Shown here piece by piece: positions 1 through 35,763 of a DNA stretch of 35,763 nucleotides. The stretch lies in the sequence record DRR723986_1341; one strand, 5' to 3'. Each line of letters begins with the position of its first letter. Position 1 is the stretch's first letter. The position numbers and the translations under genes were made by a program. The notes beneath the pieces are model-generated. The model made no database searches. It had not been told where the DNA came from and saw only the letters and a program-made list of their open reading frames with translations.

Positions 1-47
1 CGCTCCCGCCACTCGAAAACCTTCCAGAGAAAGTACAGCGAAAGGGT

Positions 48-1052
48 GTGCCGATGCGCATGTTTGACGGTAAGTCGTTGGTTGTTGCCATGGCGGCAAT
101 GGTTGGGTCGTTTCCGGCGGCTGCGGCCGATCTCGTGACCTATCAGCTCGACTGGTTGCCCGGCGGTGACAAGGCGCCGATCTATGTCTGCATTCAGGAG
201 GGCTTCTGCGAAGAAGCCGGTCTCGAAATCAAGATCGAACCTGGGCGCGGGTCTTCCGAGGCCATCACCAAGATCGCCACGGGGGCATCGGACATCGGTT
301 CCGCGGGCATGGGCGCCCTGATGGCAGCCAAGGCGACCGAAGGCGTACCGGTGACCGCGGTCATGACCATCTTCAACATGGGACCGCACGCTTTCTACAC
401 CACCAAGGACAGCGGCATCGCCTCGATCAAGGATGTCAAAGGCAAGAAGATCGCGACCTCGCCTTTCACCTCTTCCAACGTGTTCCTGCCGCTGGTTCTG
501 GCCGACAACGGATTGTCGGAAGAAGATATCACCCTGACCAAATCCGACCCCGGCGCTTTGGGGCCGCTGCTGATGACGGGCCAGTCGGACGCGATCATCG
601 CCTGGCTGACCGACGTCTCGCGCTATTCCGGCCAGGCGGCGGAGGCCGGCAAGGAACTGGTCGTGTTGCCCTGGGCTGATGCAGGTCTTGAGCTTTATTC
701 CGCATCGCTAGTTGCGGGTGACAAGTTCCTTGAGGAGCGCCCGGACGTCGCCAAGCGCTTCGTTGCGGCCTTCAAGAAGTCCCTCGAATTTGCCTATGCA
801 AACCCGGACAAGGCAGCCGCGGCAGTTTCCGCACAGGTGCCGGAGCTTTCGGCGGAAGACGTCAAGGGAAGCTGGCTGGATGCGTCCAAGCTTGCCTTCA
901 ACGATGTCACTGAAAAATTCCCGCTCGGCACAATCGATGCCGACAGGCTGGCGGCGACATGGACCCGCGTTGCCGCGGCGCAGGATCTGGACCCGGCATC
1001 CCTGAAACCTGAAGACGCTGTCAACCGCTCGTTCCTGCCGGCAGCGGAGTAA
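48..1052 (+). CDS. ABC transporter substrate-binding protein, NMT1/THI5 (SsuA/TauA-like) family
   Basis: Signal peptide ending AAAA-D; '[14 protein letters not shown]...[16 protein letters not shown]' and 'DVKGKKIA' are typical of NMT1/THI5 binding proteins. Start could be GTG48, ATG54 or ATG60. Confidence 0.9.
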
Positions 1053-1059
1053 CCCTCAA

Positions 1060-1839
1060 GTGGCACTCACCAACAACGCGATCAGCTTTTCCTCGGTCGG
1101 TCAGACGTTTCTGACCGGCTCGGGATCCGTCACCGCCCTGGACGGGGTCACCGTGACCATTGCTCAGCATGAGTTTGTAGCGGTGCTCGGCCCATCCGGA
1201 TGCGGAAAATCGACCTTGCTGAGGCTGACCGCCGGACTGATGAAACCTTCAAAGGGAACGGTGAGTGTCTTCGGCAAAGAGGTGACGATGCCGAGGGATG
1301 ATGTCGGCATCGTCTTCCAGAAACCGACATTGCTTCCTTGGGCCAACGTAGAGGACAACGTCGTCTTTCCGGTTCGCCACAAATACGGACGGGTGACGAC
1401 GGAGGACCGCGAACAGGCCCGCACCATCATCGAGACCGTCGGCCTGAAAGGATTTGAAAAGCGGCTGCCGTCGGAACTTTCCGGCGGCATGCAGCAACGG
1501 GTCGGCATTGCCCGGGCTCTGTTTCTCAATCCGGACATTCTTCTGATGGACGAACCGTTTTCAGCGCTTGATGCACTGACCCGCGATGCCATGGGCTTTG
1601 AACTTCTTCGGTTGTGGCAAGCAAGTCCGAAGACAGTCCTTTTCATCACCCACTCGATTCCGGAAGCCGCGCTGCTGGCCGACAGGATCCTTGTGCTCAG
1701 CGAGCGCCCCGGCCGCATCATCGCGGACCTGCAGGTGCCGACCGCCCGTCCGAGAGACGAAAGCGCGCTGAGAACGCCGGAGATGCAGGATTTCTCGGCC
1801 GAACTCCGCTCGCTGCTGATCAGAAAGGAGGCCGCCTGA
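1060..1839 (+). CDS. ABC transporter ATP-binding protein (TauB/SsuB type)
   Basis: Walker A GPSGCGKS, signature LSGGMQQR, Walker [13 protein letters not shown]-loop ITHS. Confidence 0.95.
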
Positions 1840-2690
1840 TGACTGTCAGCGAAACACAGGACACCGCCGCGGCGAAGACCACCCCAAAGCCCGAGCGTCT
1901 GGAGCGGCCGTTGCCGGTTTCCGAAAAGCTGCTCCGGATGCCTGTCGTACTTCCCTTGATCACCTTTTTCCTGATCCTGGTCATCTGGGAAGCCGGGACA
2001 CGGCTGTTTTCCGTTCCCTCTTTCGTGCTGCCCGCCCCTTCCCGCATTCTGGGCGGATTTGAAAGTGTTACAGCCGGACGCTGGATGGAGCATATCTGGG
2101 CAACGCTTCGGGTCGCCCTCATCGGCTATGCCGTTTCGTTTGTCATCTCGCTTCCGATTGCCGTCGGCCTGGCAAAGTCGCGTCTGCTTTCGGGGGCATT
2201 CTACCCGTTGCTCGTGGTCATCCAGTCCGTCCCGGTCGTCGCCGTCGCACCCATCATCATCGTGGTGCTGGGCACCGGTGATGCTCCACGCGTCGTCATC
2301 ACCTTCATGATCTCGTTCTTTCCGCTGGTCGTTTCCATGACGACGGGTCTGGCCGCCACGCCGCCGGAGCTGATCGAATTGTCCAGGTCGCTGCGCGCGC
2401 CGTCCTTCCGGGAGATCACGCAGATCCGCTTACCCTATGCGACGCCTTACATCTTCTCGGGCATGAAGATTTCGATCACGCTTTCGGTCATCGGCGCTGT
2501 CGTTTCCGAATTCGTCGCCGCCGAAAAAGGCATCGGCTACTTCATCCAGTTCTCCACGTCGATGTTCAAACTGCCCCAGGCCTGGGCCGGGCTTGTCATC
2601 CTCGTGATCATGTCGCTGGTCCTGTTCCAGCTTGTCAGCCTTCTTCAGCGGGTCTTCTTCCCCTGGTCGCTGCCGAAAGGTCAGAAATGA
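1839..2690 (+). CDS. ABC transporter permease (TauC/SsuC type)
   Basis: ATG at 1839 overlaps the ATPase stop (TGATG) after GGAGG. Multiple TM helices and the pattern 'LP...PYIFSGMKISITLSVIGAVVSEF'. The ORF-track start at 1614 is an over-extension. Confidence 0.92.
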   Translation: MTVSETQDTAAAKTTPKPERLERPLPVSEKLLRMPVVLPLITFFLILVIWEAGTRLFSVPSFVLPAPSRILGGFESVTAGRWMEHIWATLRVALIGYAVSFVISLPIAVGLAKSRLLSGAFYPLLVVIQSVPVVAVAPIIIVVLGTGDAPRVVITFMISFFPLVVSMTTGLAATPPELIELSRSLRAPSFREITQIRLPYATPYIFSGMKISITLSVIGAVVSEFVAAEKGIGYFIQFSTSMFKLPQAWAGLVILVIMSLVLFQLVSLLQRVFFPWSLPKGQK

Positions 2691-4090
2691 CCAGCTTCCT
2701 GATCACCAACATTGAGTATGGCCTGACCGGCAACCGGGAGGGCGACCGCCTCAGCGGGGCAATCCGGGTTCAAGACGGCCGGATAAAGGCCATCGGCGAC
2801 CTTCCGCCTCAGGAAGGCGAACGGATAGTCGACGCAAGCGGATGCGTGGTCACGCCGGGTCTGGTGAACACCCATCACCACCTGTTCCAGTCGGTTCTGA
2901 AGGCCGTGCCGGAAGGCATGAATGCGCCGCTTGACGACTGGCTCATGAATGTTCCCTACACCTACTGGCCGCTGATCGACGAGGAAACGCTGCGGGTATC
3001 GGCCCGGATCGGGCTGGCGGAACTGCTTCTGACGGGTACGACGACAGTCTGCGATCATCACTACGTCTTTTCGGACCGCTATGACTACGACCCGGCAACC
3101 GTGCTTTTTGAAGAAGCCGAAGCCCTCGGCGTCCGGTTCGTGCTGGCCCGCGGCGGTGGCACGAAGGGTCGCTCCTTTCCCGACCCTAGCCTGCCGCCTT
3201 CCCCCAGCGAGCCACTGGATGCCTTTCTGGCAGGCATCGAGCGAACCGCAAACCGATGGCATGACCCGTCGCCGGCGTCGCTCCGGCGGGTCGTCGTCGC
3301 GCCGACCACACCGACATTCAACGTCGATGCAGGTGAGCTTGCCTACATAGCCCGCTTTGCACGCGGTAAGGGCCTGCGCCTGCATTCGCATCTTTCGGAA
3401 AACCGGACTTACGTCGACTTCACCCTGGCGCGCTATGGCAAGCGGCCGGTTGACTGGCTTGCCGAGCAGCAGTGGCTCGGGCCGGATGTCTGGTTTGCCC
3501 ATCTGGTGGAATGCGACCGGGACGAGGTGCGCATGCTCGCGGAAACCGGAACCGGGATGGCGCACTGTCCGCAAGCAAATGCAAGGCTTGGCTCAGGCAT
3601 TGCTCCAGCTGACGCCCTGCACGACCTCGGCGGCAGAGTTTCGCTAGCTGTTGATGGCGCAGGCGCGAACGAGGCCGCCGACATGGGCGCTGCCCTCTAC
3701 AGTGCCTTCGCGCTGCACCGAGCGACAAAGGGCGTGCAGGCATTGCAAGCCGAAAGCCTGCTCAACTGGGCAACCGAAGGCGGCGCCAAAGTGCTCGGCT
3801 TTGAGGAGATCGGCGTGCTGCGTCCCGGCATGATCGCCGACATTGCCGTTTTCGACATTTCCGCCCCTCGCAACATGGGACTTCACGATCCGGCCCTTGC
3901 TCCCGTGCTGACGGGTGCCGCAAGCCTGCGTCACAGCTTTGTCGGCGGGCGGCAGATCGTCCGGGACGGTTCCATCCCCGGACTGGACCTGGCCGGGCTC
4001 GGTTCGGACGCAAGGCGTGTTACCCGGCAACTGATTGAACGCAGAAAGGAAATGACGGCGCCTCACCGGGCCCGCGCCGCCCAGGCCTGA
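2687..4090 (+). CDS. Metal-dependent amidohydrolase, Atz/Trz-guanine deaminase group; isoxanthopterin/8-oxoguanine deaminase-like
   Basis: PGLVNTHHHLFQ (HxH metal motif), HSHLSE (HxxE), FAHLV, AVDGAGANE (strand-8 Asp). ATGA overlap with the permease stop. Confidence 0.88.
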   Translation: MTSFLITNIEYGLTGNREGDRLSGAIRVQDGRIKAIGDLPPQEGERIVDASGCVVTPGLVNTHHHLFQSVLKAVPEGMNAPLDDWLMNVPYTYWPLIDEETLRVSARIGLAELLLTGTTTVCDHHYVFSDRYDYDPATVLFEEAEALGVRFVLARGGGTKGRSFPDPSLPPSPSEPLDAFLAGIERTANRWHDPSPASLRRVVVAPTTPTFNVDAGELAYIARFARGKGLRLHSHLSENRTYVDFTLARYGKRPVDWLAEQQWLGPDVWFAHLVECDRDEVRMLAETGTGMAHCPQANARLGSGIAPADALHDLGGRVSLAVDGAGANEAADMGAALYSAFALHRATKGVQALQAESLLNWATEGGAKVLGFEEIGVLRPGMIADIAVFDISAPRNMGLHDPALAPVLTGAASLRHSFVGGRQIVRDGSIPGLDLAGLGSDARRVTRQLIERRKEMTAPHRARAAQA

Positions 4091-4200
4091 TGGCAAATCG
4101 CCTGCGTCGGGCAGGCACATTCTTATGTGGAGTAGAAGCTGTCAGTGCCCATGAGCACGGGTCATTGCTCCCGGACCTCTTTCTCAAGGAGAACGGAAAT

Positions 4201-5199
4201 ATGAGCACCTCTGCATCTTATGGTCTCGTTGAACTGGAAAAGGAAAAAGGCTTCGGCGGCGTCGGTGAGACGGTCGATCGGTCAATTCCCCAGGTCGACA
4301 TGTCGGATTTCTTTTCGCGCAAGGCAGAGATCACCGAGGATCTGTGGGCAGCGGCGACGGACATCGGCTTTTTCCAGCTGAGCAACCACGGCATCCCGCA
4401 GGAACTGATCGACGAGGCTTTTCGACTGTCGGCCGGCTTCTTCGACCTGCCGGCCGAGACGAAAGAACAATATCCGCTTCGGCCCGGCACCAATGCAGGC
4501 TGGGAATTCAAGGCGCAGGTCCGCCCTTCAACCGGTACTGCCGACCAGAAGGAAAGCTACCAGATCACCCTGCCGCGCATGACAGGTCTCTGGCCGACCG
4601 GCGAAGAACTGTCCGGCTTCAAGGCGACCATGCTGGCATTCGAACGGCACAACTGGGCGCTGGCGATGAAGGTTCTGTCCTGCTTTGCCGACAAGCTGCA
4701 GTTTCCGCCGGACTTCTTCACTGACGGGCATGATCCCCTGACACCGGAATACCAGTCGACCCTCCGGCTGATCCATTATCTGGGCATGGAAGATGCCAAG
4801 CCAGAGGACTTCAAGTTCTGGCGGGCCGGTGCCCACACCGACTTCGACTGCCTGACACTGCTGCACCAGAAGGCAGGCCAGGGCGGGCTACAGCTTTGCC
4901 CGGGCAAGGACAGCCAGGGCCGGGCGATTGCCTGGACCGACGTACCCCCGCTGGAAGGCGTTATCACCTGCAACATCGGCGACATGCTGATGCGCTGGTC
5001 GGACGACAAGCTTCTGTCAAACCTTCACCGGGTGCGCATGCCCAAGCCGGAGGAATATCTCGGTCCTCGCTACTCGATGGCCTATTTCGCCCAGGCCAAC
5101 ATGGATACGGTGCTTGCAGGGCCGGAAGGCAAATATGAGCCGATGACGGCGCATGACTATATCCAGATGCGGCTAGGTGCGAATTTCGGCAAGAAATAG
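4201..5199 (+). CDS. 2-oxoglutarate/Fe(II)-dependent oxygenase, isopenicillin N synthase-like (DIOX_N + 2OG-FeII_Oxy)
   Basis: IPQVD...IGFFQLSNHGI N-domain; HTD...H facial triad (AHTDFD, NLHRV) and RYS 2OG-binding motif; AAGGAG RBS before ATG4201. Confidence 0.92.
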   Translation: MSTSASYGLVELEKEKGFGGVGETVDRSIPQVDMSDFFSRKAEITEDLWAAATDIGFFQLSNHGIPQELIDEAFRLSAGFFDLPAETKEQYPLRPGTNAGWEFKAQVRPSTGTADQKESYQITLPRMTGLWPTGEELSGFKATMLAFERHNWALAMKVLSCFADKLQFPPDFFTDGHDPLTPEYQSTLRLIHYLGMEDAKPEDFKFWRAGAHTDFDCLTLLHQKAGQGGLQLCPGKDSQGRAIAWTDVPPLEGVITCNIGDMLMRWSDDKLLSNLHRVRMPKPEEYLGPRYSMAYFAQANMDTVLAGPEGKYEPMTAHDYIQMRLGANFGKK

Positions 5200-5228
5200 C
5201 GGCGCAATCGCCATCCGACAAAAAAGAA

Positions 5229-5270
5229 CCACGGCGCCGGGGCCATCGTTTGAAACGATCGGCGTCGTGG
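5229..5270. terminator. Stem-loop after the oxygenase gene (possible terminator or 3' stabiliser)
   Basis: CCACGGCGCCG...CGGCGTCGTGG outer stem with an inner ATCGTTT/AAACGAT pairing; preceded by an A-run, no U-tract on + strand. Confidence 0.45.
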
Positions 5271-5434
5271 CTGCACCATTTCAGCCATGATTTGTGCGCG
5301 AAACTATCCAGAAGCTGACGATCCGGCAGACTTTACTTTTGCTGCCCGTCCTTTAGGCTTGGTTTCACGACGAGCACCCGCCAACGAAACGCGGCCTCAA
5401 AACTCACCCAACAGACAGAATTGCGAAACGCTCC

Positions 5435-5863
5435 ATGACCGAAGCCAAAAGCGGCGACACGGTTCGTCTTCATTATAAGGGCACGCTGGACGACGGCTCC
5501 GTCTTCGACAGCTCCGAAGGACGCGACCCGCTGGAATTCACCGTTGGATCCGGCCAGATCATTCCGGGTCTCGACCAGGCCATTCCCGGCATGAAGGTTG
5601 GCGACGAGAAGACGGTTCGCATCGAACCCGACAGCGCCTACGGTCCCCACAATCCGGCCGCACGCCAGGCTGTTCCGCGGACCAACATTCCGGCCAACAT
5701 CCCGCTGGAAGTCGGCATGCAGCTGCAGGCACAGACAGAGAACGGCCAGATGATGACCGTGACCGTGATCGAGATTTCCGAAAACGAAGTCATTCTGGAC
5801 GCCAACCACCCGTTGGCCGGCAAGGTGCTGACGTTCGAGATCCAGCTGACAGGGATCAACTGA
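5435..5863 (+). CDS. slyD: FKBP-type peptidyl-prolyl cis-trans isomerase (SlyD-like, no His-rich tail)
   Basis: GDTVRLHYKGTLDDGSVFDSS..R.PLEF..G.GQIIPGL and DANHPLAGKVLTFEI. Confidence 0.92.
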   Translation: MTEAKSGDTVRLHYKGTLDDGSVFDSSEGRDPLEFTVGSGQIIPGLDQAIPGMKVGDEKTVRIEPDSAYGPHNPAARQAVPRTNIPANIPLEVGMQLQAQTENGQMMTVTVIEISENEVILDANHPLAGKVLTFEIQLTGIN

Positions 5864-5947
5864 GGCCCTCCGGTTCCGGTTTAGCTGGCGGTGGCAAAGT
5901 CAGAAGCCGATTTCGGCTCCCTGATGAGGTCTGAACGCTGAAAAGAC

Positions 5948-5982
5948 AAAAGCCCCGCGGTTCGCCGCGGGGCTTCTTTTTT
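5948..5982. terminator. Bidirectional intrinsic terminator between convergent slyD and dctP
   Basis: AAAAGCCCCGCGG-TTCG-CCGCGGGGCTT-CTTTTTT: perfect 11-bp stem, TTCG loop, T-tract on + and A-tract on the left. Confidence 0.9.
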
Positions 5983-6029
5983 CACGCACCGGCGCTGCAA
6001 GCCGGCGCGCGAAAATATCAGACCATGCT

Positions 6030-7076
6030 TCAGTCCATATAGACGCTGTCGTTGGCTTTCTGGACCTCGGTCTTGAACATGCCAAGCAGTTCGTTGGCTT
6101 TCGGGTCGAGGTTTTCAGCCACGTGCGTTTCGAAAGCCGGCTGGGCCGCTGCAGCCATGGACGCGCGCTGGTCGGCGGTGAGAGCGGTCACTTCCATCTT
6201 GTCCATCAGGCCCGCCAATCCCCTGTCCGAGGCTTCGATGATGCGCGACAGGCCACGGCTGGCGGTTACACAGCTTTCCGCGGCATAGCGCAGGGTCTTC
6301 TGCTGCTCTTCGCTCAATCCTTCGAAGAAGTCCCGGTTGACCATGAACGTGTAGGGCGAGAACAGGTGGTTGGTCAGCGTCATGTACTTCTGAACCTCGG
6401 AGAAGTTCGCGAAGGAAATGATCGGCACCGGGTTCATCTGACCGTCGATGACGCCGGTCTGCAGGCCGGAATAGACCTCGCCCCAGGATAGCGGATAGGC
6501 CTGCGCGCCAAGCGCCTGAATGATGGTCTGGTGAGACGGCAGCGTCATGGTGCGGATGCGGATGCCGTCAAAATCATCGAGCGACGCGATCGGGTGTTTG
6601 GAATTGGTAACAGCAAAGAATCCGCCCGTGTCCGGGAAACCGAGCACGACAACATCTCCAAGGGCTTCCTCGATGTCGGCAGCCAGAGCCTTGCCGAAAT
6701 CACCGTCGAAAACCGCGTAGGTGGCGGCGTTGTCGGCGAAGGCGAACGGCAGGTTCAAAACGTCGATGCGTGGGTAGTAGCTTGCCAGCGCGCCGGTGGA
6801 CGTCAGTGTTGCCTGGATGATGCCGTCGCGCACATGCTGCACATGCTCGGCAGCCGAACCGAGCTGGTTGGAACCGAAGACCTCCACTTCGACGGCACCG
6901 TTGGTGTCTGCGTTGACGATGTTGGAGAACACCGCGGTGCAGGCATGAGCCGGATTTTCGAACGGGTCGGTCTTGTTGTCGTGTCCGAACTTCAACACCT
7001 TTCCATCTGCCAGCGCGCTGCCGGCCATAAGCGCAGCGGTCAGCCCGACCGCCAGTCCCTTTGCGAACTTCTTCAT
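6030..7076 (-). CDS. dctP: TRAP transporter substrate-binding protein DctP
   Basis: Signal peptide MKKFAK...ALA; 'GIRIRTM' (conserved carboxylate-binding Arg) and 'EVYSGLQTGVIDGQMNP'. Start at 7076 has GGAG upstream; 7088 is the alternative. Confidence 0.93.
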   Translation of the reverse strand: MKKFAKGLAVGLTAALMAGSALADGKVLKFGHDNKTDPFENPAHACTAVFSNIVNADTNGAVEVEVFGSNQLGSAAEHVQHVRDGIIQATLTSTGALASYYPRIDVLNLPFAFADNAATYAVFDGDFGKALAADIEEALGDVVVLGFPDTGGFFAVTNSKHPIASLDDFDGIRIRTMTLPSHQTIIQALGAQAYPLSWGEVYSGLQTGVIDGQMNPVPIISFANFSEVQKYMTLTNHLFSPYTFMVNRDFFEGLSEEQQKTLRYAAESCVTASRGLSRIIEASDRGLAGLMDKMEVTALTADQRASMAAAAQPAFETHVAENLDPKANELLGMFKTEVQKANDSVYMD

Positions 7077-7111
7077 GATTTTCTCCATTCCTCTGTCAGG
7101 TTGTTTTTTTG

Positions 7112-8395
7112 TTATTGGGCAAACCCGAGAGCACGCGGCAGCATCATCGCCGCGCTTTCCCAGAAGGCGAACAGGAACAGCACAGCCACTTCTGCGACCA
7201 GGAACGGCCCCAGCTTGATGGCAATCCGTTCCAGTTTCTCACCGGTGACCGATGAGAGAACGAACAGGCACGCGCCGACAGGCGGCGTCATCAGCGAGAT
7301 GTTGAGTGCCAGAACGAAGATGATCCCCGCATGGATCGGCTCCAGACCCACCTGAGCGGTGAGCGGAACAAGAACCGGTGCCAGGATGATCAGGATGGCG
7401 GTGATATCCATGACCATGCCGACGATCAGCAGAAGTCCGATGATGATGGCGATGACCGCATAGCGGTTGTCGGCCAGACCCAGGATGGTCTCGGCCAGCA
7501 TCTGGGGGATTTTTTCAAAGCTCATCCACCAGCCGAGGATGCCGGCAAAGGCGATGATGACGAAGATCACGCCGGTGATGCGCGCTGTGCGCACGAGCAT
7601 CTGGTAAAGTGCGGGCAAGGTCAGCGTGCGGTAGACGAATGCACCGATGAAGAGTGCATAGGCGACTGCAATGGAAGCAGCTTCCGTCGGCGTGACGACA
7701 CCGCCGAGAATACCTCCCAGGATGATCACCGGCATCAGCAGTGCGGTAATTGAGGAAACGAAGACCTGCCAGATTTCCTTCAGGTTGGCCCGGCGCTCCG
7801 CCTTGGGCAGGCTGTTGCGGGCCGCACCAAGGGAAATGACGGCCATGCAGACACCGCAGATCACGAGACCCGGCAGAATGCCTGCGGCGAACAACCCACC
7901 AATGGAAACGCCCATGAGCGAGCCGTAGACAACCATCAGACCGGACGGCGGGATGGTCGGTCCGATGATCGAACCGGCCGCCGTTACGGCGCACGCGTAA
8001 TCGCGCTTGTAGCCTTCCTTGACCATGGCGGGCACCAATGTGCGCCCGAAGGCCGCCGCATCCGCCGTTGCCGAACCCGTTAGCCCCGCAAAGAACACGG
8101 AGGCGAGCATATTTGTGTGGGCCAGCCCACCCCGGAAATGGCCGACCAGCACCTGGGCCAGCTTCACCAGCCGGTCGGTGATGCCCGTCTGGTTCATGAT
8201 TTCGCCGGCCAGAATGAAGAACGGCATCGCCAGAAAGGGGAAGATGTTCAGGCCGTTGAAGATACGGCTCGGCCCGATGGCCAGGAACTGGTCACCGCCC
8301 ATATGAATGAGGCCGATGACGCCGGCCGCGCCAATGGCAAAGCCGATAGGCATGCCGAGCAGGACAAATCCGATGAAGACAGCGGCAACGATCAT
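7112..8395 (-). CDS. dctM: TRAP transporter large permease DctM
   Basis: LAMPFFILAGEIM, FAGLTGSATAD, GPTIPPS, TPTEAA, MTPPVG motifs; ATG overlaps the dctQ stop. Confidence 0.95.
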   Translation of the reverse strand: MIVAAVFIGFVLLGMPIGFAIGAAGVIGLIHMGGDQFLAIGPSRIFNGLNIFPFLAMPFFILAGEIMNQTGITDRLVKLAQVLVGHFRGGLAHTNMLASVFFAGLTGSATADAAAFGRTLVPAMVKEGYKRDYACAVTAAGSIIGPTIPPSGLMVVYGSLMGVSIGGLFAAGILPGLVICGVCMAVISLGAARNSLPKAERRANLKEIWQVFVSSITALLMPVIILGGILGGVVTPTEAASIAVAYALFIGAFVYRTLTLPALYQMLVRTARITGVIFVIIAFAGILGWWMSFEKIPQMLAETILGLADNRYAVIAIIIGLLLIVGMVMDITAILIILAPVLVPLTAQVGLEPIHAGIIFVLALNISLMTPPVGACLFVLSSVTGEKLERIAIKLGPFLVAEVAVLFLFAFWESAAMMLPRALGFAQ

Positions 8396-8901
8396 GCTGC
8401 GGCCTCCGCAAACGGAGGATTGTCGAGATGGGTGCCGTTGTCCCGGATCATCGCCAGAACGGTCTGGATCGAGGCAAGGGCTGCGGCAGCCGGGATTGCC
8501 GCATAGAACGACTGCAGACTGATACCGAAGATCATGGCCTGCCGCTTGGCGCCGCTTTGCGCGAAACCGAGCCCGTACCACAGCACGTAGAGAAACAGCG
8601 CCAGAACGCAGAGATCAATCGCCATCAGCACAATGCGGCGCAACGACACCGGCACGCGCATGATGGCAGCCGTCAGTCCGATATGGTCCCGTCTGGCGAT
8701 GCCGGATGACACGGCCAGCATGGCTGCCCAGATCATCAGGTAGCGCGCCAGGATCTCCGGCCAGGGCAACTGCCAATGAAAGAAGTAGCGATCAACCACG
8801 CCGAGCCAGACATCAAGCACAAGCAGTGCCATCAGCAATGCTATTACAGCCTCGACGCCCGTATTCAGCCTGGCACTGGTTCTGGCAGCCCACTCGCGCA
8901 T
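8392..8901 (-). CDS. dctQ: TRAP transporter small permease DctQ
   Basis: Four TM helices; 'RY...LPWPEILARYLMIW...HI' pattern; GGAGG RBS before ATG8901. Confidence 0.9.
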   Translation of the reverse strand: MREWAARTSARLNTGVEAVIALLMALLVLDVWLGVVDRYFFHWQLPWPEILARYLMIWAAMLAVSSGIARRDHIGLTAAIMRVPVSLRRIVLMAIDLCVLALFLYVLWYGLGFAQSGAKRQAMIFGISLQSFYAAIPAAAALASIQTVLAMIRDNGTHLDNPPFAEAAA

Positions 8902-8917
8902 AATCCCTCCACCGAAA

Positions 8918-9046
8918 TGTACCTTAATTACATTTTCAGAGCAGAAATTGCGTTTCGTCAAGCGTATTTTGTTTTTAAATTACATTTATCGCGTAAATGA
9001 GGCTATGATCAGGCGCTGATTGACGATTTTGTGTAATCAAATTACA
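8918..9046. promoter_or_regulatory. Three RpiR/HexR-type operator sites TGT-N6-ATTACA in the divergent promoter region
   Basis: TGTACCTTAATTACA (8918-8932), TGTTTTTAAATTACA (8970-8984), TGTAATCAAATTACA (9032-9046; perfect 6-bp arms). Confidence 0.75.
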
Positions 9047-9070
9047 AATCCCGCAACCAGGGAGACACGT

Positions 9071-9994
9071 GTGCAGGCAAAGATCCGAACTCCGACCGGC
9101 GACAATACAAACGGCCATGCCGCTATCGATCTCATTTCCGCACTCCGCGATCACGCCGGCCAGTTTCCGGCGCGGGAACAAAAGGTTGCGGACTACGTGC
9201 AAAAGCATCTGTCCGCCATTTCGGACATGACGATCGCCGAACTGGCAAAAGCCTGCGGCGTCAGTACACCGACCGTCGTTCGGTTTTGCAGGACACTCGG
9301 CTGTGACGGTTTCCGGGAATTCAAGCTGCGTCTGGCGCAAAACCTGGCCGTCAGCCTGCAGTATATTTCCGCGCCATCTACCACCGAACAGGTTGCCAGC
9401 GAAACGGCGATCGACCGCGTTCTGGGCGCGCTTTATGCGACCGCCAATGTCATGCGGCAGCAGGTCGATCCGGCCGTTATCGAGCAGGCCGTCGAAAAGA
9501 TCGCCAAATGCCGGCAGCTTCTCACCGCCGGGATCGGCGGTGGGTCGACGATGGTGGCCGGTGAAGCGGCGAGCCGCTTTTTTCGCCTCGGGATTCCGTC
9601 TGTCGCCCTGCACGACAGCTATCTCCTGCAGATGCGCGCGGCGACCCTCGGGCCCGACGACGTTCTGCTGTGTGTCTCCGCCAGTGGCGAAGCGGATGAA
9701 CTGGTCAGCGCGGCCGAGATTGCCGGCGGCTATGGGGCCACCACGATCGCGATCGCACCGAAAGGCTCCCGCCTTGCAATGATTTCCAAGATCCCCATCC
9801 TGGTCGATCTTCCCGAGGACCCGGACATCTTCAAGCCCACCGCCTCGCGATACGCGCACCTGGTGATTGTCGACGCCATCGCTATGACGGTCGCCCAGGT
9901 CCGGGCCGCCACCACAAGCGAGAACCTGCGCCGGATCCGCTCTTCCCTGACCGCCTTCCATGGCCGTACCGGACCTCAACCTCTGGGCGATTGA
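9071..9994 (+). CDS. MurR/RpiR family transcriptional regulator (HexR-like; HTH + SIS domain)
   Basis: 'MTIAELAKACGVSTPTVVRFCRTLGCDGFREFKLRLA' RpiR HTH; SIS domain GIGGGS, VSASG, 'PTASRYAHLVIVD'. GTG9071 follows GGAGA; the ORF track starts at TTG9020. Confidence 0.92.
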   Translation: MQAKIRTPTGDNTNGHAAIDLISALRDHAGQFPAREQKVADYVQKHLSAISDMTIAELAKACGVSTPTVVRFCRTLGCDGFREFKLRLAQNLAVSLQYISAPSTTEQVASETAIDRVLGALYATANVMRQQVDPAVIEQAVEKIAKCRQLLTAGIGGGSTMVAGEAASRFFRLGIPSVALHDSYLLQMRAATLGPDDVLLCVSASGEADELVSAAEIAGGYGATTIAIAPKGSRLAMISKIPILVDLPEDPDIFKPTASRYAHLVIVDAIAMTVAQVRAATTSENLRRIRSSLTAFHGRTGPQPLGD

Positions 9995-10140
9995 GCCTCA
10001 TGAACACACGAAACTGTGCCGGCTTGCCAGAAACCGCCGCAATCTGATGTGAAACTGAGAGAAGCCGATTGCATTTCTTACAACGGTCACCCTATGTATG
10101 TTATTGGTTTTCATAAGCTCTTGTCGGGGACATCGTATTC

Positions 10141-11127
10141 ATGTCGGTAGATGTTGACGCGCTGGTAGACAGACGGCGCCTCAGACGCAAAGTGACCTTC
10201 TGGCGGATCGCGACTTTTGTCGTCATCGCCGCGGCACTGATCGGGGGGCTTATCTACGTCTCCGGCGCTTCGGAATTGTCCAAGCGGACGGCGCATATCG
10301 CGCGCATCCCGATCGAAGGCGTCATCCTCGAAAGCCGCAAGACCCTGCAGATGATCGAGAAGATCGGCAAGTCCGATGCGGTCAAGGGCGTGGTGATCTC
10401 CATCAATTCTCCCGGTGGCAGCACAACCGGCGGCGAAGCGCTGTATGAAGCGCTGCGCAAACTTTCCGAAAAGAAGCCGGTGGTTGCCGAAATCCGCACC
10501 ATCGGAACCTCCGCGGGCTACATGATCGCCCTTGCCTCCGATCACATCGTCGCGAGATACAATTCCATCACCGGCTCCATCGGCGTGCTGTTCCAGTTCG
10601 GCAATATCAGCAAACTGATGGAAACGGTCGGCGTGGAAATGGATGCGGTCAAGAGTGCTCCGCTGAAGGCCGAGCCCGACTTCTATTCCCAGACGAGCCC
10701 CGAGGCGCGCGCCATGCTGCAAAAGCTCGTCGACAATTCCTACGACTGGTTCGTTTCACTGGTCGCCGAGCGGCGATCTCTCGACATGCCCAGGGCCAAG
10801 GAACTTGCAGACGGCCGCATTCTGACGGGCCACGATGCCCAGACGGAAAAGCTGATCGATGCCATTGGCGGCGAAGATGTCGCAATCGACTGGCTCGTAA
10901 GCGAGAAGGGCGTTCCGAAAGATCTTCCAGTCGTCACCTGGAGCGCCAACGAAAATCTGGAAGAGCTGCCGTTTTCCTCCCGGGTCTCGCGAGAGTTCGG
11001 AAAAGGCATCGGATCGGCCCTTCTGGAGCCGGTTAGTGAAGCTAAGGGGCTGATTCCACGAGGGCTTACGCTTGACGGGCTCGTATCCGTTTGGCAGGCT
11101 TCTGACGCGGCAGACAATAATCCGTAA
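10141..11127 (+). CDS. sppA: Signal peptide peptidase SppA (S49 family)
   Basis: INSPGGS, GTSAGYMIA, TGSIGV motifs and N-terminal TM; upstream of ihfB as is typical in Rhizobiales. Confidence 0.95.
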   Translation: MSVDVDALVDRRRLRRKVTFWRIATFVVIAAALIGGLIYVSGASELSKRTAHIARIPIEGVILESRKTLQMIEKIGKSDAVKGVVISINSPGGSTTGGEALYEALRKLSEKKPVVAEIRTIGTSAGYMIALASDHIVARYNSITGSIGVLFQFGNISKLMETVGVEMDAVKSAPLKAEPDFYSQTSPEARAMLQKLVDNSYDWFVSLVAERRSLDMPRAKELADGRILTGHDAQTEKLIDAIGGEDVAIDWLVSEKGVPKDLPVVTWSANENLEELPFSSRVSREFGKGIGSALLEPVSEAKGLIPRGLTLDGLVSVWQASDAADNNP

Positions 11128-11142
11128 GCGAGGGGGCACTTC

Positions 11143-11442
11143 ATGATCAAATCTGAGCTGGTTCAGCATATCGCCGAACAAAATCCGCATCTCTATCAGC
11201 GGGACGTTGAGAACATCGTCAACGCCATCTTGGATGAGGTTACCGAAGCGCTCATGCGCGGCGACCGGGTGGAGTTGCGCGGCTTCGGCGCGTTTTCCGT
11301 CAAGAACCGCCCCGCGCGCGTCGGCCGCAATCCGCGCACCGGTCAAAAGGTGGAAGTGGACGAAAAGTTCGTGCCCTTCTTCAAAACCGGCAAGGAAATG
11401 CGTATACGGTTGAACGATGGTGTGGACCACGGCGACGACTGA
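11143..11442 (+). CDS. ihfB: Integration host factor beta subunit
   Basis: MIKSELV...[22 protein letters not shown]...[14 protein letters not shown]. Confidence 0.97.
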
Positions 11443-11506
11443 TTGCGTTTGCCACGGCACGCCATTTAAAATCGACTTCTGATCTGGCCAAAACCGGGAG
11501 AACCCA

Positions 11507-11872
11507 GTGACCCGTTTCCTCAAGAACGTGATCTTGTTCGTTATCGCGGTTGTCCTGATCCCGTTGTCGGTGGCGAACCGGCACACGGTCTCCCTGTCGC
11601 TCAATCCCCTCGACCCGCAGGACCCGCGCCTGACGATCCCGGACATTCCGCTGTTCTGGATCATCTTCGCAAGTCTGGGTGTCGGCATCATCGTCGGTGG
11701 ACTTGGCGCATGGGCCAAACAGGGCCGCTGGCGCAAGGAAGCACGCGTGAAGCGCCGGGAAGCCGCGAAATGGCACAAGGAAGCCGACCAGCTGCGGGAA
11801 ATGAACACCGCAGGTCAACCGGCATCCAATCTCAAGGGACTGGCAGGACCGGGCAACCGCAACGCCGCCTGA
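11507..11872 (+). CDS. lapA: LapA/DUF1049 family membrane protein
   Basis: Two TM segments with 'VANR..V..SL.P' followed by a basic coiled tail; directly downstream of ihfB. Confidence 0.8.
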   Translation: MTRFLKNVILFVIAVVLIPLSVANRHTVSLSLNPLDPQDPRLTIPDIPLFWIIFASLGVGIIVGGLGAWAKQGRWRKEARVKRREAAKWHKEADQLREMNTAGQPASNLKGLAGPGNRNAA

Positions 11873-11887
11873 CCGGCCGACATTACC

Positions 11888-12796
11888 ATGCGTATTATCT
11901 CCAGCGACGAGATCGATGCCTGCCTGGAAGACAGGGCCGTTCTTGAAACGCTGCGCCGGGCCTATCGCTCCAGCACAGTCGCGCCCAAGGCATCCCCCTT
12001 GCCCATCGGTCGGCTGAACCAGCAACTAGGCGCGCTCACCGTACAGCCGGCCTGGACTGACTTTACCCAACAGGGCGACGTCAAGCGCGGCTATATCGGC
12101 TGCTCCCTGGCGCTGGATCTACCCGAACAATCGGGCCTGTCCTCCAGTCTCTACCTTTTGTTTTCCGGTTCCGGCGGACAACCGATAGCCCTTCTGGATG
12201 GCATGCGCCTTACTGTCTGGCGCACGGCCGGGCTGCATGCGCTCGGGGCAAGTTACCTGTCCCGCGAAGACACGTCCCGCCTGCTGGTCATCGGCGACGA
12301 CCCAAGATTGCCCCGGCTTGTGTGCGGTTATGCGGCCGTGCGCAACCTGACGTCGATCCTTCTGGCCGGCGTGTCGCCGGAAATCCAGAAAAGGATCGCC
12401 GCCTTGCCCGCGCTCAAGGGGGTCAATGTCGGCATCACGAACGAGATCTATGCCGCGCAGGAAGGCGCGGACATGATCTGCATTGCCGGTCCGGAAAACG
12501 AAACAGGCACCCATCACGCCCTCACCTACCTGGATCCTCCTGCAGGCTGTCACGTAGATGTGCTGGATCCGGAAGCACAATTGCCGACAGAACTGCTGCA
12601 GGAAGCACGGCTGTTCACCACCGACCTGAGCGAACCGCCGCGGCCGGATCTTGAATGGGCTGCCGACCTGAAAGACCTCACACAGGGCACGAAAGCCGGC
12701 CGGCGTTACTACGGCCAGCGCACGCTGTTTTTGCCTGCCCCGCGCACCGGGCTCGCAGACTACGCACTGGCTGCACACGTTTTTTTGAGGACGTGA
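11888..12796 (+). CDS. Ornithine cyclodeaminase/mu-crystallin family protein, divergent
   Basis: 'YLLFSG..GQPIALLDG..LT.WRTA...ALGASYLSRED.SRLLVIG' matches the OCD family; the NAD-binding glycine motif is degenerate. Confidence 0.8.
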   Translation: MRIISSDEIDACLEDRAVLETLRRAYRSSTVAPKASPLPIGRLNQQLGALTVQPAWTDFTQQGDVKRGYIGCSLALDLPEQSGLSSSLYLLFSGSGGQPIALLDGMRLTVWRTAGLHALGASYLSREDTSRLLVIGDDPRLPRLVCGYAAVRNLTSILLAGVSPEIQKRIAALPALKGVNVGITNEIYAAQEGADMICIAGPENETGTHHALTYLDPPAGCHVDVLDPEAQLPTELLQEARLFTTDLSEPPRPDLEWAADLKDLTQGTKAGRRYYGQRTLFLPAPRTGLADYALAAHVFLRT

Positions 12797-12799
12797 CCT

Positions 12800-12827
12800 C
12801 TGGAACTCGTGCCTGCGCACACCATAT
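12800..12827 (+). promoter_or_regulatory. Putative RpoH (sigma32)-like promoter
   Basis: CTGGAA-N16-CCATAT, compared with the alphaproteobacterial RpoH consensus of about CTTGAA-N15/16-CCTATAT. Confidence 0.4.
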
Positions 12828-12938
12828 CCCGGAACAGCAGGGGGAATCCATGAAAGCGAGCACCCGAAAAGGGTCGCCCGGATGACGGCTTGGCCGCCAT
12901 GGGTTCGCTTTCTCATTGGTATTTTGAAGGAGCATATC

Positions 12939-13031
12939 ATGCTGACGACGCTTGCCTATTCGGCAAGCCTTCCGGCAATCGCAATTGGGCTGATGTACTA
13001 TGTGTCGGCCTGCTCGGGGCTTGTCTACTAG
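12939..13031 (+). CDS. Small hydrophobic protein, 30 aa (MLTTLAYSASLPAIAIGLMYYVSACSGLVY), absent from the ORF track
   Basis: AAGGAG at 12927-12932, 6 nt before ATG12939; TAG at 13029-13031; no charged residues. Confidence 0.6.
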   Translation: MLTTLAYSASLPAIAIGLMYYVSACSGLVY

Positions 13032-13137
13032 TGCCTTGATGGCACCCTGGCCGTTCGACCCTACGGGCGAGACCGGCTGCCTCCAAAGGTTTGGCACGTT
13101 CGGCCGATCGCGCCAAACCCGTCATACGATAATCGTG

Positions 13138-13166
13138 AAGCCGATTCCCCGTGGGCCGGCTTTTGT
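13138..13166 (+). terminator. Putative intrinsic terminator downstream of the small ORF
   Basis: AAGCCG-attccccgtgggc-CGGCTT followed by TTGT. Confidence 0.45.
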
Positions 13167-13214
13167 CGTTTCTGGACTGTCCGCTGAGGCCACGGGACGG
13201 AAAGCCACCCCGGC

Positions 13215-13847
13215 TTAGCTGGGATCTGAACCTGTTCCAAAACGGTGTCCGGGCAAGGTCCAGCCACGCAGGATCGCTCCGCCGCGCAAGATCAGCGCAC
13301 AGCTTGCGGCAAGGATCGCGGCAAGGATTTGCGGCGCGCCCAATTGCACCAGCACAACAAATCCACCCGCACCAGCAAAGGCCGCACCGACATAGATTTC
13401 CGGCTTCACGATGGAGGAAGGTTCACGGGCGATGGTGTCCCGCAGGATGCCGCCGAAAGTTGCCGTCGAGACACCCATCAGGATCGCCACCAGGATCGTG
13501 TCTCCGACAGTCAGGGCCTTGGCAGCTCCCATGACAGAATAGGCCGCAATACCGATGGCATCGGCCCATCTCAAGGGTTTGCTGAGCTTTTCGATCCACT
13601 CGGCAAAATACCAGACCAGCGCGCTGACGACGAAGCACACCAGCAGATACCATTCGTTCTCCACCCAGAAGACCGGCACACCCAGCAAAAGGTCACGCAG
13701 GGTACCACCACCGATCCCCGTCAGCGTGGCAAAGAACAGCAGGGCAACGATATCCAGCTGCTTGCGCGAAGCGACGATGCCGCCGGTAATGGCGAATACC
13801 GCCACCCCGAGATAGTCCAGCATTTGCAGCAGCATTCCGTCCCCCAT
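13215..13847 (-). CDS. Trimeric intracellular cation channel (TRIC)/UPF0126 (YadS-like) membrane protein
   Basis: Internal duplication 'FAITGGIVA...GIGGGTLRDLLLG' / 'DAIG...GAAKA...ATFGGILRD'. Start 13847 or 13835; the track start at 14084 is unlikely. Confidence 0.9.
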   Translation of the reverse strand: MGDGMLLQMLDYLGVAVFAITGGIVASRKQLDIVALLFFATLTGIGGGTLRDLLLGVPVFWVENEWYLLVCFVVSALVWYFAEWIEKLSKPLRWADAIGIAAYSVMGAAKALTVGDTILVAILMGVSTATFGGILRDTIAREPSSIVKPEIYVGAAFAGAGGFVVLVQLGAPQILAAILAASCALILRGGAILRGWTLPGHRFGTGSDPS

Positions 13848-14082
13848 GGCCACTTTCTTTCCGAAGGCAGTACCTGAGGTCCGGGTCTTTGTCATCCCGT
13901 AGCATGCCATGCCGGCGCTCAGCCCTACGTCTGAGGGCCTGCATATCTCGCTCAAGGGATTAGGGAAGTTCGACCAGACCGCTTTCTGGAAAAACATTGA
14001 TCGTTCCCGGCTGTCGTCCTCGCGCGTCGCATCGACGGCAGGACTGGCTCCCGTCAGCTGTGTTGACGAAACGGGTTGCCTC

Positions 14083-14123
14083 AAAGAAAAGGGGCCACTC
14101 CGCTGGACGCGGAGCAGCCCCTT
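14083..14123 (-). terminator. Intrinsic terminator of grpE
   Basis: Minus strand AAGGGGCTGCTCCGC-GTCCA-GCGGAGTGGCCCC-TTTTCTTT. Confidence 0.85.
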
Positions 14124-14146
14124 CGAAGCTCTAGGGTCGGTTGAAC

Positions 14147-14770
14147 TCAGGCGTTCTTGTCGACCGTCTGTCCGGCTTCAGCCGACGCCGCAACATCCTT
14201 CGGGCCACCCTTGGAAACGCCGACCATGGCCGGGCGCAGCACGCGGTCGCCAATGACGTAGCCGGCCTGCATGACCTGTACGACCGTGTTGTTCGGCACC
14301 GCGGTGTTCGGCACCTCGAACATGGCCTGGTGGAAGTTGGGGTCGAACTTCTGGCCTTCCGGGTCCAGTTTCTTGACGCCGTTCTTTTCAAGCTGCTTGA
14401 GCAGATCACGCTCGATCATCTCGACGCCTTCGATCAGCGAAGCAACACCCGCATCGGCGTTCTTGCGGTCATCTTCCGGCAACGCCTCAAGTGCGCGGCG
14501 CAGGTTGTCGGAAACCGTCAGCATGTCACGGGCAAAACCGGACACGGCGTACTGGCGGGCGTCCTTGACTTCCTTTTCCGTGCGGCGGCGCAGGTTTTCC
14601 ATTTCCGCCATGACGCGAAGCGCGCGATCCTTCAGATCCGCGTTTTCGGCTTTCAGAACTTCGATCGGATCGACACCGGCCGCCTCGACAGCTTCCGGCT
14701 GTTCCGCTGCTGCGGTTTCCGGCGTTGCTTCTGCCGGCTGCTCTTCCGGGGTTTTGTTTTCGTCGCTCAT
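14147..14770 (-). CDS. grpE: Nucleotide exchange factor GrpE
   Basis: [54 protein letters not shown]. Confidence 0.97.
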
Positions 14771-14832
14771 GAATGATCCGTTTGCTCAGACTGTTTGCGG
14801 GTGCTTATACGACCGGTTGGCGTTTTTTCAAA

Positions 14833-14875
14833 GAGCATCGGCGGATAGGCTTTCGCTTACCCGCCGGATGCGCTC
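14833..14875 (-). terminator. Stem-loop after trxA (probable terminator), abutting a candidate grpE promoter
   Basis: Minus strand GAGCGCATCCGGCGGGTAAGC-GAAA-GCCTATCCGCCGATGCTC-TTTG; then TTTGAA-N17-TATAAG (14832-14804). Confidence 0.55.
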
Positions 14876-14915
14876 ATATGAACCGCAGCCGGTCAGCCGC
14901 AGATATATTTCGGAA

Positions 14916-15236
14916 TTAAAGGGCGCTCTTGATCCAGTCGGAGAGTTTGCCCTTCGGCGCTGCACCAATCTGGGTTGCCATCGGCTCGCCGTCCTTGAAC
15001 AGGATCAGCATCGGAATGGACCGAACGCCGTATTTCATGGCCATGTCCTGGTTCTCGTCGATATTGAGCTTGGTGATCTTCACCTGGCCGTTCATCTCTT
15101 CGGAGATTTCTTCAAGAGCCGGAGCGATCATCTTACACGGACCGCACCATTCGGCCCAGAAGTCGACCACGACCGGGCCGTCGGATTTCAGGACTTCGGC
15201 TTCAAACGAAGAGTCGGTAACTTGTGTGGTAGCCAT
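14916..15236 (-). CDS. trxA: Thioredoxin
   Basis: [15 protein letters not shown] active site. Confidence 0.98.
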
Positions 15237-15321
15237 AACTAGATCTCGTAGGTCTCAGGATCGCGCCTACCCGATGTAAGCGCGTCAGTTGGCAAGAACG
15301 TAGGAAGCCGAGGGCCTGCCG

Positions 15322-18300
15322 TCAAGCCGATGTGCCGTCAGGACGCAGTCCGGCGAAGGTTTCTTCCAGCACCTTTTCGGGGATTTCCATCAGGCTCGGC
15401 ACGGCGGTCCACAGAAGCTGGGCGGAAATCTCCCTGTCCGGATAAATCTGCTTCAGCATTTCCCTGTAAACACAAAGCTGTGCGCGGTACTCGAGCGGAA
15501 TTTCGGCAACTGATGCCGACGGATGGAAATTGGTCTTGTAATCCACAATCACCACCCGGTTATCCTCAACCACCAGCCGGTCGATCTGTCCGGATATCTC
15601 GACTTCCGTGCTGTCGCTTGCCCGAATCGTCCCGACCAGCGGCACTTCGGCGCGGGCATGACCGCAAAACAGCGTCTCGAATTCCGGCATCTCTAGAATC
15701 GCAGCCACTTCGCGCAGAAGGTGAGGCATGCGCTCGGCAAATTCCGGCTTGAGGGCCTGCTTGAGGTAGGCTTCCGAAGCTGCCATGCGGGCGTCTTCAG
15801 CCAAGTCCGGCAACAGCTCCAGAAGCCGGTGGATCAGGCGACCGCGTTCCAGGGGCCAAGAAGCAAGATCCCTGCCCGCCTGCAGGCGAGACACCGCAGG
15901 CACCGGTTCGATGCCTTCCTTTTCCTCCATCGCCTCGAATGCCCGTGAGGGCTGAAGGCGTTTCTTCCTGGCAAGCGGACGGACGGGGCTGGAGAGCCAG
16001 TCCGGCAACGGCGGTTCTTCGCTGCGCGGCTCTGCGGAGGTATGCGACGCCGCGCCTGCCTCGGGCTCGGCGATGACGCCATCCTTCTGCCAGCGCCAGG
16101 CGGAGACGGATCCATCCGTCGCGGTCAGTTCGCGCGCCTCAGGCTTCAACGCCCGTGAGACCATCGAATACCAGCAGTTCTCGTGGGCACCGCGTTTCGG
16201 TTCCCAGCCGCAGACGATCAGCCGGTCTTCGGCGCGGGTCAGAGCCACATACAACAGGCGCCGGTATTCTTCCTCCTGCGCGTCCCGCAGGGCTTCCACC
16301 GCCGCGTCGTGCCAGGGTGTCCGGTCCGCCTTGGGCGGCAGCCAGACCAGAGCCGGTGGCAGAAGATCGTTTTCCAGACGCTTGCGCGGCAGGAAGGCCG
16401 GATCGTGGATTGCGCTGACGGGGGCTGCCCCCGGATCGACCAGAACGACGATCCGCGCTTCCAGTCCCTTGGAACCATGCACGGTCATGATGCGGACCAT
16501 GCCCTTGGTATTGGTCAACTCACGCTTGATCTCGGTCGGTGCCGCTGCCATCCAGGCAAGGAACCCTTCCAGGCCAGGCGTGCCGGATTGCTCATAGGCA
16601 ATGGTGAGCGCCAGGAACTCGTCCAGAACGTCATCGACTTCCACGCCGAGGCGAGCGCGAAAAGCTTTCCGGCCACCATCAGCCCCCAGCAGCCGGGCAT
16701 AGAATTCGTAAGGCGGCACGAAGTCGGCGCGCGCGCGCCAGTCTTCCAGCCTTGCGCGCACGGCCTTCCATTTGTCCGAACTGTCCGACCGTTTCACCAG
16801 CATCTGCCACAGCGTTCCGGGCCGCACCCTTTCCGGCGTTTCCCGGGCAACCTCCAGCAGGTCGTCGTCCGTCAGGTCGAACAGCGGGCTCTTCAGCACG
16901 CAGGCAAGCGACAGGTCGTCTTCCGGCAGCAACAGGAACCTGCCGAGAGCGGCAAGATCCTGAACAGCGATATGGTCCGTCAGAACAAGGCGGTCACTGC
17001 CGGCAGCCGGGATATCCAGCTCCTTCAGTTCCCGATTGAGCGCTTCGACAAAAGGCCCGCGCTTGCGCACGAGGATCATCACATCGCCGGGATTTGCCGT
17101 GCCATCGCGCATCCATTGGGCAATTTCAGCAGCTATACGCCTGGCCACCTTCAGCATCGGGCTGCCCGAACCGACGTGGTCGATCGGCTGGCGCCAGTCG
17201 TCCGGCTCCTCGATCTCCGCCTCGGCCTCCAGTGGCCACAGATCAACGATCCCCGGATCGCGCCGGATGGCTTCATGGACCGGCGCCTTCACGTCCTGCG
17301 ACAGGCCTTTGTGGGCGCTTTCGTCGTGAAACACCTTGTCGACCGCTCCAAGAACATCCGGCGTGGAGCGGAAGGAGAGCTGCAGATTGACGGAATGAAA
17401 CTCAAGCTCGGCCGCCTCGGCCTTTCCGGAAAAGGCACGGCGCATGGCATCGAAATAGGCCGGAACAGCGCCCTGGAACGAGTAGATCGACTGTTTTTCG
17501 TCGCCCACCGCAAACAGCGTGCGGACCCGGTCTCTTGCACCGGTCCCGGCGAAAAATTCAGAGGCAAGCGAAGTCACCACTTCCCATTGGCGCGGGCTGG
17601 TGTCCTGAGCCTCATCAACAAGGATATGATCAAGCCCCTGGTCGAGCTTGTATTGCACCCAGAGTGCGGCGTCCGACTTCTGCAGCAGCGTTGCCGTCTT
17701 GACCACCAGATCCTCGAAATCGAGATAGCCGCGAGCGGTCTTGGCGCGCTCATAATGACCGATCACCGCGTCGGCGAGACGCAGCAGGGCTGTGGTTCCC
17801 TCGTAGGTCGCCACCTTCCGGCGCTGGTCCAGCAGTTCCAGCAGGCGATGTTGTTCCGCCTCCAGCGCCTCAAGCATCTGGGGGAACGTTTCAGCGACCT
17901 TCTTGGTGGCGAGCGACTTTCGCGGCTCAAGCTTGGCTGTCAGGAAAATCGCCTGCCAGGCCTCGCGGAAAGCGGTTATGTCCGTGAGCCTCGCGGCGGC
18001 AACCAGATCGTCCGCACGCGCCTGATCGGTCTTGGTGCCGGTTCGCAGTGCCTCGGCATAGGCAAGACAGGTGTTCAGATCAAACGGGCATGCGGACCGA
18101 AACTGCTCGTCGAAATCCGCGAGCCTCAGAGCCGGGTCGGTTTCCAGAAGACCGGCAAGCTCGGCAAGCGCGGTTTCCAGATCGCCTGCATCAACCGTCC
18201 AGCGGCGGAAGGCGTCACGGCTCTGGATCAACTCGTCCAGCGCTTTCTGGGCGCCGCCGTCGCTCATCAGATCAATGACAGATGCCAGTGCCCTGCCGAA

Positions 18301-18828
18301 GGTGCTTTCCGGTTCGGTCTCGGCAACATGCAGCACGGTCGCGCGCGAGGCCGCCATGAGTTCCGCTGCCACCCGGTCGTCGAGTACGGCAAAATGGCCC
18401 GCGACGTTTGCTTCCAGCGGAAACTGGTGCAGCAGGGATTCGCAGAAACCGTGAATGGTCTGGATCTTCAATCCGCCCGGTGTTTCCAGTGCCCGGGCAA
18501 ACAGGCGACGCGCCATCGCCAGGCGCGCGGCATCTGGTTTGCGGCCTTCAATGTCCTGCAATTCCGCCGCGAGTGCGGCATCATCCTTGGTGACCCATTC
18601 GCCGAGGATCTTGAAAACGCGGGTCGCCATTTCGGCAGCGGCGGCCTTGGTGAAGGTCAGCGCAAGAATACGAGAGGGATCTGTGCCATCCAGCAGCAGC
18701 CGCACCACCCTGCGGGACAGAACGAAGGTCTTGCCCGATCCGGCATTAGCACTCACCCAGGCCGAGGCCCGTGGGCGGGAGGCAAGGTCCTGCCGCTGCC
18801 TGGTCACTTCAGGGATCTGAAAGCTCAT
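15322..18828 (-). CDS. addA: Double-strand break repair helicase-nuclease AddA
   Basis: SANAGSGKT, LTFTKAAAAEM, ILVDEAQD, VGDEKQSIYSFQGA, MTVHGSKGLE, RLLYVALTRA, C-terminal nuclease GQIDRL...DYKT; ATG overlaps the addB stop. Confidence 0.96.
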   Translation of the reverse strand: MSFQIPEVTRQRQDLASRPRASAWVSANAGSGKTFVLSRRVVRLLLDGTDPSRILALTFTKAAAAEMATRVFKILGEWVTKDDAALAAELQDIEGRKPDAARLAMARRLFARALETPGGLKIQTIHGFCESLLHQFPLEANVAGHFAVLDDRVAAELMAASRATVLHVAETEPESTFGRALASVIDLMSDGGAQKALDELIQSRDAFRRWTVDAGDLETALAELAGLLETDPALRLADFDEQFRSACPFDLNTCLAYAEALRTGTKTDQARADDLVAAARLTDITAFREAWQAIFLTAKLEPRKSLATKKVAETFPQMLEALEAEQHRLLELLDQRRKVATYEGTTALLRLADAVIGHYERAKTARGYLDFEDLVVKTATLLQKSDAALWVQYKLDQGLDHILVDEAQDTSPRQWEVVTSLASEFFAGTGARDRVRTLFAVGDEKQSIYSFQGAVPAYFDAMRRAFSGKAEAAELEFHSVNLQLSFRSTPDVLGAVDKVFHDESAHKGLSQDVKAPVHEAIRRDPGIVDLWPLEAEAEIEEPDDWRQPIDHVGSGSPMLKVARRIAAEIAQWMRDGTANPGDVMILVRKRGPFVEALNRELKELDIPAAGSDRLVLTDHIAVQDLAALGRFLLLPEDDLSLACVLKSPLFDLTDDDLLEVARETPERVRPGTLWQMLVKRSDSSDKWKAVRARLEDWRARADFVPPYEFYARLLGADGGRKAFRARLGVEVDDVLDEFLALTIAYEQSGTPGLEGFLAWMAAAPTEIKRELTNTKGMVRIMTVHGSKGLEARIVVLVDPGAAPVSAIHDPAFLPRKRLENDLLPPALVWLPPKADRTPWHDAAVEALRDAQEEEYRRLLYVALTRAEDRLIVCGWEPKRGAHENCWYSMVSRALKPEARELTATDGSVSAWRWQKDGVIAEPEAGAASHTSAEPRSEEPPLPDWLSSPVRPLARKKRLQPSRAFEAMEEKEGIEPVPAVSRLQAGRDLASWPLERGRLIHRLLELLPDLAEDARMAASEAYLKQALKPEFAERMPHLLREVAAILEMPEFETLFCGHARAEVPLVGTIRASDSTEVEISGQIDRLVVEDNRVVIVDYKTNFHPSASVAEIPLEYRAQLCVYREMLKQIYPDREISAQLLWTAVPSLMEIPEKVLEETFAGLRPDGTSA

Positions 18829-21800
18829 GAAGGCTCCTCCGATCCAAGTGCCCATTCCTGCGTTCTGGCAAGATGATCATAGTCGCCGCCCATCTGCCGT
18901 TCGCGCATGACGCGGGCACGGGACAGGTAACCAATGTCTTCCCTGACATAATGTGCGATCAACTGTTCCAGCCGCGTCCAGGCGTCTTCCACCAGATCTT
19001 CCAGCGGCGTGTCCTTCGGGTTTCGCGGCGCTTCGATCACAGGTTCGCTGCCGCCCTTCAGCTGCAGATACAATAGCTCTGATATGGGGGCGTCAGCCGG
19101 CACATCCTTGAACCCGAACCGCCGGACCATCGCGGCCTCCAGCGGCAATTGCGGCGACAGTAGCGCGTCGACCTGCTTTTGCGATGGCACCTGCCCTGTC
19201 TTGTAATCGACCACGGACAGCCCGCCGCCACTCAGAAGATCGATCCGGTCTGCCCGGCCGCGCAGGCGGAAATCGAACCCGGGCAACTTCAGTTCCACAC
19301 CGCCTCCGATTTCCAGGAACCGCTGGCTGACGTGTTGCGACCGCCTTGCTTCGTAGGCAACGAAGCCAGCCGCGATTTTCTGGAAACGCGGCCACCAGAG
19401 CGCCCGGATCGCCGGAAACGCATCAAGAGGCTCAAACAGCTCCTCGCCGATCTCTGTCAGGGCCTTTACGGCACTGTCGTCGAATGCGCCGGTCCAGGTC
19501 AGCAGGAAATCCGCCAGCGCATCGTGAATGAGGTTGCCCTTGTCGGCCGCACCGGGTTCGCCGCCGATCGGGTCGACCGGCTGCAGCTCGAGCACATGAC
19601 GGGCAAAGATCGCGTAGGGATCGCGGATCAGGCGTTCGATTTCGGTGATGGAGAGCGATTTCGGGCGCGCAGCCAAGGGCGGACGAGGATGAGGCCGGGA
19701 CGCAGGCCGCACCGCGCCTTCCGGCCGGTCGAGCTTTGCTGCAAGGGCGGAATATACCGCCCCTTGCGCTTCCAGTTTCTTCGTCAGTTCGGGCCCGGCA
19801 AGCGTGGTCAGGCGCTGCAGCCAGCGCGATGCGACAGTGGGAGCGCCGTCGGAGCGTGCGGCACGCGAAAGAAGGACACGCCGTGCACCCATGCCTTGCG
19901 CAAAGTCATGTGCGGCCGCACCGAGCCGGCGCTCCGGGGGTTCCAGCCCCATGTCGCGCTTCATCGGCCGGTTCAGCCACGGATCATTGCGCGTGCGTTG
20001 AGGCCAGACGCCCTCATTGAGGCCACCCAGGATCGCGAAATCAAAGGCCTGAAGCCGTGCTTCCATGGGACCGAGGATCTGCACCCGCTGGTCGCCCGGC
20101 AGCCTGCGCCGTACGGCCTGACCGGACATCAGCGCAGGCAGTACCGACGGCCATTCGCCGGCAGGAATTTCCAGTCCGCTGGAGCTTGCTTCCAGAAGAC
20201 CGGTCAGAAACTGGGCCAATGCCTCGCCCGCCTCGCCGGCATAAAGTTCTGCCACCGAACCTTCGTGATCGATCGAGATCGCCTCGATCACATCGACATG
20301 ACGCCGTGCGAGGTCGGTCAGAAGGATCGTGCCGCCTTCTGCGGCAAGTTCTTCCAGCGGTTTCAGTGCGTTGGCCAGACGGTCGACAAGGTTCGCGATC
20401 ACGTCCCAGTCTTCATCGTGGATCTTTTTCCAGCGTGGCGTATGTGCCTTGCCCGCATCTTCCCGGCTTGCATCGACAGCCAGCTGCAAACCTGCCGTTC
20501 CCGGCCGGGCGCGCGGGCCGCGAACCACGCCACGCTCCAGCGCGCGGGCGGCAGACCGGATGTCCTTCACCGGCAGGCCCAGCCGTGTCAGCGGATGCTT
20601 CAGAAGCGCCAGAAGATCGATAGGCTCGCAGCCGCCAAGTGCGAGTTTTGCAGCCAGGATTGCCAGGATCGCCGGTGCGGTCTGATCGAGCGGGCGGCCG
20701 GCACTGTCGTCCACCTGGATGTTCCAGCGGGCAAGCTCTGCCGCAACCCGGCGCGTCAACATGCGGTCCGGCGAAATGAGGGCCGCACTTTCCTGCCGCT
20801 CGATCGCTTCGCGCAAGGCAATCGCCACGCTCAAGGCTTCATCCGCCTCGTTACGGGCAGTCATGATCGAGACACCATCGAGGGCCTCTGCCCTGTCCGT
20901 TTCGGGACGGGCGTCCAGATAGGCTGTCCAGCCATCGGAGGTGTCGGCGGGACGCAAAGCTTCGGAGACAAGTTCCTCGCGCAGCAGGAGCCCCCGGTCC
21001 GGGTCCGGCCCGAGCGTTGCAACCTCTTGCCGCCCGGCACCCAGCCGATCAAGCAACTGCTTCAGCGAATACTGCGGATGTGAAGGCAGGGTTGCCGCTT
21101 CTTTCTGCATCACACCCTTGCGGGTCGAGGCCTTGCCCGTCTTTTCTCCCAATACGGCCCAGGAGCGGCTGTCCAGATAGCGGTCCAGCCCAGGCAGCAC
21201 GACGACGCCGGTTTCAAGCCGGGAGACAACCTTCAGCAATTCGGCGGTGGCCGGAACCGAGCCGGTGACACCCGCAACAATGACCGGGCCACGAGGAGGT
21301 GTCCGTTCCAGACGCTCGGCCTCGCGCCGGATAAGGGCCGAGCGGCGTGCCTTCGGGTCCATCATTTTCAGTTCGGCAAGATGCGCGGGCCAGGCCTCCC
21401 GCACGATCTGCAGGAAATCGAGCGTGATCTGCCAGTACCGGGCATGGTCTTCCGGCACCAGACCGGACAGTTCCGTCCAGTCGGCTTCTTCCGTCTCAAC
21501 CTCGTCCATCAACGTCAGCAGGTCTGCCGCCAGCCAGGCGGCATCGGCCGTCGAGGCCGGAAGGCCGAGAGGTTCGTCAGACCTGAGACTGAGCGCCTCC
21601 CGGCGCAGCATGCCCTTCCAGGCCTTTACCAGCCGCGTCATCGCAAGATGACGTTCCAGAAGGGGCATTGCCGGCGGCAGAGGTTCCAGATCCGCATTGG
21701 CGGTCAGGCTCTGCGCATCCTCGTCGGCATCGCCCACCGGGCGGATGGCAGGCAGGAGAACCGGCCGGCCACCAAACCGCTGCTGGAAAAGCTCCGGCAG

Positions 21801-21971
21801 CAGGCGCGCGGCGCGGCGCGTCGGCAGATACAGCGTGACCGACGGCAGCAGCAGTGGATCGTCCAGTGGGCGAAAGCCGGGGATCAGGGTGCCGTCGACC
21901 AGTGTGTCGACCAGCGTTTTCAGGAAAGGGACGGACGGCGGGACAGACCAGAGGCGCGCGCTGCGGGCCAT
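18825..21971 (-). CDS. addB: Double-strand break repair protein AddB
   Basis: LPTRRAAR N-terminus, LSITEIERLIRDPY, RGRADRID...DYKTG nuclease motif, C-terminal GDYDHLAR..EW. Confidence 0.95.
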   Translation of the reverse strand: MARSARLWSVPPSVPFLKTLVDTLVDGTLIPGFRPLDDPLLLPSVTLYLPTRRAARLLPELFQQRFGGRPVLLPAIRPVGDADEDAQSLTANADLEPLPPAMPLLERHLAMTRLVKAWKGMLRREALSLRSDEPLGLPASTADAAWLAADLLTLMDEVETEEADWTELSGLVPEDHARYWQITLDFLQIVREAWPAHLAELKMMDPKARRSALIRREAERLERTPPRGPVIVAGVTGSVPATAELLKVVSRLETGVVVLPGLDRYLDSRSWAVLGEKTGKASTRKGVMQKEAATLPSHPQYSLKQLLDRLGAGRQEVATLGPDPDRGLLLREELVSEALRPADTSDGWTAYLDARPETDRAEALDGVSIMTARNEADEALSVAIALREAIERQESAALISPDRMLTRRVAAELARWNIQVDDSAGRPLDQTAPAILAILAAKLALGGCEPIDLLALLKHPLTRLGLPVKDIRSAARALERGVVRGPRARPGTAGLQLAVDASREDAGKAHTPRWKKIHDEDWDVIANLVDRLANALKPLEELAAEGGTILLTDLARRHVDVIEAISIDHEGSVAELYAGEAGEALAQFLTGLLEASSSGLEIPAGEWPSVLPALMSGQAVRRRLPGDQRVQILGPMEARLQAFDFAILGGLNEGVWPQRTRNDPWLNRPMKRDMGLEPPERRLGAAAHDFAQGMGARRVLLSRAARSDGAPTVASRWLQRLTTLAGPELTKKLEAQGAVYSALAAKLDRPEGAVRPASRPHPRPPLAARPKSLSITEIERLIRDPYAIFARHVLELQPVDPIGGEPGAADKGNLIHDALADFLLTWTGAFDDSAVKALTEIGEELFEPLDAFPAIRALWWPRFQKIAAGFVAYEARRSQHVSQRFLEIGGGVELKLPGFDFRLRGRADRIDLLSGGGLSVVDYKTGQVPSQKQVDALLSPQLPLEAAMVRRFGFKDVPADAPISELLYLQLKGGSEPVIEAPRNPKDTPLEDLVEDAWTRLEQLIAHYVREDIGYLSRARVMRERQMGGDYDHLARTQEWALGSEEPS

Positions 21972-21973
21972 CC

Positions 21974-22711
21974 TCAGGCGGCACTCTCGCGAACGGCATA
22001 TTCGGCGGCACGGATGGCCTCCGGCGTTCCGATATGCAGCCACAGGCCTTCCATCTGAACGCCGTAAAGACGTCCGGCTTCAATCGCCCTGTCGAAAAGC
22101 CTGTTCATGGAGAACGGCCCGTCCGGGGCATCTTCGAACAGGCGCGGGTGCAAAATGGTTGCGCCTGCATAGGCAAAGGGCGTCACGCCCTTTTCCTGCC
22201 GCCGGGTCAACGCGCCGTCCTTTGCCATGTCGAAATCACCACGGCCGGAATAGCCAACCGCTTTCACGGTTTCGGCAACCAGAAGCAGGGCGTCCATGCG
22301 GCTCTCGTCCCAGGCTTCGATCATGTGTTCCAGGTTGGGTTTGACGCCTTCGATCCAGTAGCAGGTGTCGGCATTGAGCTGGAAGAACGGCTCTTCGCCC
22401 AATAGCGGCAGCGCCTTCTTGATACCGCCCCCGGTTTCCAGAAGCTGCTCACGCTCATCGGAGACGAGAATTTCCATGTCGGCGCGCCGGCGAACGTGAA
22501 CCTCCACCAGATCGGCAAGGTAGTGCACGTTGACCACACAGGTCTTCACGCCCGCTGCTGCGAGCCGGTCCATGCCATGGTCGATCAGGGCCTGACCGTT
22601 GACCTCGATCAGCGGCTTGGGTGTCGTTGCCGTCAGCGGGCGCATGCGCTTGCCGAGGCCTGCGGCCAGGATCATGGCTTTGGAAGGGCGAAACCGCTTG
22701 TCTGTCATCAT
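21974..22711 (-). CDS. murU: Nucleotidyltransferase, MurU-like (MurNAc-alpha-1-P uridylyltransferase)
   Basis: AMILAAGLGKRMRPLT...PKPL, VVNVHYLA, LLETGGG; adjacent to an AmgK-like kinase domain. Confidence 0.8.
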   Translation of the reverse strand: MMTDKRFRPSKAMILAAGLGKRMRPLTATTPKPLIEVNGQALIDHGMDRLAAAGVKTCVVNVHYLADLVEVHVRRRADMEILVSDEREQLLETGGGIKKALPLLGEEPFFQLNADTCYWIEGVKPNLEHMIEAWDESRMDALLLVAETVKAVGYSGRGDFDMAKDGALTRRQEKGVTPFAYAGATILHPRLFEDAPDGPFSMNRLFDRAIEAGRLYGVQMEGLWLHIGTPEAIRAAEYAVRESAA

Positions 22712-22747
22712 CTGTCTCAAATGTGCGACCGGTTGAACGCGGCGCGT

Positions 22748-24274
22748 TCAGTGCCGATAGCGTGCGTACCAGTCTTTCAAATCCGACAGGAACGGCCTGT
22801 CAAGCACCCGGTCGAGATAGCCTAGCATGCGCGGCAAATGGCTCAAGTAAGCCGGCTTACCATCGCGCTCGGCCAGACGGACGAAGATGCCGAGGATCTT
22901 GGAGATCCGCTGCGCCGCCATGACCGCATAGGCTTTCGAAAAACCAACTTCATCGAACTCTGCGGACTGCATTTTTCTTGCCGAGAGATAAGCATCGTAG
23001 AGCGCCGTTTCCAGAGCTTCGTCCATGTCCGTGCGGGCGTCCAGCAGCAGGGAAGCAACATCATAGGCAACCGGGCCATAGACCGTATCCTGGAAATCGA
23101 TCAGGCCGATCCTGTCGGTTCCTTCAGCACCCGCCTGCCAAAGGAGGTTCGGCGAATGAAAATCGCGCAGCACCCAACCTGTCTGGGCCTTGCTTATGTC
23201 TTCAAGTGCCTCGCGCCATAGCCGTTCGAATTCCGAGCGCGTGCTCTCGTCGGCTGGCTTTCCGGAAACCTTCGGGACATACCAGTCCAGAAACAGCGCC
23301 GCTTCGGCAACAAGCGCGTCCGCTGAATAGTCGGGGACCTGATACAGCCCACCATCGGCGAGCGAGACCGTTTTTGGCCAGGCCTCACCATGCATCTTCG
23401 CCAGGACATCGACGGCGGCAAAATATCTTTCGCGCACCGGTTTGCCGTCTACCACGATGGTATCCCGGCCAAGATCGGACGAGAGGATCAGCCCGTTTTC
23501 CAGGTCGCTCGCCATAAGATCGGGCGCGCGAAGACCATGGTTCCTGAGTTCCGTTCCCACCGCGACAATCGCCCGGCAGTCGCGCGCCAGATGCACTTTT
23601 TCCATGTAGGCGCGGACAGCTTCCGGCACCGCGTCCCCCTGGAAAGGCCAGCGCATCAGAACAGCTGCCGAAAACCCTGTTGCAACCGTCTCGAACGTTC
23701 GCAGGGAGGCATCGCCTGCCAGGAAACGGCGCTCGGCATCCGGCAGACCAGCGGTCCCCAGAAAGGACCGCGTTGCCAGCGATTGCCCGATCCGGTTCTG
23801 CCAGTGGGGGGCGTCCGAATAGAGGCTGAACCGGCGATGGTCATCGTCGTCAGTCGGCTGGGTGATCTGGATCCAGAGGGCATTGCCGGGCAGCAGCTCG
23901 TTCGCCTTCTCCGGCCATTCGATCAGCGCGGCTCCCGTTTCCAGAAGGTCATCCAGCCCGAGCTCTTCCAGTTCTTCGGGCTCTTCAAGCCGGTAAAGAT
24001 CGAAGTGGGACAGGTCGAAACGCGGCAAATCGTAGGTCTGCACGAGCGTGAAGGTCGGGCTCGGCACTTCCAGCTCCGGCTCACCGGCGAAGGCGCGGAT
24101 CAGTGCCCTGGTGAACGTGGACTTCCCGGCGCCCAGATCGCCCGACAGGCAAATGACATCGCCGGGCTTCAAGACCATCGCGATATCGTTGGCAAGTCGC
24201 CGCGTGCCCTGTTCGTCGGCAATTTCGATTGTCTGAAAGGCGCCCGACAGGGCTTGCAGCTGGTGGTCTGCCAT
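22748..24274 (-). CDS. tsaE: Fusion of tRNA t6A biosynthesis ATPase TsaE and an AmgK-like (APH-family) anomeric sugar kinase
   Basis: N-terminal LSGDLGAGKSTF, VPSPTFTLVQ.Y, HFDLYRL, IEWPE; C-terminal LAGDASLR, LRDFHSPNL, IDFQD. Confidence 0.92.
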   Translation of the reverse strand: MADHQLQALSGAFQTIEIADEQGTRRLANDIAMVLKPGDVICLSGDLGAGKSTFTRALIRAFAGEPELEVPSPTFTLVQTYDLPRFDLSHFDLYRLEEPEELEELGLDDLLETGAALIEWPEKANELLPGNALWIQITQPTDDDDHRRFSLYSDAPHWQNRIGQSLATRSFLGTAGLPDAERRFLAGDASLRTFETVATGFSAAVLMRWPFQGDAVPEAVRAYMEKVHLARDCRAIVAVGTELRNHGLRAPDLMASDLENGLILSSDLGRDTIVVDGKPVRERYFAAVDVLAKMHGEAWPKTVSLADGGLYQVPDYSADALVAEAALFLDWYVPKVSGKPADESTRSEFERLWREALEDISKAQTGWVLRDFHSPNLLWQAGAEGTDRIGLIDFQDTVYGPVAYDVASLLLDARTDMDEALETALYDAYLSARKMQSAEFDEVGFSKAYAVMAAQRISKILGIFVRLAERDGKPAYLSHLPRMLGYLDRVLDRPFLSDLKDWYARYRH

Positions 24275-24282
24275 CCGGCGTC

Positions 24283-26793
24283 CTACTCGGCCGCCGCCTG
24301 GTCCGCCAGTTCGGGCCGTGCGGGGAAAACGCAGGTCACCGTCGTGCCCTTGCCTTCGGCGGACTGAATGTCGACCGTGCCGCCATGGAGTTCGACAAAG
24401 CTCTTGACGATGGCAAGGCCGAGACCTGCGCCCTGACGGCGCGATCCTGTGTCATGCCCGACAAAGCGGTTGAACACCTGGGTGAGGATTTCAGCGGGAA
24501 TGCCATAGCCATGATCCTGAACGACGAAGGTCACCTTGTCGTCTTCGCGGCTGCAGCTGACATCGACCACACCGTCGGGTTCGGAATAGCGCACGGCATT
24601 GGAGATGAGGTTGAACAGGACCTGACGCAGGCGTTTTTCGTCGGCAACCATCATGCCGACATCACCCGGCACATGGGTCCGCAGGTTGATGCGTGCTTCG
24701 GCGATCCGGTCCTTCAGCCCTTCGACGGCGGCCGCAACGGTCGGCGCGACGTCGACTTCACCCAGGTCCAGTTCCATGATGCCGGCATCCAACGTTGCCA
24801 GATCCAAAATGTCGTTGATGATGGCAAGCAACGCCGAGGAGGACGACTGGATGTAGTCCGCATATTCGCTCTGCTTGTCGGAGAGTTCGCCGAATTTCGG
24901 ATCTGCCAGCAACTGGGCGAAGCCGATGATGTTGGTCAGCGGCGAGCGCAGCTCGTAGGAAACATGCTGGATGAAGGCGTTCTTGATCTGGTCGGCCTGT
25001 TCCAGTGCCTCGTTCTTTTCCAGAAGCGCCCGCTCGACATTGACGCTGTCCGTTACGTCGACAAAGGTCACCAGCGTACCGCCGTCGGGCAGCGGAACAG
25101 TGGCATAGTCGACGACATCGCCGTTGTGGCGTTCCAGACGGCTGACCTTCTGGGTGCGGTTGTCGAGGAGTCCCGTTACATTGCCGGCAAGCTGTTCCCA
25201 GGCATCGCGCTCGGTTTCATTGAGCGTGCAGGCGGAGACGACTTCCTTGACGTGCGGCAGTTCGGAAAGCTGATCCTCTTCCAGACCCCAGATACGGCCG
25301 AAAGCAGGGTTCCAAAGGCGCAGGCGCCCGTCGGACCCGAACACGGCAACAGCTTCCGACAGATTGTCAAGGGTTTCCCCCTGGACGCGGGTCAGCGCGT
25401 TGTAGCGGCTTTCCAGATCGAGCTGTTCGGTGACGTTTTCATAGATATAGGTGACGCCGCCTTGCGGGTGCGGATTGGCAATGACGCGCAGGGTGCGGCC
25501 ATCGGGAAGATGCCACCAGCTTTCGCGAGCTTCCAGAGACTGGTAGCTCTCCATCATCTTGTTGCGCCAGACGCGATAGTCCGCCTGTTCCGGGATCTTG
25601 CGCGCCGCGCGCAAGGCATCCAGAACCGCGCTGTCTTCCGGCCGGCTTTCGAGGAAAGCGGGATCGAGATCCCACAACTGGCGGAAGGCCGCGTTGTAGA
25701 ATTGTAGCTTGCGATCGGCGCTGTAGATGGCAACCGCAGCTGCCAGCTGGTCCAGCGTGCGGCCGTGGAAGTCCTCGGCGCGGCCGAGTTCCTTCTGGGC
25801 CTGTTCCAGTTCGCTGATGTCCACGGCAATGCCGGCTCCGCCGACATTGGCATTGACATCGGTCACTTCGAACACCCGGCGTTCACCGGAGGCAACGATG
25901 GGAATGCGTGCGTTGAAACAGCCGTCTTCGTTCCGCTGGACGGCCATGGCGGTGCGCGCAGCAGCGTCGAGGAAGGTTGCCCCTTCCTTGATCGCAAGAT
26001 CAGCGTCGGTCATGTCGACCGCTTCCGCATAGGCCTGGTTGGCCCAGATGAGATTTCCTTCCGCATCGCGCTGCCAGGCCGGTGCCGGCATCGCATCCAG
26101 CAGCGCGTGCAGCATATGCAGTTCGCCCGAGATCTTGGCATTGCGGGCAGCAAGTTCCGCCTGCATCTGACGTTCGCCGGTCAGATCGCGCAGACGCAGG
26201 ACCACAGCACCGCCGGTGGTGCGCCCCAGCGCTTCCACATAGGTTCCGGTGCGCGTCTTCAAGGTGGTGGTGAAGGCTTCGCCGGTGCGGAACAGCATGT
26301 CCAGATGACGTTCCAGGTCGCCGGCGCATTTCGCCGTCAGCCAGCTGCCGAACGCAAGAAGTTGCGCCGGGGGCCGCGGCACACCAGATTTTTCGGGAAG
26401 AATGCCCCAGATCTGGGGCATGGCGCCGTTGCCGGTCCAGACGATGACGCGTTGCTCGTCGGTATTGAGCATCGCCTCCAGGCGGTCGACCCGGAATTTG
26501 AGATCGCTCTTTTCCTTTTCCAGCGCGTCGGTCAGCAATCCGGATTGTTTGCGATGACGCACGAGAGCGACAGATGCGGTGACGGCAAAGGCGCACATTC
26601 CGCCTAACGCACCAAAAAGAATCATGTTATCGGGGGAAATGGCAGCAGTCGTGTCGGCGAGCATGTCGGCTGCCGCTGAACCGCAAGACAGGCTCCAGCC
26701 TGCCAGCGCCGTTCCGCCGAGCTTCACCGATTTCAGACTCCAATCTCGCCACGCCGCGCGTGGCCGCGCGTCGTTCCTGCCGCTTATCGGCAT
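24283..26793 (-). CDS. divL: PAS-domain pseudo-histidine kinase DivL
   Basis: H-box reads HVSYELRSPLTNIIGF (Tyr at the phospho-His position); multiple PAS repeats; HATPase with GAGLGL; located between ahcY and tsaE. Start 26793 chosen from the AAGGGGA RBS. Confidence 0.88.
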   Translation of the reverse strand: MPISGRNDARPRAAWRDWSLKSVKLGGTALAGWSLSCGSAAADMLADTTAAISPDNMILFGALGGMCAFAVTASVALVRHRKQSGLLTDALEKEKSDLKFRVDRLEAMLNTDEQRVIVWTGNGAMPQIWGILPEKSGVPRPPAQLLAFGSWLTAKCAGDLERHLDMLFRTGEAFTTTLKTRTGTYVEALGRTTGGAVVLRLRDLTGERQMQAELAARNAKISGELHMLHALLDAMPAPAWQRDAEGNLIWANQAYAEAVDMTDADLAIKEGATFLDAAARTAMAVQRNEDGCFNARIPIVASGERRVFEVTDVNANVGGAGIAVDISELEQAQKELGRAEDFHGRTLDQLAAAVAIYSADRKLQFYNAAFRQLWDLDPAFLESRPEDSAVLDALRAARKIPEQADYRVWRNKMMESYQSLEARESWWHLPDGRTLRVIANPHPQGGVTYIYENVTEQLDLESRYNALTRVQGETLDNLSEAVAVFGSDGRLRLWNPAFGRIWGLEEDQLSELPHVKEVVSACTLNETERDAWEQLAGNVTGLLDNRTQKVSRLERHNGDVVDYATVPLPDGGTLVTFVDVTDSVNVERALLEKNEALEQADQIKNAFIQHVSYELRSPLTNIIGFAQLLADPKFGELSDKQSEYADYIQSSSSALLAIINDILDLATLDAGIMELDLGEVDVAPTVAAAVEGLKDRIAEARINLRTHVPGDVGMMVADEKRLRQVLFNLISNAVRYSEPDGVVDVSCSREDDKVTFVVQDHGYGIPAEILTQVFNRFVGHDTGSRRQGAGLGLAIVKSFVELHGGTVDIQSAEGKGTTVTCVFPARPELADQAAAE

Positions 26794-26948
26794 ATTGTGA
26801 TCCCCTTGTGCCGCCTTGCCCTGTTCTTGCGGGCCGCAGCTCCCGGTTTCTGGGAGCAAATCAAAGACATCCGCCTCGTGGCCTTTGATTCGCCTAAACC
26901 ATAACCTTTTTGAGAATCACGCAGAAGAGTCCGTTATTGAAAAGTTAA

Positions 26949-26975
26949 CAGGACCCTTAAAATTAAAGGGTCCTG
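26949..26975 (-). terminator. Inverted repeat downstream of ahcY (probable terminator)
   Basis: CAGGACCCTT-AAAATTA-AAGGGTCCTG, flanked by T-rich runs on both strands. Confidence 0.6.
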
Positions 26976-27039
26976 CATTTTTTTGTTCACAGACCCGAAT
27001 CGAGGCAATCACCACATCTAGTGGGCCGCCTCGCCGGAA

Positions 27040-28428
27040 TCAGTATTTGTAGTGTTCCGACTTGAACGGACCAGCCTTATTAATCCCCAGATATTGAGAT
27101 TGCTCGTCCGACAATTCGGTTAACGTGACGCCCAGCTTCTCCAGGTGAAGGCGAGCAACCTTCTCGTCCAGATGTTTCGGCAGCACGTAGACTTCGTTCT
27201 TGTACTGATCGCCCTTGGTGAAGAGTTCGATCTGCGCCAGAACCTGGTTGGTAAAGCTTGCGGACATGACGAAGCTCGGGTGGCCGGTGGCATTGCCGAG
27301 GTTCACCAGACGGCCCTGCGAGAGCAGGATCATGCGCTTGCCATCCGGGAACACATACATGTCGACCTGGTCCTTGACCGGGCGGCACTTGGTGTTCTTG
27401 AGGGCAGCAACCTGGATCTCGTTGTCGAAGTGGCCGATGTTACAGACGATCGCCATGTCCTTCATGCCACGCATGTGGTCGAAGGTGATGATGTCCTTGT
27501 TGCCGGTCGCGGTGACGTAGATATCGCCTTCCGGAAGAGCCTGTTCGATGGTCTTGACCTCGAAACCGTCCATGGAAGCCTGCAGGGCGCAGATCGGGTC
27601 GATTTCGGTGACGATCACGCGGGCACCGGCACCAGCCAGGGACTGTGCGGAGCCTTTGCCGACGTCGCCGTAACCGCAGACAACGGCAACCTTGCCGGAC
27701 ATCATCACGTCGGTGCCGCGGCGGATACCGTCGACCAGGGACTCACGGCAGCCATAACGGTTGTCGAACTTGGACTTGGTGACGCTGTCGTTGACGTTGA
27801 TCGCCGGGAACGGCAGGTCGCCCTTCTTCTGCATTTCATAAAGACGCAGAACGCCAGTGGTGGTTTCTTCCGAAACGCCCTGGATCAGCTCTTTCTGCTT
27901 GGTGAACCAGCCCGGATTGGCGGCCATGCGCTTCTTGATCTGCGCGAACAGGCACACTTCCTCGTCCGACTTCGGGTTATCGATCAGACCGGTTTCACCG
28001 GCTTCGACCCGTGCACCGAGCAGGATGTAGAGCGTGGCGTCGCCGCCATCGTCCAGGATCATGTTCGCACCTTCGGGGAAGTCGAAGATCTTGTCGGCAT
28101 AATCCCAGTATTCTTCCAGGGTTTCGCCCTTGGTGGCGAAAACCGGAATGCCTGCGGCTGCAATCGCAGCGGCTGCCTGATCCTGCGTGGAATAGATGTT
28201 GCAGGACGCCCAACGGACTTCCGCACCCAGTGCAACCAGCGTTTCGATCAGAACGGCGGTCTGAATGGTCATGTGCAGGGAACCGGCAATGCGGGCGCCC
28301 TTGAGAGGCTTGGAGTCACCGAATTCGGCGCGGCAGGCCATCAGGCCCGGCATTTCGTGTTCGGCGATCTCGATTTCGGTGCGGCCCCAGTCTGCGAGCC
28401 CGATGTCTTTAACGATGTAGTCGGTCAT
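27040..28428 (-). CDS. ahcY: Adenosylhomocysteinase (SAH hydrolase)
   Basis: [63 protein letters not shown]. Confidence 0.98.
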
Positions 28429-28567
28429 GAATAAGTCCTGCTGTTTTGAGCCAGCTTCAGGCGCAAGGCCCCTTGAGTGTCGCCGCCATCTCGTGAACCA
28501 GTGCCAAAACGGCACCAGGGGCGGGCGACAGCCGAAATCCGGAAGGCTCCGGAAATCGTTGGAAGGG

Positions 28568-28596
28568 GTTATAGCGTCAGCAGGGTCATCACGCAA
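28568..28596 (-). promoter_or_regulatory. Sigma70-type promoter for ahcY
   Basis: Minus strand TTGCGT-N17-TATAAC. Confidence 0.6.
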
Positions 28597-28600
28597 TAAA

Positions 28601-28622
28601 GATATAAAGAATTCTTTATATC
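28601..28622. promoter_or_regulatory. SahR-type operator palindrome upstream of ahcY
   Basis: Perfect 22-bp palindrome GATATAAAGAATTCTTTATATC next to the -35; matches the ATATAAAG-N4-CTTTATAT type of motif I recall for SahR. Confidence 0.8.
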
Positions 28623-28633
28623 ATATGTCCCAA

Positions 28634-29941
28634 TCACGTCCGGTAGAGATCCGCGCGTGACGGCGGCATGCCTGACGGACCCTTGGTGCGACGCGTCGCG
28701 ACCGTCTGGAAGATGCCGATGGAGCCGCGTTCGAAGCCAAGCGAGACGCCAATGAGATAGGCCAGCCACAGACGATATTTGTGCTCGCCTATTTCCGCGA
28801 CAGCCGCGTCCTTTACCTTCATCAGGTTTTCCGCCCACAGCCGTGTCGTGCGGGCATAGTGCTCGCGCCAGGCTTCTACGTCGTGAACCTCAAAGCCGTG
28901 CGCTTCCAGATTGGTCAGCGTCCAGCCAATGTGGTCGACCTCCCCTCCCGGGAAGATATAGCGTACCAGTGCCTGGTATTCCGGCTTCTTGCGGCGGAAC
29001 GCCTTCAGATCCTTTTTGCCGCGGCGGGTGATCGCATGGTGCAGGTAGACACCCCGCGGTTTCAGCAGGCGGTGCACGCTCTGGAAATAATTATCGTAAT
29101 TGTCCAGCCCGACCGCCTCGAACATGCCGATGGATGAGATCTTGTCGAACTTCCCGTCCATGTCGCGATAGTCGATCAGCTTGACCGAGACCTTGTCTTC
29201 AAGGCCACGCGCCTTGATCCGCTCCTCGGCAAGCTTCAGCTGTTCTTCCGCCAGTGTGACCCCAACGGCTGTCACGCCATAATGCTCGGCGGCGTGGCAA
29301 ATCAGGGCGCCCCAGCCGCAACCGATATCGAGCATCCGGTCGCCCGGCTTCAGCCGCAGCTTGCGGCAGATCATGTCGAGCTTGTCTTTCTGCGCCGTCG
29401 CCAGATCGTTCGACCAGTCGGAGAAATAGGCGCAGGTGTAGACCATCTCCGGATCGAGAAAGAGCCGATAGAAGTCGTTGGAAACGTCGTAATGGAACGC
29501 GATGTCGTCCTTGCGGCTGCCGGAGCTTCGGTCCGCTGACTGACCGGCATCAAGCCCGTCCGGGTTGGCTTCAGCCTTGCGACCAGTGCCGCGCCAGAGC
29601 GAAAACCCGGTTTTCAGCAGCAGGGTCTTGTTGAGGCGCTTGCGAATTTCCCGGCTTTTGAGTGTCGGCCGCTTTTCGGCAAAGTCAAAAATGCTGCCAC
29701 CGCGCGGGTCGACGTCGCCATTTGCATAGAGATCGATCAGCGTCTTGATGCCGGGACGGCGAAGAAGACGCGTCAGGGCCGTTTCGGAAAGCGCAAGCCG
29801 CAGACCGTCCGCCGGCGCATCGGCAGGTACCCGGGATCCGTCCCAGAGTTCGAACGCGAATTGAAGGTCCAACGCCTCATGGACATGGGTAAGTGCAGTG
29901 CGTGCGGCGGAAATCAGTCGGTCCTGAGTGTGGCTCGCCAT
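28634..29941 (-). CDS. cfa: Cyclopropane-fatty-acyl-phospholipid synthase family SAM-dependent methyltransferase
   Basis: IAFHYDVSNDFY.LFLD..MVYTCAYF, LDIGCGWG, SIGMFEAVG, YIFPGG, HYARTT..W. Confidence 0.9.
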   Translation of the reverse strand: MASHTQDRLISAARTALTHVHEALDLQFAFELWDGSRVPADAPADGLRLALSETALTRLLRRPGIKTLIDLYANGDVDPRGGSIFDFAEKRPTLKSREIRKRLNKTLLLKTGFSLWRGTGRKAEANPDGLDAGQSADRSSGSRKDDIAFHYDVSNDFYRLFLDPEMVYTCAYFSDWSNDLATAQKDKLDMICRKLRLKPGDRMLDIGCGWGALICHAAEHYGVTAVGVTLAEEQLKLAEERIKARGLEDKVSVKLIDYRDMDGKFDKISSIGMFEAVGLDNYDNYFQSVHRLLKPRGVYLHHAITRRGKKDLKAFRRKKPEYQALVRYIFPGGEVDHIGWTLTNLEAHGFEVHDVEAWREHYARTTRLWAENLMKVKDAAVAEIGEHKYRLWLAYLIGVSLGFERGSIGIFQTVATRRTKGPSGMPPSRADLYRT

Positions 29942-30046
29942 GTCGGCCCCCGGTTCGGTTTGGAAGGGTGTGGCCGATGCCCGGAATTCACTCGATCGAC
30001 CGCAGCAGGAATGTGCACCGCAGGGTGGCGGCACGAAATGTCAAAA

Positions 30047-30331
30047 TCAATCTTCTTCGCCAAAGCCGCTTTCGACGAGCTCGGCAATCGCCGCCATGGC
30101 GTCTCCCGCATCAGAGCCGGTGACGCTGACTGTGATAAAGCAGCCCGGGCTGGCAGCGAGCATCATGAGACCCATGATCGACGTTCCGCCGACTGTCTGG
30201 CCGTCCTTGGAAACCTGGACGTCTGCGTCAAACGTCTCCACCAGCTTCACCAGCTTTGCGGAAGCCCTGGCATGCAGGCCACGGCGGTTGACGATTGTCA
30301 GGTCTTTTTCCAACACGGTCTGCGCTGTCAT
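30047..30331 (-). CDS. ptsH: Phosphocarrier protein HPr/NPr
   Basis: IVNRRGLHARASAK (phospho-His) and SIMGLMMLAA (regulatory Ser). Confidence 0.95.
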   Translation of the reverse strand: MTAQTVLEKDLTIVNRRGLHARASAKLVKLVETFDADVQVSKDGQTVGGTSIMGLMMLAASPGCFITVSVTGSDAGDAMAAIAELVESGFGEED

Positions 30332-30338
30332 TGTTGTT

Positions 30339-30743
30339 TTAGTTCTGTCCCGACAGCACCTGGCTGGCAACCGAGATGTATTTCTGGCCGGCCTGACGGG
30401 CTTCGTCGACAGCATCGGCCAGTTCGCGATCTGCGCGCACGCTGGCAAGCTTGATCAGCATCGGCAGATTGACACCGGCCACCACTTCAACGGATTTGCT
30501 GTCCATCACGGAAATTGCGAGGTTGGAAGGTGTGCCACCGAACATGTCCGTCAGAAGCACCACACCCTTGCCGGAATTGGCAGCTTCCACAGCGGCCAGA
30601 ATGTCCTGGCGACGCTGCTCCATGTCGTCATCCGGACCAATGGAGATGGTTTCAACCTGTTCCTGTGGACCGACAACATGTTCCAGCGCCGCTTTGAATT
30701 CCTCAGCAAGGCGCCCGTGCGTAACAAGTACAAGTCCGATCAT
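30339..30743 (-). CDS. manX: PTS EIIA mannose-type component
   Basis: MIGLVLVTHG.LA, LTDMFGGTPSN, GVNLPML. Confidence 0.93.
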   Translation of the reverse strand: MIGLVLVTHGRLAEEFKAALEHVVGPQEQVETISIGPDDDMEQRRQDILAAVEAANSGKGVVLLTDMFGGTPSNLAISVMDSKSVEVVAGVNLPMLIKLASVRADRELADAVDEARQAGQKYISVASQVLSGQN

Positions 30744-30879
30744 GCGTCAGTTAGCCTGATTATCGAGTGCGTTAAGCTCAGGATCCCAAAAGAGATCCGG
30801 AAAGAGCCGGGCGTTTATCAGTCTGATGCACTCTCTTCAACCGCTTCGTCAGTTGCAAGCAAAAAACGCCCCTGCTGCC

Positions 30880-31347
30880 TCAAATATAATCCGGTCCTTT
30901 GGGGAAAAGGTGCCGTAACGCCCAACGGACCAGGCGCAGGCTGTGCTCGGGGTAGTTTTGCGGGCACATAACCACCGGCAAATGCACGCCTTCAAGGCAG
31001 GTCGTCGCAAGAGCCTGCTCCGGCATCCTCTCGATGGCGTCGGCCTGCTTCAGTTCGACCAACAGATGCACTTGCGCGTGCGGCAGAAAGCGCGTTTCGA
31101 CAACACCGAAACCGCGTACTTCCATGCGGCCTTCGATCGTCCGCGGCGCACGCGCCTCAAGCCGTCCATCAGCTGCAGCAACATGCGTGTAGTCGTCAGC
31201 CACCAGAAGGCCGAGATTGCCTTTGGCCCGTGCCGCCTCGATGAGAATATCCGAAAGGGTTGTCTTGCCGCTTCCGGCACCGCCCCGGATCAGAAGGCCG
31301 GCTGTGCCCACCACCACGCAATTGGCATGAACCGCCGGAGGCGTCAC
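30880..31347 (-). CDS. hprK: HPr kinase/phosphorylase, short alphaproteobacterial form
   Basis: VHANCV...GLLIRGGAGSGKT, LVADD, GRMEVRGFG; ATGA overlap with the chvG stop. Confidence 0.88.
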   Translation of the reverse strand: MTPPAVHANCVVVGTAGLLIRGGAGSGKTTLSDILIEAARAKGNLGLLVADDYTHVAAADGRLEARAPRTIEGRMEVRGFGVVETRFLPHAQVHLLVELKQADAIERMPEQALATTCLEGVHLPVVMCPQNYPEHSLRLVRWALRHLFPKGPDYI

Positions 31348-33161
31348 TTGCTCCGCCCTGCCGGCAGATAGATGGTGAAACGAGCACCTGCAATCTTCTG
31401 CTTGCCGTCCCGACCGGGCACCAGCCGGTTGGTGGCAACAATGGTCCCGCCATGGGCTTCGATGATCTGCCGGGAGATCGACAGGCCCAGACCGGAATTG
31501 TTGCCGAAGCCTTCGCCTTCGGGCCTGTCGGTATAGAAGCGTTCAAAAATGCGTTCGGTGTTTTCAGCACGGATGCCGGGACCGTCATCATCCACGATGA
31601 TCTTGATCATCCGGCCGTCCCGGCTGAGATCCACCCGAACCGTTCCGCCGGCGGGCGAGAAGGACCTGGCGTTGTCCAGAAGGTTGCTGACGACCTGTCC
31701 GAGGCGAATATCATGTCCTTGCATCTGATAAGGCTTGCTGCCCTGAGCATCTGCAACGGCCAGCTTGACACTTGCCTCCTCCGCTCCGGACCGCTGGTTG
31801 GCGGCATCGGCCATGTTGCGCAGCAGTTCGGCCAGGTCGATCGGCTCGGCCTGGATCCGGGCCAGTTCCGCATCAAGGCGGGAAGCATCGGAGATGTCGC
31901 TGATCAGACGATCGAGGCGGCGCACGTCATGCTGGATCACTTCCATCAACCGGTCCTGCGAATTCTTGGACTTGGCCAGGGGCAGGGTTTCCACGGCGCT
32001 GCGCAGCGATGTCAGCGGGTTCTTCAATTCGTGCGCGACATCGGCGGCAAACTGCTCGATCGCATCGATCTTGTTATAGAGCGCGTGGGTCATTTCCCGG
32101 AACGAACGCGCCAGATGGCCGATCTCGTCCTGCCGATCCGAAAAGTCCGGTATCTCCTCGCGAGAGGTCGAGCCTCGCCGCACGCGGTCCGCGGCAGCCG
32201 CAAGGCGCCTGACCGGACCGGCAATCGTCCCGGCCAACAGGATCGACAGAAGGATGGTCACTGTGGCGGCAAACAGGAACACGCGAATGATGGCGATACG
32301 TTCGGCCCGCACGATGGCGTCGATGTCACCGCCCTGTGTCGACAGGAGCAAGGCCCCGAGGACCGCACGGAACCGCTGGATCGGCACGGCAACGGAAACG
32401 ATCAGCTCGCCCCGTTGCGAGATCCGCGTCACGCTGGCCGGGGACCCGGCAAGCGCCGCCTCCACTTCCGGATAGGCACGGCCATCACCGCCGCCTACGT
32501 CCTGATAGATCGGCAGGTCGCCCTGGCGCAGCCAGCGCTTGACCCATTGCCAGGTCGAATCCCAGAAGCCTTCCTCCTCCGCCGTCGGAGGCGGCAGATC
32601 GAAGCGCAGGATCTGGGCGCTGGTATAAAGGTGGCGGCTATCGAGGATGAGAATGCCTTCCGGATCATAGATCCGCGCCCGGGTCTTGGTCGGCGAAATC
32701 AGGCGGCGCAGCACGGGACCGACCCGTTCCGGGTTGATCGGAAAGTCGAGACTGTCGAGATCTTCCTGGGTCGGTGTAATGCTTTCGCCTGCCTGCAACT
32801 GCAACAGGCGTTCGGGGTCGACGGTGATCGTGCCCGTATCGACGGTGGCGGACGCGGCAATGGCGCCGGCAATGATTTCGCCCTGGGTCAGAAGGCTCTG
32901 CACCCGTGCATCGATCAGACCCGCCCGAAACTGGTTGAGGTACAGAATACCGATCACCAGTGCCAGCAGACCCACGAGGTTGATGGCGATGATCCGCCGC
33001 GTCAGCGACGAGAGAACATAGGTTCCGAAGATACGGCCCAACTGGCTGAGCAGACGGCGACGGATGCGCTTGTTGCCAAGTCGGCGCAGACGGGAGCGAT
33101 CCGAACCGTTCTGAGGTTCAGAGGCACCAATCTCTTCCGCGCTCTCGCTTTCCACCGCCAT
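31344..33161 (-). CDS. chvG: Sensor histidine kinase ChvG/ExoS
   Basis: SSLTRRI...N, YLNQFRAGLIDARVQSL..QGEIIAGAIAASAT, ADVAHELKNPLTSLRSAVE, FYTDRP...FGNNSGLGL. Confidence 0.96.
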   Translation of the reverse strand: MAVESESAEEIGASEPQNGSDRSRLRRLGNKRIRRRLLSQLGRIFGTYVLSSLTRRIIAINLVGLLALVIGILYLNQFRAGLIDARVQSLLTQGEIIAGAIAASATVDTGTITVDPERLLQLQAGESITPTQEDLDSLDFPINPERVGPVLRRLISPTKTRARIYDPEGILILDSRHLYTSAQILRFDLPPPTAEEEGFWDSTWQWVKRWLRQGDLPIYQDVGGGDGRAYPEVEAALAGSPASVTRISQRGELIVSVAVPIQRFRAVLGALLLSTQGGDIDAIVRAERIAIIRVFLFAATVTILLSILLAGTIAGPVRRLAAAADRVRRGSTSREEIPDFSDRQDEIGHLARSFREMTHALYNKIDAIEQFAADVAHELKNPLTSLRSAVETLPLAKSKNSQDRLMEVIQHDVRRLDRLISDISDASRLDAELARIQAEPIDLAELLRNMADAANQRSGAEEASVKLAVADAQGSKPYQMQGHDIRLGQVVSNLLDNARSFSPAGGTVRVDLSRDGRMIKIIVDDDGPGIRAENTERIFERFYTDRPEGEGFGNNSGLGLSISRQIIEAHGGTIVATNRLVPGRDGKQKIAGARFTIYLPAGRSK

Positions 33162-33182
33162 TCGGGCTCACATTAGATCAAA

Positions 33183-33212
33183 GGCTGTTCAATCGAAACC
33201 GACTGAACAGCC
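33183..33212 (-). terminator. Stem-loop between chvI and chvG
   Basis: Minus strand GGCTGTTCAGTCG-GTTT-CGATTGAACAGCC-TTTG: 13-bp stem with one G-U pair. Confidence 0.55.
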
Positions 33213-33264
33213 AAAAGCAGATCGTTTCCAGGTTTTACCGGGACAGTCGCTCTACCGGTCCGTT

Positions 33265-33963
33265 TCAGACTTCCCGGAAACGATACCCGACGCCGTAGAG
33301 GGTTTCGATCATGTCGAAGTCGTCATCAACAACCTTGAACTTCTTGCGCAACCGCTTGATGTGGCTATCGATGGTGCGGTCGTCCACATAGACCTGATCG
33401 TCATAGGCCGCGTCCATGAGCGCGTTACGGCTCTTGACGACACCGGGCCGTTGCGCGAGCGCGGACAGGATCAGGAATTCGGTCACGGTCAGCGTGACGG
33501 GTTTGCCGTTCCAGGTGCAGGTGTGACGCTCCTGGTCCATCACAAGCTGGCCACGTTCCAGCAGTTTGTCGGCATCGTCGCGCGGCGTGGATGCGTCACG
33601 CGGCTGCGCCCGGCGCAGCACCGCGCGCACACGCTCGACCAGAAGCCGCTGCGAAAAGGGTTTGCGGATGAAATCGTCGGCGCCCATCTTCAGGCCGAAG
33701 AGTTCGTCGATCTCGTCATCCTTGGAGGTCAGGAAGATTACCGGCAGATCGGAGTTCTGGCGCAGGCGGCGCAGCAGTTCCATGCCGTCCATACGTGGCA
33801 TCTTGATATCGAAAATCGCGAGTTCCGGCGGGTCGCTCTGCAGGCCGTCGAGCGCCGATGTACCGTCGGTGTAGGTTTGAACGCGATAGCCTTCCGCTTC
33901 CAATGCGATAGAGACCGAAGTCAAAATGTTGCGGTCGTCATCGACCAGGGCAATTGTCGGCAT
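33265..33963 (-). CDS. chvI: Response regulator ChvI (OmpR family)
   Basis: [64 protein letters not shown]. Confidence 0.97.
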
Positions 33964-34312
33964 GCTTTGTTTTTCCATTTCCGGCAACGCACCGATGGCG
34001 CGCATCGGCATTAATGTAACACACAGCCTTTGGCCTGCTAAATGCGCATAAATTAAGGCAATCCGCCTCCGGATATGCTTGCATGACACAAAGACCGCCC
34101 AGCCGGCTGCATTGGTGGGGATCACTGTAAAAGATTTCAAGAGACCAACTTAACGTCAAGTCTCGTACATTGGTGGCGAGGCTCAGTCGAGTCTCTATTA
34201 CAAGTGCGAAATGAACGCACTTTCTTTCGATTCAATCAGCATTTCGAACATTCCGAAAGTTTCGATTTTTAGTTCGACGTCCAAATTAATCATTGGCAAT
34301 TTAATGGTGATT

Positions 34313-34326
34313 TTTAATCGATTAAA
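34313..34326. promoter_or_regulatory. LacI-type (PckR-like) operator upstream of pckA
   Basis: Perfect 14-bp palindrome TTTAATCGATTAAA with central CG, about 140 bp before the pckA ATG. Confidence 0.7.
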
Positions 34327-34464
34327 CAATTACATAGCACCTTTGGTAGTCTTGCTGCCTTTTGGTCATTCCACTACGTTCGCAGCCCTCACAGCCAGAT
34401 TTAGCTTTTCTTAACTTTCTCCGGCCGTGACAAAACTAGCCCCCATCACGAGGACTGCGGGAAC

Positions 34465-35763
34465 ATGCAAGAAGTAGGTGTCAGGAATCCCTCAATTGGT
34501 TGCGAAACTTTCGGCTTCAAAGGCCTGAAAGCGCTCTATTGGAACCAGAACGAGCCTGCTCTTTATGAATATTCCCTCTCCCGCGGCGAAGCGCAGCTAG
34601 CTGCCGGCGGCGCGATTGTTGCCGAAACCGGTGTTCACACCGGTCGCTCGCCGAAAGACAAGTTCGTGGTTCTGGACGACGAGACCCGCGACACAGTGTG
34701 GTGGGACAACAACGCCCAGATGTCGAAAGCCAATTTCGACCTGCTGCTGTCCGATTTCCTTGCCCACGCCGAGGGCATGGAGCTGTTCGCACAGGACCTT
34801 TACGGCGGCGCTGACAAGATCCATCGCCTGCCGGTGCGCGTCTACACGGAATATGCCTGGCATTCGCTGTTCATCCGCAACCTCCTTCTCCGGCCCGAGA
34901 CTTCCGAGCTGGAAGGTTTTGCGCCGGACATGACAATCATCGATCTGCCAAGCTTCAAGGCGGATCCGGAACGCTACGGCTGCCGGACAGAAACCGTGAT
35001 CGCCTGCGACCTGACCCGCAAGATCGTCCTGATCGGCGGAACCTCCTATGCAGGTGAAATGAAGAAGTCCGTCTTCACCATGCTGAACCACCTGCTGCCG
35101 GCAAAGGGCGTCATGTCCATGCACTGCTCGGCGAACTTGGGTGATGCAGGCGATACCGCAGTGTTCTTCGGCCTGTCCGGCACCGGCAAGACCACGCTCT
35201 CCGCCGACCCGTCCCGCACGCTGATCGGCGACGACGAGCACGGCTGGGGCGAAAGCGGCGTCTTCAACTTCGAAGGCGGCTGCTACGCCAAGACCATCAA
35301 GCTTTCCGCGGAAGCCGAGCCGGAGATCTACTCCACCACCCAGCGCTTCGGCACTGTTCTGGAAAACGTGGTTCTGGACGAGAACCGGGTGCCGGATTTC
35401 GACGACGGTTCGAAAACCGAAAACACCCGCGCCGCCTACCCGATCCACTTCATTTCCAATGCCAGCGACACCGGCTGCGCGCCGATGCCGAAGACCATCA
35501 TCATGCTGACGGCCGATGCCTTCGGCGTCATGCCGCCGATCGCGCGTCTGACACCGGCCCAGGCGATGTATCACTTCCTGTCCGGGTACACCGCCAAGGT
35601 GGCCGGCACGGAAAAGGGTGTTACCGAGCCGCAGGCAACCTTCTCGACCTGCTTCGGCGCGCCGTTCCTGCCGAGACATCCGTCCGAATACGGCAACCTG
35701 TTGAAGGACCTCATTGCCAAGCACAATGTGGATTGCTGGCTGGTCAACACCGGCTGGACCGGC
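34465..35763 (+). CDS. pckA: Phosphoenolpyruvate carboxykinase (ATP), 3' end outside the window; absent from the ORF track
   Basis: Manual translation from ATG34465: MQEVGVRN...[13 protein letters not shown]...[15 protein letters not shown]...MHCSAN...[15 protein letters not shown]...LIGDDEHGW...NFEGGCYAK. Confidence 0.97.

What the first reader, a model, noticed from the sequence alone, without database searches (positions are those of the whole stretch)
48..5199. Putative pterin/oxidised-purine uptake and catabolism operon: NMT1-type ABC importer, IXPD-like deaminase and 2OG-Fe(II) oxygenase
Seen: five co-oriented genes, the first four tightly coupled (7-bp gap, TGATG and ATGA overlaps). 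Established: NMT1/THI5 binding proteins bind N-heterocycles such as pyrimidines, and this amidohydrolase group deaminates heterocycles (guanine, 8-oxoguanine, isoxanthopterin, triazines). Inference: the operon imports an amino-heterocycle, deaminates it, and hydroxylates or opens it with a 2OG oxygenase rather than a molybdo-enzyme. I know of no characterised pathway pairing these two enzymes, so this may be an undescribed pterin or modified-nucleobase utilisation system.
Basis: partly seen in the sequence, partly recalled or inferred. Interest (0 to 1): 0.72.

Follow-up and report, generated by a model that had tools for sequence, protein, structure and literature searches.

The report
Xanthine-riboswitch importer, deaminase and oxygenase operon
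This is a local copy of an already described bacterial gene module in which a xanthine-sensing RNA switch controls an importer, a deaminase and an oxygenase for purine-like bases; what the enzymes really act on is still unknown.

Summary
The five co-oriented genes and their junctions are real. The fifth gene is mis-delimited. The oxygenase starts at ATG 4201, not 4090.

This gene set is already in print as the regulon of the NMT1-motif/xanthine riboswitch: PcbC-like dioxygenase, NMT1/TauA-type ABC importer, PRK12393 amidohydrolase and TadA-like deaminase (Weinberg 2017; Yu & Breaker 2020). The enzyme activities are not established. The scan found the same module before on other DNA.

New here:
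- 69 of 80 orthologous dioxygenase loci carry the riboswitch core just upstream, and 38 of 80 have the PRK12393 gene adjacent.
- The dioxygenase's nearest solved relative is fungal thymine-7-hydroxylase, and its base-binding residues are invariant in the family.
- The nearest held genome has two canonical XdhB and two canonical guanine deaminases elsewhere.

Best reading: uptake of a guanine-like base, deamination to a xanthine-type product, then oxidation of a xanthine-scaffold base. A pterin role is not excluded but less likely. "Replacing a molybdoenzyme" is unsupported.

The parts
48..1052 (+). Periplasmic substrate-binding protein of a NitT/TauT-type ABC importer (NMT1/THI5-like). The start is GTG 48 or ATG 54, and the frame is open to the window edge.
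   Evidence: Pfam PF09084 NMT1 3.2e-44. All NCBIfam SsuA/taurine/SaoX models score below their cut-offs. Best PDB hits are 4nmy at 5e-20, THI5, and a pyrimidine-binding ThiY-type protein 3ix1. A signal-peptide-like N-terminus is read.
1060..1839 (+). ABC transporter ATP-binding subunit.
   Evidence: PF00005 7.6e-36. The taurine, nitrate and SaoA ATPase models all score below their cut-offs. There is a 7-nt gap after the SBP stop.
1839..2690 (+). ABC transporter permease. ATG 1839 overlaps the ATPase stop (TGATG).
   Evidence: PF00528 1.1e-25 on the longer ORF 1614-2690. The junction and the upstream AAGGAGG were read. tblastn alignments in relatives start at the equivalent position.
2687..4090 (+). 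Subtype-III amidohydrolase-superfamily deaminase of the PRK12393 family (isoxanthopterin-deaminase-like).
   Evidence: NCBIfam NF009059 scores 601.9 bits against a cut-off of 543. 8-oxoguanine deaminase NF006055 scores 411.5 against a cut-off of 532. Best PDB hit is 2paj at 1.1e-124, then 7ww2 at 6e-84. H63, H65, Q68, H235, E238, H272 and D323 are invariant in alignment A1.
4100..4116 (+). GC-rich hairpin directly after the amidohydrolase stop. It has a weak terminator-like tail and its role is unknown.
   Evidence: Terminator-like hit. The stem is kept in L001 with a changed loop. Other loci have unrelated hairpins at the same place.
4125..4175 (+). Xanthine riboswitch aptamer (NMT1 motif RNA, RF03054). 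P1 is GGAGUA 4129-4134 paired with UGCUCC 4166-4171.
   Evidence: cmscan 46.6 bits, gathering 36, E 3.1e-7, full model 1-56. The core nucleotides are invariant across 12 diverse loci and the P2b stem varies. G001 has only two matches genome-wide, both in this operon.
4176..4192 (+). Expression platform: pyrimidine tract CCUCUUUCUC (4176-4185) and Shine-Dalgarno AAGGAGA (4186-4192).
   Evidence: With the aptamer enforced, 4177-4182 pairs with 4186-4191. In the partition function the SD is 0.97 paired, almost all of it with this linker and not with P1.
4201..5199 (+). Fe(II)/2-oxoglutarate oxygenase of the IPNS/PcbC-like subfamily, 332 aa. Its closest solved relative is thymine-7-hydroxylase.
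   Evidence: PF14226 plus PF03171. Homologues are 318-347 aa. T7H 5c3p scores 2.4e-28. The AF2 model has pLDDT 92.6. Foldseek's top hits are all T7H: E 3.9e-29, TM 0.77-0.83, against 2e-24 for the next entry. H212, D214, H276, R290, S292, R189, Y193, F296, N98, Q121 and Q298 are invariant in 27 sequences.

Best explanation
The locus is a copy of the xanthine (NMT1-motif) riboswitch regulon.

Shown:
- An NMT1-type ABC importer and a PRK12393 deaminase form one translationally coupled block.
- A canonical xanthine/urate-binding aptamer sits 25 nt upstream of the start of a PcbC-like 2OG oxygenase. It most likely acts on translation through the adjacent Shine-Dalgarno sequence.
- Close relatives carry a second, weaker aptamer copy before the importer gene, just outside the window.

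Inferred mechanism:
1. The importer takes up a free base with a guanine-like (2-amino-4-oxopyrimidine) ring. This is more likely a guanine analogue than guanine itself: an oxidised or alkylated guanine, or less likely a pterin.
2. The deaminase hydrolyses the 2-amino group and gives a 2,6-dioxo (xanthine-type) product.
3. The oxygenase binds a uracil-type ring as thymine-7-hydroxylase does, and oxidises a xanthine-scaffold base.

My rough split for the oxygenase reaction:
- C8 hydroxylation of xanthine to urate: 35%.
- Oxidative removal of an N-methyl group from a methylxanthine: 20%.
- C2 hydroxylation of hypoxanthine: 20%.
- Something else: 25%.

Xanthine or urate then feeds back through the riboswitch(es) and passes to the canonical xanthine dehydrogenase pathway encoded elsewhere.
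For: Identity of the module:
- RF03054 scores above gathering at 4125-4175.
- The riboswitch core lies within 400 nt upstream of the dioxygenase in 69 of 80 orthologous loci (regex). Rfam confirmed 10 of 11 regex sites above gathering in the 8 of 80 loci that I sampled.
- The published regulon list matches gene for gene.
- G001's only two RF03054 matches flank this operon.

Linkage:
- PRK12393 is adjacent in 38 of 80 loci.
- A NitT/TauT-type ABC importer with an NMT1-family SBP lies beside the dioxygenase in 55 of 80 loci: this importer upstream in 46 (37 of them with PRK12393, 9 without it) and a second importer downstream in 10, with one locus having both.
- Some deaminase (PRK12393, PRK07583 'cytosine deaminase' family or CDA-fold) lies beside the dioxygenase in 56 of 80.

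Deaminase chemistry:
- The catalytic Q68, E238, H272 and D323 and the metal ligands are conserved. They are equivalent to the Q74/E243/H275/D326 machinery described for guanine-type hydrolases (PMC13054789, section 8).
- The nearest relatives are the 2paj protein, an isocytosine/8-oxoguanine deaminase and AtzB-cluster enzymes. Members of that cluster make xanthine from N2,N2-dimethylguanine.

Oxygenase:
- T7H is the top hit by sequence and by fold.
- These T7H residues are matched and invariant in the family: Arg190, Tyr194, Phe292 (base stacking), Asn87 (bond to O2), His214/Asp216/His271 and Arg286/Ser288. Tyr217 is matched by a nearly invariant Phe, F215, a substitution the T7H paper allows.

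Analogue rather than guanine: G001 has two TIGR02967 guanine deaminases, one beside xdh, and two XdhB over the cut-off.
Against: - No enzyme of this module has been assayed in anything my searches found.
- Identity to T7H is only 31-33%. Two water-mediated contacts differ: Glu122 becomes Gln and Asn294 becomes Gln.
- In 24 of 80 loci the dioxygenase stands with no transporter or deaminase in the flanks. Its substrate may therefore be an ordinary intracellular purine.
- The one published reporter test found an OFF switch. That fits badly with xanthine as the oxygenase's substrate.
- My folding gives no clear sign for this copy. The SD is sequestered whether or not P1 forms: 0.13 unpaired with P1 enforced and 0.03 without.
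- XdhB and GuaD were checked in the nearest held genome, not in the window's own assembly, which is not held.
- The protein closest to the deaminase was, as I recall, characterised on pterins, not purines.
Confidence: 0.55

Rival explanations
1. Plain purine catabolism, as Yu & Breaker proposed. The importer takes guanine or hypoxanthine, PRK12393 is a guanine deaminase, and the oxygenase is a molybdenum-independent hypoxanthine/xanthine hydroxylase that duplicates xanthine dehydrogenase.
For: - The riboswitch ligand is xanthine or urate.
- The authors reason that all regulated genes act upstream of xanthine and urate.
- In 24 of 80 loci the dioxygenase has only its riboswitch, which fits a common intracellular substrate.
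- AtzB-cluster relatives do deaminate guanine weakly.
Against: - G001 already has two canonical GuaD and two XdhB.
- PRK12393 scores only 119 bits on the guanine deaminase model, whose cut-off is 375.
- Relatives of this deaminase clade prefer analogues over guanine by 150- to 3600-fold.
- The oxygenase keeps the Asn that binds O2 of the uracil ring in T7H. Hypoxanthine lacks that oxygen.
Confidence: 0.22
2. Pterin utilisation. Isoxanthopterin or pterin-6-carboxylate is imported, deaminated to a lumazine, and oxidised or opened by the oxygenase.
For: - The best solved relative of the deaminase is 2paj (1.1e-124). I recall this as the isoxanthopterin deaminase of Hall et al. 2010.
- Some database records name homologues 'Isoxanthopterin deaminase'.
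- Weinberg 2017 links the riboswitch-associated amidohydrolases to that family.
Against: - Weinberg 2017 says the riboswitch-associated proteins belong to an 'ambiguous' group, and that the natural substrate even of the assayed enzymes is unclear.
- The RNA is selective for xanthine, urate and 8-azaxanthine.
- No pterin-metabolism gene appears in the window or in the sampled flanks.
- I could not read Hall 2010, which is not held.
Confidence: 0.1
3. Pyrimidine or thiamin-pyrimidine salvage. An NMT1/THI5-type binding protein imports a 4-amino-pyrimidine (5-methylcytosine or HMP-like), a deaminase converts it, and a T7H-like enzyme oxidises the 5-methyl or hydroxymethyl group.
For: - T7H is the nearest solved oxygenase.
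- SBP relatives in the PDB include THI5 and a pyrimidine-binding ThiY-type protein.
- PRK07583 'cytosine deaminase' family genes accompany the dioxygenase in 16 of 80 loci.
Against: - Yu & Breaker report that pyrimidine bases and thiamin-pathway compounds do not bind the RNA, and they call the NMT1/THI5 annotation misleading.
- The deaminase's catalytic Gln is of the guanine/isocytosine type.
- An isoorotate decarboxylase partner was not looked for.
Confidence: 0.05
4. Xenobiotic s-triazine degradation, as implied by the deposited name 'hydroxydechloroatrazine ethylaminohydrolase'.
For: - The name appears on the Stappia aggregata IAM 12614 homologue.
- TRZ/ATZ models score weakly.
- Triazine hydrolases appear among the PDB hits at about 1e-47.
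Against: - All TRZ/ATZ models score far below their cut-offs.
- The family is conserved in marine and soil Alphaproteobacteria under a purine riboswitch.
- AtzB itself is described as recently evolved from guanine-analogue hydrolases (abstract).
Confidence: 0.03

Closest known systems
Xanthine riboswitch (NMT1 motif RNA, Rfam RF03054) and its regulon (Weinberg et al. 2017; Yu & Breaker 2020; structure Xu et al. 2021)
   Same: - The aptamer scores above gathering and all core nucleotides are present.
- It sits just upstream of a pcbC-type dioxygenase, with no strong terminator.
- The operon also holds the NMT1/tauA-type importer and the PRK12393 amidohydrolase.
- A TadA-like deaminase lies next door in relatives.
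   Different: - Here the aptamer is internal to the gene row, between the deaminase and the oxygenase. The copy before the importer scores below gathering (29-31 bits) and lies outside the window.
- The P1 3' strand is UGCUCC in 66 of 67 dioxygenase-proximal copies and in 0 of 31 importer-proximal copies. I did not find this class difference in the papers I read.
Thymine-7-hydroxylase (Neurospora crassa T7H, PDB 5c3p-5c3s)
   Same: - IPNS-type fold: TM 0.77-0.83, top Foldseek hit.
- The facial triad, the RxS 2OG site, the Arg190 equivalent, the stacking Phe and the Asn that binds O2 of the base are all matched.
- The substrate is expected to be a free base.
   Different: - Identity is 31-33%, and Glu122 and Asn294 are both replaced by Gln.
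- The enzyme is bacterial and is controlled by a purine-sensing RNA that rejects pyrimidines.
- No activity is known.
Isoxanthopterin deaminase / 8-oxoguanine (isocytosine) deaminase / N2,N2-dimethylguanine hydrolase (NdmH) group of the amidohydrolase superfamily
   Same: - Same fold and catalytic machinery.
- 2paj scores 1.1e-124 and 7ww2 scores 6e-84.
- The products of the purine-acting members are xanthine or urate. These are the riboswitch ligands.
   Different: - The protein falls in its own NCBIfam equivalog, PRK12393, which has no assigned function.
- It carries APTTPTFN where the 8-oxoGuaD-type paralogue has APCSP-FS and where NdmH is reported to have C, Q and N.
XanA, the fungal 2OG-dependent xanthine dioxygenase (recalled, not fetched)
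   Same: It would have the same overall reaction if the oxygenase hydroxylates xanthine at C8.
   Different: As I recall, XanA belongs to the TauD family. The protein here matches only PF14226 and PF03171.

Membership tests
Xanthine riboswitch RF03054 | Covariance-model score at or above Rfam's gathering score over the full model | tested here: met
   46.6 bits against 36, model positions 1-56 of 56, E 3.1e-7.
Xanthine riboswitch RF03054 | Conserved junction nucleotides (GAGUAGAAGC ... CAG ... GGG.CAUUGCUC) with variable, covarying P2b | tested here: met
   The core is invariant in 12 diverse loci while the P2b sequences differ. The cmscan alignment shows every capitalised consensus position matched.
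Xanthine riboswitch RF03054 | Binds xanthine or urate and changes expression of the downstream gene | not testable with these tools
   Folding gives no clear switch for this copy. The published test covers one other representative.
Xanthine-riboswitch regulon (Yu & Breaker gene list) | pcbC/DIOX_N dioxygenase immediately downstream of the aptamer | tested here: met
   The aptamer ends at 4175 and the ORF starts at 4201. The same arrangement holds in 69 of 80 loci.
Xanthine-riboswitch regulon (Yu & Breaker gene list) | NMT1/tauA-type transporter and PRK12393 amidohydrolase in the same gene row | tested here: met
   PF09084. NF009059 scores 601.9 bits, above its cut-off of 543.
Xanthine-riboswitch regulon (Yu & Breaker gene list) | tadA-like (CDA-fold) deaminase associated | tested here: inconclusive
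   Not in the window. It lies divergently upstream in L001 (PF00383 4.5e-20; TadA model 57 bits against a cut-off of 150) and occurs in 37 of 80 loci.
8-oxoguanine deaminase (NCBIfam NF006055) | Score over the curated cut-off | tested here: not met
   411.5 bits against 532. A true member lying beside the module in L025 scores 665.8.
Isoxanthopterin deaminase | Close sequence relation to the assayed enzyme and an intact catalytic site | tested here: met
   2paj 1.1e-124 over residues 19-451. Catalytic residues are conserved. That 2paj is the assayed enzyme is my recollection.
Isoxanthopterin deaminase | Substrate-specifying residues defined by Hall et al. 2010, and activity on isoxanthopterin | not tested
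   The paper is not held. Weinberg 2017 places the riboswitch-linked proteins in an 'ambiguous' group.
N2,N2-dimethylguanine hydrolase (NdmH) | CQNN residues (poNdmH C213, Q214, N217, N165) | tested here: inconclusive
   No NdmH sequence was at hand. By position relative to 7ww2 (APCSP-FS) the protein here has APTTPTFN: T,T in place of C,Q, with the Asn kept.
Thymine-7-hydroxylase | HxD...H triad, RxS, and Arg190, Phe292, Tyr217 and Asn87 equivalents | tested here: met
   H212/D214/H276, R290/S292, R189, F296, F215 (Phe is allowed according to the paper) and N98. All are invariant or nearly so in 27 sequences.
Thymine-7-hydroxylase | Glu122 and Asn294 equivalents, and orthology-level similarity | tested here: not met
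   Q121 and Q298 stand in their place. Identity is 31-33%.
TauD-family xanthine dioxygenase (XanA) | TauD domain | tested here: not met
   Only PF14226 and PF03171 match at E <= 0.001.
NitT/TauT-type ABC importer | NMT1/SsuA-like SBP, one ATPase and one BPD_transp_1 permease in a row | tested here: met
   No substrate-specific equivalog reaches its cut-off.

The most novel reading that the evidence does not exclude
The module is a dedicated route that turns damaged or modified guanine-type bases into ordinary xanthine or urate. Candidate substrates are N-methylated guanines from RNA turnover and 8-oxoguanine-like bases. The T7H-like enzyme would be the first bacterial IPNS-type purine oxygenase, acting either as an oxidative N-demethylase of methylxanthines or as a molybdenum-independent xanthine 8-hydroxylase.

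The two riboswitch copies in one operon would follow different logic. The importer-proximal copy would shut uptake and deamination when xanthine is high. The dioxygenase-proximal class has a P1 3' strand, UGCUCC, that is complementary to the GGAG Shine-Dalgarno sequence. It would open translation when xanthine binds.
Probability: 0.2. Interest if true: 0.7.

Novelty: new member of a known kind. Interest (0 to 1): 0.35.

Why it matters
The xanthine riboswitch is validated, but the enzymes it controls have no assigned reaction. Yu & Breaker say so explicitly. Assigning the reaction of the PcbC-like oxygenase and the PRK12393 deaminase would fill a gap in bacterial purine metabolism. This oxygenase family is very widespread in marine and soil Alphaproteobacteria: at least 589 genomic matches and 2273 related proteins. 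The assignment would also say whether bacteria have an iron/2OG route for purine-ring oxidation or for recycling methylpurines. As a genome-scan finding this instance is ordinary: one more copy of a described module.

Tried and rejected
1. I first read the platform as an OFF type, with the aptamer's 5' strand acting as anti-anti-SD. The partition-function analysis did not bear this out for this copy: the SD is sequestered by the linker in both states. Across loci the picture is mixed. With P1 enforced the SD is more open in 32 of 70 loci, less open in 1 and unchanged in 37. P1-3' is the main SD partner in 31 of 67 and another region in 34 of 67. I therefore leave the sign open.
2. I asked whether the oxygenase replaces xanthine dehydrogenase. 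I rejected this for the lineage because G001 has two XdhB over the cut-off.
3. I looked for published enzymology of the dioxygenase or of PRK12393:
   - 'xanthine riboswitch': 27 papers.
   - A five-term search on xanthine, 2-oxoglutarate-dependent, riboswitch, dioxygenase and guanine deaminase: 2 papers.
   - A badly chosen search swamped by 'XanA...' words.
   - 'NMT1 motif' and 'PRK12393': 8 papers.
   - '8-oxoguanine deaminase': 17 papers.
   - Methylguanine demethylase terms: 1 irrelevant paper.
   None of these characterises these proteins. Subscription journals are mostly not covered.
4. Hall et al. 2010 could not be read, so the IXPD specificity residues were not compared.
5. The window's own assembly is not held. 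Genome-level statements rest on G001, which shares 56% of the sampled words.
6. The Danchin guanidine review and the Angewandte amidohydrolase paper added nothing on this module.

Full report
**What is in the sequence**

The window's first 5.2 kb carries five + strand genes.
- TAA 1050-1052 is followed by 7 nt and then GTG 1060.
- TGA 1837-1839 overlaps ATG 1839-1841.
- ATG 2687 overlaps TGA 2688-2690.

Pfam and NCBIfam give these assignments:
- an NMT1/THI5-like binding protein (PF09084, 3.2e-44);
- an ABC ATPase;
- a BPD_transp_1 permease;
- an amidohydrolase that passes the curated cut-off of one NCBIfam equivalog only, NF009059/PRK12393, which is named just 'amidohydrolase family protein' (601.9 bits against 543; 8-oxoguanine deaminase 411.5 against 532; guanine deaminase 119 against 375);
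- a DIOX_N plus 2OG-FeII_Oxy oxygenase.

**The error in the observation**

- Homologues are 318-347 aa and align to the 332-aa product that starts at ATG 4201.
- A GGAG lies 9 nt before that ATG.
- Rfam places a full-length xanthine riboswitch aptamer (RF03054, the 'NMT1 RNA') at 4125-4175: 46.6 bits against gathering 36, E 3.1e-7.

The 110-nt spacer therefore holds a GC hairpin (4100-4116), the aptamer, a pyrimidine tract and the Shine-Dalgarno sequence.

**It is a described module**

Weinberg et al. 2017 (PMC5737381, passages read) report that NMT1 RNAs precede NMT1 genes, dioxygenases and amidohydrolases 'probably related to isoxanthopterin deaminases'. They describe those amidohydrolases as an 'ambiguous' group.

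Yu & Breaker 2020 (PMC7373994, sections 5-8 and 14 read) report the following.
- The RNA binds xanthine (about 3.7 uM), urate (about 25 uM) and 8-azaxanthine.
- It rejects N1-, N3- and N7-methylated analogues, hypoxanthine-type bases, pyrimidines and thiamin compounds.
- The associated genes are pcbC-type dioxygenases, NMT1/tauA transporters, PRK12393 amidohydrolases and tadA-like deaminases.
- One representative, tested in E. coli as wild type against an aptamer-dead mutant, behaved as an OFF switch.
[quoted passage not shown]'

Two earlier notes of this scan describe the same module in other genomes. I reached the riboswitch independently before reading them.

**How conserved it is**

A scan of species-representative genomes gave at least 589 confirmed relatives of the oxygenase. 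I examined the best 80 loci, which are 63-98% identical. Counts by tblastn and a motif pattern:

| Feature | Loci |
|---|---|
| Riboswitch core within 400 nt upstream of the oxygenase | 69 of 80 |
| PRK12393 gene directly upstream | 38 of 80 (37 with the ABC genes) |
| ABC genes directly upstream without the amidohydrolase | 9 of 80 |
| CDA-fold deaminase nearby | 37 of 80 |
| PRK07583 'cytosine deaminase' family gene nearby | 16 of 80 |
| At least one of these deaminases | 56 of 80 |
| None of them | 24 of 80 |
| Riboswitch core also before the importer gene | 31 of the 45 loci with that gene |

- The 11 loci without the riboswitch core are L030 and ten soil or Xanthobacteraceae-type loci.
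- The PRK07583 assignment rests on 583-588 bits against a cut-off of 403.
- Rfam itself confirmed 10 of 11 pattern sites above gathering in the 8 of 80 loci that I sampled. It missed the proximal site of L079.
- In the closest named relatives (Roseibium/Labrenzia, L001-L003, 96-98%) the layout is the window's. They add a divergent CDA-fold deaminase and a weaker aptamer (29 bits, E 3e-4) about 130 nt before the importer gene. Both lie just beyond the window's 5' end.
- One Roseibium genome (L005) has the CDA deaminase, riboswitch and oxygenase but lacks the importer-amidohydrolase block. The block therefore behaves as an accessory cassette.

**The deaminase**

Its best solved relative is 2paj (1.1e-124). 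Next come 7ww2 (6e-84; deposited as 8-oxoguanine deaminase, and I take it to be the isocytosine deaminase of the papers listed) and 3hpa. That 2paj is the isoxanthopterin deaminase of Hall et al. 2010 is my recollection, because the paper is not held.

In an alignment with orthologues and a PRK08203 paralogue, H63, H65, Q68, H235, E238, H272 and D323 are invariant. Drexler et al. 2026 (PMC13054789; abstract and sections 7 and 8 read) describe the equivalent Q/E/H/D set as the machinery of guanine-type hydrolases. They show that AtzB-cluster homologues are N2,N2-dimethylguanine hydrolases that release xanthine, and that these prefer the analogue over guanine by 150- to 3600-fold. They mention no riboswitch, operon or dioxygenase (0 occurrences).

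The window's enzyme has APTTPTFN where the 8-oxoGuaD type has APCSP-FS and where NdmH is reported to carry C, Q and N. I therefore do not file it as either. It is a sister group whose substrate should still carry the 2-amino-4-oxo ring, and whose product should carry the 2,4-dioxo ring.

**The oxygenase**

By sequence the best solved relative is Neurospora thymine-7-hydroxylase (2.4e-28). An AlphaFold model built on 53 sequences (pLDDT 92.6, pTM 0.92) finds T7H chains as its first ten Foldseek hits: E 3.9e-29, TM 0.77-0.83, against 2e-24 for the next entry.

I mapped the residues that Li et al. 2015 (PMC4787775, passages read) show to bind metal, 2OG and base onto the alignment.

| T7H residue | Role | Window protein |
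|---|---|---|
| His214/Asp216/His271 | metal binding | H212/D214/H276 |
| Arg286/Ser288 | 2OG binding | R290/S292 |
| Arg190 | binds 2OG and substrate | R189 |
| Tyr194 | 2OG binding | Y193 |
| Phe292 | base stacking | F296 |
| Tyr217 | covers the base | F215 (an allowed variant) |
| Asn87 | direct bond to O2 | N98 |
| Glu122 | water-mediated contact | Q121 |
| Asn294 | water-mediated contact | Q298 |

All these positions are invariant, and F215 nearly so, in 27 family members down to 64% identity. The family is compact: only 118 of 1.84 billion representatives score 1e-30 or better.

So the enzyme most likely clamps a free uracil-type ring next to the iron. A xanthine ring laid on thymine would put N7/C8 where the thymine methyl sits. 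That is my geometric inference, not a computation.

**Genome context**

The window's own assembly is not held. The nearest held genome, G001, has:
- two XdhB over the cut-off (1332.6 and 1193.7 bits against 849.5);
- two canonical guanine deaminases (560 and 546 bits against 375), one about 2.7 kb from an xdhB;
- exactly two RF03054 matches, both in this operon (46.6 and 31 bits).

The module is therefore an addition to ordinary purine catabolism, not a replacement. This is the main reason I favour a guanine analogue over guanine as the substrate. The rest of the window is housekeeping: TRAP transporter, AddAB-like nucleases, GrpE, thioredoxin, SAH hydrolase and two-component systems.

**Direction of regulation**

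This is unresolved for this copy.
- With the aptamer enforced, 4177-4182 pairs with the SD at 4186-4191.
- The same hairpin dominates without P1. The SD is 0.13 unpaired with P1 enforced and 0.03 without, and 0.97 of its pairing is to the linker.
- Across 70 dioxygenase-proximal copies, enforcing P1 opens the SD in 32, closes it in 1 and changes little in 37.
- The P1 3' strand is the main predicted SD partner in 31 of 67 copies, and another region in 34 of 67.
- The P1 3' strand is UGCUCC, complementary to GGAG, in 66 of 67 dioxygenase-proximal copies. It is UGCUCC in 0 of 31 importer-proximal copies, which read UGCUCA, UGCUCG or other hexamers.

This hints that the two positions use different platforms, and that some dioxygenase copies could be ON switches. 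That is contrary to the single published OFF result. It is a thermodynamic model only.

**Verdict**

The locus is one more member of the xanthine-riboswitch regulon. What remains open, and worth bench work, is the chemistry of its two enzymes and the logic of its two RNA switches.

Noticed in passing
L001 3671-3719; L084 (G001) 1501-1549; just upstream of window position 1: A second, short-stem xanthine-riboswitch-like element (29-31 bits, below gathering) lies about 130 nt before the importer's binding-protein gene. The same core is present before that gene in 31 of the 45 loci that have it.
   Followed up: partly
dioxygenase-proximal against importer-proximal riboswitch copies in L001-L080: The P1 3' strand is UGCUCC (complementary to the GGAG SD) in 66 of 67 dioxygenase-proximal copies and in 0 of 31 importer-proximal copies. 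This suggests two platform classes, and possibly different regulatory signs.
   Followed up: partly
L001 2967-3536 (-), 2423-2923 (+), 247-2178 (-): Just outside the window's 5' end, relatives carry a divergent CDA-fold (TadA-like) deaminase, a MarR regulator and a phenol 2-monooxygenase family gene (1098.8 bits). The deaminase recurs in 37 of 80 loci.
   Followed up: partly
L005 (Roseibium aggregatum SY-2-12) 6867-9618: This strain has the CDA deaminase, riboswitch, oxygenase and FKBP gene. It lacks the importer-amidohydrolase block and the TRAP transporter block of the window. This is an insertion/deletion polymorphism within the genus.
   Followed up: no
L025 1547-2932 (-); also L026, L028, L037: A bona fide PRK08203 '8-oxoguanine deaminase' family gene (665.8 bits against a cut-off of 532) sits next to the CDA deaminase, upstream of the module. 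These loci therefore carry three deaminases of guanine-type bases.
   Followed up: partly
L031-L034, L036, L041-L044, L071 downstream of the oxygenase: An alternative architecture: riboswitch, oxygenase, small ORF, a second NMT1-type ABC importer, a PRK07583 'cytosine deaminase' family gene, a FAD_binding_4 oxidase and flavodoxin-like reductases.
   Followed up: no
L045, L061, L064-L066, L073, L075, L076, L078, L080 upstream of the oxygenase: Soil or Xanthobacteraceae-type orthologues lack the riboswitch. Most share a different conserved upstream element (about CGATTGCCTAACTTATGCACTTGCCTA) next to a divergent gene, possibly a protein operator.
   Followed up: no
L042, L058, L060, L062, L079 upstream of the oxygenase: Two or three riboswitch cores lie in tandem within 400 nt of the oxygenase start.
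   Followed up: no
window 4100-4116: A GC-rich hairpin lies between the amidohydrolase stop and the aptamer. Unrelated hairpins occupy the same place in other loci. It could be a partial terminator or an RNA-stability element.
   Followed up: partly
window 3-47 and L084 1600-1680: The binding-protein frame is open upstream of GTG 48 to an in-frame ATG with an AGGAG, about 50 nt after the upstream aptamer. This would be a 27-codon extension or leader. The signal-peptide-like sequence begins at ATG 54.
   Followed up: no
window 5435-5863 (+), 6030-8961 (-), 9020-9994 (+): An FKBP-type isomerase follows the oxygenase, with a strong bidirectional terminator at 5950-5975. Then come a DctPQM TRAP transporter on the minus strand and an RpiR regulator. 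The FKBP adjacency is limited to the closest relatives.
   Followed up: no
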